In this document: positions 1 to 59,446 of the stretch, piece after piece
Numbering within the stretch: the stretch's first letter is position 1
How the letters are laid out: each line of letters begins with the position of its first letter
Origin: Eubacteriales bacterium
GTDB taxonomy: Bacteria; Bacillota; Clostridia; Oscillospirales; QAKW01
Direction: 5' to 3'
Length of the DNA: 59,446 nucleotides
Assembly (NCBI GenBank): GCA_045538295.1
Contig: JAZSRD010000058.1
Location: forward strand, 1 to 59,446
Made by a program: the position numbers and the translations under genes
The notes under the pieces: model-generated
Database searches by the model: none
What the model was told of the DNA's origin: nothing
Seen by the model: only the letters and a program-made list of their open reading frames with translations

Positions 1-11
1 TGGCCTCCGAC

Positions 12-782
12 TTATGCAACACCGGTACCACAGTTATCACCCATGTTACCGAAAGCCATCATCTGTACGTTAACAGCGGTACCCCAGGAGTAGGGAATAT
101 CATTGTCACGTCTGTAAACGTTTGCACGGGGGTTATCCCAAGAACGGAACACTGCTTCCACAGCGCCCATCAGCTGCTCAACGGGATCGGAGGGGAAGTC
201 CTTACCGATCTTATTTTTGTACTCGGCCTTGAACTGCTCTGCCAGAACCTTCAGATCCTCGGCGGTCAGCTCAACGTCCTGGGTAACACCCTTTGCTTCC
301 TTCATCTCGTCGATGAGCTCTTCAAAGTATTTCTTACCCACTTCCATAACAACGTCGGAATACATCTGAATGAAACGACGGTAGCAGTCGTAAGCCCAGC
401 GGGCATTACCGGACATAGCAGCCATGGTTTCAACAACTTCTTCATTCAAGCCCAGGTTCAAAATGGTATCCATCATACCGGGCATGGAAGCACGGGCACC
501 GGAACGAACGGAAACCAGAAGAGGATTCTCTTTATCGCCGAACTTTTTGCCGGTGATCTCTTCCATCTTGGTGATGTTCTCAAGGATCTCTGCCTTGATG
601 TCATCGTTGATCTTGCGGCCGTCCTCATAATACTGAGTACAAGCCTCGGTGGATACGGTGAAGCCCTGGGGTACGGGAAGACCGATTGCGGTCATCTCTG
701 CCAGGTTTGCGCCCTTACCGCCGAGCAGCTCACGCATGGTAGCGTTGCCTTCTTTGAAAAGGTAAACAAACTTTTTGCTCAT
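12..782 (-). CDS. ppdK: pyruvate, phosphate dikinase, N-terminal nucleotide-binding portion only (256 aa; ORF closes 14 nt from window edge)
   Basis: MSKKFVYLFKEGNATMRELLGGKGANLAEMT, VSVRSGARASMPGMMDTILNLGLN and FRSWDNPRA are PPDK N-domain signatures. In-frame TAA at 12-14 directly follows GNMGDNCGTGVA, where PPDKs normally continue FTRNPSTGE. Confidence 0.8.
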   Translation of the reverse strand: MSKKFVYLFKEGNATMRELLGGKGANLAEMTAIGLPVPQGFTVSTEACTQYYEDGRKINDDIKAEILENITKMEEITGKKFGDKENPLLVSVRSGARASMPGMMDTILNLGLNEEVVETMAAMSGNARWAYDCYRRFIQMYSDVVMEVGKKYFEELIDEMKEAKGVTQDVELTAEDLKVLAEQFKAEYKNKIGKDFPSDPVEQLMGAVEAVFRSWDNPRANVYRRDNDIPYSWGTAVNVQMMAFGNMGDNCGTGVA

Positions 783-914
783 TTTTCTTTTCTCCTTTTA
801 TAATATTTTTTAAACAAATTCATTTGGAAATCTGCCCATTTGCAAATTTACCACCTAACATTATAACATAAGAATTTTATTAGTAAACCATTTTTTTCAA
901 AATATTTTAAGTTT

Positions 915-2384
915 TTACCCTATTTCCGGCAAGGAAAGGGCATCAAATCTCTCTAAAAAGGCATATAATCGCCGGGCAATTTCCTTGGCGCCGCCGGGTG
1001 TATCACTTTCCACGTTCATGGGGATCACCGGATCGTGGAGGGACATCCGCACCAAAAACCAGCCATCCCCCTGCTCCTTGCCGAAGTTCACCCGCACCCC
1101 TTCGTAGTTGGGGGACTCCAGCTCCCAGCCCTGCTCCTTGCAGTAATTTTCCAATTCTGTGAGCACACGGGCGCCGTAACCTTTAAAATCTTCTGCCTTA
1201 ATATCTGCCCGCAATTCCAAGGAATCTGCCGGCTCTGCCAAACCCTCGATCAGAGAGGTGAGGGGCTTGCCCTCTTTTTTCAACAACGCCAATTCTGCCA
1301 GCATCCGGGCTGCCAGGTAGGAGCCGTCGTCCAGGTAACGGTTCTCTTTTAAAGCCCCGTGCCCACTGGTTTCCATGGCAAGAGGGGCACAAACGCCGGT
1401 TTTTTCCAGGCGGATGGCTTCGTCGATCACCTTTTTATAGCCCCGCATAAACCGATGGTGCTTCCCGCCCCGCTCCTCGATAAATGCCGCCAGCCCTTTG
1501 GAGGTAACGGAATCGGTCACAATGGTACAGCCGGGGTGCTCCCGCAGCATCAGCGCCGCCGCCATGGCGATCATACGGTTGCGGTTGATCTCCATGCCAC
1601 TGCCGTCTACAATGGCAGAACGGTCACAGTCGGTATCAAAGCAGATGCCCATATCGGCACCGGCTTTTAAGGTAGCCTGGGCGCACGCCGCCATTGCCGC
1701 TTTGTTTTCCGGATTGGGAATATGGTTGGGGAAGGTGCCGTCCGGCTCCAGATACACAGAACCCGACGCATCGGCGCCCAAGGGCACCAGCACCTTATCC
1801 ACAAAGAATCCGCCGGCGCCGTTGCCTGCATCCACCGTTACCGAAACCCCCTCCAAGGGGCGTTCCTCGCCGGTTTTGCGCCGCACCAGATCCGTAAGGC
1901 TTTGGCTATAAGGGGTCATCAGATCAAATTCCAGAATCGGTCCTTGGGGACGGGCAGGGAAGAGGTCCTCCTCTGCCAGGCGGATCAGTTCACTTACGTC
2001 TTTTCCGTCGATACCGCCGTCTTTGGTAAAGAATTTCAGTCCGTTTTTATCGTAGGGGAGGTGGGAGGCAGTGATCTCGATGGCGCCATCGCAACTGCTT
2101 TCCTCGTGATAGGTGGAAAAAAACATAGAAGGAGTGGTGGCAAGCCCGCAATCCAGCACCTGGGCGCCCATGGACCGCAGCCCCCGCACCAAGCCCTCTT
2201 TTAAAGCCTCTCCGGAAAGGCGGGGATCCCGCCCCACCGCTACGGTTGGCGGCACCGCTGCCCCCTGCTTTTCCAAAAAGGCAACAAAGGCTTTGCCCAA
2301 AAGTTCTGCCCGCTCCGGGGTAAGGTTGGGTTTTTCTCCCAGGGCAGTGCCCCGAATATCTGTTCCGTTTTTCAGTGCGATCAT
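915..2384 (-). CDS. alpha-D-phosphohexomutase family protein (phosphoglucomutase/phosphomannomutase)
   Basis: 489-aa ORF. Phosphoserine loop TASHLPYDKNG, metal loop FDTDCDR, sugar loop METSGHG. 4-nt overlap with the upstream ORF. Confidence 0.85.
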   Translation of the reverse strand: MIALKNGTDIRGTALGEKPNLTPERAELLGKAFVAFLEKQGAAVPPTVAVGRDPRLSGEALKEGLVRGLRSMGAQVLDCGLATTPSMFFSTYHEESSCDGAIEITASHLPYDKNGLKFFTKDGGIDGKDVSELIRLAEEDLFPARPQGPILEFDLMTPYSQSLTDLVRRKTGEERPLEGVSVTVDAGNGAGGFFVDKVLVPLGADASGSVYLEPDGTFPNHIPNPENKAAMAACAQATLKAGADMGICFDTDCDRSAIVDGSGMEINRNRMIAMAAALMLREHPGCTIVTDSVTSKGLAAFIEERGGKHHRFMRGYKKVIDEAIRLEKTGVCAPLAMETSGHGALKENRYLDDGSYLAARMLAELALLKKEGKPLTSLIEGLAEPADSLELRADIKAEDFKGYGARVLTELENYCKEQGWELESPNYEGVRVNFGKEQGDGWFLVRMSLHDPVIPMNVESDTPGGAKEIARRLYAFLERFDALSLPEIG

Positions 2385-3916
2385 TTCTTTAACTCCGTTT
2401 CTTTGGTGATCAGTTTGGTTATATCGCCGTAAAGCGCCCAGGTGCCGGCGGCTTGGAATTTTCCAATATCCGACGCCACAAAAAGTACCCCCCGCCGATA
2501 TGCCAACGGCAGAATGGGAGTGTACCGATCAAATACCTTTGCAAAATCGGTAAGACTCTTTTCCCCTGCCCGGTACCCGGCAGCAGCAGCCTCCAGTTTT
2601 TCAAACTGCACGCCGCTGTAGTTCACAGCGCTTCCGGCGGCAAAAAGGGTGGTGTTCAATGTTCTGCCGGTTTTTATCTCGCCCAGGTAAAGGGTATATT
2701 CCCCCGCCTGCAAGCGGGCGTTATAATCGGCACGGGGTACCGCTTCTATTTGGATCTTCACCCCCGACAGAGCAAGGCTTTCTGCCACCGCCTGCGCCAC
2801 ATCCCGGTGTACCTCGCTGCCCTCTGCCACCAGTAGCGGGAAGGTGAGTTGATTGCCCTCTTGGTCCAGCAGTTTATCTTCGGTAAGGTTCAGTTTCAGC
2901 TTGGCGGCGGCTTGCTTTTTCTCCAGGGCATCCGCCCAATTTTTCTCCTGCTCCAGCCCCTCGGCTTTATACCAGGCAGGCTGGAACGGGTAAGCCGTTG
3001 CCTCTGCCTGGTCCAGCAATACGTTTTTCACCAGCTTTTCCCGGCTGATCAGGTCGTTTAAAAAACCACGCAGTTTTGCATCTGCCAAAGGACCCTCCCG
3101 GCAGTTGACCCCTAAATATAAAAGGTTATCTCCCGCATAGGTCTGCACCTGGTAGTTTTTGCCTCCGGAGAACACCAAATCGCTCTCTGCCGTGGCAAAA
3201 TATACGTCTAAAAGCCCCACGGAAAACAAATTTTTGCGCTCTTTTTCGTTGGCGGGCTTTTTCAGATAGATCATGGCAATTCCCGGCTGCACAAAATAGT
3301 TGGCATTGGGCACCAGCACCCGCTCACCCCCGGAAACGGAAAACTGATAAGGACCGCAGCCCCCATCTCCGTTTTTTTGCTTAATGGGAATATCCAGGCA
3401 ATTCACAAAATCTGCATCCGGCTCTTTCAGGGTGATGGAAAGGGTGCGCTCATCCACCGCCGCATAGGTTTTCACATTACTCAGCCGCTTGTGATAGGGG
3501 GAGGTGGGGGTATTGCGTACCGTATAAAAGCTGGATGCCACATCCCCGGCGGTAACCGCCGTGCCGTCGCTGAATTTCAGATCCTTTTTCAACACCACTG
3601 TTACTTGGGTGCCCTTATTTTCTACACGCTCTGCCAGCACATAGTTTGCCTCTAATTTACCGTTCAGGCGAACAAGCGGACTATACACCAATTTAAGCAG
3701 CTCGTGGTTTTCACTGTTGGTGGTGGTGAGGGGGTTGATGTCCATATCCTCATAAAAGATCATGGAGATATAATGACGGGCGGGTACGGTTTGCATCTCC
3801 TCTTCACCCGTATTGCTATAGGCACCCAGTTGATCCTTCGGCTGATCAACTTCCACACCCTCACAGCCGGAAAGGAGCAGCAATGCCGCTATAAGCCATA
3901 AAATAATTCGTTTCAT
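2381..3916 (-). CDS. ABC-type solute-binding lipoprotein, family 5 (peptide/nickel type)-like
   Basis: Lipoprotein signal LLLLSGCEG. 511 aa, typical length and composition for family-5 SBPs. No adjacent permease genes. Overlaps neighbours by 4 nt, suggesting an operon. Confidence 0.65.
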   Translation of the reverse strand: MKRIILWLIAALLLLSGCEGVEVDQPKDQLGAYSNTGEEEMQTVPARHYISMIFYEDMDINPLTTTNSENHELLKLVYSPLVRLNGKLEANYVLAERVENKGTQVTVVLKKDLKFSDGTAVTAGDVASSFYTVRNTPTSPYHKRLSNVKTYAAVDERTLSITLKEPDADFVNCLDIPIKQKNGDGGCGPYQFSVSGGERVLVPNANYFVQPGIAMIYLKKPANEKERKNLFSVGLLDVYFATAESDLVFSGGKNYQVQTYAGDNLLYLGVNCREGPLADAKLRGFLNDLISREKLVKNVLLDQAEATAYPFQPAWYKAEGLEQEKNWADALEKKQAAAKLKLNLTEDKLLDQEGNQLTFPLLVAEGSEVHRDVAQAVAESLALSGVKIQIEAVPRADYNARLQAGEYTLYLGEIKTGRTLNTTLFAAGSAVNYSGVQFEKLEAAAAGYRAGEKSLTDFAKVFDRYTPILPLAYRRGVLFVASDIGKFQAAGTWALYGDITKLITKETELKK

Positions 3917-4722
3917 ACTTCCTCCATGGAGATCGCCGCAATCAGGTTTCCACGGCGTCCTTTTGTATACCGATGGGAATAAAAGTCCTTATTATTACAG
4001 AATGTACAAATTTTTGCCGTAAAAATGTGGGAATTTTCCACGCCGGCACCCTGCAACACCAGCCGATTTGCCTGCCACAGATCCACCATGGTGTGCCCCT
4101 CTCGGCCGGAAGCCACCACCGGCAGTTCCCCGCCAAAGCGGGCGGTAAACGCCTCCTGCACCTCGGCGCCCACCTCAAAACAGCAGGGCCCGATGGAGGG
4201 ACCGATAGCAGCAAGTATATTTTCTGCCTTGGCACCGGCGGCAATCATCTGCTCCACCACCTTTGCGGCAATCTCCTGCACCGTGCCCCGCCAGCCGGCG
4301 TGCACGGCGGCAATGGCACCGCTTTGAGGATCTGCCAATAAAAGGGGCACACAATCTGCCGTGAAGCACACAAGACCCACACCGGGGGTTTTTGTTACCA
4401 GGCCGTCGGTTTCCCGCAGATCCCGGCACCGCCCTTTGTTTTTAAAGGCTTCATCCACAGTGACCACATGGTTGGTGTGGGTCTGATGGGTAAGCACCAG
4501 GCTTTCAAAGGGCAATCCGTTGGCGGCAGAAAAGCGGCGGAAGTTTTCGTCTACGATCGCTTCCTCTTCTTTATTGTAGGAAAAGCTCATGGAGGCAAGA
4601 TACCCCTGGCTCACCCCGCCGTGGCGGGTGGAAAAGCCATGGCGCAAACCCGGGATCCCCTCGAACGCTCGGCATTTTAAGGTGATCACACCGTTTTTCT
4701 CTTGCAGGTAAAAATCCTTCAT
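3913..4722 (-). CDS. pgeF: peptidoglycan editing factor PgeF / YfiH (DUF152, polyphenol oxidase-like)
   Basis: HQTHTNHV, FTADCVPLLL and VHAGWRGT motifs of the YfiH family. Confidence 0.85.
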   Translation of the reverse strand: MKDFYLQEKNGVITLKCRAFEGIPGLRHGFSTRHGGVSQGYLASMSFSYNKEEEAIVDENFRRFSAANGLPFESLVLTHQTHTNHVVTVDEAFKNKGRCRDLRETDGLVTKTPGVGLVCFTADCVPLLLADPQSGAIAAVHAGWRGTVQEIAAKVVEQMIAAGAKAENILAAIGPSIGPCCFEVGAEVQEAFTARFGGELPVVASGREGHTMVDLWQANRLVLQGAGVENSHIFTAKICTFCNNKDFYSHRYTKGRRGNLIAAISMEEV

Positions 4723-4789
4723 GCATCCTCCACTACTTCATAAATTGACATTTAATTATTATACTATACTTTTCTCCCCGAGGCAATAG

Positions 4790-6562
4790 TTAAGAAATAA
4801 GCGGTTGATCGGTATAATTCGTGAGCCCCTCCCGAAAGGCGCCGGTGGTTTCCGGGGTTTCGTCCAGCCAATAGGGGCGTGCCACATTCCCCTGTGCATC
4901 CCAATCGGCAGAGCTGAACCACACCGCTATTTTAATGTTGGAATACTTCCCGATGTGCCGGAACATATTTTCGATCCATGCCGCCTTATCTCCGCCAATA
5001 CTGCTGGACGAAAACTCGGTAATGATCCAAGGAAATTCTCCGTATGTTCCCTGATACAATTCTTGAATATGATCGTAGATCACATCGAATTCCCGCCATT
5101 CCTCTGCCCACTGGGTATAATAGGTGCCATTATTATAGCCGGTTACCCCGATCATCTGGGCGTATTCGTTACCCGGATAGTAGACAACGGAATCGTTCCA
5201 ACGGTTGGGGGGTGCATTGCGGTCGTTGGGATTATAGATCCAAATGCAGTTATCAACGCCCTCTTCTTGGAAAATGCGATAGATCGTGCGCCAATTTTCC
5301 ACAAAGATGCCGGGATCTGCCATGTTGACCACCCCGCCGTAGCTGGTCCAATCGCTGTTCATTTCGTTGCAGGGGCGGAACAAAAAGGGATGCCCGAATT
5401 CCTTGGCACGGCGGGCAAACCTACGCACCGTTTCTTCGTTGAGCCCCCGATAAAGATCTAATGCCGGGCTGTAGCCAAACATATCCTCGTTGTTGTTTTC
5501 GGTGAGCTGATAAGTAAGCTCCACCAGCCGCCCCTTCTCCCAGTTGGCATTCATAAATTCCAGGGGGAACTCTTCAATGGAGTGCACATAGGAGAGCACC
5601 ACCGGGAACTGATAATCCAATTTTTCCTCCAAAGCGGGTATGGTTTCCTGCATACCGGTTTTGGTTACGTCGGTGGTATAGATGCCCCAGCGCAGATCTC
5701 CCTTTACAATGTTTTGGTACACCCGCTTGGTTTCTGCAGACCAATTTTCCGGCAGAACGGGGGAAAAATCGGTGCTGTTATGGAGTTCTCCCCGCTGTGC
5801 AACCGGGCTGAAGGATGCCAGCAGGTTGGGCAAAAAGGCAGGCACCGCCTTATCTTCAGCAGAATATTTTGCCACCACCCTTAAGAACTGTTGGTTTTCC
5901 ACGCAAATATAAAGGTAACTGTAGCCGTTGTACCGCTCTGCCGCCATTTCGTTGATCACCGCATCAAAGCGATACGCCTTATATCCGGCGGCATCTAAAA
6001 TTTCCGGCTCACTCACCGTTACACGGTTGTTTTTTTGCCAGGTTTCGCTCAAAAGAAAGCGGCTTTGGTAATACCCAATATATTGATCCAGGCCGGTTTC
6101 ATAGGAAAACTGCGGGGCATAGCGAGCAAGCCCCCGGGTCATTTCCGGGTGGGGCGCAGCATAAGGGCAATGCTCCATGGACACTGCAAATTCATAGCCC
6201 TCTCCATATCCCTTTACCACCGCTTCGCTTAAGGTAAAATCAAATTCCGTGCCGGCAGGGAAGTCCAGCCGGTATCCTTCGGCAAAATTCACCAGCCGGG
6301 CAACCTCCCGGCTGTGGCAAACCTGCTTTACATCTGCGGTTGGCTCCTTGCTATCCTGAGTGGATTCCTTTCCGTTCACATAATAAACGGTGTGGTACAC
6401 CCCCTCCGGGCCTTCGCCTGCGCTCCCCGGAGCAACGCCGAAAATACGTTGGATTTCTCTTTGTATTATATTGGTAGATAACAGTGCTGTTAGCAACGCC
6501 GCGCCGGCAAGAATGCCGGCGAAATACCGAACTGTTTTTCTAAATCTGTTCTTCATTTTCAT
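4790..6562 (-). CDS. membrane-anchored glycoside hydrolase-like protein (GH26-like C-terminal domain, tentative)
   Basis: N-terminal TM anchor (FAGILAGAALLTALL). FLFRPCNEMNSDW resembles the RPxHEMNGxW acid/base motif of GH26-type enzymes. Confidence 0.5.
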   Translation of the reverse strand: MKMKNRFRKTVRYFAGILAGAALLTALLSTNIIQREIQRIFGVAPGSAGEGPEGVYHTVYYVNGKESTQDSKEPTADVKQVCHSREVARLVNFAEGYRLDFPAGTEFDFTLSEAVVKGYGEGYEFAVSMEHCPYAAPHPEMTRGLARYAPQFSYETGLDQYIGYYQSRFLLSETWQKNNRVTVSEPEILDAAGYKAYRFDAVINEMAAERYNGYSYLYICVENQQFLRVVAKYSAEDKAVPAFLPNLLASFSPVAQRGELHNSTDFSPVLPENWSAETKRVYQNIVKGDLRWGIYTTDVTKTGMQETIPALEEKLDYQFPVVLSYVHSIEEFPLEFMNANWEKGRLVELTYQLTENNNEDMFGYSPALDLYRGLNEETVRRFARRAKEFGHPFLFRPCNEMNSDWTSYGGVVNMADPGIFVENWRTIYRIFQEEGVDNCIWIYNPNDRNAPPNRWNDSVVYYPGNEYAQMIGVTGYNNGTYYTQWAEEWREFDVIYDHIQELYQGTYGEFPWIITEFSSSSIGGDKAAWIENMFRHIGKYSNIKIAVWFSSADWDAQGNVARPYWLDETPETTGAFREGLTNYTDQPLIS

Positions 6563-6621
6563 CCTCCCGTGAGTCTTCTTTCATAGTAGCACACTCCAAG
6601 AAAAAATGCAACAAAGCAGGG

Positions 6622-6650
6622 TTGCAAAATTCCTACATTTTATTTATAAT
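6622..6650 (+). promoter_or_regulatory. sigma-A type promoter (TTGCAA-17-TATAAT)
   Basis: TTGCAA at 6622-6627, 17-nt spacer, TATAAT at 6645-6650. About 45 nt upstream of the 6695 ATG with AAAGGAGAG RBS. Confidence 0.55.
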
Positions 6651-6694
6651 AAGGGCAAGAACAAAAAAGTCCTCATAAAGGAGAGATATATTCT

Positions 6695-7222
6695 ATGCAA
6701 AAGTTCCCCCGTTATGCCCGCACTGCCATAATTGTGGCGGCGGTTGCGGTAATATTTTTAGTTTCTTATTTTGTGATCTCCGCCCTATGGAAAGAGGAGG
6801 AGCCCCCCTGCGCCCCGGACATTACCGGTGTAACTGCCAACGGCAAAACATTATACTCCCTTTCCGATAACTATGGCGCCAACGGAAAAGGCACCGTGTT
6901 GGTCTTTTTTAACCATGATACCGGCAAAGCCATTGAACTGATGCAACAACTTTCCGACATCGCCCCCCAATATGATGTGGATGTGATTGCCGTTGCCACC
7001 GGCAAGGGCTCTATAAAGGAACAGATCGCCATTATGGAGAAAAACCATATTACCCTGTTTCCCCACACGCTTTTTGATCTGGACGGCGCCATTGCCGAGA
7101 TCTACAACGTAAAGGGCACCCCCATCACATATTTTATCGACAAAAACGGCTTGATTCAAGAAGCCTTTGTGGCATCCATCAGCGAAAAATCCTTGCACAA
7201 ATGGCTAAAAGAGATCCAGTAA
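6695..7222 (+). CDS. membrane-anchored thioredoxin-fold (TlpA/ResA-like) protein lacking the CxxC motif
   Basis: N-terminal TM helix. Redoxin-like core VLVFFNHDTGKAIELM...GTPITYFIDKNG. The position of WCxxC reads NHDTGK. Confidence 0.6.
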   Translation: MQKFPRYARTAIIVAAVAVIFLVSYFVISALWKEEEPPCAPDITGVTANGKTLYSLSDNYGANGKGTVLVFFNHDTGKAIELMQQLSDIAPQYDVDVIAVATGKGSIKEQIAIMEKNHITLFPHTLFDLDGAIAEIYNVKGTPITYFIDKNGLIQEAFVASISEKSLHKWLKEIQ

Positions 7223-7257
7223 GCCCCATAAAAGCATCGCCCTATTTCGAGTGTTTT

Positions 7258-7295
7258 AAAACCCCTTGTCAGATTATGACGAGGGGTTTTTCTTG
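7258..7295 (+). terminator. rho-independent terminator
   Basis: AAAACCCCTTGTCA-GATTA-TGACGAGGGGTTTT followed by a T run. Confidence 0.7.
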
Positions 7296-7348
7296 CTTTT
7301 AGCCCAAAAAAACCTTAAACTTAAATCACACGAGGGGAGGGACAAGCC

Positions 7349-8146
7349 GTGGCAAAAAACCGCACCAAACAAAAAGACGGCCTGCAATGGCTGCCGGTCA
7401 CAAAAATATTACCGGCGCCTCACCAGCCCCGCACCCTTTTTAGGGAAGAGGGGCTGCAAGAACTTTCCCAAAGCATTGCTGCCCACGGGATCCTGCAACC
7501 TCTGGTAGTGGTGGAGGAGGGGGAACACTTTCGGCTGATCGCCGGGGAACGGCGGTTGCGTGCCGCCAAAATGGCGGGATTGCAAAGCGTGCCTTGCGTG
7601 CTTACCGAAAAAACTCCCGCCGAGGCGGCAAAGCTTTCCCTTATTGAAAATCTCCAGCGGGAAAATCTCTCTTTTTTTGAAGAAGCCGCCGCCTACCGCC
7701 GACTGATGGAGGATTTTAATCTTTCCCAGGCAGAGATCGCTCGGGAGATGAGCAAGGACCCCTCCACCATTGCCAATAAGCTGCGGTTACTCAAGCTTCC
7801 CATCAGCGCACAGATCCTCATCAACAAAAACGGCCTCACCGAGCGCCACGCCCGTGCACTGTTGCGGATCGACGACCAGGATCAGCTGATGGATCTATTG
7901 GAAAGGGTGATCGATGAAGCGTTGAACGTAAAAGAAACCGATGCGCTGATCGCTCAAACTCTAACCCCCAAGCAGAAAAAGCAACGCCCCCGCAAGGTGG
8001 GTTGCATCAAAGATATTCGCCTTTGCATCAACACCTTAAATCACACAGTGGCAACCCTGAAACAAGCAGGAATTAAACCGCAAACTCAGATCATCGATGA
8101 GGAGGGGTTTGTGGAATACATTATTCGCATAAACAAACACGGATGA
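7349..8146 (+). CDS. ParB/Noc-family protein (noc-like paralogue upstream of parA)
   Basis: GTG start. ParB N-domain with IAGERRLRAAKMAG (GERR CTP-binding box), LIENLQRENL and an HTH region. Gene order parB-like, parA, parB as in noc-soj-spo0J. Confidence 0.8.
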   Translation: MAKNRTKQKDGLQWLPVTKILPAPHQPRTLFREEGLQELSQSIAAHGILQPLVVVEEGEHFRLIAGERRLRAAKMAGLQSVPCVLTEKTPAEAAKLSLIENLQRENLSFFEEAAAYRRLMEDFNLSQAEIAREMSKDPSTIANKLRLLKLPISAQILINKNGLTERHARALLRIDDQDQLMDLLERVIDEALNVKETDALIAQTLTPKQKKQRPRKVGCIKDIRLCINTLNHTVATLKQAGIKPQTQIIDEEGFVEYIIRINKHG

Positions 8147-8238
8147 CCCGTGTTTGCTTATAAACATCCTAATCCCCTATATGCAAACAGAGAGTATACT
8201 TCCCCGGTATACTCTCTGTTTGTGTTAGGGACAAAAAA

Positions 8239-8450
8239 GACACAGAACGCAGAAAAAAGGTGTCCTGTTGTGACTGATGCCAATAATTATAGTTTGAACC
8301 AAGAGGACGGTTTCTACTCTTTCTCCTTGGTTTTAATTAAGGAAAAACTCGGCAAAGCCGAGTTTTTATTTAAATTTTCTGCTTTCCGTCGAAATGACCT
8401 CTCGGCGTATCACATACGCCTTCGGATCATTTCAACGAAATCTGCATTCT
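8239..8450 (+). repeat. family-1 four-hairpin composite repeat, single unit
   Basis: H1 8239-8265 (loop CGCAGAAAA), H2 8297-8332, H3 8344-8366 (AAAACTCGGC-AAA-GCCGAGTTTT), H4 8379-8447 (apex GGCGTAT-CAC-ATACGCC). Collinear with the units at 13648 and 28024-28481. Confidence 0.75.
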
Positions 8451-8513
8451 TTTTTGACCCTAACAAGGATCTAATCAGCAAAAGACGCAGAACGCAGAAA
8501 AACATATAATAAA

Positions 8514-8529
8514 TGTTTCACGTGAAACA
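8514..8529. promoter_or_regulatory. parS: parS centromere site (perfect 16-bp palindrome TGTTTCACGTGAAACA)
   Basis: Matches the Firmicutes parS consensus TGTTNCACGTGAAACA exactly. Confidence 0.85.
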
Positions 8530-8552
8530 TTATTTTTCAAAACCGCCCCGGT

Positions 8553-8568
8553 TGTTTCACGTGAAACA
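8553..8568. promoter_or_regulatory. parS: parS centromere site, second copy (TGTTTCACGTGAAACA)
   Basis: Identical 16-mer, starting 39 nt downstream of the first site's start, immediately upstream of parA. Confidence 0.85.
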
Positions 8569-8651
8569 AATTAAATTTGAGAAACCTCTTTTATTTTACG
8601 GTGCAGTGTGGTACAATAAGCAGTAAGAATAAAAGAAAGAAGATTTTACAC

Positions 8652-9428
8652 GTGGGAAAAATTGTTTCCATTACCAACCAAAAAGGCGGCGTGGGGAAAA
8701 CCACCACTGCCGTAAGCTTGGCTTACCAGCTGGCAGAAGAGGGGAAGAAGACCCTGTTTGTGGACATCGACCCCCAGGCCAACGGCACCAGCAGTTTCGG
8801 CGTAAACAAGCGGAATATTGAAAAATCCGTTTACGAGGTGCTGATCGGCGAAAACACCGTGCGGGAAGCCATTGTGACCACCAAGTATAAAAACATCGAC
8901 ATCCTGCCCACCAATATGAATCTGGCGGGTGCCGAGATCGAAATGGTTTCCATGGAGAATAGGGAAGGACTGCTGAAAGCGGCCCTTAATAAAGTGCGGC
9001 ATCTTTACGACTATATTATTATAGATTGCCCGCCTTCCCTTTCTCTGCTCACCTTAAACGCCCTTAACGCTTCTAACAGCGTGATCATCCCTTTACAGCC
9101 GGAATACCTGGCGCTGGAAGGGGTATCCCAATTAGTGAATACCATCAAATTGGTAAAAAGCCGCTATAATCCCGCCCTTTATATTGAGGGCGTGTTGCTC
9201 ACCATGTACGACGGCAGAATGAACGTGACCCTGCAGGTGGCAAACGAAATTAAAAAATATTTTGGCAACAAGGTTTATAAAACCGTGATCTGCCGCAACG
9301 TGCGGCTATCCGAGGCTCCCAGCCACGGCGTGCCGGTGCAGGTGTACGACCGCTACTCCAAAGGCGCGCTGGCTTATCGGGAGATGACCCGGGAATTTTT
9401 GCAAAGAAATGAGGAAACACAGGTATGA
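8652..9428 (+). CDS. parA: chromosome partitioning ATPase ParA/Soj
   Basis: Deviant Walker A NQKGGVGKTTT, IIIDCPPSL. Start placed at the in-frame GTG at 8652 (VGKIVSITNQKGG); the longer track ORF runs into parS DNA. Confidence 0.9.
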   Translation: MGKIVSITNQKGGVGKTTTAVSLAYQLAEEGKKTLFVDIDPQANGTSSFGVNKRNIEKSVYEVLIGENTVREAIVTTKYKNIDILPTNMNLAGAEIEMVSMENREGLLKAALNKVRHLYDYIIIDCPPSLSLLTLNALNASNSVIIPLQPEYLALEGVSQLVNTIKLVKSRYNPALYIEGVLLTMYDGRMNVTLQVANEIKKYFGNKVYKTVICRNVRLSEAPSHGVPVQVYDRYSKGALAYREMTREFLQRNEETQV

Positions 9429-10294
9429 AAAAAGGCGGATTAGGCAAAGGCTTGGATGCCCTTTTTGCAGACAATTTAATGGAACTGGAGGAACAGCCGA
9501 AACAGGACACCCTGCTGCGGCTTTCCCAAATCGAACCGGATAAAAATCAGCCCCGTAAGCACTTCGACGAAGAAGCCATGGAACAACTGGCAAACTCCAT
9601 TAAAGAGCATGGGCTGATCCAGCCCATTATCGTAACCCCCATCGAGGGAGATCGCTACCGCATTATCGCAGGGGAGCGCCGTTGGCGTGCCTGCCGCATG
9701 GCAGGCTTGGAGGAGGTTCCCGCTTTGATCCGGGAATACACCCCCCAGGAAATCAGCGAGATCAGCCTGATCGAAAATCTTCAACGGGAGGACTTAAACC
9801 CCATTGAAGAAGCCCTTGGTTACCGCAATTTAATGGAAGACTACGGCATGACCCAAGAAAAGATCGCCGAAACCGTATCCAAATCCCGCTCGGCGGTGGC
9901 AAACACCCTGCGGCTGCTGGCTTTGCCGGAGCAGATATTGGACTTTATTAAAACCGGCGAGCTTTCCGCCGGTCACGCCCGTGCCCTGCTCAGCATAGAG
10001 AACCCAGATACACAGTTAGCGCTGGCTAACCGAATTATTACAGAGGGCTTAAGCGTGCGCCAAGCAGAGGAACTTGCCAAAAAAAGCAAGGCAGAGCCTA
10101 AACCCGCCCCCGTTGCCGATCCCTCTGTTGCCCGGGCACTGCGGGAATTGGAAACCCGTGCATCTGCCCGGGTGGGCAACAAAGTGGTGATCCACCATAA
10201 GCCCAATAATAAGGGCAAGGTGGAGATCAGCTACTATTCCGTAAGCGAGCTGGAAAAGATCATTGAGATATTAGAAGGAGAATCCGGAAGATGA
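9425..10294 (+). CDS. parB: chromosome partitioning protein ParB/Spo0J
   Basis: LRLSQIEPDKNQPRK, IAGERRWRACRMAG, LIENLQREDLNPIEEA. ATGA overlap with parA. Confidence 0.9.
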   Translation: MKKGGLGKGLDALFADNLMELEEQPKQDTLLRLSQIEPDKNQPRKHFDEEAMEQLANSIKEHGLIQPIIVTPIEGDRYRIIAGERRWRACRMAGLEEVPALIREYTPQEISEISLIENLQREDLNPIEEALGYRNLMEDYGMTQEKIAETVSKSRSAVANTLRLLALPEQILDFIKTGELSAGHARALLSIENPDTQLALANRIITEGLSVRQAEELAKKSKAEPKPAPVADPSVARALRELETRASARVGNKVVIHHKPNNKGKVEISYYSVSELEKIIEILEGESGR

Positions 10295-11046
10295 ACAAAG
10301 AGGAAAAATCCTTACTGGACGAGCTGTGGAAGGCCGCAGGCTTGGATCAGCAAGAAATAACCGAAGAAAAAACCACTCCTCCGGAAGAACCTGCCAAAGA
10401 AGAGGCGGCGGAGCCTGCTGCTGAACCTTTAGCGGAAGAAGCCGCCCCCCTGCCGGAAGCAGACCAACCCGCCGAAGACCTCCCGGCAGAAGCGCCGGTC
10501 GAAGAAACCCTTGAGGAAACCCTAGCTGAAGAGCCCCAAGAGGCGCCCGCTCAAGAAGAAGCTCCCCAAGAAGTTCCTAAAGAGAAGCCCCAGGACTCCC
10601 CGGCGGTAGTGAAAAAAGACATTAAATTTTTGGTGATCTACACCCTGGTATTCGTTATCGTGATCTCCGGGTTGATCGCCGGCAGTTATTTGATCACCTC
10701 CCGCATCCACCAGGCAATGTCGGAAAACAATGAGGAGATCCACGCCGGGCAATCCACCTTAAAGAATATTCAAGAGGAAAACGCCGCCCTGAAAAAGGAA
10801 AACAGTGCTTTAAAAGAAAGCAACGAAGCCCTTGCCCTCTCCCAGCAGGAGGCAGAGGAACTGCTCAACAGCGTGGGGGATATGGTGGAGCACGATGGAT
10901 ATTTGGCGGCTGCGCAAAGCGCTTATATCGATGGATACCGGGTACGTGCCAAAGAGATCTTTTACGGCATTGAGCGGGATAAACTTTCTGTTCCTAACCA
11001 GGAGTATTACGATATTTTAGCAGATGCCTTGGGGATCCGCCCATGA
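10291..11046 (+). CDS. hypothetical bitopic membrane protein with acidic P/E/A-rich N-terminus and coiled-coil C-terminal part
   Basis: 251-aa ORF, translationally coupled to parB and rnhA (4-nt overlaps). One TM helix ([23 protein letters not shown]). Heptad-like [19 protein letters not shown]. Confidence 0.5.
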
Positions 11047-11483
11047 AGGCCGTAACCGTTTATTCCGACGGTGCCTGCAGCGGAAACCCCGGTCCCGGCG
11101 GCTGGGGCACCATCCTGGTATACCAGGGGGTGGAAAAGGAGCTGAGCGGCGCCGAACCCCAAACCACCAACAACCGCATGGAGCTGCTGGCAGCCATTAT
11201 GGGGCTGGAACAATTAAAAGAGCCCTGCGCCGTAACTTTGGTAAGCGATTCCCGCTACCTTTGCGAAAGTATTAACCAAGGCTGGGTGTTCCAATGGGAG
11301 CAAAAAGGCTGGCGCAAAGCCGATAAAAAGCCCGCTCTCAATGTGGATCTGTGGGAGCGGATGCTCGCCCAGCTGCGCCGCCACCAAGTTACCGTGGAAT
11401 GGGTAAAGGGGCACGACGGACACCCCTTTAACGAGCGTTGCGACCGCCTGGCGGTGCAAGCCTACCTTGCCATTAAAAACTGA
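11043..11483 (+). CDS. rnhA: ribonuclease HI
   Basis: [28 protein letters not shown] and [13 protein letters not shown] match RNase HI catalytic motifs. Confidence 0.9.
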
Positions 11484-11510
11484 TCACACTCTCCAAGAAA
11501 GGAAACCTTT

Positions 11511-13040
11511 ATGAAAAGAATCTTTTCTCTGTTGCTTTGCCTGGCGCTACTGTTCAGCATTACCGCCTGCAAGCCGGATAATATTACGCCGCCCGTAGAG
11601 ATCATCGATCCCTCGGCCGAGGAAGAAGAAACCAAAAAGCCCGAAAAGACCGAGCCGGAAGAAGAGGAAGAGCAGGAAGAAACCCCGCCGGAAAAAGAAG
11701 AAGAGCCAGAAAAAGAGGAAGACCCGAAGCCTGCGCCCGAGGAAGCCGAGGAGGAGCAGGAGGAGCAAGAAGAGCCCTCTGCCGAAAAGGAAACAACGGC
11801 ACCCACCGAAAATCCCTTGGCGGTAAAGGACTTTACCCCCTCCGACACCGTCAATTCCACCCTCTCCGCAAGCGGTTTAGTTAAAGAAGGCACGGCGGTT
11901 TCCCCTTTGAAAAACCGCACCATTGTGGTGTATACCGCCGATGATCTGCCCGCCTTTTCCTATACCGATGCCAAGGGCAACCCGGTAACAGAATGGCAAT
12001 GGATGAAAGCCTTGGCAGAAGAAAACGGCTTTATGCTGAAGCACAGCATCAAAAACGATGCTGTTGCCGTAAAATCCCAGCGGATCGCCCTATTTGCAGG
12101 CAAAAAATTAAGCCTGATCCAAGCCAAGGCCTCCGACCTGGCAAATGCCCTAACCCTGTGCCGCTCCGCCCTGGATTATCTGAACACCGATGCCAAGTCC
12201 TTTGGCATTAGCAAAGCGGTACTCACCCAAAGCAACCATGCGCTGTTTGCCCCGGTGGGAAATGTGAACTCGTTGTGGTACGACCCCGCCCTTTTGCCGG
12301 AAAACGCCGACCCCGCCGCCCTGGCAGAAGAAAACGCCTGGACTGTGGAAGAATTTACCAATATATGCAACAGCGTTGCCACAAATAAAGAGATCCTGCC
12401 CCTGCTGATGAAAGAAACCCTGGCATGGGCAACCCTGGGCGGGCGCAGTCCTCTTACCTTACTGCAAGGGAAGCTGGATGCCAATATCAACGCCGGCGTT
12501 ACCCGAAACGTATGGTCGGTATATAAAGAAAAGAATCTGGCCGCTTTCTCTGAAATTCCGGAGGAGGGGGACTATTCCTTAAAGAACGGCAACACCGCTT
12601 TCCACTATACCAATAAGCCGGAGCCTGCCGAAGAAAGCACCTTGAAATATGCGCCCCTGCCCGCCTTGGAAAAGGGAACTGCCGGCACCGTTACCTTTAC
12701 CGGCACCTTCTTTGGCTTGCCTAAATATGAGGAAAGTGAAGAATCTGCCCTTGCCGCCCTCACCTTTGCAGAGCTTTGGTGCAACCGCTACACCGAAACC
12801 CGTGCCGCCGCCCTGCAAGCCCTGGGGCTCACCGAAAAGAACTATCTGAATTATTGCAATATGGCAGAGGAACAGGGCGTTTTGATCCTCCACAACGCCG
12901 CCATCGAAGAAACGGTAGCCACCTACCTCAAGGGGCTCTCCGACGATGCAGTCAATATGGACGAAGCCTATGCCAATGTGAAGCCTCGGGTAGACGGCTT
13001 GATCGCCGCCCGCAACATCTATTATGAATTAACCGCATAA
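11511..13040 (+). CDS. lipoprotein with Glu-rich linker, solute-binding-protein-like (function unknown)
   Basis: Lipobox LFSITAC. About 70-aa E/K/P low-complexity tract, then a globular ~400-aa domain. Confidence 0.5.
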
Positions 13041-13093
13041 AATTAACGCTCCTTTCGCAAACTATGGATAGAAAACGAAAGGAGCGTATTTTT

Positions 13094-13630
13094 ATGGAAC
13101 TAAAAGGAAGCAAGACCGAAGCAAATTTAATGGCAGCCTTTGCCGGGGAATCCCAGGCAAGAAATAAGTATACCTATTTTGCCGCCAAGGCAAAAGAAGA
13201 TGGCTATCAGCAGATCGGTGCTTTTTTTGAAGAAACCGCCCACAACGAAAAGGAGCACGCCGAGATCTGGTATAACCTGCTCTCCGGCGGCCCCGCCGCC
13301 ACCGCACCCAATTTGGAAGACGCCGCCAAGGGCGAAAACTACGAATGGAGCGAAATGTACCCCGCCTTTGCCAAAGAGGCAAGGGAAGAGGGCTTCAACG
13401 AGATCGCCTACCTTTTCGAGGCCGTTGCCGCCATCGAAAAGGAGCACGAAGAGCGGTTTATGAAGCTGAAAGCCAATTTAGAGGATCAGCTGGTGTTTCA
13501 ACGGGGAGAAAGCGTGGTTTGGGTCTGCCGTAATTGTGGGCATCTCCATGTGGGCACTTCTGCGCCCCAGCGATGCCCGGTTTGCAAGAAGCCTCAAGAC
13601 TACTTTATGCTCAAAAACGAAAACTACTAA
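13094..13630 (+). CDS. rbr: rubrerythrin
   Basis: [45 protein letters not shown] and C-terminal rubredoxin CRNCGH...CPVC. Start at the ATG at 13094, behind AAAGGAG. Confidence 0.9.
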
Positions 13631-13647
13631 GGCGAACAAAATAAAAA

Positions 13648-14262
13648 GGCACAGACCGCAGAAAAGGGAAGAAATATATAGGTTTGTGCCAATGTTTTAA
13701 GATAGAACAAGAGGAAAGAGTTTCTGCTCTTTCTTCTTGTTCTTTTTTATTTATAAGGAAAAATCCCGGCAGTGCCGGGATTTCATTTGATTTTTCTGCT
13801 TTCCGTTGAAATGACCGCTCGGCGTATCACATACGCCTTCGGGATCCTTTCAACGAAATCTGCACTCTTTTTCTTCTGTTCGCCAAACAGGCACAGACCG
13901 CAGAAAAAGGGAAGAAATATATAGGTTTGTGACAATGTTTTAAGATAGAACAAGAGGAAAGAGTTTCTGCTCTTTCTTCTTGTTCTTTTTATTTATAAGG
14001 AAAAATCCCGGCACTGCCGGGATTTCATTTGATTTTTCTGCTTTCCGTTGAAATGACCGCTCGGCGTATCACATACGCCTTCGGGATCCTTTCAACGAAA
14101 TCTGTGCTCTTTTTCTTCCGTTCGCCGGTTACTGCATAACGGCAGAAAAAAAGAGTGGCTTGTACCATCTTTTAAAGAAAAGCAAGGGAGAAGAGTTTCT
14201 ACTCTTTCTCCCTTGTTTTTTATTTTGTTTTTTGCAGTCTGTGCTTTTTTCTTCCACAAGCC
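13648..14262 (+). repeat. family-1 composite repeat, tandem array (two full 242-nt units plus one internally deleted unit)
   Basis: Units start at 13648 and 13890 and are near identical. In unit 1: H1 13648-13690, H2 13708-13739, H3 13761-13783, H4 13796-13865. The third unit (14127-14262) keeps H1', H2' and the tail of H4. Confidence 0.85.
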
Positions 14263-14422
14263 GACGGCGTATGTCGATACACCGAGGGGAAGCGGAGACG
14301 AAAGGTTCCCGTTTTTCTCATCTCTATTGAGGCGGATCAAAAATGGGGAGATTTTGTTTCCGCAAGCCGACGGCGTATGTCGATACGCCGAGGGGAAGCG
14401 GGGACAAAAGGTTCCCGTTTTT
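14255..14422 (-). repeat. two tandem ~106-nt mini-units built on the H4-apex palindrome, opposite orientation
   Basis: CAAGCCGACGGCGTATGTCGATAC(A/G)CCGAGGGGAAGCGG(A/G)GAC(G/A)AAAGGTTCCCGTTTTT at 14256-14316 and 14361-14422. The reverse complement resembles CTCGGCGTATCACATACGCC of H4. Confidence 0.65.
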
Positions 14423-14432
14423 CATTCGCCTA

Positions 14433-16784
14433 TCACAGGTCTCTTTGCACGCAGATCTCTCTAAATTCGTCCATGGTAACCAACACCTGCCGGGGTTTGG
14501 AGCCCTCAAAGGGTCCGATGATCCCCAGCTCATTCAACTGGTCGATGATCCGCCCGGCACGGGAGTAGCCCAGCTTTAATTTCCGCTGGAGCATGGAGGT
14601 GGAGGCCATGCCCATTTCGATCACACATTCGCCGGCTTGCACGATCAGTTCATCGTAGGCGCCGGCCTCCTCGCTTTCGTCGGAGGCGTTATTGCTTTTA
14701 TTGCTCTGCATGGCAATGGTTTCAATATTGCTGATGGCCTCTTCATCGTAATCGGCACCCATGGAGTTATTGCGCACATAGGAAACCACCGCTTCCACTT
14801 CGCTATCGGAAACCCAACAGCCCTGCACCCGCAGGGGCTTATTGGCGCCGATGGGTTTATAGAGCATATCACCCTTACCCAGTAATTTTTCTGCGCCGTT
14901 TTCATCCAATATAATACGAGAGTTGATGTTATTATCCACCGTAAGAGCAATCCGGGAGGGAATATTGGCTTTGATCAGGCCGGTTACCACATCGGCGCTG
15001 GGGCGCTGGGTGGCAACGATCAAGTGCATTCCCGCCGCACGGGCCTTGGCGCACAGGCGGCAGATGCAATCCTCCACCTCTTTGCCGGAAACCAGCATCA
15101 GATCTGCCAACTCGTCGATCACGATCACAATGCGGGGCATGGGCTCAAAGTCCGGGTGGGTCTTGCAATATTCGTTGTAGGCATCCAGGTTACGCACCTG
15201 GGTTTCTTTCATTACACCGTAGCGGCGATCCATTTCGGTACACGCCCATTGCAGAGTGCCCGCCGCCTTTTTGGGGTTGGTTACCACCGGGATCAGCAGG
15301 TGGGGAATACCGTTGTAAACGCCAAACTCCACTTCCTTGGGATCCACCAAGATCAGCTTCAACTCATCGGGGGTGGCTTTATAAAGAAAGGACATGAGCA
15401 TGGTATTGATGCACACCGACTTACCGGAACCGGTGGTGCCTGCCACCAGCAGATGGGGCATTTTGCCCACATCAAAGGTCACCAGATTGCCGGCAATATC
15501 CTTGCCCAATGCGGCAGTCAGCACGCTTTTGGAATCCCGGAATCCATCGGAAGCAAGCACCTCCCGCACAAACACAGAGCTGGGGGTCTTATTGGGAATT
15601 TCAATGCCCACCGCCGCCTTGCCGGGAATGGGAGCTTCGATCCGCACTTGGGTAGCGGCCAGTGCCATGGCAATATCGTCGGATAGAGCAGCGATCCGGC
15701 TCACCCGGGTGCCTGCCTTAGGGGAGAGTTCAAATCGGGTAACGTTGGGTCCCACGGCAATGCCGGTCATAGTTGCCTCAATGCCGAAATCCCGCAGGGT
15801 CTGAATTAAGATCTCTTCCTTTTCCCGCAGTTCCCCTTGGGAAGCCCCTGCCGTCTGCCGCCCTTGCTTTAGCAGGGAGAGGGGCGGAAAGTTATAAAAG
15901 GACATCTGCTCTGCGGGAGCAGGCTCTGCCTTCGGCGCCCGCTTGGTGCGGGTGCCGGCGGTGCGGGGCTTAGGCTTTTCTTCTGCAACCTCCCCAATAT
16001 CCATGGGGCTGATATAGCCCTCCACCGTTACATCGTCATACACAAATACCGGCACCACATCGGTAACCTCTTCCGGGGGTGTTACGTCCACCGGCGGCTG
16101 CCATACCGGCTCCTCGTTGTCGTCTGCTTCCAGATCGGAAAAGTGGCGGCGCATTTTCTCTTCCTCCACATTTTCCACCAGTTGGGGTGCCTCCCGTTTT
16201 TCCTTAATGGAGGCAAACAGTTTGCGGAAAGGCCACGCCAGCTGATAAAGGGTAAGATCAAAGAAGAACAATACGGCGATCAGCGTTACCGCCGCAATTA
16301 AAATGCCAAAACCCCAGCCGGACATCAGGGCAATGAGCGGGCAGGCAAAAATACCGCCGACCACGCCCCCTTGCAGTTCCAAGCCCTGCCGCCAAAACTG
16401 CGGGATCCCTTCGGCAAAAAATGCACCAAAGGAATAGTTTCCCGGGTAAAAGAACAGGAAACTGATCCCGGAAATAGCAATCGCCAGCACCAGCCCCATC
16501 CACACCTTTACAGCGGTGCTGTATTTTTTATCCGCATCCAGGGCATCAAAGCCCAGCCACGCTAAAAATACGGGGAACAAAAAGGTGGCGATCCCAAACA
16601 TTCCGTAAAGGAAGTTCTTTACCAGCCAATCCTTTAAGGGCACCCGAATGGGGGTGTAGATATAAATGGCAAAAAGCAATGCCAGGGCAAAAAAGATCAC
16701 CGCCAGAATGCTCCGCCGGGTGGCGGCTTTCTTTTCTTCCTGAATTTTTTCTTCTAATAATTGTTGCTTCGTTTTTCTGGGCAC
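14433..16784 (-). CDS. ftsK: DNA translocase FtsK/SpoIIIE
   Basis: N-terminal TM segments, Walker A VAGTTGSGKS, C-terminal gamma winged helix LQRKLKLGYSRAGRIIDQLNELGIIG. Confidence 0.9.
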   Translation of the reverse strand: MPRKTKQQLLEEKIQEEKKAATRRSILAVIFFALALLFAIYIYTPIRVPLKDWLVKNFLYGMFGIATFLFPVFLAWLGFDALDADKKYSTAVKVWMGLVLAIAISGISFLFFYPGNYSFGAFFAEGIPQFWRQGLELQGGVVGGIFACPLIALMSGWGFGILIAAVTLIAVLFFFDLTLYQLAWPFRKLFASIKEKREAPQLVENVEEEKMRRHFSDLEADDNEEPVWQPPVDVTPPEEVTDVVPVFVYDDVTVEGYISPMDIGEVAEEKPKPRTAGTRTKRAPKAEPAPAEQMSFYNFPPLSLLKQGRQTAGASQGELREKEEILIQTLRDFGIEATMTGIAVGPNVTRFELSPKAGTRVSRIAALSDDIAMALAATQVRIEAPIPGKAAVGIEIPNKTPSSVFVREVLASDGFRDSKSVLTAALGKDIAGNLVTFDVGKMPHLLVAGTTGSGKSVCINTMLMSFLYKATPDELKLILVDPKEVEFGVYNGIPHLLIPVVTNPKKAAGTLQWACTEMDRRYGVMKETQVRNLDAYNEYCKTHPDFEPMPRIVIVIDELADLMLVSGKEVEDCICRLCAKARAAGMHLIVATQRPSADVVTGLIKANIPSRIALTVDNNINSRIILDENGAEKLLGKGDMLYKPIGANKPLRVQGCWVSDSEVEAVVSYVRNNSMGADYDEEAISNIETIAMQSNKSNNASDESEEAGAYDELIVQAGECVIEMGMASTSMLQRKLKLGYSRAGRIIDQLNELGIIGPFEGSKPRQVLVTMDEFREICVQRDL

Positions 16785-16796
16785 AACAGCTTCTCC

Positions 16797-17636
16797 TTAC
16801 ACAACAAAATTCAATACTATGGCAGCAATCCCTGCCAGGGCGCAATAGTACACAAACACACCGAGCCGATCCTTTTTTACCAGCCATTTCATTAAAAGAA
16901 TGGCGGCAATGGCGGCAAGCACTGCCGCCAAAGCGGCAACGGCGAATATCCCTGCATCAGCAGCGTTCACTGCGGCAATCCCGCTCACCTTAAACACATT
17001 GGAAACGATCAGGGCGGGCAGGGTGAGCATAAAGGTGAATTCCAAGGCCGCATTGCGCTCAAACCCCATATTCATCCCCATGGCAAGGGTGGTACCGCTG
17101 CGGGAAAGACCGGGGATCAGGGAAACCGCCTGAAAAAGCCCCAATTTAAAGGCATGTCCCGGCTTCATCTCCTGCACCGTCCAATTGTGGCAGTAGCTGA
17201 TATTGCCCAAAAGGATCAGCGCCGCCGTTACCAGCAGCATGATCCCCGCCAAAAGCAGATTGCTGCCCCACCGGGCGGCAACACCAAAATGCTCTCCCGC
17301 CCAGGTTACTGCAATATAGGGCAGGGTGGCAACCAGCACATAAACCGCCATCATTTGGTGGCGGCTTGCTTTGCGCCACTTAAAGGTGCCTTGAAAAAGC
17401 CCCCCGATCATGGAAAAAAGCCCCATGATCATGCCCCACACCGTTTTGTAAAAAAGGATCAGCACCGCCAAGAGGGTAGCAAGGGACAAAATTATATCCA
17501 ACCCTTGGTTTTGCAACAGTTCTTTGGGAAAATGAAATATTCTTTCAGCGATCAGCAGGTGCCCCGTGTCCGAAATGGGCAAAAATGTGCCCAGCCCCCG
17601 GATCAGCCCCAGGATCGCACCGTATATGTAGTTCAT
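16797..17636 (-). CDS. uppP: undecaprenyl-diphosphate phosphatase
   Basis: LPISDTGHL and PGLSRSGTT motifs. Start at the internal ATG at 17636 (MNYIYG), 4 nt behind GGAGGA. Confidence 0.9.
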   Translation of the reverse strand: MNYIYGAILGLIRGLGTFLPISDTGHLLIAERIFHFPKELLQNQGLDIILSLATLLAVLILFYKTVWGMIMGLFSMIGGLFQGTFKWRKASRHQMMAVYVLVATLPYIAVTWAGEHFGVAARWGSNLLLAGIMLLVTAALILLGNISYCHNWTVQEMKPGHAFKLGLFQAVSLIPGLSRSGTTLAMGMNMGFERNAALEFTFMLTLPALIVSNVFKVSGIAAVNAADAGIFAVAALAAVLAAIAAILLMKWLVKKDRLGVFVYYCALAGIAAIVLNFVV

Positions 17637-17712
17637 CCTATCCTCCAAATATAGTTATCCATATTAATTATTATATCATTTATAAATTTTTATTGCAACA
17701 GCCATTTTTCAC

Positions 17713-17741
17713 TTGACAGATTGCAATAAATCCCCTATAAT
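17713..17741 (+). promoter_or_regulatory. sigma-A type promoter upstream of rny (TTGACA-17-TATAAT)
   Basis: TTGACA at 17713-17718, TATAAT at 17736-17741. About 100-nt leader containing hairpin ATCTCC-TTTCTC-GGAGAT. Confidence 0.6.
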
Positions 17742-17843
17742 TTGGAGTGGTGTATTAGTATATTTTCTACAATTATCTCCTTTCTCGGAGATCGTTTTAC
17801 GAAAAAATCTGATATAACAAAATCATAACAGGAGGCGAACACC

Positions 17844-19400
17844 ATGCAAGTAGAATTATGGGTGCTGATCGCCGTTGTGATTGCTGCTGTTATTTTAGGC
17901 TTTGTGCTGTTTTTAGCAGGCTTTACTTACCGTAAAAAGTCCGGCGAAAAACAGATCGGCTCTGCCCGGGAAGAAGCAAAGCGTATTATCAACGATGCTA
18001 TTAAAACTGCTGAAACCAAAAAGAAGGAAGCCCTGCTGGAAGCAAAGGAAGAATTGCTCCGGGAGCGCACTGAACAGGAAAAAGAGTTAAAAGAGCGTCG
18101 TGTGGAAGTAACACGGCAGGAAAAACGGCTGCAGCAACGGGAAGAAATTCTCGACAAAAAGTACGATAACATCGACCGCAAGGAAGAACTCCTTGCCGAA
18201 AAGCAAGAAAAGGTTGAAAAACTGCAGGTCGAGGTAGAAGACATTAAAAAGGCGCAGATCGCCATGCTGGAAAAGCTTTCCGGCTATACCGCCGAGGCTG
18301 CCAAGGCAGAACTGCTGCACATGATGGATTCTGAGTTGGAGCATGAATATGCCCTGAAGATCAGCGAGCACGAAAACAAGTTTAAAGAGGATGTGGACGA
18401 AAAGAGCAAGCATCTTCTTTCCCTTGCCATTCAAAAGTGCGCCGCCGATCATGTGGTGGAATCCACCGTTTCGGTGGTTGCTCTGCCCAGCGACGAAATG
18501 AAGGGCCGCATCATCGGTCGGGAGGGTCGGAATATCCGTGCTCTGGAAACCATCACCGGTGTGGATCTGATCATCGACGACACCCCCGAAGCAATTACCC
18601 TTTCCAGTTTCGATCCCATTCGCCGTGAAGTTGCCCGCCAAACCTTGGAGAAACTGATCTCCGATGGGCGCATTCATCCCACCCGCATCGAAGAAACGGT
18701 GGAAAAGGTACGCCGGGATCTGGAAGTTTCCATGAAAAAAGAGGGCGAGCGTGCCACCTTCGAAACCGGTGTGCACGGGTTGCATCCCGATCTCATTAAA
18801 CTGCTGGGCCGGCAGAAATACCGCACCAGCTACGGGCAGAATGTGCTCAACCACTCCATTGAGGTTTCCCAGCTCAGCGGCCTGCTTGCCGCCGAAATGG
18901 GTGCCGATATTACCCTTGCCAAGCGGGCAGGCTTGCTCCACGATATTGGTAAGAGCGTAGACTTTGAAATGGAAGGCTCCCACATCCAGATCGGTGTGGA
19001 TATTGCTAAAAAGTATAAAGAAAACGAAAAGGTGGTTCATGCCATTGCCGCCCACCATGGGGACGTGGAAACCGTATCTATTTACGATTCCATCGTGCAG
19101 GCCGCCGATGCCATTTCCGCCGCCCGCCCCGGCGCACGGCGTGAAAACCTGGAGAACTATATCACGCGCTTGGAGAAACTGGAAGAGATCGCAAACTCCT
19201 TCCCCGGTGTAGAAAAGACCTATGCCATCCAGGCGGGCAGAGAGATCCGTATTATCGTGAACCCCGAAAAGGTTGCCGACGATAAACTCACCATCCTCTC
19301 CCACGATATTGCTAAAAAGATTGAAAACGAACTGGAATATCCCGGACAGATCAAAGTTAATGTGTTGCGGGAATCCCGTGCCGTAGACTACGCAAAATAA
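17844..19400 (+). CDS. rny: ribonuclease Y
   Basis: N-terminal TM helix, long coiled coil, KH domain [17 protein letters not shown] domain LLHDIGK...AHHGD. Confidence 0.92.
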
Positions 19401-19406
19401 TGATGA

Positions 19407-19446
19407 GGGGCTGTAAAAAATCGCAAGATTTTTTACAGCCCCTTTT
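19407..19446 (+). terminator. rho-independent terminator (CTGTAAAAAATC hairpin family)
   Basis: GGGGCTGTAAAAAATC-GCAA-GATTTTTTACAGCCCC followed by TTTT. Confidence 0.8.
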
Positions 19447-19530
19447 ACAATATTGTTATAATTTTGCAATATCGTTAGATTGAAATCGCAATCAAGGAAT
19501 GGTACACTGTATTCAAAGGAGTGTGATTCC

Positions 19531-21903
19531 ATGAAAAGAACGGTTGAACCTTTAAAAAAAGCGTTCCAATTTAAAAAATTTGAATTAGATACCGTACCTG
19601 CCCAGGTCTTTTCCCCGGACTATGACGATAGCGATTGGCGCACTGTGCGGGTGCCCCACGATTGGGGCATCGAGGGAGAATTTTCTGCCGAAAACGATCC
19701 CACCGAAACCATTGTGAAAGAGGATGGCATGGTTAAATCCACCCTGATGACCGGCTGGAACGGCGGTCTGCCAACGGTGGGTGCAGGCGTTTACCGCAAA
19801 TGGGTAACCATTGAGCCTGCGGATAAGGTATTTTTGGAGCTGGACGGCGTTATGTGGACCAGTAAGGTCTATTGCAACGGCGTGGAGGTGGGCGGCTGCC
19901 ACTTTGGCTATAAATCCTACGAGGTGGATCTTACCCCCGCCGTTAAATTCGGAGAGAAAAACCTGCTGGCCATTTATGCAGAGGTGCGCCCCAATGCGGG
20001 CCGCTGGTATACCGGCGCCGGACTCTACCGCAACCTGCGGCTGGTGCGAAAAGATAAAGAACATATCACTTATAACGGTGTGTGGGTGCGGCAAACCTAT
20101 GCAGATAAAACCACCGCTGTAATGGATATTACCATTGATACCGTGGGTACCCAGGGCTTCACTGCCACCATTACCGATCCCTACGGAAGGGAGATTTCCT
20201 ATACCTCCGACGATAATTCCCTTATCTTTAAAATTCAAGATCCCGCCCTGTGGGATGTGGATGCGCCCCATCTTTACACCGCCACCGTTACCCTTGCAAG
20301 CGGGGATAGCCAACAGGTAAACTTTGGTGTGCGGATCTGCGAATTCACCACCGAGGGCTTTTTCCTAAACGGCAGAAAACTCAAGATGAACGGCGTTTGT
20401 ATGCACCACGATTTAGGTTCCATTGGTGCCGCAGTAAATATTTCTGCCCTGCGCCGCCAGATCGAGATCATGCAGGGCATGGGGGTAAATGCTTGGCGCA
20501 CCAGCCATAATCCCCCCGCCCCCGAGCTCCTGGACCTGTGCGACGAAATGGGTATTCTGGTAATGGACGAACTCTACGATGAGTGGACCGATCCCAAGGT
20601 TAAACACGGCTATACCCCCCATTTTGCAGAGCATGCCAAAGAGGATGCCATCGATGTGGTGCGGCGGGATCGTAACCACCCCTGCGTGATTATGTGGTCC
20701 TCCGGCAACGAGGTGCGGGATCAAAAGGATCCCAACGGTTGGAAACCGGCAAAACTGCTTTACGATGCCATCCGCGCCACCGATCCCACCCGCCCGGTAA
20801 CCTGCGCATTCAATTTCGCTAACGAAAGCTTTGAAAACCACCTGGCATTCTACACCGATATTGTGGGGCTGAACTATAAACCCCACGAATATAAAAAATT
20901 TCATCAGCAATATCCCCATATTCAACTGGTGGGCAGCGAAACAGAATCCTGCGTTTCCACCCGGGGCATCTATCACTTCCCGGCAAAGATCAACATCGGC
21001 AAACCCAAAAACGAAGACCTTGCCGTTTCCGCCTACGAGCTGTGTGCCCCCGGCTGGGCTTATTACCCGGAGCGGGAGCTGGCCGCCCAGGAGGATTGCC
21101 CCTTTGTGATGGGCGAATTTATCTGGACCGGCTTCGATTATATCGGCGAGCCCACCCCGTATTACACCGAGTGGCCCTCCCGCAGTTCTTATTTTGGGGT
21201 AGTGGATCTGGCCGGACTGCCCAAAAACCGCTATTACTGCTACCGTGCCCATTGGACTAACACCCCCACCCTGCATATCTTCCCCCATTGGACCTGGCCG
21301 GGCAAGGAGGGGGAGAATGTGCCGGTTCATATCTATACCAACTATGAAGAAGTGGAATTGTTTGTAAATGGTGTATCCCAGGGCAAACGCCGCCACGCCA
21401 CCGCCGCAGATGTGGCAGGAATTTACGAAAAACGTGCCGAAAAGGGCGTGCATTTGGGTAGATTCCGCCTGATGTGGAACGATGTGGTGTATCAGCCCGG
21501 GGAAATTACCGCCATTGCGTACCAAAACGGCTTGGAGGTTGCCCGCAGCACCGTTAAAACCGCCGGCGAGCCCCACCATATTAAACTTTCTGCCTATAGC
21601 AAAAAGATCCATGCCGATGGGGAGGATCTGAACTTTATCACCGCCTCCATTCTGGATGCAGAGGGCAATTTGTGCCCCCACGCCGCAGATCGCCTGACCT
21701 TTACCGTGGAGGGCGCCGCCGAATTCCTGACCACCGATGCGGGGGATCAGCGGGAAACAGAAACCTTCCTCCGCCCGGATAAAAAGGCATTGGCAGGCAT
21801 GCTGGTATGCTGTGTGCGGGCAACAGAACAGCCCGGTGCCGTTACCGTTACCTGCTCCGGCGAAGGGCTTCTTCCCGGCACTGTTACCTTTGAAGCAGAA
21901 TAA
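19531..21903 (+). CDS. glycoside hydrolase family 2 (beta-galactosidase/beta-glucuronidase-like)
   Basis: VPHDWGIEG, NAWRTSHNPP, NHPCVIMWSSGNEV (acid/base region), FIWTGFDYIGEP. Start at the ATG at 19531, behind AAGGAG. Confidence 0.85.
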   Translation: MKRTVEPLKKAFQFKKFELDTVPAQVFSPDYDDSDWRTVRVPHDWGIEGEFSAENDPTETIVKEDGMVKSTLMTGWNGGLPTVGAGVYRKWVTIEPADKVFLELDGVMWTSKVYCNGVEVGGCHFGYKSYEVDLTPAVKFGEKNLLAIYAEVRPNAGRWYTGAGLYRNLRLVRKDKEHITYNGVWVRQTYADKTTAVMDITIDTVGTQGFTATITDPYGREISYTSDDNSLIFKIQDPALWDVDAPHLYTATVTLASGDSQQVNFGVRICEFTTEGFFLNGRKLKMNGVCMHHDLGSIGAAVNISALRRQIEIMQGMGVNAWRTSHNPPAPELLDLCDEMGILVMDELYDEWTDPKVKHGYTPHFAEHAKEDAIDVVRRDRNHPCVIMWSSGNEVRDQKDPNGWKPAKLLYDAIRATDPTRPVTCAFNFANESFENHLAFYTDIVGLNYKPHEYKKFHQQYPHIQLVGSETESCVSTRGIYHFPAKINIGKPKNEDLAVSAYELCAPGWAYYPERELAAQEDCPFVMGEFIWTGFDYIGEPTPYYTEWPSRSSYFGVVDLAGLPKNRYYCYRAHWTNTPTLHIFPHWTWPGKEGENVPVHIYTNYEEVELFVNGVSQGKRRHATAADVAGIYEKRAEKGVHLGRFRLMWNDVVYQPGEITAIAYQNGLEVARSTVKTAGEPHHIKLSAYSKKIHADGEDLNFITASILDAEGNLCPHAADRLTFTVEGAAEFLTTDAGDQRETETFLRPDKKALAGMLVCCVRATEQPGAVTVTCSGEGLLPGTVTFEAE

Positions 21904-21905
21904 AG

Positions 21906-21932
21906 AAAAAGCACCCGAAAGGGTGCTTTTTT
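21906..21932 (+). terminator. rho-independent terminator
   Basis: AAAAAGCACCC-GAAA-GGGTGCTTTTTT directly after the GH2 stop codon. Confidence 0.8.
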
Positions 21933-22137
21933 AATGATATATTTTGCTGCCGCAAAATATGAAATAATTATCAATGATCATTATGATATATTTGGATTGC
22001 ATCCAAATATGATATAGAATAAATCCCATACGCCTTGGCGTATTTCATATTGTGAAACAATATTTCATATCCCCGGGATATTTCATAAATTCCGTAAGGG
22101 ATTTATTTCATTGCGTGATGATCACAGAGCATCACGC
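21933..22137 (+). repeat. family-2 hairpin array (eight different short hairpins with TTTCAT/GATAT spacers)
   Basis: Hairpins at 21939-21960, 21964-21984, 21988-22010, 22028-22043, 22047-22063, 22067-22081, 22087-22104 and 22113-22137. The last overlaps the rsmG stop codon. Confidence 0.75.
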
Positions 22138-22851
22138 TAATGGGTTTGATTTGATTTGCTTGGGCCCTCTGGGATACACCTTGGGTGTATCGTTTATCTT
22201 GCGTATTACGATAATCGCCCGCTTATCTTCCTCCCCGGGGAGGGTATAGTGGAACACCTGCTCCACCTTACCGCCCAATATACGAATGGCTTTTTGCGCC
22301 CGCTCCAATTCTTCATCGGCAGTGGCCCCCTTATAGGCAATCAGGGCACCGCCTTTTTTCACCAAGGGCAAGCAATATTCCAGCAGTTTGGAAAGCTCTG
22401 CCACTGCACGGGATACCGCAATATCAAAGCTGCTCCGCAGAGCAGGATTATGCCCTGCATCCTCTGCACGGGCGTGGAGAGTGGAAATATCGGTTAGGTT
22501 CAGCCGGGCAATTACCCCATCAATAAAGGTTAGCCGCTTATTTAGGGAATCCAGCAGAGTCATCTCCAGATGGGGCGCCGCCAATTTTAAGGGCAGGGAG
22601 GGAAATCCTGCGCCGCAACCCACATCCACCACCTTGGCGCCTTTCGGAAAGATCCCCTTGGAAAGGGGGTAGATGCTATCCCAATAATGCTTTTTCATCA
22701 TCTCCCAAGGGTCGGTAATGGCGGTAAGGTTCATCACCTTGTTGGTTTCCAGCAGCTGCTCTTCAAACTGCAGCAGTTTTGCTCCTAAATCGGCAGGGCA
22801 GGAGATATTTTCCTGCTCCAAAAGCGCCGTTAATTGCTTCATGCGCTCCAT
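22132..22851 (-). CDS. rsmG: 16S rRNA (guanine527-N7)-methyltransferase RsmG
   Basis: VVDVGCGAGFPSLPLK SAM motif. Position directly downstream of mnmG. Confidence 0.9.
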   Translation of the reverse strand: MERMKQLTALLEQENISCPADLGAKLLQFEEQLLETNKVMNLTAITDPWEMMKKHYWDSIYPLSKGIFPKGAKVVDVGCGAGFPSLPLKLAAPHLEMTLLDSLNKRLTFIDGVIARLNLTDISTLHARAEDAGHNPALRSSFDIAVSRAVAELSKLLEYCLPLVKKGGALIAYKGATADEELERAQKAIRILGGKVEQVFHYTLPGEEDKRAIIVIRKINDTPKVYPRGPKQIKSNPLA

Positions 22852-22853
22852 GT

Positions 22854-24767
22854 TTACCCCTCCGATCCTTCCGTGTTGCTCTTTTTGAGCCGTTGGTTCC
22901 GTTGCTCCAATTCGATCATCAGCACGCTGATGTCTGCAGGGCTTACCCCGCTGATACGGCTTGCCTGCCCAATGCTCACCGGGCGTACCGCCGCCAGTTT
23001 TTGCCGTGCCTCCAGCCGCAGGCCCTCCATGGCGCTGTAGTCCAGATCCTCCGGCAGGCGGCGTTTTTCCAGCTTTTGAAATTCCTTTACCTTGGAGAGC
23101 TGCATCTTAATGTAGCCTTCGTACTTAATGGAGATCTCTGCCTGCCGCCCCTCTGCCTTGGTAAGGGCAGGGCGCTCCGGATCCACCGGCGCCAGATCAA
23201 AATACCCCACCTGGGGGCGGGAGATCAGCTCTGCCAAAGATGCCCCTGCCGAAAGGCGGGGTGTGCCGCAGCGTTCCAAGATCTGCTGTAGTTCCTCGTT
23301 GTTGGGGGAAAGGTAAGTCTTCCGCAGGCGGGCGATCTCTTGGTCGATGTTTTCTTTCTTTTGCAAAAATTTAGCGTACCGCTCCTCACTGATCAGCCCC
23401 AGCTCATAGCCGATGGGAGTCAGCCGCAGATCCGCATTGTCCTGGCGGAGCAGTAAGCGGTATTCACTGCGGCTGGTCATCATCCGGTAAGGCTCCGGGG
23501 TGCCTTTTGTCACTAAATCGTCGATGAGGGTGCCGATATAGGAATTGGCACGGTCCAAAATCAAGGGTTCCTTGCCCTGGATCTTTCGGGCGGCGTTCAC
23601 CCCTGCCACCAAGCCCTGGGCTGCCGCTTCCTCGTAGCCGGAGGAGCCGTTGAACTGCCCGGCACCATATAAGCCGTCGATGTTCTTAAATTCCAGGGTG
23701 GGCAGCAGTGCCTGGGGATCCACGCAATCGTACTGAATGGCGTATGCCACCCGCATGATCTCTGCCTTTTCCAAACCCTTAATGGAATGAATAAACTGCC
23801 GCTGCACAAATTCCGGCAGGGAGGAGGAAAGCCCCTGCAGATACATTTCTTCCGTTTCCAAACCGCAGGGCTCCACAAATAATTGGTGGGCGGTCTTTTC
23901 TTTAAACCGCATGATCTTATCTTCTATGCTGGGGCAGTAGCGGGGTCCCACCCCGTGGATCTGCCCGCTGTAAATGGGGGAGAGGTGAATATTATCACGA
24001 ATAATTTGGTGGGTGGTTTCATTGGTGGCGGTAAGCCAGCATACCACCTGGTTTTCGCCAATGTCCTCGTTTTCAAAGGAGAAGGGAATGATCTCTTTAT
24101 CTCCCTCCTGCACCGTCATTTTGGAAAAATCCAAACTGCGGCGGTTTACCCGGGCAGGGGTGCCAGTTTTAAAACGGCGCAGGGGTACCCCCAGTTTTTC
24201 CAGGCATTCGCTCAACTGATTGGCGGGGAACATTCCGTCGGGTCCCCCGGGCAGCTGGCTTTCGCCAATGATGATCTCTCCCTTTAAGTAGGTGCCGGTG
24301 GCAAGGATCACCGCTTTGGCGCCGTATTGGGCGCCCAAATGGGTCACCACCCCGGTCACTTGATTGTTTTCTGCCTCTATTTCCACAATTTCTCCCTGGA
24401 TCAACTGCAGGTTTTCCTGCCGCTCCAGGGCGTGCTTCATGTATTTGGTGTATTCCCGCCGATCGGACTGCACCCGCAGAGAGTGCACCGCCGGCCCCTT
24501 GCCCAGGTTGAGCATGCGGCTTTGCAAAAAGGTGGCATCTGCCGCCTTGCCCATCTCACCGCCCAGGGCGTCGATCTCACACACCAAATGCCCCTTGGCA
24601 GTGCCGCCGATAGAGGGGTTGCAGGGCATATTGCCCACCCCGTCCAGGCAGATGGTAAACACCCCCACCCGGCAACCCAGCCGAGCGGCGGCAAGCCCTG
24701 CCTCGATGCCCGCATGTCCGGCACCGATCACCGCAATGTCTAAATTTTCAACAAAGTATTTTTTCAT
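22854..24767 (-). CDS. mnmG: tRNA uridine 5-carboxymethylaminomethyl modification enzyme MnmG (GidA)
   Basis: FAD fold [42 protein letters not shown]. Confidence 0.95.
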
Positions 24768-24856
24768 TCTTTTCTGTCTTTCTGTATAAAGAAAAAGTTT
24801 TTTCTGTTTTTATAAGTAAGAGATTTTTGTGCTGTTTTTTCTTTTCTCCGGGTGAA

Positions 24857-24874
24857 GGCGTATGTGGATACGCC
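24857..24874 (-). repeat. isolated H4-apex-type palindrome GGCGTAT-GTGG-ATACGCC in the mnmE-mnmG spacer
   Basis: Same heptamer palindrome as in the family-1 H4 apices and the 14255-14422 mini-units. Confidence 0.5.
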
Positions 24875-24911
24875 GAACACGGAAAAAGGAAAAAGAGCCA
24901 AAAAGATCCAC

Positions 24912-26249
24912 TTACTTCCCAACGCAAAAGCGGGAAAAGATCTGATCTATCATCTGGTCCGTTACTGTGGCTCCCGTTACCTCCCCCACTGCAGCGGCGG
25001 CTTCGGTAATATCAAGGGACGCCATATCCGGGGTAAAGCCCTGCTCCAGCCCTGCAATGGCTTGCCGCAAATGGCGCTGCCCCTCCAGCAAGCGTTGCGC
25101 CTGGTTCACCGAGGTAATGAACCCCTGGGCTTGCACATCTTCGGCGTTAAATTGCTCTCGTACCCACTGGTCTAAAGCGTTGCACCCACTGCCGGTTTGG
25201 GCAGAAACTTCTACACAGTGTATAAATTTACTTTGAATATACTCTTTGTTCGCAATTTGAGGCAGATCTGCCTTGTTAATAATGGCTAAATTCCCCTCCC
25301 CGCCAAACTGCTCTGCCAGGGCCATATCCTCCTCCGTAAGGGGGCGGGAACCGTCGAACACGGCAAATACCACTGCCGCTTCCTCTGCCCGACGGCGGGC
25401 AATGCTGATGCCCTGCTGCTCCACCGGGTCGGCTGTTTCCCGAATACCGGCGGTATCGGCAATATGGCATTTCAGATCCCCCAGGCGGCAGCCTTCGGTA
25501 ACAGTATCTCGGGTGGTGCCGGGAATGGCAGAAACAATGCTGCGGTCGTAGCCCAGCAGTTGGTTCATCAGGGTGCTTTTGCCCACGTTGGGCGCCCCCA
25601 CAATAGCAATATTCAACCCTTCCCGGATCAGTTGACCCCGGCGGGTGCCTGCTAAAAGTTCTTCCAACGCCGCATCTAAAGAGCGGAGCTCTGCCAAAAG
25701 ATCTTCTTCGGGGGCATCCACCTCTTCGGGGAAATCCACATAGGCAAGAAGCTCTGTGTTCAGTTCCACCAACCGATCATAAACGGCGGTAATTTTGCGG
25801 GATAAGTGCCCCTCCATTTGGGAGAGGGCATTTTTCTGCTCCGCTCGGGAGGTGGCTTCGATCAGGTCGATCACCGCCTGGGCCTTTACCAGATCCAGCT
25901 TGCCGTTTAAAAAGGCACGCTTGGAAAATTCCCCCGGTGCCGCCAGCCGGCAGCCTTGGCGCAGCAGCAGTTCCACCACGCTTTGAAGCACGTATAACCC
26001 CCCGTGGCAGCACAGCTCTGCCGTATCTTCCCCGGTATAGGAGCGAGGGCCTTTGTAGAAGGTTACCACCGCTTCGTCGTAGACCTCCCCCTGCCACACA
26101 ATGCGGCGAAGGGCGGCCTTACCCGGCTCTGCCAAGGGTTTATTTAAAATGGACGCCAAAATCTCCGCCGTTTCCGGACCGCTGATGCGGATAATGCCCA
26201 GTGCGGCAGTTGCAGGAGCCGTGGAGATGGCACAAATGGTATCACTCAT
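24912..26249 (-). CDS. mnmE: tRNA modification GTPase MnmE (TrmE)
   Basis: G domain GAPNVGKSTLMN, DTAGIRET, NKADL. C-terminal CVGK. Confidence 0.95.
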   Translation of the reverse strand: MSDTICAISTAPATAALGIIRISGPETAEILASILNKPLAEPGKAALRRIVWQGEVYDEAVVTFYKGPRSYTGEDTAELCCHGGLYVLQSVVELLLRQGCRLAAPGEFSKRAFLNGKLDLVKAQAVIDLIEATSRAEQKNALSQMEGHLSRKITAVYDRLVELNTELLAYVDFPEEVDAPEEDLLAELRSLDAALEELLAGTRRGQLIREGLNIAIVGAPNVGKSTLMNQLLGYDRSIVSAIPGTTRDTVTEGCRLGDLKCHIADTAGIRETADPVEQQGISIARRRAEEAAVVFAVFDGSRPLTEEDMALAEQFGGEGNLAIINKADLPQIANKEYIQSKFIHCVEVSAQTGSGCNALDQWVREQFNAEDVQAQGFITSVNQAQRLLEGQRHLRQAIAGLEQGFTPDMASLDITEAAAAVGEVTGATVTDQMIDQIFSRFCVGK

Positions 26250-26367
26250 TTTCGTTCCTCGTTTTAAATAATATTACATTTTATTTTACTACATTATAAA
26301 AAAAGTTGCAACAATAAAGAACGATCTTGCCCCACATCTTTTAAAGAAGTTGGACAAGACCGTTTTT

Positions 26368-27867
26368 TTATGAAAGATAATATACCTTGGCGGTTTGATC
26401 GCCAAACACAGTTCGGATCTTTTCCCGGGCGTTTTCGTCGAAATCCAGGTTTTCCGGCTCGGCGATCTCGTTGCCGCCGATCTGTCCGATCTTACCGCCC
26501 AGGTGCTGAATAAAGGTGTTGCCGTCCATAGCGGGGCAATATTCATCCTTCAGTGCCACCAAATGAAGCATACGATAGGCACAGCGGTCAAAAATATTGT
26601 TGCAGATGGAATAGTTGTGGGCGGTGTTGATATAACTCCAACCCTTAATAAGGGCGGGGGTATGGTAGTTGTGCCGTTGCTGACCCCAGCCGTAGCCGCC
26701 CAGGCGGATAAAGTTCCCGCTCATTACCACATCGTCCATGTAGCTTTCCTGCTCACCGTCCAGCTGATCCAGGAAATATTCAATGCCGTAAACACATTTT
26801 TCGATCAGATTATCGGTGTAGCGAATGCCGGTCATGGTGCGCTTAACAGTGGTACTCACCTGATGGGTGATGGCGGCATCGTATACCTCATAAATGTAGT
26901 TATTATGCGCCACATAATTTTCGCAACCGCCGTACACCTCAATGGCGTTACCAAAGCGGGTCACCGTGCCTCGGGTGCCTTGGGGATAGTTGGGATCGGT
27001 GCCCATATAATGCTGAATGGTACCGCCGATCCAGCCCATCTCGCAGTTGGTAACGGTAAGCCCAACCGAGTGCCCGCCGGCGGCTACACCGTGCATCCCC
27101 ACGTATTTAATACACACATTGTCGATGGTCACATTGGGGTTTTGCCCCACCTTGAACATATGGGTTCGTGCCACCGATTCGATCTCCTCAAAAACCTCCC
27201 CGGGATTGCCCCGGTCACACCGTAGGTAAAGGGTACCGTGACTGCGCTCCCAAAAAAAGGGAATGGGGAAATCCTCTCCCTTGGAGGGCAGGCGGGTCAG
27301 GTAACTGTCGTCGTGGCAAAAAAGATCCAGATCCCGGGTCATTTCCTTTTCGATGATAAAGGGTCTGCTTTCATCCTCCCGGCAAACAAACTGTAAATTT
27401 TTATAGGTGGGGATCAGCTTGCGGGAATGGAATTCTCCACCGTTGAAGACCAAGGTGCCGGAATCCAGCAATTTTTTGGTGCATTTCCAAATGTTATGCT
27501 CTTTATTGTAAAGCTCCCAAAGGGCAGGATCTGCAAGGGAGCATTCGCTGCCGTAAAATTTGGGCTTTTCCCCCTCACCGTAGGCACCGTAGGAAACACC
27601 GGGCTTGGTCATTACCGTGCCGCGAAAAAGATCGCCCCGGTTAAACAGCACTCCATCCCCGGGGTTCAGGTAGGCGGCAGATACCCGGTTTAGGCTCTTC
27701 CAGGCAGTGGCAGGGCTTTTACCATCGGCAGTATCGTTGCCGCTGCTGCTCACATAATAGGTAACCCCGCTGATCTTTAATTCATCCTTGGTGTGCAGGA
27801 TCTCCTGCTTGCGCTGTTCAAAAAGCAGATCATATTGCTGCTGCAATTCCTTGGTAGCCTCTTTCAT
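26368..27867 (-). CDS. right-handed parallel beta-helix repeat protein (pectate-lyase-fold, function unknown)
   Basis: 499 aa from the ATG at 27867 (GGAGG 8 nt upstream). YYVSSSGNDTADGKSPATAWKSL, typical of beta-helix N-caps, then repeated G/N/H-rich turns. No signal peptide. Confidence 0.55.
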   Translation of the reverse strand: MKEATKELQQQYDLLFEQRKQEILHTKDELKISGVTYYVSSSGNDTADGKSPATAWKSLNRVSAAYLNPGDGVLFNRGDLFRGTVMTKPGVSYGAYGEGEKPKFYGSECSLADPALWELYNKEHNIWKCTKKLLDSGTLVFNGGEFHSRKLIPTYKNLQFVCREDESRPFIIEKEMTRDLDLFCHDDSYLTRLPSKGEDFPIPFFWERSHGTLYLRCDRGNPGEVFEEIESVARTHMFKVGQNPNVTIDNVCIKYVGMHGVAAGGHSVGLTVTNCEMGWIGGTIQHYMGTDPNYPQGTRGTVTRFGNAIEVYGGCENYVAHNNYIYEVYDAAITHQVSTTVKRTMTGIRYTDNLIEKCVYGIEYFLDQLDGEQESYMDDVVMSGNFIRLGGYGWGQQRHNYHTPALIKGWSYINTAHNYSICNNIFDRCAYRMLHLVALKDEYCPAMDGNTFIQHLGGKIGQIGGNEIAEPENLDFDENAREKIRTVFGDQTAKVYYLS

Positions 27868-28023
27868 GGCAAAGTGCCTCCATTGGTCATTTTTTTGCAT
27901 TATAACACACCATGCTGTTATATTCAACGCCTGCAGATAAAAAGAAAAGAAACAAAGGAAAGAACACAAATTCTTTCCTTTGTTTCTTAAATTTTGGCTT
28001 AATTTAATGATATATTTTGCTGG

Positions 28024-28481
28024 GGTGTGCAGATTTCGTCAAAACGATCCGAAGCTGTATGTGATACTGCGAGAGGTCGTTTTGGCGGAAAGCAGAAAAA
28101 TTTATATAAAAACTTGGCTCTGCCGAGTTTTTTCCTTAAGGCTAAAACAAAAGGAAAGAGCACAAACTCTTTCCCTTGTTTTATCTTTTAATATTGGCAC
28201 AGCCCATCATTAAATCTTATTTTCTGCGGTCTGTGCCTTTTTAATATCTGGAAAGACAACCGAAAAAGAGTGCAGATTTCGTCAAAACGATCCGAAGCTG
28301 TATGTGATACTGCGAGAGGTCGTTTTGGCGGAAAGCAGAAAAATTTAAATGAAAACTTGGCTCTGCCAAGTTTTTTCCTTAAATAAGAAGAACAAAGGGA
28401 AAGAGCAGTGACTCTTTCCCTTTATTAACCTTATACATTGGCACAGACCGGTATATTTTTTATTTTTCTGCGGTCGGTGCC
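28024..28481 (-). repeat. family-1 composite repeat, two tandem units (period ~244)
   Basis: Units at 28268-28481 and 28024-28237. The reverse complement is collinear with the 13648 unit (H1 GGCACCGACCGCAGAAAA..., H2, H3 AAAACTTGGC-AGA-GCCAAGTTTT, H4 apex GCAGTAT-CAC-ATACAGC). An extra H2-like hairpin sits at about 27946-27988. Confidence 0.85.
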
Positions 28482-28499
28482 TTTTTCGCTTGTCTTAAA

Positions 28500-29336
28500 T
28501 TATTTCTTGTAGCTTACTACTACCCGTCTCTTGGGCTCGCTGCCCACGGAGAAGGTGGTAATATTCTCTCTGCCGGTAAGGGTGGCATGGATAATACGGC
28601 GTTCATAGGGGCTCATGGGCTCCATGGTAATATTTCTTTTATACTTCAGCGCCTTTTCCGCATTTTTCTCTGCCAAATTCTGCAGGGTGCGGATCCGCTT
28701 TGCACGGTAATTTTCGGTATCGATGGTCACCCGGAGCTTATCCCCACTGCGGCCCTTATTGATTACCAAGCCGCACAGGTACTGGGCAGCGTCCAGGGTT
28801 TCTCCCCGGCGGCCGATCAGCACGCCCATTTTAGCGCCGCTCACTTCGGCATAGTAATGATCATCTTCGCCGATCTCCACCTTTACGGCACTGTCTTCCT
28901 CGGCACCAATATGCACCAAAAGACCGCTGATGAACTCGATGATCTTTTTGGAAACTTCATCGTCCACCGGCTTTTTCTCCACCGGGGGAATGATTGCCTC
29001 GGGAGCAACAGCAGGAGCTTTCTTTTCTTTTTTCTCCTGCTTTTTCTCCGGCTTATTTTCTGCCTTTTTGCCCTTACCGGAAAGTTTTTCCGGTTCCCAG
29101 GCGGGGATCTTTACGTCCTTTTTGGGGGCAGGCTTTTCTGCCGGGATCTCTTCCTCTGCTACTTCCACCTCTACCTTGATCTTGGCAAGGGTACCGCCAA
29201 TGCCCAAAAAGCCTTTGCTGGGGGTCTCTTCCACGGTATAGCTGAGCAGGTCTTTATCCTCGTTTAGTTCCAAAGCAGCCTTTTCCACTGCCGCTTCAAT
29301 GGTTTTTCCTTCAAAAAATAATTCTTTGATTGCCAT
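28500..29336 (-). CDS. jag: RNA-binding protein Jag/KhpB (Jag_N, KH, R3H)
   Basis: Start at MAIKELFFEGKTIEAAVEKAA (Jag_N). C-terminal R3H ERRIIHATL. Lys/Glu-rich linker. Downstream of yidC. Confidence 0.85.
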   Translation of the reverse strand: MAIKELFFEGKTIEAAVEKAALELNEDKDLLSYTVEETPSKGFLGIGGTLAKIKVEVEVAEEEIPAEKPAPKKDVKIPAWEPEKLSGKGKKAENKPEKKQEKKEKKAPAVAPEAIIPPVEKKPVDDEVSKKIIEFISGLLVHIGAEEDSAVKVEIGEDDHYYAEVSGAKMGVLIGRRGETLDAAQYLCGLVINKGRSGDKLRVTIDTENYRAKRIRTLQNLAEKNAEKALKYKRNITMEPMSPYERRIIHATLTGRENITTFSVGSEPKRRVVVSYKK

Positions 29337-29349
29337 ATTTATTTCCCTC

Positions 29350-30327
29350 TTATTTCTTTTTCTTGGATGCGGCAATGGCGGCTGCCTTTTTGGCGGCGGC
29401 TGCACTGCGCTTTGCCTTCTTTTGCTCTTTTTCCTTCAGCATTTTTTCTTCCACTTCCGCCAAAACCTTCTTAGGGTCGTACATCTTATTTAAAAGATAA
29501 GTTTGACCAATGCTCAGCACATTGGAAATGATCCAGTACAAGCCCAAAGCACAGTTCAGGGAATAGCAGAAGAATACCGAGATCAGCGGCATCATATAAA
29601 GCATCATCTTACCGGAGCCGGCTGCGGCAGGATCCTGCTGCATGGCATTAAATTTTTGAGAGATCCAAGAAGCAATAAAGCCGGTTACACCTGCCAGAAT
29701 GGGGATCAGGATCATCCAGCTCCAGAAATCGGAACTGGGGGTGCCGGAAAGGCTAAAGAGCCCCAGCACGGAATCGCCGGGAATGTGTACCTGCCCTGCC
29801 TGGGAGGCGGTGCTATAGATCTGCAGTTCATAATTGCTGATCTGGGAGATCTTGGAGGGATCGGCAGTAATAGTATCCACCACTTTTTGTACCGCTTCCG
29901 GCAGATTTTCCAGCTTCATTGCCAGCTGGTATACGCTTTCTGCCGCTTTGGAGGTGAACAGTTGATTGAAATGCACATAGGTCAAGGGATGGCGCACAAT
30001 GTTATAGATCAACAGGATCAGGGGAAACTGGATCAGCAAGGGCAGGCAGCTGCTCATGGGGTTGTACCCCTCCCGCTGATAGAGTTTTTGCAGTTCCATG
30101 TTGTATTTTTCGCGGTTATTGCCGTATTTCTTTTGCAGTGCGTCCTGGTAGGGGCGCAGGCGTACCATGTTCAGCGAATTTTTTTGCTGCTTCATGGAAA
30201 TGGGGAAGATGATGATCTTGGTGATCAGGGCATAAAGGATCAGTGCCACTGCGTAGTTATTCAGCAATTCCATCAACTGCTGCATCAACCACGCAAAGGG
30301 GACGATCAAATAACTCCACAAACTCAT
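29350..30327 (-). CDS. yidC: membrane protein insertase YidC/SpoIIIJ
   Basis: PISMKQQKNSLNMVRLRPYQDALQKKY, CLPLLIQFPLI. Basic C-terminal tail. Confidence 0.9.
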   Translation of the reverse strand: MSLWSYLIVPFAWLMQQLMELLNNYAVALILYALITKIIIFPISMKQQKNSLNMVRLRPYQDALQKKYGNNREKYNMELQKLYQREGYNPMSSCLPLLIQFPLILLIYNIVRHPLTYVHFNQLFTSKAAESVYQLAMKLENLPEAVQKVVDTITADPSKISQISNYELQIYSTASQAGQVHIPGDSVLGLFSLSGTPSSDFWSWMILIPILAGVTGFIASWISQKFNAMQQDPAAAGSGKMMLYMMPLISVFFCYSLNCALGLYWIISNVLSIGQTYLLNKMYDPKKVLAEVEEKMLKEKEQKKAKRSAAAAKKAAAIAASKKKK

Positions 30328-30590
30328 TTCTTTGTTTTTCTCCTTTTAAACAACTGGTTCCGTTCCGGAACGGGGTCATACCCTCCCATGGACCAGGGAT
30401 TACAGCGCAGTACACGCCATAATGCCAGCCCTCCGCCGATCAATATGCCAAAGCGCAAAATCGCCGTGCAGGCGTAAGCGGAACAGGTGGGGTAATACTT
30501 ACATCGGGCAGGGATATGAGGTGAGATCCATTTTTGGTAAAGACGAATGGGTAAAATAAAGAGTTTTCTGAAACCTTTCAGGATGCTCAA
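30324..30590 (-). CDS. yidD: membrane protein insertion efficiency factor YidD
   Basis: YQKWISPHIPARCKYYPTCSAYA signature. Confidence 0.9.
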   Translation of the reverse strand: MSILKGFRKLFILPIRLYQKWISPHIPARCKYYPTCSAYACTAILRFGILIGGGLALWRVLRCNPWSMGGYDPVPERNQLFKRRKTKK

Positions 30591-30904
30591 GCCGAAAAGG
30601 TCTCCCGCATAATTTCCTCGATCCGGGTGCTCTTGCAGGTAAGGCAGCGGCTGCGTGCCACAATGATCAGATCATGCCCCGGAGGCAGTATAGCGGCATT
30701 TTTGCGCACACCCTCCCGAATGATCCGCCGAACCCGGTTGCGCTGGGGGGAATTCCCCAGTTTTTTGCTCACGGTAATTCCCAGCCGTACCTTTTTCAGG
30801 CGGTTTTTCCGCCAGTAGATCACGATCTCCTTGGTTACTGCAGATTTTCCCTGGTGATAGGCTCTTCTGAAATTTACGTTTTCTTTTACGCTTTCTATCC
30901 TCAT
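30587..30904 (-). CDS. rnpA: ribonuclease P protein component
   Basis: RLGITVSKKLGNSPQRNRVRRIIRE (RNR motif). Position downstream of rpmH. Confidence 0.9.
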   Translation of the reverse strand: MRIESVKENVNFRRAYHQGKSAVTKEIVIYWRKNRLKKVRLGITVSKKLGNSPQRNRVRRIIREGVRKNAAILPPGHDLIIVARSRCLTCKSTRIEEIMRETFSA

Positions 30905-30938
30905 ATCAACATATTAATCCCAATCGATCACTCAATAA

Positions 30939-30972
30939 AAAAGGTCGCAAGTAGTAGATTGCGACCTTTATT
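30939..30972 (-). terminator. hairpin between rpmH and rnpA (terminator/attenuator)
   Basis: On the minus strand: AAAGGTCGCAA-TCTACTACT-TGCGACCTTT followed by TTTAT, starting 3 nt after the rpmH stop. Confidence 0.55.
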
Positions 30973-30974
30973 TT

Positions 30975-31109
30975 TTAGTGAGATAATCTAATTCTGCCTT
31001 TTGCTCTTCTTCTGGCCAAAACCTTACGACCGTTGGCGGTCTGCATTCTCTTTCTGAAGCCATGCACTTTGCTTCTTTGTCTTTTCTTAGGTTGATAAGT
31101 CCGAACCAT
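30975..31109 (-). CDS. rpmH: 50S ribosomal protein L34 (44 aa, below the ORF-track cutoff)
   Basis: Manual translation gives [54 protein letters not shown] 7 nt upstream. Confidence 0.95.
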
Positions 31110-31164
31110 TTTTCTATCCTCCTTTTATCCGATAAGGATTCCTCTTTATTTTTGAGCGTCTAAT

Positions 31165-31194
31165 ATTATATAATAGGTCAACATAATTTGTCAA
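31165..31194 (-). promoter_or_regulatory. sigma-A type promoter of rpmH (TTGACA-18-TATAAT)
   Basis: The minus strand reads TTGACAAATTATGTTGACCTATTATATAAT. Confidence 0.5.
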
Positions 31195-31203
31195 CAAAAA
31201 AGT

Positions 31204-32586
31204 TTAAAAATTCAGGCTTTCCCGAATAAATTCGGTCAATTCTTCAATTTTTACCCGTTTTTGCTCCATGGTATCTCTAAAACGAATGGTCACGCAGCCG
31301 TCTTCTTCGCTTTCAAAATCGTAGCAGATGGAGAAGGGGGTGCCGATCTCGTCCTGCCGGCGGTAACGCTTGCCGATAGAACCGGCATCGTCGAATTCCA
31401 CGTTAAATTCTTTGCACAGCACGTTGTATACCTTTTCCTGGGCGGCGGCGGAAAGCTTTTTGGAAAGGGGCAAAACAGCCGCCTTAACCGGTGCCAGGGC
31501 AGGGTGCAGGCGCAGTACCACACGGGTATCGTTCTTTTCTGCATCCAGCACTTCTTCGTCGTAGGCTTCGCACAGGAAGGCCAAAGCCACACGGTCGGCA
31601 CCCAGGGAGGGCTCTACCACGTAGGGGATATAGTGCTCGTTGGTTTCGGGATCAAAATATTCCAGGCTCTTGCCGCTGGCTTCCTGGTGGCGGCCTAAAT
31701 CGTAGTTGGTACGATGGGCAATGCCCCACAGCTCACGGCAGCCAAAGGGGAAGAGGAACTCAATATCGGTGGTTGCCTTGGAATAGAAGGAAAGTTCTTC
31801 CTTTTCATGATCCCGCAGGCGCATGTTCTCCTCGTTCATCCCCAGGGAGAGCAGCCAGTTTTTGCAGTAATCTTTCCAGTAATAGAACCAATCCAGGTCG
31901 GTATCCGGCTTGCAGAAGAATTCACATTCCATCTGTTCAAATTCCCGGGTACGGAACACAAAGTTGCCCGGAGTAATCTCATTGCGGAAGGATTTACCGA
32001 TCTGGCACACACCAAAGGGCAGTTTTTTACGGGTGGTGCGCTGAATGTTGGCGTAGTTTACAAAAATACCCTGGGCAGTTTCCGGGCGCAGATAAACTTC
32101 GTTTTTTGCATCCTCGGTAACGCCGATAAAGGTTTTAAACATCAGGTTGAATTTGCGAATGTCGGTAAAATTCTTACTGCCGCATTCGGGGCATTCAATA
32201 TTGTTTTCTTTAATATAATCCTGCATCTGCTCAAAGGTCATGCCCTCGGCCTTACCGCCCACATCTTCAATGAGCTTGTCTGCCCGGTGGCGGGCATGGC
32301 AATCCTTGCAATCCATTAAAGGATCGGAAAAACCGCCCACGTGGCCGCTGGTTACCCAAGTTTCCGGGTTCATAATGATTGCAGAATCCAAGCCTACGTT
32401 ATAGGGAGATTCCTGCACGAATTTTTTCCACCATGCTTTTTTTACGTTATTTTTGAATTCCACGCCCAAAGGACCGTAATCCCAGGAGTTGGCAAGGCCG
32501 CCGTAGATCTCGCTTCCGGCATACACAAACCCTCTGTTTTTACAAAGGGTTACGATCTGTTCCATTGTTTTTTCTGTATTTTTCAT
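31204..32586 (-). CDS. glyQS: glycine--tRNA ligase (alpha2 GlyQS type)
   Basis: [49 protein letters not shown], anticodon-binding C-terminus. Confidence 0.95.
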
Positions 32587-32617
32587 GGTATTCCCTCCAT
32601 TTATTATCTAAATTCAA

Positions 32618-32646
32618 ATTATATAATGGAAATACCGCCTTGTCAA
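32618..32646 (-). promoter_or_regulatory. sigma-A type promoter of glyQS (TTGACA-17-TATAAT) with ~30-nt leader
   Basis: The minus strand reads TTGACAAGGCGGTATTTCCATTATATAAT, then TTGAATTTAGATAATAAATGGAGGGAATACC ATG. Confidence 0.55.
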
Positions 32647-32786
32647 CTGTTTAAAAATAAAATTAGAATACTATATTATAAGTATTATATTAAATAAATA
32701 TATTGCATTTATAAAGGTTTTATGTTAGAATATTAAATGTATTACTATAATCAACAATTTATTAACAATTGAAAGGGGAGATTTTT
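32647..32786. other. strongly AT-rich spacer upstream of dnaA (possible left part of a bipartite oriC / dnaA promoter region)
   Basis: About 140 nt, almost devoid of G/C, between divergent glyQS and dnaA. I could not find clear 9-mer DnaA boxes here. Confidence 0.35.
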
Positions 32787-34151
32787 TTGCAATCATTTAA
32801 GGATGTTTGGGAAAAAGCACTGGTTATTTTAAAGAACGATCTGAACAGCATTTCTTATGAAAGCTGGATCAAATTGCTCATTCCCATGAAAATGGAAAAT
32901 GATGTTGCTTATTTTTGTGTCTCTACCCTTTTCCAAAAAAGTATTATCGATAAGAAATACAAAAAGGATATGGAGACCGCTATTACCAATGTAATTGGTT
33001 TTGATGTTACCGTGCAGGTTATGACAGAAGAAGAGGTACCCCCTCGCTTTCGGGAAATTGCCCACCGGAAAACAGACGAAGTGAATACGGTGCTTCCCAA
33101 GATAGAGGACGACGAAATTCGTGCCTTTAATGCCAAAAGCAATCTGACCTTTGAAAACTTTGTAATCGGCAAAGAAAATGAGTTTGCCCACGCAGCGGCG
33201 CTGGCTATTGCCAATAACCCTGCCAACGCTTATAACCCCTTCTTCCTTTACGGGCACAGCGGCTTGGGTAAGACCCACTTGATCAACGCCATTGCTAATA
33301 AAATTCAAGAAAACAGCCCCAACACGGTGATCATGTATGTAAAGGGCGATGAATTCACCAGCGAGCTGATCGATGCCATCCAGTTTAACCGGCAGCGTCA
33401 ATTCAAGCAAAAATACCGCAAGGCGGATATTTTGCTGGTAGACGACGTGCAGTTCATCAGCGGTAAAAAAGCCATTCAGGAAGAGTTTTTCCACACCTTT
33501 GATGCCCTTTACGAAAACAACAAACAGATCATCCTTACCAGCGATCGTCCGCCCAAGGAACTGATCACGCTGGAAGAGCGGTTGCAATCCCGCTTTTCCA
33601 TGGGATTGATCGCCGATGTGCAGCCCCCCGAGTATGAAACCCGTGTGGCGATCATTAAGCGAAAAGCCACCCTTTATAACCTGAACGTACCCGACGAGGT
33701 GGTGGAGCTGATCGCCTCTAAAATTAAAAACAATGTGCGGGAACTGGAGGGTACCATTAAAAAACTGAAAGCCTTTAATTCCCTTTGGGGTCAAACCCCC
33801 ACCATTGCCCTGGCAAAGGACGCCATGGAAGCGGTTATTAAAGAAAATACCAATTCCGCCATTACCCCTGCATCCATTATCGATCAGGTTTCCCGCTACT
33901 TTAATTTTTCGATAGAAGACATCAAGAGTGAAAAGCGAAAAACAGAGATCGTATTCTGCCGGCAGATGGCCATGTATATCATTCGGGAGCTTACCAATCT
34001 TTCCCTTCCGGAGATCGGCAAAGAGATGGGCGGTAAAAATCACACAACGGTTTTGTATTCCATTCGTAAATTGGAGGATTCCATGAAGCAGGATCCCAAA
34101 ACCGCCAAGATCGCCGCCGAGTTGATCGAAAATATTAAAAAATCTTATTAA
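32787..34151 (+). CDS. dnaA: chromosomal replication initiator protein DnaA
   Basis: Walker A GHSGLGKTHL, LLVDDVQF, box VII/VIII, C-terminal HTH GGKNHTTVLYSIRK. TTG start at 32787, 6 nt behind AAAGGGGAG. Confidence 0.95.
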   Translation: MQSFKDVWEKALVILKNDLNSISYESWIKLLIPMKMENDVAYFCVSTLFQKSIIDKKYKKDMETAITNVIGFDVTVQVMTEEEVPPRFREIAHRKTDEVNTVLPKIEDDEIRAFNAKSNLTFENFVIGKENEFAHAAALAIANNPANAYNPFFLYGHSGLGKTHLINAIANKIQENSPNTVIMYVKGDEFTSELIDAIQFNRQRQFKQKYRKADILLVDDVQFISGKKAIQEEFFHTFDALYENNKQIILTSDRPPKELITLEERLQSRFSMGLIADVQPPEYETRVAIIKRKATLYNLNVPDEVVELIASKIKNNVRELEGTIKKLKAFNSLWGQTPTIALAKDAMEAVIKENTNSAITPASIIDQVSRYFNFSIEDIKSEKRKTEIVFCRQMAMYIIRELTNLSLPEIGKEMGGKNHTTVLYSIRKLEDSMKQDPKTAKIAAELIENIKKSY

Positions 34152-34163
34152 CAGAATTTTAAG

Positions 34164-34370
34164 TTTTCCACAGGCAGTAATTCACATTTTCCACAGTGTT
34201 GTAAACAGTTTACATAATTCTGTTGATACGCTGTGTAAAAAAAATTCGTAATTCACAACCCTAAAAACAGCAAAAAAATCAGGTGTTGTGCGGAGTTTTT
34301 GCCAATGGCACACTTTTGCACACAACAACAACTACTTCAACAATAATACAAGATAAGAAAGGAATGACCT
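34164..34370. other. oriC: oriC core: DnaA-box cluster plus AT-rich 3-nt-periodic tract in the dnaA-dnaN spacer
   Basis: TTTTCCACA at 34164-34172 and 34187-34195 (1 mismatch to TTATCCACA). TAATTCACA at 34178-34186 and 34249-34257, TGTGTAAAA at 34232-34240, TTTTGCACA at 34314-34322 (2 mismatches each). Then ACAACAACAACTACTTCAACAATAATACAAG. Confidence 0.65.
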
Positions 34371-35492
34371 ATGAAGTTTTCCTGCGATAGAAATGTGCTC
34401 AACGAAGCAATCAATATTGTTCAAAAGGCGGCAAGTGTAAAATCCACCATCCCTGCTTTAGAGGGAATTTTGATCGAAATTACCGAACCGGGCATCGTTC
34501 ATTTCAGTGCCTACGATCTTAGTATTGCCATTTCTTATAAGATCGAAGCAGAGGATACCGAAAACGGTACCGTAATTTTATCCTCCAAGCTTTTCGGCGA
34601 AATTATCAGAAAGCTGCCCTCCTGCCAGTTAACGGTGGAGATCGACGATAAAACCCTCCTTACCAGTATCAGCGGATTAAATTCCAACTTCACCATTACC
34701 GGTATGTCCCCGGAAAATTTCCCGGAACTGCCGGACGTGCTCAGTGATAATGGAATTACCCTTACCTATTCCAATTTTAAAACCTTGGTGCGGCAGACCA
34801 TTTTTGCCGTATCCATTACCGATTTAAAGCCTATTTTAACCGGTGTGCTTTTTGAAGTGACCGAAAAGGGCTATGTGAATGCGGTGGCAGTGGATAACTT
34901 CCGCTTGGCTATCCGCAAGGTACCCTATGTGCAGGCGTTTGAGTTTAATAAGGTGGTCATTCCTGCCCGCGCTTTAAATGAAATGGTCAAGATTTTGCCG
35001 GACAGCGATGAGGAAACTATCAATATTACCCCCAGCAAAAACTTTGTGGCTTTCCGTTTTGGGGATGTAAAATTGGTTTCCCGCCTGCTGGAAGGGGAGT
35101 TTTTGGATTACAAAGCAGCCATTCCCAAAGATTATAAATTCCGGGTAACGGTGGATGTGCGGGAATTTACCCAGGTGATCGAGCGTGCCGCTCTTATGGC
35201 AAATTCCACCATCATCAGCCCCATCCGCTGCGATTTTAATTACGATCAGATCGAAATTACCACCGCTTCCAATATCGGTAAATTTCAAGATGTGATCCTA
35301 TGTGAAACCTTCTTTGAAAAAATGGTGATCGGCTTCAACTATAAATATATGTTGGCCGCCCTTAACGCCTGCGACGATGAAGAAGTAGTGATCGAATTGC
35401 AAAGCAACCTGGCTCCTATTATCATAAAGCCCCAGGACGAAAATAAGGACGATTACCTCTTCCTGGTACTTCCCTTACGTATGAAGGAATAA
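34371..35492 (+). CDS. dnaN: DNA polymerase III beta sliding clamp
   Basis: 373 aa with three-domain clamp pattern; MKFSCDRNVLNEAINIVQKA start. Position after dnaA. Confidence 0.95.
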   Translation: MKFSCDRNVLNEAINIVQKAASVKSTIPALEGILIEITEPGIVHFSAYDLSIAISYKIEAEDTENGTVILSSKLFGEIIRKLPSCQLTVEIDDKTLLTSISGLNSNFTITGMSPENFPELPDVLSDNGITLTYSNFKTLVRQTIFAVSITDLKPILTGVLFEVTEKGYVNAVAVDNFRLAIRKVPYVQAFEFNKVVIPARALNEMVKILPDSDEETINITPSKNFVAFRFGDVKLVSRLLEGEFLDYKAAIPKDYKFRVTVDVREFTQVIERAALMANSTIISPIRCDFNYDQIEITTASNIGKFQDVILCETFFEKMVIGFNYKYMLAALNACDDEEVVIELQSNLAPIIIKPQDENKDDYLFLVLPLRMKE

Positions 35493-35495
35493 ACC

Positions 35496-35705
35496 ATGAA
35501 TAAACTGTTGATCCAAGACGAATATATCCGCCTGTGCGACGCTTTAAAGTTATCCGGCGAAGCCGATACCGGCGGCATGGCAAAAATGATGATCCTTTCG
35601 GGGGATGTGGCGGTAAACGGCGAGATCTGCCTGCAAAAGGGTAAAAAACTTTACCCCGGCGATCGCTTTTTATTCGACGGGAAAGAATTTTTGATCGTAC
35701 AATGA
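35496..35705 (+). CDS. yaaA: S4-domain RNA-binding protein YaaA
   Basis: 69 aa, IRLCDALKLSGEADTGGMAKMMILSGDVAVNGE. Conserved dnaN-yaaA-recF position. Confidence 0.8.
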   Translation: MNKLLIQDEYIRLCDALKLSGEADTGGMAKMMILSGDVAVNGEICLQKGKKLYPGDRFLFDGKEFLIVQ

Positions 35706-36835
35706 AGATCCGTTCCATCAAACTGGAAAATTTCAGAAACTTTGCCCATGAGACCTTTGAATTTGATGAGGGGATCAATATCCTGGCAGGGCACAATGCC
35801 CAAGGAAAGACCAACTGCATTGAAGCCATTTACTTTTGCTCCTGCTTAAAAAGCTACCGAGTGCTCCGGGAGGAGCAGTTGATCCGCTTTGGCGCAGAGC
35901 AGGCATCCATCACCCTTACCTACACCGTAAACGGCGGGGAGGAGGAGCTGAAGATCCTTTTTCAAAGGGGCAAGCCCAAGGAATACCGCCACAACGGGTT
36001 GGCGGTGGCACGGCTGCGGGATCTGCTGGGTTGCTTTCAGTCGGTGATCTTTACCCCCGATCATTTGAATTTGATTAAAGAGGGTCCTCAAAAGCGGCGA
36101 AACTTTTTAGATATGGCGCTGTGCTCTTTGGACGTTAAATATACCGATTACCTGCTCAATTACCAAAAGATCATGAAAAACCGCAACGCCCTTTTACGCC
36201 AATGCCAAAATAATTACGCCATGGCGGAAATGCTGGACGTGTGGGACGAAAAACTGGCAGCAGCCGGCGCCTATATTGCGGCGGCACGGCAAAAATATGT
36301 GGCAGAGCTTTCGGTGTATGCCAAGGAATATTACAGTGAGATCGCCAAAAACAGCGAAAAACTGAAGTTGATCTACTTAAACCAATTTACCAAAGACGCT
36401 GTGGAAGAAGAGGAATATGCCCGGCTCTTTTATGAGCGGCTGCGGCGGATGCGGGAGCAAGATATTGCCATGGGGCAAACCATGAGCGGTATTCATAAAG
36501 ACGATATTTTAATATTACTGGCGGGCAAGAGCATGAAGTTTTTTGCAAGCCAGGGGCAGATCCGCTCGGCGGTGCTTGCCATGAAACTGGCGGAGGCAGA
36601 ATGTATTACCCACCGCCGGGGCACAGAGCCGGTGCTGCTGCTGGACGATATTTTATCGGAGCTGGACGCAAACCGTCAAAGGTTCATCTTTAAGCGGATG
36701 GAGGGCAGGCAAACGGTGCTTACCACCTGCGAGCTGGGCAAGATCCGCAAAAAAGGCGATAAAGTGTTCTTTATTAAAGAAGGAAAGGCGGCGAGGGTGC
36801 GTGTATCTCCATCTGGGTCAGGATGTACTCATTAA
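35702..36835 (+). CDS. recF: DNA replication and repair protein RecF
   Basis: Walker A GHNAQGKTN, SQGQIRSAVLAMKLAE signature, Walker B LLLDDILSELD. Confidence 0.9.
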   Translation: MKIRSIKLENFRNFAHETFEFDEGINILAGHNAQGKTNCIEAIYFCSCLKSYRVLREEQLIRFGAEQASITLTYTVNGGEEELKILFQRGKPKEYRHNGLAVARLRDLLGCFQSVIFTPDHLNLIKEGPQKRRNFLDMALCSLDVKYTDYLLNYQKIMKNRNALLRQCQNNYAMAEMLDVWDEKLAAAGAYIAAARQKYVAELSVYAKEYYSEIAKNSEKLKLIYLNQFTKDAVEEEEYARLFYERLRRMREQDIAMGQTMSGIHKDDILILLAGKSMKFFASQGQIRSAVLAMKLAEAECITHRRGTEPVLLLDDILSELDANRQRFIFKRMEGRQTVLTTCELGKIRKKGDKVFFIKEGKAARVRVSPSGSGCTH

Positions 36836-37070
36836 AAAAGACCATATCATCGGCATCTTCGATATGGATAAAGCCACCGTTTCCAAGCGAACCAGGCTTT
36901 TTTTGGAAGGCAAGCAACGGGAAGGAAAACTGGTAAACGTTGCCACCGATATTCCCAAGTCCTTTATTGTGTGTAACTGGGGGATGGACGTGGTTGTATA
37001 TATTTCGCAGATCTCGGCACCAACCCTGCTGAAGCGCTGCAATTTTGTAAAGAAAGTATCCTACATTTAA
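36801..37070 (+). CDS. remB: DUF370 protein (YaaB/RemB-like)
   Basis: MYLHLGQDVLIKKDHIIGIFDMDKATVSKRTR is typical of DUF370. Conserved position between recF and gyrB; 35-nt overlap with recF. Confidence 0.75.
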   Translation: MYLHLGQDVLIKKDHIIGIFDMDKATVSKRTRLFLEGKQREGKLVNVATDIPKSFIVCNWGMDVVVYISQISAPTLLKRCNFVKKVSYI

Positions 37071-37092
37071 TTTATAGAAACGGAGTGTAAAA

Positions 37093-39021
37093 ATGGATCA
37101 GGAAAAAGTAACCAACCAATACGACGAGTCCTCGATTCAGGTATTGGAAGGGCTGGAAGCAGTACGAAAAAGACCGGGTATGTATATCGGTTCCACCTCT
37201 ATCCGGGGTCTGCATCATCTGGTGTATGAAATTGTGGATAACTCCATCGATGAAGCCCTGGCGGGCTATTGCGATACCATTACGGTATCCATTCTGCCGG
37301 GCAACATTATCGAAGTAACCGACAACGGCCGTGGAATTCCCGTGGGCATCCACCCCAAAATGGGCATTCCCACCGTGGAAGTGGTATTTACCGTACTGCA
37401 TGCGGGCGGTAAATTCGGCGGCGGCGGATATAAGGTGTCCGGCGGCTTGCACGGCGTGGGCGCCTCTGTGGTAAACGCCCTTTCCGAATGGCTGGAGGTA
37501 GAGGTAAGCGATGGGAAGCATGTGTACTACCAAAAATATCTGCGGGGCCATTCCGAGGGTTCTTTGCAAAAGGTGGGGGATACCGATGTTACCGGTACCA
37601 AGGTACGCTTTTTGGCCGACGACCAGATCTTTGAGACCCTGGAATATGAATACGATGTGCTGCTCAAGCGGCTGCGGGAGCAGGCGTTCCTAAATGCAGG
37701 GCTGAAGATCGAATTTGAAGACCTCAGGGAGGAGAACCCCAAGAAAAAGGTGCTTCATTACGAGGGCGGTATTAAGGAATTTGTTACCTACCTGAACCGG
37801 CAAAAGGAGCCCCTCCACGAAGAGATCATTTATGTGAGCGGCAAAAAGAACACCTCCATGGCAGAGGTGGCAATGCAGTATACCACCCGGTACGACGAAA
37901 CGCTGATCTCCTTTGCCAACGATATTAACACCACCGAGGGCGGTACCCACGAATCGGGCTTTAAGAGCGCCCTCACCCGGGTGATCAATAACTATGCCCG
38001 TAAAAATAACTATTTAAAAGAAAAGGACTCCAACCTTTCCAGCGACGATGTGCGGGAAGGCCTTACGGTGATCATCAGCGTAAAGGTAGAGGAGGCGCAG
38101 TTTGAGGGTCAAACCAAAACCAAGCTGGGCAACAGTGAGGTGCATGGGCTGGTAAGTTCCATTATTTCGGAAAAACTTACCGAGTTCTTTGAAGAGAACC
38201 CCAAAACCGCCAAAACCATCATCAGCAAGGCGATCTCTGCATCCCAAGCCCGGGAGGCTGCCCGAAAAGCCCGGGAGAGCGCCCGTAAGAGTGCCCTTTC
38301 CACCTCCCTTTCCCTGCCGGGAAAACTGGCAGATTGCCAAAGTAAAGACACTAAATATTCCGAGATCTATATCGTAGAGGGTGACTCCGCAGGCGGCTCC
38401 GCCAAGGAGGGTCGGGACCGTCGGTTCCAGGCGATCCTTTCCCTGTGGGGCAAAACTCTGAACGTGGAAAAAGCCCGCCTGGATCGGGTATACGGCAACG
38501 ATAAGCTCCAGCCCATTATTGCTTCTTTGGGCACCAATATCGGCGCCGATTTCGATATTAATAAGCTGCGCTACGGCAAAGTTATTATTATGGCGGATGC
38601 GGACGTGGACGGCGCCCATATCAGAACCCTGCTCTTAACCTTCTTCTTCCGTTTCATGCGCCCCTTGGTGGAGGGCGGTTATGTGTATACCGCTGTGCCG
38701 CCCCTTTATAAATTGGTAAAGGGCAAAGAAACCCGCTACGCTTATTCCGATGCAGAGAGGGATATGATCTCCGCAGAACTGCGGGGAGAAGACGGCAAGG
38801 GTAAGGTAGAGATCAGCCGGAATAAGGGTCTTGGTGAAATGGACCCCGCCGAGCTGTGGGCAACCACCATGGATCCCGAAACCCGTACCTTAAAGCAGTT
38901 TACCCTAGGCGATGCTATTGCCGCCGATGAGACCTTCTCTATCCTGATGGGCGAGAAGGTAGAACCCAGAAAGGCGTTTATTGAAGAAAACGCCAAGTAT
39001 GTAATGAATCTTGACGTATAA
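37093..39021 (+). CDS. gyrB: DNA gyrase subunit B
   Basis: [47 protein letters not shown]-type motif and Toprim DADVDGAHI. Confidence 0.95.
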
Positions 39022-39035
39022 GGAGGTGCTTCAAA

Positions 39036-41528
39036 ATGGCTAAAAACGAATTACACGATACATCCAGCTACGAAAATCAGGTCATCGTGCCCGTTGATCT
39101 GGAAAAAGAAATGAAGACCTCCTATATCGACTATGCCATGTCGGTAATCGTAGGTCGTGCCCTGCCCGATGTGCGGGACGGCTTAAAGCCGGTGCACCGC
39201 CGCATCCTTTACGCCATGTACGAGGATAACCTGACCAGTGATAAGCCTTTCCGGAAATCCGCCACCTGCGTGGGTGACGTGCTGGGTCGGTACCATCCCC
39301 ACGGCGACGCATCGGTTTACGATGCTCTGGTGCGCCTGGCGCAAAGTTTTTCCCTGCGGTACCCCTTGGTAGAGGGACACGGAAACTTCGGCGCCATCGA
39401 CGGCGACCCCGCCGCTGCATATCGGTATACCGAGGCAAGAATGAGCAAGATCTCCAACGAGATGCTGCGGGACATCGAAAAGGATACCATCGATTGGGAT
39501 CCCAACTTCAACGAAACAAGAAAAGAGCCCCACGTGCTCCCCGCCCGGTACCCCAACCTTTTGGTAAACGGTTCCTCCGGTATTGCGGTGGGTATGGCAA
39601 CCGATATTCCTCCCCACAATCTGCGGGAGGTGGTAGACGGTGCTGTTGCCCTGCTGGATCATCCGGAAATGGACGTGGACGAACTCACCGAGTACATCAA
39701 AGGCCCCGATTTTCCCACCGGCGCCATCATTATGGGCAGAAGCGGCATCCGCCAGGCATACCGTACCGGCAGAGGGAAGATCTATGTGCGTGCCCGTGCC
39801 GAGATCGAGGAGTGGAAAGACGGCAGATATAAGATCGTTGTAACCGAAATTCCCTACATGGTGCGCAAATCCGCCCTCATCGAAAAGATCGCCGACGAGG
39901 TAAAGACCGATCGGATCCCCGGCATCTCCGATATTCGGGACGAATCGGATAAAGACGGTCTACGCTTTGTGGTGGAACTGAAAAAGGAAGCTAATCCCCA
40001 GGTTATTTTGAACCAATTATATAAATATACCGATATGCAGGCCACCTGCTCCATCATTATGCTGGCGCTGGTAAACGGGGAGCCGAAGATCCTGAACTTA
40101 AAGCAGATGCTGGAGCAATACCTGCTCCATCAAAAAGAGGTGGTACGCCGCCGCACCGCTTTCGAGATCAAAAAGGCAGAGGCAAGAGCCCATATTTTAG
40201 AGGGCTTGCTCAAAGCCATCGACCATATCGATGAAGTGATCGAGATCATCCGTGGCAGTAAGCATATTGCCGACGCCAAGGAGCGGTTGATGGAACGCTT
40301 TGATCTGGACGAGATCCAGGCACAGGCCATTGTGGAAATGCGCTTGGGTCAACTCTCCGGGCTGGAGCGGGAAAAGATCGAAAACGAGTATAAAGAGCTT
40401 TCTGCCAAGATTGCCGACCTGAAGGATATTCTGGCACACGACGAACGGGTAGCCGGTATCATTAAGGACGACCTTGCCGAGATCGCCCGTAAGTACGGCG
40501 ATGCCCGCCGCACCGAGATCGGCCACGGGGAGATCGGGCTGGAGGATGAAGACCTGATCCCGGTGGAGGATTGCATCTTTACCATGACCGAAGCCGGCTA
40601 TATCAAGCGCCAGTTGGTGGGTACCTATAAAGCACAGCACCGTGGCGGCAGAGGCATTACCGGCATGAAGACCAAGGAAGAGGACGTGGTAAAGGATCTC
40701 TTTGCCGCCTCCACCCACGATACTATTTTGTTCTTTACCACCATGGGTCGTGTATATAAATTAAAGGGCTACGAGGTGCCGGAAAGTTCCCGTATTGCCA
40801 AGGGCACCAACGTGGTGAACTTGCTGCCCCTCCAGAGCGGGGAGCGGGTGAACGCCATGATCCGAGTGGAAAACTTTGAGCAAGAGGGTTATCTTATTAT
40901 GGCTACCCGCAACGGTACCGTTAAGAAAACGCCCCTTTCTGCCTATTCCAATATCCGCAAAACCGGCGTGATCGCCATTTTGCTGGATGAGGGCGATGAT
41001 CTGATCGATGTGAGCCTGACCGATGGCACCAATAATATTGTGCTTGCCACCCACGAGGGTAAAGCCATCCGCTTTGCGGAAGAGGATGTGCGGTCCATGG
41101 GCCGCGTGACCCGAGGCGTGCGGGGCATTCGGATTGCCGACGAGGATTACCTGGTTGGTATGTGCATCCAGCGGGAGGGCGCTCAACTGCTCACCATCAC
41201 CGAAAACGGCTACGGGAAACGAACCCAGGTGGAGGAATACCGCCTGCAAAGCCGTGGCGGTAAAGGTATTTCCAATTATAATATTACCGAAAAGACCGGT
41301 AAGGTGGCTGCCATTCGTATGGCAGAGGAGGGCGAGGACCTTCTTTTGGTTACCAGCGGCGGTATTATTATGCGTACCAAGATCGAGGAGATCTCGGTGC
41401 TCAGCCGCTCCACCCAGGGTGTGCGGGTGGTTCGCCTGGACGAGGGCGTTAAGGTAATTGATATTGCCGGCGCCGCCCGGGAGGAAGAAGAGCCGGAGGC
41501 AGAAGCGGAAGCCCCTGCAGAGGAATAA
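39036..41528 (+). CDS. gyrA: DNA gyrase subunit A
   Basis: [36 protein letters not shown] (QRDR), [10 protein letters not shown] (catalytic Tyr), C-terminal beta-pinwheel, acidic tail. Confidence 0.95.
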
Positions 41529-41800
41529 GCAAACACGAATAATCCAAACCTGATTTTAAGGGGCGGATTTTCGCCTTTGCTATGTTAAAATACTCGCCAA
41601 TACGACAGTATTGACTGCGTTTTGTGCCTTGCAAACTCAAAAATCCGCACCCTTAAAATTCTTCGACCTTAAAATACGCAGAATTTCAGATGATTTTTGG
41701 TGCAGAGAAGTTTGTAAGGCTGACGCCTACAAACCTTCGATAAGACGAAAAGCGCTGAAATTCTGCCATTTTAGGCAGGTTCGGATTATTTGTGTTTGCT
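41529..41800. repeat. 272-bp element closed by 24-nt inverted repeats, with two long internal stem-loops (MITE-like or structured 3' UTR)
   Basis: IR-L GCAAACACGAATAATCCAAACCTG at 41529-41552 pairs with IR-R CAGGTTCGGATTATTTGTGTTTGC at 41776-41799 (2 mismatches). Internal pairs: 41553-41570/41641-41659 and 41678-41689/41755-41766. Apical hairpin at 41710-41733. Confidence 0.6.
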
Positions 41801-41903
41801 TTAGTCACATAGTGTTTAAAAACCGCCACATGAGGCACTATTTATATGGTAAGGCCTCTGTTATAATGAAATAGACTTTAATTCACTCAAGGAGGAATTT
41901 AAA

Positions 41904-42899
41904 ATGAAGAAAAGTTTTGTACGTGTATGCAGCGTGGTGCTGGCAGTTCTGCTGCTAATTTCTGCCACCACAGTGGTGGCAAGTGCCGCCTCTGTGCTCC
42001 CCATGGTAGATAACGGCATTATCGGTATTACCGGCGCAAAGCCCTTTACCGAGTACGATAGCAGTATCGAAGTAGAGCTCCCTGCCGGCACCAAAGAATA
42101 TAACTTTAAGGCCATCGGTCTTAAAAACTATACTGTAAAGATCTATGGAGATAAAGAACATACCCTTTTGGCAGATAGCGAAATGATCATTAAGCCGGAA
42201 ACCCAGATCACCCGCCTTTATGCCACCGCAACTCTGGGCGAGGATTATTATGAGTACGAAATTCTTATCTACTGCGATCAAACCGTTAAGATCAAGGATA
42301 AAGCTGCCTCTTGGGCACAGCAATATCTGGATTATTTTGTAAAGAGCAAAACCGGTATCATCCGGGGCGACGAAAAGGGCAAATTCAATGGCGCCAAAAA
42401 TATTACCCGCTATGAGATGGCAACCCTGATGGTGCGCCTCACCGGGGTGAATAAGGATCTTTATAAGAATGTGAAGTTGTCCTTTGAAGATGAGATCGTA
42501 GATTGGGCAGCCAATTATGTAAAAGCCGCTGTTCGCACCGGCTTGGTAGAGGGCTATCCCATTGAAAACAAACAAAAAGAGATCACCGGCTACCAATTCA
42601 AGGGCGCCGATACCGCCACCCGCAGCGAATTTGTGAAGGTATACCTTTCCGCAGTGGGTTATATGACAGATCAGAATATAGAAGATATTTATAAGATCAA
42701 TCAGGAATATGTGGACGGGGTTGTGGAAGAAAAGAAATTTGCCGATATCGCCGAGGTTGGCGATTGGGCAAAGCCCTATATGTATATTGCCGTTGCAGAG
42801 GGTATTCTGCAAGGGGATGGCGCCGGCTTAAAGCCCAACGATGTGATCACCCGTAATGAGGTGGTAACCGTAATGGGCCGGATGTATGTGGTGTCCTGA
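41904..42899 (+). CDS. secreted S-layer-homology (SLH) domain protein
   Basis: Signal peptide MKKSFVRVCSVVLAVLLLISATTVVASA. SLH-like repeats (WAQQYLDYFVKSKTGIIRGDEKGKFNGAKNITRYEMATLMVRL; WAANYVKAAVRTGLVEGY; WAKPYMYIAVAEGILQGDG). Confidence 0.75.
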   Translation: MKKSFVRVCSVVLAVLLLISATTVVASAASVLPMVDNGIIGITGAKPFTEYDSSIEVELPAGTKEYNFKAIGLKNYTVKIYGDKEHTLLADSEMIIKPETQITRLYATATLGEDYYEYEILIYCDQTVKIKDKAASWAQQYLDYFVKSKTGIIRGDEKGKFNGAKNITRYEMATLMVRLTGVNKDLYKNVKLSFEDEIVDWAANYVKAAVRTGLVEGYPIENKQKEITGYQFKGADTATRSEFVKVYLSAVGYMTDQNIEDIYKINQEYVDGVVEEKKFADIAEVGDWAKPYMYIAVAEGILQGDGAGLKPNDVITRNEVVTVMGRMYVVS

Positions 42900-42910
42900 A
42901 AGGACACCAC

Positions 42911-43000
42911 AATGAAATAAATCCCTTGCAGGATTTATGAAATACGCCAAGGCGTATGAGGGATCTATTTTATTTCATATTTTGCATTTTGCAAAATATA
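42911..43000 (-). repeat. family-2 hairpin array, short inverted copy
   Basis: The reverse complement aligns with 21933-22112. It shares ATATTTTGC-N-GCAAAATAT, ATACGCC-TTG-GCGTAT and AAATCC...GGGATTT hairpins and TTTCAT spacers, but lacks about five internal hairpin modules. Confidence 0.7.
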
Positions 43001-43002
43001 TC

Positions 43003-43040
43003 ATTTTAAAAAACAAGGGAAAGAGTATCTGCTCTTTCCC
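43003..43040. terminator. bidirectional terminator (H2-type purine-rich hairpin)
   Basis: CAAGGGAAAGAG-TATCTG-CTCTTTCCCTT with T runs on both strands, between convergent SLH and symporter genes. Confidence 0.75.
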
Positions 43041-43047
43041 TTTATTT

Positions 43048-44445
43048 TTATTGTGCCTTTTTAGATTGTACCTTTTTTGGCAGTTTTTCTCCGGTAAATA
43101 CTTGGTTTGCAAGACCGATCAATCCGATCAGGTTGGGAATTGCCATCAGGGCGCAAAAAATATCGGCAATGGTCCACACTGCATCTGCAGAAAGAAAGCT
43201 CCCTAAAAACAGCACCACCAAAAAAGCCGCCCGAAACCAAGTTACACAGCTTCCGTGGCAGGGGAGCAGGTACCTTAAACTTTGCTCCCCATAAAAGCTC
43301 CATCCAATAATAGAGGCAAAGCCAAAGAAAAACAGGCAGATCATATATAAAAAGGAAAGTAGTTCCTTTGGCAGGGGCAGCTGCTCCAGGGCATAAAGGG
43401 TAATACCGGCACCGTTCAGTTCCGGTGCCTGCCAGGCTCCGGTTACCACCACCGCATAGCCGGTGAGGGTGCACATGATCACCGTATCCAAAAAGGGACC
43501 CAACATGGAGATCATTCCCTGTCGAGCCGGGCTGTTGGTACGGGCGGCAGCAGCGGCAATGGGGTCGGAGCCCATGCCCGCTTCGTTGGAAAAGATCCCC
43601 CGCCCCAAGCCGTAACGCATGGCCTTTTGAAAGGTGATCCCCGCCGCCGCTCCCAAGGCGGCTTTGGGGGCAAAGGCACTGTGCAGGATCAATGCAGTGG
43701 CACCGGGCAGTTTATGATAATTGATTGCCAATAGCCATAGGGTCAGCAGGGTATAAAGGGCTGCCATAAAGGGCACCAATAAGGTGGAAACGGAGGCGAT
43801 CCGTTCAATACCCCCTGCCAGCACCAACCCCACCAGCAGGGTGGTAAGCCCGCCGGCGATCAGCGCCGGCCAGGAGATGGAAAGACTGCCCACCGAAAAA
43901 GCGATATTGCCTCCGTTGGGGGTAAAAAAATCCTCCGCCGCCATCACCATGCCGTTGATCTGGGAGGTGGTGCCCATGCTGATCAGGCAGGTAATCACGC
44001 AGGCGGCGGCAAAAACTCTGGCTAAAAAGGGCTTTTGTAACCCCAGCTCTAAATAAAGAAAGGGCCCTCCTAAAAATTTGCCGTCCTTGCCACGGCGGCG
44101 GTACTTTACCGCCAAAAAGCCTTCTGCATATTTTGTTGCCATGCCGAAAAAGGCTGCCAACTGCATCCAAAATAATGCCCCCGGCCCTCCGGCGGTTATG
44201 GCGGTGGCAACGCCGATAATGTTGCCGGTGCCCAAGGTGGCGGCAAGGGAGGTGCAAAGGGCGCCGAATCCGGAAACATTGCCCTGAGCGCCGGGCTCCT
44301 TTTTCAGTGCCGCCTGAAAGGCACGGTGTAACCCCCGCACCGAAAGCCAGCGGGTGCCCACGGTCAGGTAAATGCCGGTGCCTAAGATCAGCGCCAGCAT
44401 CCATGGTCCCCATAAAAGGGAGGCTATTTTCTCTAATAATTCCAT
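43048..44445 (-). CDS. alanine/glycine:cation symporter (AGCS family)
   Basis: 465 aa, multi-TM. GNIIGVATAITAGGPGALFWM, SNEAGMGS motifs of sodium:alanine symporters. Confidence 0.88.
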   Translation of the reverse strand: MELLEKIASLLWGPWMLALILGTGIYLTVGTRWLSVRGLHRAFQAALKKEPGAQGNVSGFGALCTSLAATLGTGNIIGVATAITAGGPGALFWMQLAAFFGMATKYAEGFLAVKYRRRGKDGKFLGGPFLYLELGLQKPFLARVFAAACVITCLISMGTTSQINGMVMAAEDFFTPNGGNIAFSVGSLSISWPALIAGGLTTLLVGLVLAGGIERIASVSTLLVPFMAALYTLLTLWLLAINYHKLPGATALILHSAFAPKAALGAAAGITFQKAMRYGLGRGIFSNEAGMGSDPIAAAAARTNSPARQGMISMLGPFLDTVIMCTLTGYAVVVTGAWQAPELNGAGITLYALEQLPLPKELLSFLYMICLFFFGFASIIGWSFYGEQSLRYLLPCHGSCVTWFRAAFLVVLFLGSFLSADAVWTIADIFCALMAIPNLIGLIGLANQVFTGEKLPKKVQSKKAQ

Positions 44446-44474
44446 ATTTCACCTCAAAAGGGGGATGTAAAAAA

Positions 44475-44510
44475 GGGCTGTAAAAAATCCGGAGAATTTT
44501 TTACAACCCT
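44475..44510 (-). terminator. rho-independent terminator (CTGTAAAAAATC hairpin family)
   Basis: The minus strand reads AGGGTTGTAAAAAATT-CTCC-GGATTTTTTACAGCCCT followed by TTTTTT. Confidence 0.75.
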
Positions 44511-44517
44511 TTTCTAT

Positions 44518-45234
44518 TTAAATATACATACCACCATTGGGTGCCAGCACCTGCCCGGTGATCTGCTCCTGCTCTGCCAAAAAGAGAATGCATTTTGCCA
44601 CATCCAGCCCGGAGCAAAGGGAGCCGGTGGGGATCTTTTCCTTTAGAGCATCCGGATCCAGCCCTTGGAGCATCTTGCTTTCCACACAGCCCGGCGCTAC
44701 GCAGTTTACGGTGATGCCGCTGGGTGCCACTTCCTTTGCCAGGGCCTTGGTAAACCCAATCAGTCCCGCCTTGGCGGCGGAATAGGTTACCTCGCAGGAG
44801 CCGCCGGTCTGCCCCCAAACAGAGGAGATATTGATAATAGACCCCTTTTTCCGCCGGAGCATCCCCGGTAGTAGCAGGCGGGTAAGCGCCATGTGGGAGA
44901 ATAGATTGGTTTGCAGGTTTTGCAAAATAGTGTCGTCGCTCTCATCGGTAAAGGGGGTGTAGCGGGCAACGCCAAAATTATTGACCAGCAGATCCACGGC
45001 CCCCCATTTGGCGGTAACCTCATCTGCCAGCCGTTGCCGAGCTGAACCATGGGTCAGATCCCCTTTAAAAAGGTGCACAGTGCCCCCTAATTTTTCCAGA
45101 TCTTCCTTTAAATTTTGGGCGGCCTCCTCGTTTTGCCGGTAGGCAAGCAGTACCTGCCAGCCCTGGCGCACGCCCCAGTAGGCGGTCATGCTGCCAATGG
45201 CGCCGGTGCCGCCGGTAACTAACATGGTTTTCAT
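44518..45234 (-). CDS. SDR family oxidoreductase (FabG-like)
   Basis: TGGTGAIG cofactor motif, NNFG, catalytic YSAAK. Confidence 0.85.
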   Translation of the reverse strand: MKTMLVTGGTGAIGSMTAYWGVRQGWQVLLAYRQNEEAAQNLKEDLEKLGGTVHLFKGDLTHGSARQRLADEVTAKWGAVDLLVNNFGVARYTPFTDESDDTILQNLQTNLFSHMALTRLLLPGMLRRKKGSIINISSVWGQTGGSCEVTYSAAKAGLIGFTKALAKEVAPSGITVNCVAPGCVESKMLQGLDPDALKEKIPTGSLCSGLDVAKCILFLAEQEQITGQVLAPNGGMYI

Positions 45235-45345
45235 GATTTTTCACTTCCTTATATCCTATTCTACTTGAAAATAAATTAGAAGACAAGATTTAATTGAAAA
45301 AATTAAACTTTTCATATAAAATAAAAAAGAAAGGAGGGATGCCCT

Positions 45346-47376
45346 GTGGGAATTCCGGTAACAACCTTGCCCGGCGTGGGAAAAGCACGGGCAGCCCTTT
45401 TGGAAAAATTAGGGGTTCGCACCCTGGAGGATCTGCTGGCGCTCTACCCCCGCCGCTATGAGGACCGTTCCTTGGTGGTGCCCATTGAGGAACTTGCCAT
45501 GTATCGGGGTGAGCAGGTGAGCATTGTTGCCGCCGTAATGGAGCGCCCCAAAGAGCGGCGGATCAGCGGCGGCAGGATCATGACCACCTTTTTGGTGGGG
45601 GATCGCACCGGCATGGTCACCCTTACCTATTTTAATAATCCCTATATTAAGGATAAACTAAAAGAGGGTAAGATCTTTAATTTTTACGGCAGATTAGACC
45701 CTAAAATGATGCTGAATATGGTATCCCCCCAGGCAGAGGAATTAAAGGACGGCAAGGCGCCGGGGATCTATCCCATTTATCCCCTTACCGCCGGGCTGAA
45801 TCAGCCCCAGATGCGCCGCTTTGTGAAAGCCGCTTTTGATAAAGTAAAAGGTAGTTTAAAAGATCCCCTGCCGGAAAAACTGCGGGAAAAATATCAGCTG
45901 GCAGAAATGAGCGAGGCGCTGGAGGCGGTGCATTTCCCTGCCGATCAGCGGGCGGTAGCCCGGGGCAGGCGGCGGCTGATCTTTGAGGAACTTTTGTATT
46001 TTCAATTAGGGCTGGGGCTATACTCCCACCGGGAAAAGGATCAAAACCGCTATCCGGTGGCAGGCTTCAAAAAAGATTTTTTAAATTTGCAGCCCTTTAC
46101 CCCCACCCCCTCCCAACAGCAGGCAGTGGCAGAGATCCTTGGGGATATGCAAGGCGATTTTGCCATGAACCGATTGCTCCAAGGAGATGTGGGCAGTGGT
46201 AAGACTTATGTGGCAGGGGAGGCAGTGTATGCCGCCCTTTCCGCAGGCTATCAGGTGGCAATTATGGCACCCACCGAAATTTTAGCCCGCCAGCATGGGG
46301 AATATTTCCGCCCGCTTTTTGAAAAACTGGGTTATTCCACCGCACTTTTGGTGGGATCCATGACCCAAAAAGAGAAAAAGCAAGCTTACGCCGCCTTGGA
46401 AAAGGGAGAAATCCGCCTGGTGGTGGGCACCCATGCTCTGCTTCAGGAGCAGGTGCAGTTTCAAAATTTAGGGCTGGTGGTTGCCGATGAACAGCACCGC
46501 TTTGGGGTGCGCCAGCGGGCAACCCTGGCATCAAAGGGTAAAAAGCCCCATATTTTGGTAATGTCTGCCACCCCCATTCCCCGTACCATGGCACTGATGG
46601 TGTGGGGTGACCTGGATCTTTCGGTGCTGGAGGGGTTGCCCGCCGGCAGAAAGCCGGTAAAAACCCTGCTGGTGGAGTCCTCGTATATGGAGCGGTTGAA
46701 AGGATTTATCGAAAAGCAGATCGCCGAGGGCGGCCAGGTGTATACGGTGTGCCCCTTGGTGGAAGAAAATGAGGATACCGACCTAAAAAGCGCCGAAGCC
46801 CTCTTTGAGGAACTGCGGGAGCGGTATGGGGAGCAGGTGGATATGATCCACGGCAAAATGAAAGCCGCCCAAAAGGATGCCGCCATGGCAAGTTTTGTGG
46901 CAGGGCAAACCAAAATTTTAGTTTCCACCACCGTAATTGAAGTGGGCATTAATGTGCCCGCCGCCACCCTGATGATCTTAATGAATGCGGAGCGGTTCGG
47001 GCTTTCCCAGCTGCATCAGCTGCGGGGGCGGGTAGGCAGAGGCGATCGCCAGTCTTACTGTGTGCTGGTGAGCGATCACCAAGCCGAAAAAACCCGGGAG
47101 CGGCTGGAATATTTCTGTTCCACCACCGATGGCTTTGCCATTTCCCAAAAGGATCTGGAATTGCGGGGTCCCGGCGACTTTTTTGGCAATATGCAGCACG
47201 GTTTGCCGAAAATGCAGATCGCCGATTGCTCCCAGGATCTGGAACTGCTAACCCTTTCCAACCGCTGTGCCAAGCGGATCTTGCAATATGATCCCGCCCT
47301 TAAAGAAAATTATAACCGGGGCATACGCCAAAAAGTGCAAGCGCTTTTTGAAGCGGATGGTATGATTTTTAATTGA
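45346..47376 (+). CDS. recG: ATP-dependent DNA helicase RecG
   Basis: Wedge domain, Walker A GDVGSGKT, DEQHRFG, TATPIPRT-like SATPIPRT, QLHQLRGRVGRG. Confidence 0.9.
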   Translation: MGIPVTTLPGVGKARAALLEKLGVRTLEDLLALYPRRYEDRSLVVPIEELAMYRGEQVSIVAAVMERPKERRISGGRIMTTFLVGDRTGMVTLTYFNNPYIKDKLKEGKIFNFYGRLDPKMMLNMVSPQAEELKDGKAPGIYPIYPLTAGLNQPQMRRFVKAAFDKVKGSLKDPLPEKLREKYQLAEMSEALEAVHFPADQRAVARGRRRLIFEELLYFQLGLGLYSHREKDQNRYPVAGFKKDFLNLQPFTPTPSQQQAVAEILGDMQGDFAMNRLLQGDVGSGKTYVAGEAVYAALSAGYQVAIMAPTEILARQHGEYFRPLFEKLGYSTALLVGSMTQKEKKQAYAALEKGEIRLVVGTHALLQEQVQFQNLGLVVADEQHRFGVRQRATLASKGKKPHILVMSATPIPRTMALMVWGDLDLSVLEGLPAGRKPVKTLLVESSYMERLKGFIEKQIAEGGQVYTVCPLVEENEDTDLKSAEALFEELRERYGEQVDMIHGKMKAAQKDAAMASFVAGQTKILVSTTVIEVGINVPAATLMILMNAERFGLSQLHQLRGRVGRGDRQSYCVLVSDHQAEKTRERLEYFCSTTDGFAISQKDLELRGPGDFFGNMQHGLPKMQIADCSQDLELLTLSNRCAKRILQYDPALKENYNRGIRQKVQALFEADGMIFN

Positions 47377-47471
47377 CAAATTTTACATGAATTTTTCATT
47401 TCATTTTACCCACAATACTTATTGTAAAGCAAAAAATGGCTTTATAAATTTAACAAGGAGGTGCAAGTGAA

Positions 47472-47654
47472 ATGGATAATTCTGTTAAGAGCAATGCTAA
47501 AGCTGGTCTTGATAAGATGAAGTTTGAGGTTGCCCGTGAGATCGGTGTGGACCTGAAGCAGGGCTATAACGGTGATCTGACTTCCGCTCAGGCCGGTCAT
47601 ATCGGCGGCCAGATGACCAAGAAATTGGTTGAGAAGGCAGAGCAAAGCCTGTAA
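47472..47654 (+). CDS. small acid-soluble spore protein, alpha/beta type
   Basis: 60 aa. KFEVAREIGV and GGQMTKKLVE match the two conserved SASP blocks. Confidence 0.9.
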   Translation: MDNSVKSNAKAGLDKMKFEVAREIGVDLKQGYNGDLTSAQAGHIGGQMTKKLVEKAEQSL

Positions 47655-47737
47655 CCCGTATATTAGCGTAGACCGCAAAAAAGAATTTATTTTATAATAA
47701 GTAATTTATAATTAGTGCAAAACTAATAATAAGGTAT

Positions 47738-47764
47738 AAAAGCGACCCGTTAAGGGTCGCTTTT
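47738..47764. terminator. bidirectional terminator
   Basis: AAAAGCGACCC-GTTAA-GGGTCGCTTTT between convergent genes. Confidence 0.75.
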
Positions 47765-47768
47765 ATAT

Positions 47769-48290
47769 TTAATTAAAGTAAACCACTTGGAAAAGGTAGT
47801 CGCCCACGCCCAGTTGCTCTAAAAGGAGTACCAGTAAAAAGGGCAGGACCACCACCAGGGGCAGCCAGCACCACCAAAAGAATTTATGGGGTTTTACTGT
47901 TTTTTTATATGCCATCTGCTCCTCAATGGTAAGATCGGCAAAAGCCTCTGCCCGGATATGGCGGATCTCCGGGCTGAGCCCCCGAAAGCCCTCCAGCTCG
48001 TCTTGATAGGCAACCTTCAGTTCGTTGCGCATAATGGCAATAAATACGCCCCCCATAACGATAGAGAGCACAAATGCCCACTGCCAAAAGAGCAGGGTAA
48101 AAAAGCATAAATTCAGCAGCAGCGGCCATACGGTGTTGGTGATTAGGGCAAGGGTGCCCCGCCGCATGGTGATGTTGTGCCGCTTAAAAAAGAATTCAAA
48201 GATGCAGTATGCCGCCAAAAGTGCCAGCACCACCGGAACGATATGCCCGGCAGAAAGCGCATCCATCCAAGGTAAAATGGTATATTTCAT
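47769..48290 (-). CDS. hypothetical polytopic membrane protein
   Basis: 173-aa ORF with 4-5 hydrophobic segments. I recognise no motif. Confidence 0.45.
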   Translation of the reverse strand: MKYTILPWMDALSAGHIVPVVLALLAAYCIFEFFFKRHNITMRRGTLALITNTVWPLLLNLCFFTLLFWQWAFVLSIVMGGVFIAIMRNELKVAYQDELEGFRGLSPEIRHIRAEAFADLTIEEQMAYKKTVKPHKFFWWCWLPLVVVLPFLLVLLLEQLGVGDYLFQVVYFN

Positions 48291-48444
48291 AACCGATCTC
48301 CGTTTTATAGATTTTTTTCATTTTAACACTTTTTTGCCGGAAAAGCAATCCGTGTTTACGAAACGTTTACATATTGTTTCCTTGAAAAACAGCAATAGCC
48401 GTGTTAAAATATGGAATATAGTATATTAAAGGAGAAATATTACC

Positions 48445-48912
48445 ATGAGTTATTGCAAAAACTGCGGTAAACAATTAATAGAAGGGGCAGTGGCCTGCAC
48501 CGTTTGCGGGTGCCCTGTTGGCGTGGGTGCCAACCATTGTGATGCCTGCGGCGAAAAATTGGTGCCCGGCTCTGCCTATTGTGTTCACTGCGGCCATGCG
48601 GTGGTTCCCTCGGTAATGGTGCAGTCCAAACCGCCCCGTTCCTGCTCTCGCTATGCGGCAGCCATCTTCGGCATCGTGATGGGTGCCTTTGGTGTGCATA
48701 GCTTCTACCTGGGCAACGTGGGCAAAGGTCTGGGTCAGATCGCCGTTGCCCTTGCCGCCTACTGCCTGGTGATGCTCAACGTGCTTCCCGGCTTTGCCGG
48801 TGCCCTTCTTGCCGGGCTTTGGGGCTTTATTGAGGGCGTGCTGATTTTGGTGGGGGATATTAAAACCGACGAAGAGGGCAATCCCTTACGCCAATGGGGG
48901 GACGATGCATAA
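48445..48912 (+). CDS. zinc-ribbon plus TM2 domain protein
   Basis: Three CxxC pairs (CKNCG, CTVCG, CDACG, CVHCG), then a TM2-like GAFGVHSFYLGNVGKGLGQI. Confidence 0.7.
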   Translation: MSYCKNCGKQLIEGAVACTVCGCPVGVGANHCDACGEKLVPGSAYCVHCGHAVVPSVMVQSKPPRSCSRYAAAIFGIVMGAFGVHSFYLGNVGKGLGQIAVALAAYCLVMLNVLPGFAGALLAGLWGFIEGVLILVGDIKTDEEGNPLRQWGDDA

Positions 48913-48923
48913 AAATGGCACAT

Positions 48924-48987
48924 TTTCCGCCGATTCCAACGCTCGGCGTATCACATACGCCTTCGGATCTTTTGAACAAGATCTGTA
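48924..48987 (+). repeat. solo fragment of the family-1 H4 hairpin
   Basis: TTTCCGCCGATTCCAACGCTCGGCGTATCACATACGCCTTCGGATCTTTTGAACAAGATCTGTA. The apex is identical to the 8404-8420 copy. Confidence 0.6.
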
Positions 48988-49016
48988 TCCATTTTGACAC
49001 ATCTCTAAGAAAACCA

Positions 49017-49045
49017 TTGACACAAACCACAGGGTGTGGTATATT
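49017..49045 (+). promoter_or_regulatory. strong sigma-A promoter (TTGACA-17-TGgTATATT) for a short non-coding transcript
   Basis: TTGACA at 49017-49022, 17-nt spacer ending TGG, TATATT at 49040-49045. Confidence 0.6.
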
Positions 49046-49051
49046 AAAAAT

Positions 49052-49138
49052 AGAATAAGGCAAACCGATAGACGGTTCGCCCAAACTTTGTTAAGAAATA
49101 ACCGCTTAGTTTGGAGACAGGGCGGTTATTTCTTTTTT
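49052..49138 (+). ncRNA. candidate antisense sRNA (type I antitoxin), ~87 nt
   Basis: Bounded by the promoter above and the terminator AAATAACCGC-N15-GCGGTTATTT + TCTTTTTT (49098-49138). No ATG-initiated ORF. The 3' end is complementary to the last 13 nt and the 3' UTR of the minus-strand peptide gene. Confidence 0.55.
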
Positions 49139-49215
49139 GTCATTATATCGACAACAAGTGCGATGATTGCCACGATTAACGTTCCAAAAAGAAACATCGT
49201 TTCATAAGTAACCAT
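49126..49215 (-). CDS. 29-aa hydrophobic peptide, holin-like / type I toxin candidate
   Basis: Manual translation gives MVTYETMFLFGTLIVAIIALVVDIMTKKK: one TM helix plus a Lys tail. GGAGGG RBS 8 nt upstream, flanked by complementary CCCTCC and a decoy GGAGGG. Confidence 0.6.
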   Translation of the reverse strand: MVTYETMFLFGTLIVAIIALVVDIMTKKK

Positions 49216-49307
49216 AAGCACCGCCCTCCTTTCAGGAGGGAAAAGCGCCCTCCATTTTGTGAGAGGGCAACCGCCTACCGTTGTAGGTCCACCTTATTCC
49301 GTTGATT

Positions 49308-49336
49308 ATTTTATCACATTACGACAATTTATGCAA
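49308..49336 (-). promoter_or_regulatory. sigma-A promoter for the peptide gene (TTGCAT-17-TGaTAAAAT)
   Basis: The minus strand reads TTGCATAAATTGTCGTAATGTGATAAAAT. Predicts an ~85-nt structured leader. Confidence 0.5.
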
Positions 49337-49345
49337 GATAAATAT

Positions 49346-49379
49346 AACCGGAGCCAATGATCAACCATTGACTCCGGTT
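49346..49379 (-). terminator. terminator hairpin after the RHH gene
   Basis: AACCGGAG-N18-CTCCGGTT with T-rich sequence on both sides, 2 nt after the RHH stop codon. Confidence 0.55.
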
Positions 49380-49380
49380 T

Positions 49381-49557
49381 TTATTTCTTCAAATCAATTT
49401 CGCCGTTTTTCTCTTCAAAATTTCGAATACATTGACGAATTAAATATAAAATCTGCCCATTTGCTGAGCGACCCTCATATTTCGCAATGTAATGTAGCTT
49501 CCCATGTAATTCCGGGTCGACTTCAATACCCAAATGTTTGTTGTTCTTGTTTCTCAT
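49381..49557 (-). CDS. 58-aa ribbon-helix-helix (CopG/Arc-type) DNA-binding protein
   Basis: Manual translation gives MRNKNNKHLGIEVDPELHGKLHYIAKYEGRSANGQILYLIRQCIRNFEEKNGEIDLKK. Beta-strand/helix/helix pattern with GRS(x)N turn. AGGTGA RBS 5 nt upstream. Below the ORF-track cutoff. Confidence 0.65.
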   Translation of the reverse strand: MRNKNNKHLGIEVDPELHGKLHYIAKYEGRSANGQILYLIRQCIRNFEEKNGEIDLKK

Positions 49558-49572
49558 GTTATCACCTTTAAT

Positions 49573-49636
49573 CTTAATTTAAGTATATTTTAAGATTATT
49601 TTGTGGTACAATGTTGTTAGTATACTTAATTTAAGT
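49573..49636. promoter_or_regulatory. divergent promoter region with two copies of the palindrome CTTAA-T-TTAAG (candidate RHH operators)
   Basis: CTTAATTTAAG at 49573-49583 and ACTTAATTTAAGT at 49624-49636. Plus-strand extended -10 TGGTACAAT at 49604-49612. Minus-strand TTGTAC-18-TATACT overlaps the same DNA. Confidence 0.5.
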
Positions 49637-49665
49637 ACACTAAATCTTTGGCAAAAGGTGATTTT

Positions 49666-50109
49666 ATGACTTGTACATTTTTTGGACATAGAGATACACC
49701 CGGAGAAATAGAGCCGCTTTTACGGCGAGTTTTGTTGAATTTAATCCAAAAGGAAAAGGTTGATTTATTTTATGTGGGAAATCACGGAACCTTTGATTAT
49801 ATGGTTAGAAGAAATTTAAAAAGATTAAAAGAGGAATATCCCCATATCAATTATGCAGTAGTTCTTGCTTATATGCCGGGCGAAAAGAATGATTATAGAG
49901 AGGAGGATTATTCTGATACGATTTTTCCGGACGGACTTGAAAACACGCCACCTAAATATGCCATTATTAAACAAAATGAATGGATGATTGAAAGATCGGA
50001 TTATGTGGTTGTTTATGTTAAGCATACTTTTGGCGGTGCATCAAAGTTTAAAGACCTTGCAGAAAAGAAAGAAAAGAGGATAGTAGATATTAGAATGATG
50101 GCAGAATAA
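49666..50109 (+). CDS. SLOG-fold / DUF1273 (YpsA)-like protein
   Basis: MTCTFFGHRD N-terminus and FYVGNHGTFDYMV resemble the xxxTGxR and GxxxGxD motifs of DUF1273/SLOG proteins. Start at the ATG at 49666, behind AAGGTGA. Confidence 0.55.
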   Translation: MTCTFFGHRDTPGEIEPLLRRVLLNLIQKEKVDLFYVGNHGTFDYMVRRNLKRLKEEYPHINYAVVLAYMPGEKNDYREEDYSDTIFPDGLENTPPKYAIIKQNEWMIERSDYVVVYVKHTFGGASKFKDLAEKKEKRIVDIRMMAE

Positions 50110-50113
50110 ACGA

Positions 50114-50145
50114 GGCGGTAAAAAATCTTAAGATTTTTTACAGCC
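50114..50145. terminator. bidirectional terminator (CTGTAAAAAATC hairpin family)
   Basis: GGCGGTAAAAAATC-TTAA-GATTTTTTACAGCC between convergent genes. Confidence 0.7.
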
Positions 50146-50152
50146 CCGTTAA

Positions 50153-50974
50153 TCATTCAAAGGTTTCAAAAATGGCAGATGCTTTATAATTTGCTGTGAG
50201 GTTTTCCCCCTCCACGGATTTAACGGTCCAGAAAAAGACCGGGACGCCAAAAAGAGAGCGGCAGATCCGCAGGGAGATGTTTTTATGATCCTTATAATGG
50301 TAGGCAACAAAATCCGGGCGGGAGAGCAGGTGGATCAGCAGGTTGCGAATGGCAAAATCCAGCACCGGCGAAATTTTGGTGCCGCTTTTACGCAGGTAAC
50401 CGGCCAACTGCCCCCGCACCACCCGGGGTGCGTTTTTGCAAAACCACTGGATTGCTCGGGGATCAAAGGATTCCACGCAATAGGCGCCGCTATAATGGGT
50501 CAGCGCTTCGTAAACTGCCTTGCTCAGGGCGTTGTAGTTGCCGCCCACCACCTTCAGCTCAATAAGCAGGGGAACCTTGCCCTGCACCAGGTCGAACACC
50601 TCTTCCAAAAGGGGCAGGTGCTCCTGGGTTCCCTCCAGCCGCAGTGTCTTTAAGGTGTCCCAAGTGCTTTGCTCAATGGTTCCCTCTACGCCGCAGGTGC
50701 GCCGCAGGGAATCATCGTGCTCCACCACCAGTTTGCCGTCTTGGCTTAGGTGCACATCCAGCTCCATGCCGTAGCCCTGCTCCATGGCAAGGCGAAAGGC
50801 AAGGAGGGAATTTTCCGGCACCCCGGCCTTGATGTTGTGCAGACCCCGATGGGCGTAGCGGTATTTTTTAAGTTGCTGCAACAAAGCAGGGCTGTTTAGG
50901 CGGGGGGCGATCATAAACAGCCACACTGCCCCCGCCACTGCCAGTATAATCAATAAGATCAAAAGCAATTTCAT
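50153..50974 (-). CDS. glycerophosphodiester phosphodiesterase family protein, membrane-anchored
   Basis: YAHRGLH, PENSLLAF, GMELDVHLSQDGKLVVEHD motifs of the GDPD fold. N-terminal TM helix. Confidence 0.85.
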   Translation of the reverse strand: MKLLLILLIILAVAGAVWLFMIAPRLNSPALLQQLKKYRYAHRGLHNIKAGVPENSLLAFRLAMEQGYGMELDVHLSQDGKLVVEHDDSLRRTCGVEGTIEQSTWDTLKTLRLEGTQEHLPLLEEVFDLVQGKVPLLIELKVVGGNYNALSKAVYEALTHYSGAYCVESFDPRAIQWFCKNAPRVVRGQLAGYLRKSGTKISPVLDFAIRNLLIHLLSRPDFVAYHYKDHKNISLRICRSLFGVPVFFWTVKSVEGENLTANYKASAIFETFE

Positions 50975-50976
50975 CC

Positions 50977-52254
50977 TTAATCCTCTACGTCAAAAATTTC
51001 CAGCGCGCTTTGGGGCGCGTCGGGACGGTTATCTCCGTGCTTCACAAAGAACATGGTGGTGAACGCCAAAGCAGAGAAGATCAATGCATAGGGGAACATC
51101 ACCCGGTAGCCCCAGGGCAGGTAAGCAAACAGATAGCCGGAGAGGATGGGGGTCAGAATCTGCGCCGACATGGAGAAGGTATAGTAAAGACCGGTGTATT
51201 TCCCCACATCACTGCCCTTGCTCATCTCCACCACCATGGGGTAGGAGTTTACGTTAATGGCAGCCCAGCCAATGCCGATCACCGCCATAATGAGGTATGC
51301 CACAATACTGTAGCCGGGCAGAATAAAGCCGGTCAAAAAGGCGATTGCCAGCAGGGTCACGCCCCCCAAGATCACCTTTTTTCTGCCGATCTTGGCGGAG
51401 ATGGCGCCCACAGGCAGGTAGCTGGCGGTGGCCACCAGCATGGCAATGATCATCATGGTGGCGCCTACGCTTTGGCTTTTGCCCCACACGTCCTGCACAT
51501 AGCGGGAGTAGGCGGTTTCCACTGCGTTATACGCCATAAACCAAAAGGAAACGGAAAGCAGGATCAGGATCAGGCTCTTTTTTACCTCTTTGGGCATGGG
51601 CTTCTTTTCGCCGGTTTCGGTTTTCTCTTCCGGCTCGGGGGGCATCTCTGCCACCAGTTTATTTTCCCGAATGGTCAGACCCAAAATGATGGCGCACGCC
51701 ACCATAAAGGATGCCACAATGGAGAACACGATGGTGTAATTCCCCATGGAATTATCTTTAATAAACATAGAGATGGTCAGGTAGGTAAGAATACCGCCCA
51801 GGGAGCCCATCAGGTTGATTACCGCATTGCCCTTACTGCGCAGAGGCTTGGGGGTTACATCCGGCATCAGTGCCACGGCGGGGGAGCGGTAGGATGCCAT
51901 CACCAACAAAAGCACCGCCAAAACACCCACAAACAGGGGCAGGTTTTTGGTGTTGTTGGCAAAGGGGATCAGCAGCATGAGTGCCGCCGCCAGCAGAGAA
52001 CCGATAATAATAAAGGGCTTGCGCTTGCCAAAGGGGGTGCGTACTTTATCGGAAATAGCGCCGAACAAGGGCAGCAGGAACACGGCCAGCACATTATCTG
52101 CTGCCATAACGTAGCCGCTGATGTCGTCGGTTACGCCAAAGGTTTCCTTTAGCATCAGGGGCACGGCGTTGTTGTATAACTGCCAAAAGCCGGAGATGGA
52201 CATAAATGCCAGCCCGATCAAAACGGTGCGTTTGTAATTTAACTTCATAAACAT
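50977..52254 (-). CDS. MFS transporter (glycoside/SLC45-like)
   Basis: 425 aa, 12 predicted TM segments, central charged loop. 3-nt gap to the GDPD gene, suggesting an operon. Confidence 0.75.
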   Translation of the reverse strand: MFMKLNYKRTVLIGLAFMSISGFWQLYNNAVPLMLKETFGVTDDISGYVMAADNVLAVFLLPLFGAISDKVRTPFGKRKPFIIIGSLLAAALMLLIPFANNTKNLPLFVGVLAVLLLVMASYRSPAVALMPDVTPKPLRSKGNAVINLMGSLGGILTYLTISMFIKDNSMGNYTIVFSIVASFMVACAIILGLTIRENKLVAEMPPEPEEKTETGEKKPMPKEVKKSLILILLSVSFWFMAYNAVETAYSRYVQDVWGKSQSVGATMMIIAMLVATASYLPVGAISAKIGRKKVILGGVTLLAIAFLTGFILPGYSIVAYLIMAVIGIGWAAINVNSYPMVVEMSKGSDVGKYTGLYYTFSMSAQILTPILSGYLFAYLPWGYRVMFPYALIFSALAFTTMFFVKHGDNRPDAPQSALEIFDVED

Positions 52255-52290
52255 TCTCCCAAAAATTTAGTTCTCCTTTATTTTAATGGT

Positions 52291-54663
52291 TTATGAAAGG
52301 GAAGTCAACTGCTCTGCGGAAAAAAGTAATTCAACAGGAAGCGTATCGTTTGGCAGGGTGCCTGCCACGATCTGCTCTGCCAAGCGGCTGCCGATTTCCT
52401 TTTCAATCAAGCGGTGCACTGAGCGGGCACCGTAGCGGCGGTCGCGCCCTCGGGCGGCGGCTTCAAGGGCCACTTGGGGAGCAAATTGCACCCGATGCCC
52501 TTGCTGTGCCAGCCGTTGCTCCAATTCTTTTAGTTCCAGGGCGGCGATCTGCTCCAGATGGGGCAGTTCCAGGGGAGAAAAAACCACGATCTCGTCCAGC
52601 CGGTTTACAAACTCCGGGCGAAAGGCTTTGGTCACCGCCCGTTGCACCGTCTTTTGGGGATCGGCGGTGGTCCCCTCTCCAAAGCCCAAGGGATCCTCTT
52701 GCAGGGCGGCGGTGCCTAAATTGGAGGTTAAAATAATAATGGTGTTGCGAAAATCGGCGGTTTTTCCTTGACCGTCGGTGAGTTTACCCTCGTCGAATAC
52801 CCCCAAGAGAATGTTTAATACGTCCGGATGGGCTTTTTCGATCTCATCCAATAAAATAATAGAGTAGGGGCGGTTGCGCACCTTGCTCACCAAGCCTCCG
52901 CCCTGATCAAAGCCAATATAACCCGGCGGGGAGCCAATAAGGCGGGAGATGGAGTGGGGCTCCATATATTCCCCCATATCGTATTTGATCAGGGTATCCT
53001 CATTGCCAAAAAGTTCCTTTGCCAAGAGCCGGGCAAGGCGGGTCTTGCCTACCCCGGTGGGACCGCAAAAAAGAAGGGTACAGGCAGGCTTGCGGGGGTC
53101 GCATACGCCGGTTTTGCTCCGCAGCAGGGCGGCGCAAAGGGTGTGTACTGCTTGCTCTTGCCCGATCAGTTGCCGGCAGATCTTTTCTTCCAAGCCTTGA
53201 TAAAGGCGGTTGCCCTCCGGGTCGTCGGCCTTTAGGGGAATGCCGGTTTTTTCTCCCACCAACGCCGCCAGTTGAGCGGGGGTAACGGTGCCGGGGGCAG
53301 GGCGGTCGTTGTGCTCCTGCAGGATCTTGAGCTGTGCGATCTCTTCCCGCAGCTGCAATGCCCCCGCAAAATCCTTGGCTTGCAGCTTGCGATCCAGTTC
53401 CAGCTGCTTTTGCCGTATGCGTGCTCGGTGATCTCGGGTGCTGTGGGTATAGGCTTGAAGCTGTTGCCGGGCGCCGGCTTCGTCCAATAGATCGATGGCT
53501 TTATCCGGTAAAAAGCGATCCCCCATGTACCGTTGGGATAGGCGAATGGCGGCGGTAAGGGTCTCATCGGGAAGGCGGATGCCGTGGTGCTGTTCCAAGG
53601 CGGGGCGAAGCCCCTTTAGGATCTCCAGGGTCTGCTCCTCGGTGGGCTCTTCCACCATAATGGGAGCGAACCGGCGCTCCAGGGCACCGTCCTTTTCAAT
53701 ATGCTTGCGATATTCCTCTAAGGTGGTAGCGCCGATCACTTTGATCCGCCCCCGTGCCAGGGCAGGCTTTAAAATATTGGCGGCATCAATAGCACCCTCG
53801 GCGGCGCCGGCGCCCACTAAAATGTGCATTTCGTCGATAAACAGCACCACGTTGGGGTCCTTTTCCGCCTCGTCCAGCAGTGCCCGCAGCCGTTCTTCAA
53901 ATTCTCCCCGGTATTTGGTGCCGGCGATCATGGCGGTAAGATCCAGCATGTGGATCTGTACATCCTTTAGGGCGGCGGGTACCTGCCCGGTTACGATCCG
54001 CTCTGCCAGCCCCTCCACAATCACTGTTTTGCCCACCCCCGGTTCTCCGATCAGGCAGGGGTTATTCTTACTTTGGCGCACCAAAATACTCATAAGGGCT
54101 TCCAGTTCCCGCTCCCGCCCGATCAGGGGATGGGTCTTGCCCAGCACCCCCTCTTTGGTTAGGTTTACCGCAAATTTGGCGGTGTTTTTGCCGGTGCGGG
54201 GCTTGTTTTTTTCCGTTTGCAGGGGCAGATCGGTCATCCCCATTCGTTCCCGGAGCATCGCCTCTATTTTTTTGGGGTCGCCCCCCGCATCGGTGAGCAG
54301 TCGGTGACCCATAGCCTCGGGTGTTTGGCACAGGGCGGCAAGGAGATGGTCGGTGCCCACCACCGAAAAACCGTTGCGGTGGGCAATGCCCCCGGCACGG
54401 GTAATGATCTGCTCCAGCCGGGGGGTCATATCGTTGATGGAGAGCAGGGTTGGGGTGCCGGTGCCAATGAGTTGCTCCATTTTTTTGGCGATCTTATCGG
54501 GGGTGATCCCCTTGGAGATCAGCAGGCGGGAGGCGATCCCCTCGGTTTCCTTTAGTAATCCAAACAATAAATGCTCACTTCCCAAATAGGTGTGCCCCAG
54601 CTCTTCGGCAAGGTTCAGGCTCCGCTCCAGAGCATGGGCTGCCAATTTTGAAAATCGTTCCAT
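52291..54663 (-). CDS. clpC: ATP-dependent Clp protease ATP-binding subunit ClpC
   Basis: Clp_N repeats, Walker A GEPGVGKT and GPTGVGKT, UVR-like linker KDFAGALQLREEIAQL, ClpP-docking PLGFG loop. Confidence 0.88.
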   Translation of the reverse strand: MERFSKLAAHALERSLNLAEELGHTYLGSEHLLFGLLKETEGIASRLLISKGITPDKIAKKMEQLIGTGTPTLLSINDMTPRLEQIITRAGGIAHRNGFSVVGTDHLLAALCQTPEAMGHRLLTDAGGDPKKIEAMLRERMGMTDLPLQTEKNKPRTGKNTAKFAVNLTKEGVLGKTHPLIGRERELEALMSILVRQSKNNPCLIGEPGVGKTVIVEGLAERIVTGQVPAALKDVQIHMLDLTAMIAGTKYRGEFEERLRALLDEAEKDPNVVLFIDEMHILVGAGAAEGAIDAANILKPALARGRIKVIGATTLEEYRKHIEKDGALERRFAPIMVEEPTEEQTLEILKGLRPALEQHHGIRLPDETLTAAIRLSQRYMGDRFLPDKAIDLLDEAGARQQLQAYTHSTRDHRARIRQKQLELDRKLQAKDFAGALQLREEIAQLKILQEHNDRPAPGTVTPAQLAALVGEKTGIPLKADDPEGNRLYQGLEEKICRQLIGQEQAVHTLCAALLRSKTGVCDPRKPACTLLFCGPTGVGKTRLARLLAKELFGNEDTLIKYDMGEYMEPHSISRLIGSPPGYIGFDQGGGLVSKVRNRPYSIILLDEIEKAHPDVLNILLGVFDEGKLTDGQGKTADFRNTIIILTSNLGTAALQEDPLGFGEGTTADPQKTVQRAVTKAFRPEFVNRLDEIVVFSPLELPHLEQIAALELKELEQRLAQQGHRVQFAPQVALEAAARGRDRRYGARSVHRLIEKEIGSRLAEQIVAGTLPNDTLPVELLFSAEQLTSLS

Positions 54664-54776
54664 GTTGCATCACTCCTTTCTCATTATTCTTGACAAGGTG
54701 TGCTAAATTCATTATATGATTGAAAAATTTTTCCTATTATGATAAAATGATATTCATTCTAAAAGGAAGTGACAAC

Positions 54777-55280
54777 ATGATCCATATTGTATTAGTGGAG
54801 CCGGAAATCCCCCAAAATACCGGCAATATCTCCCGCACCTGCGCCGCCACCGGCTGTGCCCTTCATTTGGTGGAGCCTCTGGGCTTTCGCATCGACGAAA
54901 AGGCGGTGCGCCGTGCAGGGCTGGATTATTGGCAATACCTGAACCTTACGGTACATAAAAGCTTTGAGGAGTTTGAAGCCGCCACCGCCGGGCAGGGCAA
55001 AAAATTTTATTGTACCACCAAGGGAAAACACACATATAGCGATGTGGATTATCGTAGCATAGAAGAGGATCTTTATTTTATCTTTGGTAAAGAAACCCGT
55101 GGTCTTCCGGAGAGGATCTTAAAGCAGCATCCGGAGGAATGCATCCGCATTCCCATGATCGGGGAAGCCCGGAGCTTGAACCTTTCCAATTCGGTGGCGA
55201 TCATCGCCTATGAAGCCCTGCGCCAGCAAGATTTCGGCGTCCTGAAACGGGAGGGTGAACTCACCGGCCGTATAGATTAA
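54777..55280 (+). CDS. trmL: tRNA (cytidine/uridine-2'-O-)-methyltransferase TrmL (SpoU family)
   Basis: IHIVLVEPEIPQNTGNISRTCAATG, IFGKETRGLP, IPMIGEARSLNLSNSVAI. Start at the ATG at 54777, behind AAGGAAG. Confidence 0.85.
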   Translation: MIHIVLVEPEIPQNTGNISRTCAATGCALHLVEPLGFRIDEKAVRRAGLDYWQYLNLTVHKSFEEFEAATAGQGKKFYCTTKGKHTYSDVDYRSIEEDLYFIFGKETRGLPERILKQHPEECIRIPMIGEARSLNLSNSVAIIAYEALRQQDFGVLKREGELTGRID

Positions 55281-55320
55281 GAAAAAACTGCCATATTAAA
55301 CCTATCGGGAGGTATGGCAG

Positions 55321-56433
55321 ATGTTTACATTATTGTTAATAGCCCAAGGCTGTTCCCTCTTGGGCGGCTATGTGCAGACCCTGGTATTATCCTGGGTGGC
55401 GGCAGAGCTGGGGGGCGGGCTTTACAGCCTTTCTGCTTATATGATCGCCTGCTACCTGCCGGTGGCGCTCCTTTCTTATCCCTTTGGCCGCTGGCTGGAT
55501 CGCCGCCCCCAAAAGGGATGGCTGGTGGCCAGCGAAACCGCATTGGCAGGGCTTTCCCTGGTGCTGTGGCTGGCGGCAGTCTATAAGTGGATCTCCTTTC
55601 CCTTTTTGCTGGGGTTCGGTGGCGTGTGGGGTGTTGTGCGTGCCTTTCAAACCCCCATTTACCAAAGCCTGCCCCGCCGCTTGGCAAAGGAACTTTCCAA
55701 GGGCACCGCTCTGCTAACGGCGGTCACCTATACCGCCCGGGGCTTGGGTCCGGTGCTGGGGGGGTTGCTTTATGCAAGGTTCGGGGCGGCAGTGCCGTTC
55801 TTTGTGAACTTTGTTTCCTTTGTGCCATCCGTTATTCTGCTATGCTTTTTAAAGATCCCCCAGCCGAAAAACAGCCGTAAGATCGTCTTGCGCCGTTGGC
55901 TTCCCCGGTTGGGGCTGATCTTTGGGGTCTCCTTTTTGGGGGTCAATTATAATGTGACCTTTGTTTCGTTGGTTAAGGATGCAGGGTTAGGCAGCGCCTC
56001 CTATGGGGTGGCACTGGGGCTTTTGGGCGTGGGCGCTTTGCTGGGCTTTTGGGTAAAATCAAAGGTAAAGAAGCAACCCCCGCCGGAAAAGGTGTTGCCG
56101 GGAATGGGCGCACTCAATATCGCCCTTGCCTTTTTGCCGGGCATTTGGCTGCGGGGCGGCTGTATCTTGCTTTACGGTGCCTTTGATTTTTGGTTCTTTT
56201 CCACCGCTGTTTTTCGCTTGTCTAAGCAGGCGGCGGCAGAGGAGATCACCGCAGTGATGGGGCTTTACACCGTAGTAACGGTGGGCGCCATGCCGGTGGG
56301 CGCTCTTTTTTGGAGTTTTGTTTCCCGGCAGTTGGGGCTGCCCGCCGCCCTTTGTGTGTTGGGTATAGGATTATTGCTGCTAAGCATTTTGATGAGAGGT
56401 AAATTTAATGAAAAAAGTAATGAAGATCTTTGA
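55321..56433 (+). CDS. MFS transporter
   Basis: 370 aa, about 10-11 hydrophobic segments, FGRWLDRRPQK loop typical of the MFS 2-3 loop. Confidence 0.7.
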   Translation: MFTLLLIAQGCSLLGGYVQTLVLSWVAAELGGGLYSLSAYMIACYLPVALLSYPFGRWLDRRPQKGWLVASETALAGLSLVLWLAAVYKWISFPFLLGFGGVWGVVRAFQTPIYQSLPRRLAKELSKGTALLTAVTYTARGLGPVLGGLLYARFGAAVPFFVNFVSFVPSVILLCFLKIPQPKNSRKIVLRRWLPRLGLIFGVSFLGVNYNVTFVSLVKDAGLGSASYGVALGLLGVGALLGFWVKSKVKKQPPPEKVLPGMGALNIALAFLPGIWLRGGCILLYGAFDFWFFSTAVFRLSKQAAAEEITAVMGLYTVVTVGAMPVGALFWSFVSRQLGLPAALCVLGIGLLLLSILMRGKFNEKSNEDL

Positions 56434-57790
56434 AGCGTTATGTGCCATTCCCCACGGTTCGGGGAACACCAAGGCAATAAGCGATTATTGTGTAAAATAC
56501 GCCGCCGACCGGGGCTTTGAAGCCCTGCAGGACGATTGGAACAACGTGCTGATCCGGGTTCCTGCCGCCAAGGGCTATGAGGAGCATCCCACTGTGGTGA
56601 TCCAGGGGCACTTGGATATGGTGTGCGAAAAGGAGCCGGAAAGCACCCACAATTTTGAGACCGACGGATTAAAACTTCGCCGGGAGGGAGATTGGCTAAT
56701 GGCTACCGATACCACCCTGGGGGCAGACGATGGCATTGCCATTGCCTATGCCCTGGCATTGCTGGAGGAAAAGACCGCCCACCCCGCCCTGGAACTGTTC
56801 TTTACGGTGGACGAGGAAACGGGAATGTACGGCGCCGAAGGGTTTGATCCCGCCTGGATCACCGGCAGAAAGCTTTTGAACCTGGATTCCGAGGAAGAGG
56901 GTCAGTTGATCGTTTCTGCCGCCGGCGGCAGAAATGTGGAGGGGCGGCTGCCCCTGAAATGGGAGCCTTGCAGCAGTCCGGTGTATGAAATTAAGGTGGA
57001 TGGCTTGCAGGGCGGGCACAGCGGTGCCGAGATCCATCGGGGCAGAGCCAACGCCAATAAGATATTAGGTAAAATTTTATCCGGCTTGCCCTGCCGGCTG
57101 ATCCAAATGGAGGGGGGCTTGAAAGCCAACGCCATTCCCCGTGCGGCATCTGCTATGGTTGCCATGGATAGCCCGGTGGATAGCGGGGCGCTCACCCAAC
57201 TGTTTCGCCGGGAATATGGGGAGCGGGATCCTCAGATCACCGTTACCGTAACCACTGCCACTTCCACTAAAATGCTCACCAAAGAGTGCTCCGATGCCGC
57301 CATCGGCTTGCTTCAAGCCCTGCCCGATGGGGTGCAGGCCTGGAGCGGGGAGATCGAGGGGTTGGTGGAAACCTCTTTGAACTGCGGCATTGTGAAAACA
57401 GAGCAGGATCTTTTGCTGATCTTAACCTCTCTGCGGAGCATGAAAAATGCCCTGCGGGATGATCTTACCCGGCAGGTACAGGAACTGATGGAGCGTTACG
57501 GCGCAGTGGTAGAGGTAGAGGCGGGCTATCCCGCCTGGGAATATTGCGCCAATTCCTCCCTGCAAGAGGTGGTGTGCGGCTGCTATAAGAAGCTTTATAA
57601 AAAGGAAATGGCGGTCATCGCCCTCCATGCGGGGCTGGAATGCGGCCTCCTTTCGGAAAAGCTGCCCGGGCTGGAGTGCGTATCCATGGGGCCGGATATG
57701 AAAGATATTCATACCCCCCGGGAGCGGATCTCGGTATCTTCTATCGAAAGAACTTGGGGATTGCTGAAAGAGATTTTAAAAACATTATAA
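56408..57790 (+). CDS. pepD: aminoacyl-histidine dipeptidase (PepD, M20 family)
   Basis: FEALCAIPHGSGN, IQGHLDMV, LGADDGIAIA, FTVDEETGMYGA. Confidence 0.85.
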   Translation: MKKVMKIFEALCAIPHGSGNTKAISDYCVKYAADRGFEALQDDWNNVLIRVPAAKGYEEHPTVVIQGHLDMVCEKEPESTHNFETDGLKLRREGDWLMATDTTLGADDGIAIAYALALLEEKTAHPALELFFTVDEETGMYGAEGFDPAWITGRKLLNLDSEEEGQLIVSAAGGRNVEGRLPLKWEPCSSPVYEIKVDGLQGGHSGAEIHRGRANANKILGKILSGLPCRLIQMEGGLKANAIPRAASAMVAMDSPVDSGALTQLFRREYGERDPQITVTVTTATSTKMLTKECSDAAIGLLQALPDGVQAWSGEIEGLVETSLNCGIVKTEQDLLLILTSLRSMKNALRDDLTRQVQELMERYGAVVEVEAGYPAWEYCANSSLQEVVCGCYKKLYKKEMAVIALHAGLECGLLSEKLPGLECVSMGPDMKDIHTPRERISVSSIERTWGLLKEILKTL

Positions 57791-58103
57791 AAAACAGCTC
57801 TGTGCTTTCGCCGAGCATTGATAAGGCAGTATTTGTTTCTCGGGGCAAAATCCTCTGTCTAATCGCCAAAAGCCTCGCAAGGCGTCAGCCTTGCTGCATT
57901 TTTGGCTTCAACACAAAGAATTTTGCTTCCCTACGAAACTGCGAAGCACTTTAAAAAGTGAAATTTTGGATGCAAGAAAAGGAAAACCCCACCGATAATG
58001 CTGTCGCATATCAGTGGGGTTTGACACATTATGGCGCCAAAAGTTTACTTTTTAAAGAAAAACTGCCTTATCAATGCTCGGCGTTTGCACAGAGCTGTTT
58101 TTT
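57791..58103. repeat. 313-bp element closed by ~41-nt inverted repeats (MITE-like or structured 3' UTR)
   Basis: AAAAACAGCTCTGTGCTTTCGCCGAGCATTGATAAGGCAGT at 57790-57830 pairs with ACTGCCTTATCAATGCTCGGCGTTTGCACAGAGCTGTTTTT at 58062-58103; only the central AAA/TTT does not pair. Nested internal stems 57842-57931. Hairpin at 57984-58023. Confidence 0.65.
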
Positions 58104-58104
58104 G

Positions 58105-58210
58105 CCGATATGTTGAGCGGTGCTCAACTCGATATATTTGCCTTGGGGCAAATGCGATATATGAGCACCAAGCGCTCATGCGATATGAGATAAATTCCTT
58201 GCGGAATTCA
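58105..58210. repeat. hairpin array with CGATAT spacers (family-2-like)
   Basis: GTTGAGC-GGT-GCTCAAC at 58112-58128, ATTTGCC-TTGG-GGCAAAT at 58136-58153, ATGAGC...GCTCAT at 58161-58179, AATTCC-TTGC-GGAATT at 58193-58208. Each is preceded by (C/G)CGATAT. Confidence 0.6.
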
Positions 58211-58741
58211 TCTCGCTGCGCAAGGCGCAAGCACCTTGCGCAGCACAAGATCCAAAGGATAGTACAGCAGCGCTACGGATAGAATGTTGCCCATGCAGTG
58301 GGAAAGATCGTAGGGGATGCCGCCGATTATATAGCCCACCCCGGCGCCCCAGCCCCCGGTAATAAAATAGGGGAGGGAGCACAGGGTGCCAAAGAGCAGC
58401 CCATAGATCCCTGCCACCACCACCCATAGGATGGGGTGGCTCCATCGGCGCAACAGTAATACGACCAGTACTAAAAACGGCCATATATACAAATAGTTAA
58501 ACCACCAGATGCCAAATCCGTAAATAAGACCCTCCACCAGCACAAAAACCCCCACTGAAAGGAGAGCGTTTTTGCCCAGGTGCACCGTGGCAAGGATGAT
58601 AAAAAGGGTCACAAGTTCGATATTGGGCAGACCGGAAAGAGCCACCTGCAGAGCAATCATCAGTGCGGCAAACACCGCCAGGGCGGTAAGCTCCCGCAGA
58701 TTAATACCCGATGGTGTAGGTTGCTTCGTAGTGTTCTCCAT
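58208..58741 (-). CDS. ECF transporter S component (cobalamin-type candidate)
   Basis: 177 aa, 5-6 TM segments. Sits behind a B12 riboswitch and a DUF4430 gene. 41-nt overlap with the upstream gene. Confidence 0.65.
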   Translation of the reverse strand: MENTTKQPTPSGINLRELTALAVFAALMIALQVALSGLPNIELVTLFIILATVHLGKNALLSVGVFVLVEGLIYGFGIWWFNYLYIWPFLVLVVLLLRRWSHPILWVVVAGIYGLLFGTLCSLPYFITGGWGAGVGYIIGGIPYDLSHCMGNILSVALLYYPLDLVLRKVLAPCAAR

Positions 58742-59093
58742 CGGCGATCACCTGCTCGTTCATGCCCACAGTAAGGGGTACGCCCTCCTTGCTGATATTC
58801 CACCATCCTTCGTCTTTGCTCCAATCGGCGGTTATGCCCGCAATGGTGGTATACATTCCATCTTCGGCGTATTCCACCAGCCCTTCCTCCACCAGAGCAT
58901 CTGCAAGGTACTCTTTTTGGGTGGAGATGGGATATTCCTCGGCGGTGCCGTCTTTCTGCACCACCTCAAATGTGATCGCTTTGCTTCCCTCTTGGGGCTT
59001 GGCAGATAAGCCCTTCCAAAGAAACACAGCGCCCACCAACAGGGCAACCAACACAATTGCGCCAATTATAATTGGCCATTTTTGTTTTTTCAT
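58701..59093 (-). CDS. DUF4430 (transcobalamin-like) membrane-anchored protein
   Basis: N-terminal anchor, then ITFEVVQKDG...ADWSKDEGWWNISKEGVPLTVGMNEQVIADGEHYEATY, typical of DUF4430. Confidence 0.65.
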   Translation of the reverse strand: MKKQKWPIIIGAIVLVALLVGAVFLWKGLSAKPQEGSKAITFEVVQKDGTAEEYPISTQKEYLADALVEEGLVEYAEDGMYTTIAGITADWSKDEGWWNISKEGVPLTVGMNEQVIADGEHYEATYTIGY

Positions 59094-59209
59094 GGTTTCT
59101 TTCTCCTTATTAAATTTTTAAAACCCGCTCTGCTCCGCACCCTCTTTTTGCCCTTGCCTTTTCTGCCCAAAAGCAAAAGCAAAAAGGTCCATACCTCGTG
59201 GCGGCGGAA

Positions 59210-59330
59210 CATGCTCTTCGGCACCCAGTATTCCGACTTACGGCAACGGCGCATGGTTCTGCCTTTGCCGATCACGGCGACGGGATCGCCGGGGACTTTC
59301 ACCCCAATTTCCTGTATTCCGAAGTGGCTT
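59210..59330 (-). promoter_or_regulatory. cobalamin riboswitch (compact form)
   Basis: The minus strand reads CTTCGGAATACAGGAAATTGGGGTGAAAGTCCCCGGCGATCCCGTCGCCGTGATCGG...CCGTAAGTCGGAATACTGGGTGCCGAAG. GGTGAAAGTCC and CCCGxCGCCGTGA cores, a B12-box-like AAGTCGGAATACTGGGTGCC, and closing stem CTTCGG/CCGAAG. Confidence 0.65.
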
Positions 59331-59339
59331 CTACCTTAT

Positions 59340-59368
59340 AGCATAGCAGATCTCTCCCAAAATTGCAA
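59340..59368 (-). promoter_or_regulatory. possible promoter of the riboswitch operon (TTGCAA-17-TATGCT)
   Basis: The minus strand reads TTGCAATTTTGGGAGAGATCTGCTATGCT, immediately 5' of the aptamer. Confidence 0.4.
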
Positions 59369-59446
59369 AGTCGGATCGTAGCCATGTCGTTCTGTGGGCC
59401 AAGGAGTTGGGTCTAGTCATTGTCTTCCTAAGCCCGCTTGGCCTCC

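Follow-up and report, generated by a model that had tools for sequence, protein, structure and literature searches.

Bacterial class C group II introns insert just 3' of intrinsic-terminator stem-loops and are guided to them by structure rather than by sequence. The enterobacterial REP/BIME sequences and REPINs are mobilised by RAYT, and work by Bertels and Rainey (2011), together with the BIME literature, reportedly describes mosaic palindromic units at gene 3' ends, with inverted motif pairs, arrays and compensatory changes in the hairpins. To our knowledge REP and REPIN insertions make no target duplication, and we know of no RAYT in the Clostridia genomes considered here. The pneumococcal BOX, RUP and SPRITE elements are small, non-coding, AT-rich and highly base-paired, with a modular build in which modules can be missing or repeated; their terminal repeats pair, and they are enriched 3' of genes, some of them being terminator-like and possibly co-opted (PMC3049150). 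In staphylococci, IS1272, of the IS1182 family, and TnSha1, a composite of IS1272, target terminator or inverted-repeat hairpins that share no sequence consensus (PMC4923244; PMC5678879). They insert in both orientations, often just 3' of genes, and their terminal inverted repeats can themselves form stem-loops, with end sequences that are sometimes tandemly duplicated (PMC4923244; PMC5678879). Part of the hairpin is deleted or replaced on insertion, and there is no target duplication (PMC4923244; PMC5678879). A hypothetical 'pathway b' in the published model has joining take place at the 5' foot of each extruded stem-loop, so that the whole stem-loop would be duplicated (PMC5678879).

Here we describe a repeat of about 240 bp that occurs as a tandem array, and at further sites, in a 59,446-nucleotide stretch of an Eubacteriales bacterium (contig JAZSRD010000058.1), referred to below as the window. 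We read the units, with a probability of about 0.78, as a non-autonomous, non-coding, palindromic MITE-like element that inserts at intrinsic terminators and itself contains terminators.

Results

A tandem array between rubrerythrin and ftsK

The array lies in the spacer between a rubrerythrin gene and ftsK (13631-14432). Tandem Repeats Finder (TRF) reported a repeat with a period of 242 and 2.0 copies at 13643-14126 (96% matches, score 912) and a second one at 28027-28486 (period 243, 1.9 copies, 86%). A profile search with nhmmer placed full units, each with hairpins H1 to H4, at 13641-13874, 13882-14117 and 8229-8458 on the plus strand and at 28495-28255 and 28243-28025 on the minus strand, together with a partial third unit at 14139-14218 and a unit reduced to H4 at 48924-48996. 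The 59 kb of the window contain, in all, five full units and four that are partial or in short form. The H4 apex pattern is seen six times in the window against 0 expected, and the H1-loop motif CnGAnCGCAGAAAA 11 times against 0.33 expected. This motif also matches the opposite strand in every unit, which reveals an invariant inner inverted repeat, GCAGAAAA...TTTTCTGC, that was absent from a first-pass annotation of this DNA. That annotation had described an array of near-identical 242-nt units with a third unit lacking H3 and most of H4, and had seen the same architecture elsewhere in the window; TRF, alignment and nhmmer all bear out the array, the profile search recovers the third unit, and the recurrences are found at 8229-8458 (+) and twice at 28025-28495 (-).

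Unit A (13631-13884, plus strand; nhmmer 13641-13874, E 4.6e-56, with sequence and TRF in support) lies directly 3' of the rubrerythrin stop codon (13628-13630). Its outer arms, read from the sequence, are GGCGAACA (13631-13638) and TGTTCGCC (13877-13884). The left subterminal motif AAAAAGGCACAGACCGCAGAAAA (13643-13665, plus strand; invariant alignment columns 23-45) is nearly invariant in all copies and contains both the 5' arm of H1 and the left inner repeat GCAGAAAA (13658-13665). H2 (13704-13743, plus strand) is an 18-bp purine-rich hairpin followed by TTTTTTATTT, and is terminator-like on the plus strand only; H3 (13761-13783, either strand) is a GC-rich hairpin flanked by an A run and a T run and resembles a bidirectional terminator. 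The right end (13792-13872, minus strand) consists of the right inner repeat TTTTCTGC (13792-13799), an inverted copy of GCAGAAAA, then the long hairpin H4 (about 13800-13858) and then the terminal motif TCTGCACTCTTTTT, an inverted copy of the left terminal motif.

Unit B (13885-14126, plus strand) is a tandem duplicate of unit A with 96% identity, on the evidence of TRF, the alignment and nhmmer (13882-14117). A terminator scan placed its H2 at 13947-13986 and its H3 at 14003-14025, and both hairpins match the intrinsic terminator pattern in units A and B alike. In the alignment the two units are two 1-nt indels apart, so that no reading frame is kept. Unit C (14127-14257, plus strand; nhmmer 14139-14218 and a terminal-repeat match) is internally deleted and retains a diverged left motif, H2 (14181-14217) and a terminal-repeat remnant TTTTTTGCAGTCTG (14228-14241), without H3 and H4; an analogous deletion variant, again without H3/H4, is found at 6780-6900 of the related locus L054.

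The remainder of the spacer is taken up by two tandem, diverged H4-only units (14229-14432, minus strand; period 106), which are co-oriented with ftsK, lie directly 3' of its stop codon and were recognised by alignment with H4-only units of relatives. The repeat at 14246-14423 had been set apart at first as a different family. Its minus strand can be aligned with the H4-only units 3' of ftsK in L067 and L074, sharing the GAAAAAnGG start, the apex GGCGTATCGACATACGCC and the ...ATTTTTG end, and is not separate but a diverged form of the same four-hairpin family. The entire 800-bp spacer therefore consists of family members, in both orientations.

Unit D (8222-8467, plus strand; nhmmer 8229-8458) lies 3' of a ParB-family gene (Pfam), with the outer arms TGTTAGGGAC/GACCCTAACA read from the sequence, a host hairpin before it (8187-8218) and a solitary left-motif fragment after it (8479-8504). 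Unit E (28244-28495, minus strand; nhmmer, Pfam) follows directly on the stop codon of a jag/khpB-like gene and has, again by sequence, the outer arms AAGACAAGCG/CGGTTGTCTT; unit F (28025-28243, minus strand; TRF, nhmmer) is in tandem with E and truncated at its 3' end. The H4-only short form at 48913-48999 (plus strand; nhmmer 48924-48996) is built of terminal motif, H4 and terminal motif, stands directly 3' of the stop codon of the gene at 48445-48912 and is one of the variants that point to module loss or nesting. The window as a whole is core chromosome near the replication origin, with ParB-family, ParA-family, jag, gidA, gidB, rny and ftsK genes. Its copies are mutually 69-93% identical, and the five full units average 76%.

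The outer arms of units A, D and E differ from copy to copy and are still complementary. Such variability is unexpected for a transposase-binding repeat and counts against a mobile-element reading; it suggests either that a folded strand is under selection or that the target palindrome supplied the arms. On one reading they would be terminal repeats that drifted and were kept paired, on another the two arms of a target hairpin invaded at its centre. At the ftsK site of L067 the arm ATAACCGCC overlaps the stop codon, which favours the target-hairpin reading of the arms.

Anatomy of the unit and its ends

Across the family a full unit measures about 240 bp, which a terminal hairpin, H5, extends to about 295 bp; the range is 220-300 bp. 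Both ends carry an outer repeat CAGNNTGTCAAAAAA and then a near-invariant motif GGCACAGACCGCAGAAAA, in inverted orientation, and the right-side copy of GGCACAGACCGCAGAAAA is interrupted by the H4 hairpin. Read in reverse complement, the right end CAGCGTGTCAAAAAACTCC matches the left end CAGACTGTCAAAAAAGG, and the two ends carry, inverted relative to each other, an invariant 24-nt subterminal motif. Young copies start with (C)AGACTGTCAAAAAAGGCACAGACCGCAGAAAA, and their four-hairpin part closes with ...CGAAATCTGCACTCTTTTTTGAGAGTCT, an inverted repeat of the start. Most of them continue into H5, a fifth and perfect hairpin CCCAGCGTGTCAAAAACCTCC-GCA-GGAGTTTTTTGACACGCTG, so that CAGACTGTCAAAAAA and, read as the reverse complement, CAGCGTGTCAAAAAA are the true ends.

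Conservation in a non-redundant alignment of 36 sequences peaks not in the hairpins but in AAAAAGGCACAGACCGCAGAAAA on the left and in TTTTCTGCTTTCCG before and CGAAATCTGCACTCTTTTT after H4. These mirrored invariant motifs in the alignment suggest that both ends are recognised in a sequence-specific manner. An extra closing stem joins the two ends of the unit. Between the ends are two terminator-like hairpins, with a T run on one strand for H2 and on both strands for H3; the minus-strand T run of H3, as read from the sequence, is its best, and no part of the unit varies more than the H3 stem. In L070, a further variant of module loss or nesting, the inner repeat forms an empty hairpin, GCAGAAAAAA-TAT-TTTTTTCTGC. 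Between copies there are indels whose length is not a multiple of three, and no common frame survives, in agreement with the initial observation that no ORF is conserved among them.

Insertion beside intrinsic terminators

Nearly every young copy starts 2-8 nt 3' of a perfect, copy-specific hairpin that is preceded by an A run and followed by a T run and is the ordinary intrinsic terminator of the neighbouring gene. At the right end of young copies this target hairpin is repeated immediately after the element. A direct duplication of the whole terminator palindrome, 18-38 bp long, flanks the element in 22 of the 56 full copies, at fixed offsets: about 4 nt separate the end of the upstream copy from profile position 1, and ...GACACGCTG is followed immediately by the downstream copy. 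L001, for example, has AAAATGCGGGAGAAAAATAAATTTTCTCCCGCATTTT on both flanks, and in L065 (RGIG4291), where the element stands between a GH39 gene and rubrerythrin, the flanks are the 31-nt palindrome AACGGCACCTyCTGAAAAGAAGGTGCCGTTG with one C/T difference. A few pairs of flanking hairpins are not identical: in L027 and L038 the loop is inverted between the two, and in L015 and L041 the stem shows paired changes. Duplication length tracks palindrome length, and the palindromes are unrelated in sequence, which argues that the target is recognised by its shape. Judged by their flanking sequences, these copies show an element that inserts at intrinsic-terminator palindromes of any sequence.

H5 and the flanking duplication are both absent from every copy in the window. 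The window copies would be old ones that have lost these features, and it is by homology to the young copies that they too may be taken to have been mobile. The tandem array is probably a local expansion of such old, and probably domesticated, copies.

Empty and filled sites could be compared between species, with flanks that are not identical. In the YjbQ-TAL spacer there is a full unit in L068 and a plain terminator in L067. The site downstream of ftsK is filled in the window, L065, L067, L072, L073 and L074, and is a plain terminator in L068 and L075; it contains H4-only units in L067 and L074, the same with an apex insertion in L073, a truncated unit in L072 and a degenerate one in L065. 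The site downstream of rny is a plain terminator in both the window and L067 and contains a partial unit in L068. In the orthologous pair L012/L047, identity is 96% in paired columns, 84% in unpaired columns of the element and 50% in the flanks, which indicates that old copies are under constraint.

Distribution and searches for relatives

Using a pattern anchored on the invariant H4 flanks, with the H4 interior left free and one genome taken per species, we obtained 64 loci, about 60 of them in MAGs of Clostridia/Eubacteriales bacteria and four being chance matches in unrelated phyla. The hosts are at least 12 MAGs, from goat rectum, roe deer colon and similar samples, with 19 loci in JAFSCX (RGIG3028), 11 in JAZMZQ and 7 in JAFTZM (RGIG4291); the remaining assemblies have 5, 5, 4, 3 and 2 loci and four have one each. 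Many matches lie less than 100 nt from a contig end, which is what one would expect if the repeat breaks assemblies. Thirteen full copies at unrelated loci of JAFSCX share an average identity of 92% (88-98%). The FtsK of the window is 84% identical to that of RGIG4291 and at most 51% identical to those outside a group of about 40 relatives, which places the window in the clade that carries the element. The element is confined to this clade of uncultured gut and rumen Clostridia. Among the relatives found via FtsK homologues the gene order around the rubrerythrin-ftsK spacer is not conserved, and none offered an orthologue of the array.

Rfam gave no match in the region at either gathering or permissive thresholds (the best permissive matches reach at most 28 bits, against cut-offs of 34-180), and the initial failure to assign a named RNA family holds as far as Rfam is concerned. 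An exact terminal-repeat scan, combined with all-vs-all ORF clustering for repeated genes, found neither an autonomous element nor a transposase with matching ends in about 600 kb of related loci, which come from fragmented MAGs. A scan of JGI metagenomes with the invariant motif returned three matches, namely a short variant, a degenerate copy and a chance match, and no transposase. Viral contigs gave 0 matches to the element, plasmid and phage collections gave chance-level BLAST matches only, and an exact-protein look-up of two window proteins found no match on record in other strains. A remnant of a group II intron was ruled out by the size of the unit and by the H4 apex, which has a 3-nt loop and no AGC/bulge. 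The first-pass annotation had held that a match to a known IS or MITE would speak against its reading; the unit matches such elements in kind, not by sequence.

Folding, covariation and strand

A unit folds well on either strand, reaching -89.1 kcal/mol on one (z about -7.3) and -86.2 kcal/mol on the other (z about -7.6). From 36 representatives RNAalifold returned the closing stem, the invariant 9-bp inner repeat, H3 and the base of H4 as helices. In these 36 non-redundant copies, drawn from many genomes, 86.7% of the cells of the predicted structure are paired against 76.9% in shuffled alignments, with 41-50% in slid controls, and there are 188 double-change cells against 65 in the shuffles; none of 500 shuffles reaches the observed value on any measure. 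Pairs changed on both sides number five of seven in H3, seven of nine at the base of H4 and seven of 12 in the outer stem, and pairing is kept in 95.5% of cells in H3 and in 90-97% in the terminal stem. The compensatory changes first noticed between window loci in H2, H3 and H4 can be seen in the alignment of the five units and stand up in the 36 copies; family-wide, double changes are confirmed in H3, at the H4 base and also in the closing stem. H1 (GGCACAGACC/GGTTTGTGCC) had likewise been proposed as a conserved helix. It is present in the window copies, but across the family it is 67.9% paired against 66.3% in shuffles, with three double-change cells against 3.6, and was rejected; its 5' arm is part of the terminal inverted repeat.

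When the 36 representatives were folded on both strands, H2 was more stable on the plus strand in 28 of them (G-U pairs 55 vs 30), H3 had no strand bias, and H4 was more stable on the minus strand in 33, with a mean of -32.2 against -22.8 kcal/mol. In plus-strand letters the non-Watson-Crick cells of the H4 stem are A:C in 86 cases and G:T in three. These counts are suggestive, being inflated by shared descent and representing perhaps half a dozen independent positions, and they contradict a single sense-strand RNA. The G-U bias towards the sense strand that the first-pass annotation described applies to H2, but is reversed in H4 and absent from H3. A sigma-70 promoter for a minus-strand H4 RNA, based on the TTGACA of the terminal repeat, was considered and rejected, as no usable -10 box is found at 16-18 nt.

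The strand pattern fits a DNA element with two-fold symmetry. It fits equally well a two-way terminator cassette, in which transcripts of the plus strand would stop at H2/H3 and those of the minus strand would pass H4 and stop at H3. The hairpins may be kept paired by selection for a terminator role, by templated correction within palindromes, or by both.

Orientation and the case for a structured RNA

By crude ORF calls, 19 copies in tandem-gene contexts are co-oriented with the upstream gene and nine are anti-oriented, with a further 15 copies between convergent genes and five between apparently divergent ones. Co-orientation with the upstream gene is favoured, not required. The greater frequency of co-oriented copies counts against a mobile-element reading. 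Units A and E and the unit at 48913 begin right after stop codons, and it is from this position of the window copies that H2/H3 most likely now terminate the upstream genes. On their sequence and placement, then, the window copies probably act as terminators of these genes, and it is plausible that these old copies are used secondarily as a terminator or a 3' end.

It is possible to read the unit as a structured non-coding RNA or 3'-UTR element, co-transcribed with the upstream gene, whose four hairpins are selected for stability, processing or regulation. The strong covariation in H3, the H4 base and the closing stem would follow, as would the folding z-score of about -7, the sense-strand G-U pairs of H2, the co-orientation of five of five window units and most copies elsewhere, and the greater conservation of stems than of linkers in orthologous copies. 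We consider this account improbable, since terminal inverted repeats, terminator duplications and near-identical copies at unrelated loci speak for mobility of the DNA, and at least nine copies are anti-oriented. H4 is far more stable antisense (A:C 86 vs G:T 3), overall folding is as good on one strand as on the other (-89 and -86 kcal/mol), and with opposite strand biases in H2 and H4 one sense-strand RNA does not explain the unit. Two terminator-like hairpins also precede H4 on the sense transcript, which would have to be read through, and H1 is without covariation and the region without an Rfam match. Finally, templated correction in quasi-palindromes can give compensatory changes without selection, and the loop inversions between the duplicated hairpins of L027 and L038 show that templated events occur here. 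The 'selected RNA structure' of the first-pass annotation consequently survives in part, in that the hairpins are kept by double changes, with no ORF and no Rfam match. It does not survive as the main explanation, given the mobile-DNA traits, the anti-oriented copies, the opposite strand biases and the result for H1.

Less probable again is a REP/BIME- or REPIN-like sequence, in which inverted motif pairs fold into hairpins and a RAYT-type (IS200/IS605-like) single-strand transposase spreads them. The invariant 24-nt motif does occur in inverted pairs, modules are combined in mosaic fashion at gene 3' ends, tandem arrays occur, the hairpins are maintained by compensatory change, and a single-stranded intermediate would be in keeping with their strand asymmetry. 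That asymmetry, however, is mirrored, with H2 on the plus strand and H4 on the minus strand, and not one-stranded; 22 copies have duplications of 18-38 bp, and an unsystematic look revealed no RAYT-like gene. A purely local duplication of ordinary terminators, with neither a family nor mobility, would account for the 96% identity of the units at 13643-14126 and for the terminator-like H2 and H3, but deserves next to no weight and is refuted by a 240-nt architecture with conserved ends at three loci of the window and in at least 12 other genomes.

Discussion

We favour a MITE-like element. The unit is small and non-coding, is present in many dispersed copies per genome and has terminal inverted repeats, and a further trait of a MITE, the target-site duplication, is found in the 22 of 56 full copies described above and not in those of the window. 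In the mechanism we propose, a transposase supplied in trans, which may be a member of the IS1182 family, would bind the invariant terminal motifs. The target would be recognised by its shape, as an extruded hairpin or cruciform, and not by its sequence, and on each strand joining of the element ends would take place at the hairpin's foot. The hairpin would then be duplicated by gap repair, a route of 'whole stem-loop duplication' that has been drawn as a possibility for IS1272. As the host terminator would survive on both sides, and the element would bring its own terminators, insertions might be nearly harmless; unequal recombination or slippage could subsequently produce local tandem arrays.

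A more far-reaching version of this scheme is structure-guided transposition, in which extruded terminators are recognised and wholly duplicated, palindromes become nested into the loops of earlier palindromes, and the enzyme is one not previously linked to such behaviour. Old copies would have been domesticated as two-way terminator cassettes, with the two halves selected on opposite strands (H2 on the plus strand, H4 plus H3 on the minus strand). The host terminator, the terminal-repeat pair, the GCAGAAAA/TTTTCTGC pair and H4 are candidate nesting sites. We put this version forward tentatively and think it rather unlikely to be right in full.

A covarying, RNA-like repeat that is explained as mobile DNA is a caution for the discovery of RNA motifs in MAGs. 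The family also provides about two dozen natural cases in which a whole terminator is duplicated on insertion, which, as far as we have found, was previously only a drawn hypothesis for hairpin-targeting insertion sequences, and these cases would help to test how a transposase might read the shape of DNA rather than its sequence. The family also illustrates how elements of this kind break assemblies in a clade of uncultured Clostridia, and how they may take the place of host terminators beside core genes (rubrerythrin, ftsK, jag, parB).

Of the known systems, class C group II introns share with this element the insertion beside terminator stem-loops. The element here is, however, 240 bp long, has no intron domains and has an H4 apex unlike domain V; it also has inverted repeats and target duplications and occurs in both orientations. 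REP, BIME and REPIN sequences differ in that the units described here are much longer and come with target duplications and T-run terminators. In general character the closest are BOX, RUP and SPRITE, and MITEs more widely (Correia, ERIC), to which there is no sequence relation. Their target duplications are short and of fixed length, whereas here a whole palindrome of variable length is duplicated, and the nested palindrome architecture with an internal bidirectional terminator sets the present unit apart as well. By analogy, IS1272 of the IS1182 family is the nearest known behaviour. Both it and the present element target hairpins without sequence specificity, insert in both orientations and have terminal inverted repeats; the unit here is without a transposase gene, and its young copies duplicate the whole hairpin, in contrast to IS1272, which deletes part of it. 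These young copies look just as the whole-stem-loop-duplication route of the IS1272 model would leave them.

Differences between duplicated flanking terminators

In young copies of the element the host terminator palindrome is repeated on both sides, and at four loci from related uncultured Clostridia the two terminator copies differ from one another. In the flanks of L027 the loop is inverted between the copies, reading TGAT in one and ATCA in the other, and the same is seen in L038 with TTTA and TAAA. In L015 and L041 the duplicated terminators are distinguished by paired changes in the stem. To judge from their sequences, these loop inversions and paired stem changes look like the products of template switching within a palindrome. 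Such switching could provide an alternative source of 'compensatory' changes, one that does not require selection.

Possible nested and minimal forms

An H4-only unit, the short form in which H4 lies between two terminal motifs, follows ftsK in L073 (8334-8552) and carries an insertion of ~110 nt in the H4 apex, a further example of landing within an element hairpin. A variant on the minus strand of L070 (340-500) lacks H1-H3, its inner repeat forming an empty hairpin, GCAGAAAAAA-TAT-TTTTTTCTGC; this suggests that the H1-H3 block was itself inserted into, or deleted from, a palindrome.

The window also contains three copies of a palindromic terminator, GGCTGTAAAAAATC...GATTTTTTACAGCC (19409-19445, 44476-44512 and 50114-50150; 76-89% identity). 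Because its arm resembles the terminal repeat of the element (GACTGTCAAAAAAG), these copies may be minimal relics of a terminal-repeat pair, similar to the terminal hairpin H5. At L006 and L030 the element is flanked by similar GGCTGTAAAAA hairpins. In another small repeat (42986-43055, plus strand; 28016-27950, minus strand), GCAAAATATATCAT precedes a purine-rich terminator hairpin resembling H2. The two window copies share 75% identity over ~95 nt, and one of them comes immediately after unit F, a minus-strand element copy.

Genomic surroundings

The spacer separating the ParB-family and ParA-family genes contains two perfect parS sites (TGTTTCACGTGAAACA; 8514-8529 and 8553-8568) a short way 3' of the element copy unit D, and a terminator-like hairpin encloses the first of them. 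Long ORFs of 509 aa (11511-13040, plus strand) and 533 aa (26368-27969, minus strand) adjoin the element arrays; neither has a match in Pfam. Among known RNA families, the window holds a full-length match to Gut-1 RNA (RF01706; 22037-22113, minus strand, 61.5 bits) adjoining gidB, and a cobalamin riboswitch aptamer (RF00174; 59203-59353, minus strand) whose 35.1 bits exceed the gathering score of 31.5.

Follow-up and report, generated by a model that had tools for sequence, protein, structure and literature searches.

BsrG is a 38 aa peptide that starts with MTVYES and ends in KKK, and RatA, the antisense RNA of txpA, is 222 nt long. BsrG and TxpA represent one toxin family, txpA/RatA is cleaved by RNase III, and SR4, the antisense partner of bsrG, acts dually (PMC6563280). 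TxpA, BsrG, PepG1 and EF3263 of Enterococcus faecalis, the latter with an RNA of ~110 nt over its 3′ UTR, are tested family members that are toxic when overexpressed (Fozo 2010, PMC2887945; PMC6563280), and a lack of toxicity in heterologous hosts has been noted for some relatives of TxpA (PMC2887945). The 3′-overlap geometry of such toxin-antitoxin pairs has been defined (PMC8594479). Within the Clostridia, homology searches have located TxpA-like toxins only in Clostridium bolteae, and the Clostridioides difficile toxins are without sequence similarity to the TxpA/BsrG families of Bacillus subtilis (review, PMC6563280).

The window analysed here is the whole 59,446-nt stretch of contig JAZSRD010000058.1 (1 to 59,446), to which all positions refer. 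A locus in this window (Table 1) is likely to represent a type I toxin-antitoxin module on the chromosome, akin to TxpA/BsrG (Pfam Hol_Tox); the locus itself is a further case of this known kind, within an RNA family that is apparently undescribed so far. A preliminary description, made from the letters alone, had interpreted it as a type I module, and this interpretation is supported. Each of the features it described was found in the sequence where it had been placed, and the geometry it had likened to txpA/RatA is the arrangement catalogued for TxpA/RatA and BsrE-G-H (PMC8594479). Moreover, the arrangement goes beyond chance, as judged from the folds of the toxin mRNA (z = -7.7) and of the sRNA (z = -4.1) and from recurrence in >120 other loci. 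Nine terminator-like sites were found, compared with 2.3 expected.

Table 1. Features of the candidate toxin-antitoxin locus (window positions)
Feature	Position	Strand	Remarks
Toxin promoter, -35 TTGCAT	49336-49331	-	Read from sequence; 3/6 consensus positions
Toxin promoter, extended -10 TGaTAAAAT	49316-49308	-	Read from sequence; 17-nt spacer
Predicted toxin mRNA 5′ end and 5′ arm of outer long-range helix (CGGAAUAAGGUGGACC)	49286..49301	-	Pairs with 49053-49067 in minimum-free-energy fold
Conserved 5′-UTR box CGGUAGGCGGUU	49269..49280	-	Pairs with AACCGUCUAUCG of 3′ hairpin
5′-UTR hairpin GCCCUCU ... GGAGGGC	49247..49268	-	Minimum-free-energy fold
Anti-SD/SD hairpin CCCUCC-UGAAA-GGAGGG (SD 49229-49224)	49240-49224	-	Minimum-free-energy fold
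Candidate toxin ORF	49215..49126	-	29 aa MVTYETMFLFGTLIVAIIALVVDIMTKKK and TAA; Pfam Hol_Tox match
Toxin start ATG	49215	-	8 nt after SD
Toxin stop TAA	49128-49126	-	Read from sequence
Toxin mRNA 3′ hairpin (core ACCGUCUAUCGGU) and U-rich tail to about 49046	49053..49082	-	Predicted distal terminator and 3′ arm of long-range helix
sRNA promoter TTGACA-17-TGgTATATT	49017-49045	+	11/12 positions, with TG
Putative antitoxin sRNA, about 88 nt	49052..49140	+	5′ hairpin, linker, terminator; fold z = -4.1
sRNA 5′ hairpin GGCAAACCG-AUAGA-CGGUUCGCC	49059-49081	+	Fold
Linker, predicted single-stranded in both RNAs	49083..49092	.	Unpaired in both folds
sRNA intrinsic terminator, 13-15 bp stem and U-tract	49093..49140	+	Arms 49093-49105 / 49122-49134, then T-run

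The deduced peptide consists of a long hydrophobic core, broken by one Asp, and a TKKK C-terminus, and at 29 aa it conforms with the size and shape of Hol_Tox peptides (about 30-60 aa, one hydrophobic helix and a charged C-terminus). Its resemblance to holin-like toxins, for which the preliminary description had proposed a profile search, was established by a match to PF16935 (Hol_Tox) over the full length of the peptide (34.4 bits versus a cutoff of 23.3, E = 1.9e-8), and a close homologue, P0002, scored 30.3 bits against the same profile. What we take to be the sequence of TxpA also matches PF16935 (31.3 bits, residues 1-17). TxpA fits the same model, and holin-like toxins have been tied to the TxpA family (Fozo 2010, PMC2887945), which identifies Hol-Tox with the type I toxins of the TxpA family. 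The pN/pS values of the ORF (0.06 compared with relative L001 and 0.12 compared with L109) show that it is under purifying selection; the frame is intact in relatives and changes are mostly synonymous, so that the ORF also passed the conservation check suggested at the outset. A protein search with the X-padded peptide yielded a single homologue besides the protein of the window itself, and a 31-aa GTG-start form of the peptide is not on record. With tblastn, no match was obtained among plasmids and phages, probably owing to the low-complexity filter. By analogy with the tested family members, the peptide would be expected to be toxic on overproduction.

The elements of the predicted toxin promoter and their 17-nt spacer are present as previously described, but the -35 hexamer fits the consensus at only three of six positions, for which reason the promoter was not called by the scan. 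In sigma-A promoters, an extended -10 element (TGn) can make up for a weak -35. The toxin -35 aligns with TTGACA of relatives L001, L109 and L039, and the -10 ends 28 nt before the conserved 5′-UTR box, a distance that is mostly 20-30 nt in the family. The earlier proposal that the SD is sequestered by CCCTCC held in both the minimum-free-energy and the centroid fold, in which the SD is paired. Across the family, the mean probability of an unpaired SD is 0.20, and a local anti-SD hairpin occurs in 42 of 88 modules with covarying arms (e.g. CUCCC:GGGAG and CCCCC:GGGGG). GGAGGGC (49253-49247), the 3′ arm of the 5′-UTR hairpin, is a possible alternative partner of the anti-SD, and a direct repeat of a CCCTCC-type unit is listed in the region of this hairpin. 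The 5′-UTR box can also be written as CGGUAGGCGGU, with ACCGUCUAUCG as its partner in the 3′ hairpin.

The two ends of the toxin mRNA are predicted to be joined by a helix of about 29 bp, which is present in the minimum-free-energy fold and has a duplex energy of -44 kcal/mol at the locus. This long-range 5′-3′ helix covaries strongly across the family. Duplex energies were -18.6 kcal/mol with the own partner, compared with -11.8 kcal/mol with non-own partners, and the own 5′-3′ partner attained a median rank of 4 of 93. In the helix alignment, 84.8% of cells were paired (66.1% when shuffled) and 187 cells carried double changes (68 when shuffled), values that were reached in 0 of 500 shuffles; slid controls gave ≤0.166, compared with 0.530 observed. 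Cis elements that would act against premature translation, i.e. an SD hairpin and a 5′-3′ long-distance interaction, are present in the fold and in the family statistics. The preliminary description had not included this covarying helix. As to the 3′ end of the toxin mRNA, the distal hairpin with its U-rich tail is present as claimed and was matched by the terminator scan (49082..49058), but the first hairpin may terminate part of the transcripts.

On the opposite strand, the promoter previously described as near-consensus is the sole sigma-70 match in 48400-50000. The RNA that it would drive was thought to be ORF-less, and 49052-49140 indeed contains no AUG or GUG and no SD-preceded start; a mechanical plus-strand ORF (49034-49207) exists, and starts upstream of the sRNA start site. 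The last five codons and the 3′ UTR of the toxin mRNA are perfectly matched by the complementary sRNA, and the sRNA terminator overlaps the toxin stop codon, which lies in the 3′ arm, both in agreement with the initial reading. The U-tract of this terminator, which may be bidirectional, is the complement of the toxin's K-K-K-stop codons. These sequence features delineate a gene for a convergent non-coding RNA that has a promoter and a terminator of its own and extends over the toxin 3′ UTR and ORF end, and on sequence grounds the antisense RNA gene is a conserved, independently promoted unit. Covariance model R1 matched the window sRNA with 81 bits (E = 5e-17), while a search of the sRNA against Rfam listed no antitoxin RNA family, even at E up to 10. 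The linker between hairpin and terminator varies in sequence and length (alignment A2), and the folds make it a possible first-contact site of the two RNAs.

No public sequencing run was found to hold more than about 11% of the words of the exact locus, and all RNA evidence consists of unstranded contigs of relatives. In L109, the closest relative, the predicted toxin mRNA is matched by metatranscriptome contigs that are bounded, unstranded and 223-273 nt long. One such contig was obtained from each of three studies (2539-2811, 2587-2809 and 2588-2812), with zero depth in the flanks, and RNA contigs in L109 end flush with the arm equivalent to 49286..49301. The sole hint of the sRNA as an RNA species in its own right is a 108-nt contig in a relative that ends at the predicted sRNA start site; it is unstranded, and its library may contain DNA. 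In L068, a class-B relative, abundant RNA stops at the first hairpin and is devoid of both arms of the long-range helix, as a result of which the 3′ end and processing pathway of the toxin mRNA are uncertain.

A DNA pattern derived from the sRNA gave matches in 20 viral contigs and in >120 stretches of species-representative genomes; the RNA framework thus recurs in over a hundred gut Clostridia species and in some phage contigs. Cultivable carriers include Butyrivibrio hungatei XBD2006, Pseudobutyrivibrio sp. ACV-2, Diplocloster hominis CSJ-3, Ruminococcus sp. Marseille-P6503 and Anaerovibrio lipolyticus. The family statistics refer to 124 unique modules, and those on the strand preference of the helix, the SD and the stop codon to 88 modules. 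The sRNA promoter, with ≥10 of 12 positions matched and its distance constant, is kept in 110 of 124 modules, compared with 3 of 124 when shuffled, and its hexamers are conserved while its spacers diverge. A convergent small hydrophobic ORF ending in 'KK-TAA' within the terminator stem was observed in about 100 of 124 modules, as was, in 100 of 124, a 5′-UTR box GGTAGGCGG, which pairs with the 3′ hairpin of the same toxin mRNA. In 80 of 88 modules, ACCGCC follows the toxin stop codon at 2-3 nt, and the outer stem pairs of the sRNA terminator covary (118 sRNAs). The ORFs keep their frame, SD, hydrophobic core and Lys tail; their products fall into at least four toxin classes, only one of which is Hol_Tox, and most of these classes have no match in Pfam or NCBIfam. 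The modules occur in many genomic contexts and as tandem copies. The sRNA 5′ hairpin is conserved as ACCGAUAGACGGU, with variants such as ACCGAAUAGACGGU. Membership of the sRNA in this large conserved family had also been missed by the preliminary description.

The recurrence of one RNA framework with unrelated peptides appears to be undescribed. The parts of this framework that are conserved are the antitoxin sRNA, which has ACCGAUAGACGGU as its 5′ hairpin and whose terminator reads as KKK-stop on the opposite strand, the matching G.U-rich 5′-UTR box, and the end-to-end helix of the toxin mRNA. We tentatively propose, at slightly less than an even chance, that the family is built on a conserved RNA chassis with a swappable toxin ORF, and that its 13-mer core has an additional, sequence-specific function. 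A cis-antisense RNA stays complementary to its target without sequence conservation, and the conservation of the 13-mer core is thus suggestive of such an extra function. Modules might neutralise one another through it, as anti-addiction or as immunity between resident and incoming phages; it might also be recognised by a dedicated RNase or protein, or be a processing signal yielding the truncated mRNA species seen in rumen metatranscriptomes.

At the locus itself, a moderately strong promoter would produce a toxin mRNA of ~250 nt (about 49301 to about 49048, minus strand) coding for a membrane peptide of 29 residues, with one helix and a Lys tail. Two structures would keep this mRNA silent, namely the SD locked in its CCCUCC-UGAAA-GGAGGG hairpin and the pairing of the first ~30 nt with the last ~30 nt, by which the molecule would be closed end to end. 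The convergent, near-consensus promoter would produce the ~88-nt sRNA (49052-49140), which may pair with the toxin mRNA from the single-stranded linker or through loop-loop contact of the complementary hairpins. Such pairing would open the 5′-3′ helix and generate a long sRNA:mRNA duplex, to be cut by RNase III with ensuing degradation of the mRNA, while the SD would remain closed or close further. Upon loss of the sRNA, the toxin mRNA would persist and the peptide would be made, presumably leading to membrane damage. Neutralisation by the sRNA, through RNase III-mediated mRNA decay and/or a translation block, is inferred from analogy with txpA/RatA and bsrG/SR4. An sRNA-driven SD toggle, in which the sRNA would free the 5′ box so that hairpins a:b and c:d form, gained modest folding support and is a secondary possibility only: blocking the 3′ region lowered the median SD unpaired probability from 0.17 to 0.045 (25 of 88 modules lower, 6 higher), and the accessibility of the window's own SD was hardly altered.

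A toxin-antitoxin function has to be weighed against that of an antisense-tuned small membrane peptide with no role in killing or addiction, such as a ComI-like regulator or a phage-type holin/antiholin accessory. The peptide bears a weak likeness to the competence inhibitor ComI of NCBIfam (27.2 bits, below cutoff), and to a PHROG family annotated as holin (19.3 bits), its SD is predicted to be closed nearly always, and several type I 'toxins' are without toxicity at native levels or in other hosts (Fozo 2010, PMC2887945). We nevertheless consider a non-killing peptide unlikely, as the best family match, and the one above cutoff, is to Hol_Tox/TxpA, a family whose tested members are toxic on overexpression (PMC2887945, PMC6563280), and as the SD lock, the end-to-end helix and a strong antisense versus a weak sense promoter correspond to the grammar of toxin control (PMC8594479). 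It is very improbable that this copy is a silent or decaying remnant with too weak a toxin promoter, given that no damage is seen in the ORF, the SD, the box, either hairpin or the sRNA promoter, that substitutions relative to L001 and L109 are overwhelmingly synonymous, and that the extended -10 can offset the weak -35; such decay would be in line with a -35 that the promoter scan did not call, with the absence of the locus from the sequencing runs searched, and with its position in a small low-GC islet as a single copy beside unrelated horizontally acquired genes.

The hairpins and inverted repeats could also be DNA-level features, such as the termini of a small mobile element or a cassette for bidirectional termination, to which the ORF and promoters are incidental. 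The low-GC islet, the many genomic contexts and the tandem copies would fit such an origin, as would a 10-nt direct repeat, AACCATTGAC, that brackets the module (49012-49021 and 49363-49372), although chance alone would give about 0.14 exact 10-nt repeats in 551 nt. However, the 5′-3′ complementarity uses G.U pairs, and in 87 of 88 modules the toxin strand has the stronger helix, by about 10 kcal/mol; two conserved G.U pairs of the 5′-UTR box would become A.C mismatches on the other strand. On account of this asymmetry between the strands, a DNA inverted repeat or MITE was rejected. Conserved promoter hexamers with diverging spacers, ORFs that keep their frame, SD, hydrophobic core and Lys tail at low pN/pS, and RNA-library contigs bounded exactly by the module likewise make it extremely unlikely that these features operate at the DNA level.

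In the preferred reading as a type I toxin-antitoxin module, the locus could serve in the maintenance of mobile DNA or in phage-related functions, given its low-GC islet and its relatives on phage contigs. Blastn against cultured phages gave no match to the module. The neighbouring gene pair is RHH/YpsA-SLOG; its linkage as a general family trait was rejected, as a SLOG homologue was present only in L103, ~5 kb away. Covariance model R1 detected no second copy in the window; the next matches scored ≤22.7 bits and (e.g. 28388-28488) represent ordinary terminators beside an unrelated repeat. For annotation, the locus adds two unannotated genes, for a TxpA-type toxin and an antisense RNA, to a gut Clostridia genome. 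More broadly, one DNA pattern finds the module in >120 species-representative genomes and 20 viral contigs, and the covariance model can be used to annotate small toxins overlooked by gene callers. The family is also a naturally occurring set of modules, with 'same RNA control, different toxin', in which 3′-binding antisense control of structured mRNAs can be studied, and it offers candidates for functions linked to phages or mobile elements in the gut and rumen microbiome.

Among the described systems, the type I modules of C. difficile (e.g. the prophage-borne CD0956.2/RCd10) share with the present one Clostridia hosts, convergent antisense RNAs, small hydrophobic toxins with Lys-rich C-termini and an enrichment in prophages, but their toxins are longer (34-59 aa versus 29 aa) and are set apart by the review's description. 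SprG/SprF of Staphylococcus aureus, with the PepG1 toxin, resembles the locus in its 3′-overlapping antisense RNA and, in relatives of the locus, in the presence of several paralogous modules per genome, which raises the same question of cross-talk. However, the match of the peptide to NCBIfam PepG1 is weak (23.7 bits, below the cutoff of 70), SprG encodes two peptides through alternative starts, unlike the gene described here, and the sRNAs are without sequence similarity. With hok/sok of plasmid R1 and aapA1/IsoA1 of Helicobacter pylori, the module shares a 5′-3′ long-distance interaction that folds the full-length toxin mRNA into a compact, inert form, local SD/anti-SD hairpins, and possibly activation by 3′ processing, in view of the truncated species in L068. 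In those systems the antisense RNA binds the 5′ or translation-initiation region, and only of the processed mRNA, whereas here it lies wholly over the 3′ end (49052-49140) and covers exactly the stretch engaged in the long-range helix; the toxins are unrelated.

The closest counterparts are txpA/RatA of the B. subtilis skin element and EF3263/RatA of E. faecalis, whose toxins belong to the same Pfam family, Hol_Tox. As in txpA/RatA, the toxin carries M-x-T-Y-E at its N-terminus, one TM helix and basic residues at its C-terminus, and a convergent antisense RNA runs over the toxin mRNA 3′ end, including the end of the ORF, in a horizontally acquired segment. The peptide is half the length of TxpA (29 versus 59 aa), the sRNA (about 88 nt) is far shorter than RatA and without an Rfam match to any antitoxin RNA family, and to our knowledge the conserved ACCGAUAGACGGU hairpin with its matching 5′-UTR box has not been described for txpA. 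Similarly, bsrG/SR4 of the SPbeta prophage of B. subtilis shows an antisense RNA over the 3′ end and a partly sequestered SD, and SR4 acts on both decay and translation, the same model as is proposed for the sRNA here. The Rfam BsrG model (RF01412) gave weak but consistent toxin-strand matches in the window (19.6 bits) and in relatives L010 (31.9 bits) and L001 (21.2 bits), all short of the gathering threshold of 55 that would establish membership at the RNA level; unlike in bsrG/SR4, the dominant structure at this locus is the covarying end-to-end helix of about 29 bp.

The locus at 49017-49336, for which the preliminary description had proposed a type I toxin-antitoxin module, was best supported as a TxpA/BsrG-type system with a 3'-overlapping antisense RNA, a reading supported by the Hol_Tox match of its peptide and by an arrangement of the two genes that conforms to the architectural definition of this class. 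In a profile search, the 29-aa peptide MVTYETMFLFGTLIVAIIALVVDIMTKKK scored 34.4 bits against Pfam Hol_Tox (PF16935; cutoff 23.3), which on sequence grounds places it in this family, in line with the suspected resemblance to holin-like toxins. Bacillus subtilis TxpA matched the same model at 31.3 bits; similarities to NCBIfam ComI, NCBIfam PepG1, one PHROG holin family and, on the toxin strand, the Rfam BsrG mRNA model were weak and below threshold. Members of the 118-member TxpA family of Fozo et al. 2010 were previously annotated as holin-like toxins, and the Enterococcus faecalis member EF3263 was shown to be toxic, with a ~110-nt RNA over its 3' UTR (PMC2887945).

Compared with L001, an 859-bp metagenome contig, and L109, the closest class-A relative, the differences in the ORF were mostly synonymous (pN/pS of 0.06 and 0.12, respectively), and the substitution pattern therefore identifies it as a genuine coding sequence. 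The L001-encoded peptide, P0002, was the sole close homologue among 5.8 billion clustered proteins; ORFs this small escape gene callers. The first 118 nt of L001 (1-118) recur at its end (742-859), possibly as flanking repeats or as an artefact of circular or tandem assembly.

Both transcription units carry the elements previously read from the sequence (see table). The near-consensus plus-strand promoter was the sole sigma-70-type site detected in a scan of 48400-50000. The elements of the toxin promoter are likewise present ahead of the leader, although its -35 hexamer is a poor match to the consensus. The proposed sequestration of the Shine-Dalgarno (SD) sequence was recovered in both types of fold, and the terminator scan detected a hairpin where the toxin mRNA had been suggested to end. 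The predicted sRNA transcript contains no AUG, GUG or SD-preceded start, as expected of an ORF-less RNA; a mechanical plus-strand ORF (49034-49207) begins upstream of its start site. The sRNA was predicted to form a hairpin at its 5' end, followed by a terminator with a 13-15 bp stem (fold z = -4.1). As described, this terminator overlaps the end of the toxin ORF: its 3' arm is antisense to the stop codon and its U-tract to the three Lys codons. A covariance model derived from an alignment of 118 sRNAs found one copy within the window (81 bits). No Rfam 15 family matched the sRNA, the module could be assigned to no Rfam RNA family, and a full-text literature search with the 13-mer core of the sRNA 5' hairpin retrieved no paper.

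Coordinates of the module, neighbouring genes, other window elements and RNA contigs of a relative
Feature	Position	Strand	Remarks
sRNA promoter TTGACA-17-TGgTATATT	49017-49045	plus	11/12 positions; sigma-70-type scan
Toxin promoter -35 TTGCAT	49336-49331	minus	read from sequence; consensus match 3/6; 17-nt spacer to -10
Toxin promoter extended -10 TGaTAAAAT	49316-49308	minus	read from sequence
Toxin leader, ~85 nt	between -10 and ORF	minus	read from sequence
SD GGAGGG	49229-49224	minus	8 nt upstream of ATG
Anti-SD CCCUCC	49240-49235	minus	pairs SD over UGAAA loop in minimum-free-energy and centroid folds
Toxin ORF, 29 codons	ATG 49215; stop TAA 49128-49126	minus	read from sequence
Second hairpin and U-rich tail	49082-49058	minus	terminator scan
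Zinc-ribbon/TM2 membrane protein gene	48445-48912		flanks module on one side
Arc-like RHH protein gene, 58 aa	49557..49381	minus	low-GC divergent pair, other side of module
YpsA/SLOG protein gene, 153 aa	49648-50109	plus	low-GC divergent pair
Six-copy element	8401-8428, 13818-13845, 14060-14087, 48942-48969	minus	last copy adjoins module, between sRNA promoter and TM2 gene stop
Six-copy element	28046-28073, 28289-28316	plus	copies with own terminator (fold z = -5.4)
Gut-1 RNA (RF01706)	22037-22113	minus	61.5 bits, above gathering threshold
Cobalamin riboswitch (RF00174)	59203-59353	minus	35.1 bits, above gathering threshold
L109 RNA contig	2539-2811		273 nt, unstranded
L109 RNA contig	2587-2809		223 nt, unstranded
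L109 RNA contig	2588-2812		225 nt, unstranded

When metagenome contigs were aligned to the window, many different ones matched 49040-49140 and 49262-49300, which was not the case for the intervening ORF. A DNA pattern derived from the sRNA (ACCGATAGACGGT, gap, AACCGC, gap, GGGCGGTT) matched 20 IMG/VR contigs and, slightly relaxed, at least 120 stretches in species-representative genomes; hosts among the matches listed were mostly Lachnospiraceae, Oscillospiraceae, Ruminococcaceae and Acutalibacteraceae, with a few Negativicutes and others. Matches in a Bacteroides thetaiotaomicron MAG (L061), a Bacteroidaceae bin (L141) and a Coriobacteriaceae bin (L030), all assigned to taxa outside the Firmicutes, reflect either mis-binned contigs or horizontal transfer. 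Among the 124 unique modules in this set, the sRNA promoter matched at ≥10/12 positions in 110 (43 of them perfect), against 3/124 in a shuffled control, and the distance from the -10 end to the hairpin core was mostly 14-21 nt. In 88 of the 124, a 5'-UTR box was found together with an ORF that follows an SD and spans 21-50 codons (median 30). Of these 88 ORFs, 80 end 2-3 nt ahead of the terminator-stem sequence ACCGCC and 75 have TAA as their stop; at least two Lys/Arg occur among the last four residues of 78/84 distinct peptides. The 13-mer and terminator core are invariant in this set by construction, and the outer terminator-stem pairs covary across the 118 aligned sRNAs. Metatranscriptome contigs with loose ends at window position 49090 carry 5'-hairpin variants (e.g. 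ACCGAAUAGACGGU, CTACCGAATAGACGGTTGCC and ACCGATGACGGTTGC), indicating that the 13-mer does vary across the wider family and that pattern searches undercount this family.

At least four classes can be distinguished among the encoded peptides, i.e. x-T-Y-E (Hol_Tox), the large class '..C..LGYxxG..TQK', 'ATGYI..KKK' and others; representatives of the non-Hol_Tox classes had no match in Pfam, NCBIfam or PHROGs. Tandem pairs of modules, a few hundred nucleotides apart, occur in six loci (L030, L053, L088, L113, L116 and L118), some encoding different toxin classes (e.g. MVTYEALF... and MDYLTMLF... in L113), which bears on possible cross-talk between sRNAs.

In the fold of the predicted full-length toxin mRNA (49303..49050; z = -7.7), the first ~30 nt pair with the last ~30 nt. 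This duplex has an energy of -44 kcal/mol; of the competing local structures, the 3' hairpin reaches -16.2 and the 5' structure -7.4. The inner part of this helix is the conserved box CGGUAGGCGGU, present in 100/124 modules, which pairs with ACCGUCUAUCG via two G.U pairs, and the outer part differs between modules and covaries. Own 5'/3' flanks paired at -18.6 kcal/mol versus -11.8 for non-own combinations (own partner at median rank 4 of 93). In a gap-free alignment of 80 modules, with the first three pairs as anchor and the remaining nine not chosen for pairing, 84.8% of helix cells were paired versus 66.1% after shuffling, 187 versus 68 cells had changed on both sides, and the covariation score was 0.530 versus 0.194; none of 500 shuffles attained the observed values, and slid controls reached at most 0.166. 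Such complementarity might also stem from an inverted repeat at the DNA level, an explanation excluded by the strand asymmetry of the helix, which in 87/88 modules is favoured on the toxin strand by ~10 kcal/mol. Across the family, the SD was predicted to be mostly paired (mean unpaired probability 0.20), and blocking the sRNA-complementary region lowered this probability only modestly in fold predictions.

No public sequencing run with this locus was found, and the RNA evidence comes from relatives. For L109, true metatranscriptomes of three studies yielded one bounded contig each, with zero depth on both flanks, one edge flush with the helix 5' arm and the other in or past the second hairpin, matching the predicted toxin mRNA. 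For L068, a class-B relative from Butyrivibrio hungatei, one rumen metatranscriptome (unstranded) covered just the 5' UTR and the ORF, at a depth of 100-470; coverage of this abundant RNA (1426-1647) ends at the first hairpin, and a recurrent fragment end at 1426 (adapter junction) lies right past the 5' arm of the long-range helix, suggestive of processing at both ends. The shortened RNA could result from termination at the first (bidirectional) hairpin, from processing of the helix or the sRNA duplex, or from library bias. Another L068 library, possibly containing DNA, yielded an unstranded contig of 108 nt, one end of which coincides with the predicted start of the sRNA.

The module region has a GC content of 0.30-0.40, versus ~0.55 in the flanks, and the adjacent RHH/SLOG pair (49381-50109) of 0.30-0.36. 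Many metagenome contigs match the intergenic region shared by this pair (49532-49645), in which inverted repeats (CTTAATTTAAGTATA / TATACTTAATTTAAG) occur; in the relatives' loci compared, the pair showed no linkage with the module. An exact 10-nt direct repeat, AACCATTGAC (49012-49021 and 49363-49372; ~0.14 expected in 551 nt), brackets the whole module and could have arisen by chance or as a target-site duplication when a cassette inserted. The six-copy element (core GATCCGAAG..GTATGTGATAC..CGAG; zero copies expected by chance) forms a long hairpin of ~65 nt as a full unit, with no matching Rfam family. Housekeeping genes, with identities read from their sequences, lie on both sides: upstream, those of a putative RecG and a putative small acid-soluble spore protein, and downstream, those of a putative GDPD-family protein and a putative transporter. 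Judging from the relatives and these neighbours, the probable host is an Oscillospirales bacterium that forms spores and lives in the gut.

In the proposed mechanism, the toxin mRNA would be silenced by the SD lock and the end-to-end helix, while the sRNA, made from the stronger of the two promoters, would pair with it across ~88 nt. By analogy with txpA/RatA and bsrG/SR4, from which this model is drawn, pairing would lead to RNase III-dependent decay (PMC6563280), and the sRNA may also strengthen the translation block. The initial observation is confirmed and its interpretation supported, the locus being a further instance of a known toxin-antitoxin kind. The more interesting result is the family-level picture, i.e. 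one conserved RNA framework with several toxin classes and strong covariation in at least 120 species, together with phage contigs, which appears to be undescribed. Long-distance 5'-3' interactions, like SD/anti-SD hairpins, are acknowledged as typical of type I toxin mRNAs (PMC8594479), and the long-range helix principle is shared with hok/sok and aapA1/IsoA1, from both of which the present module differs in the target site of its antisense RNA.
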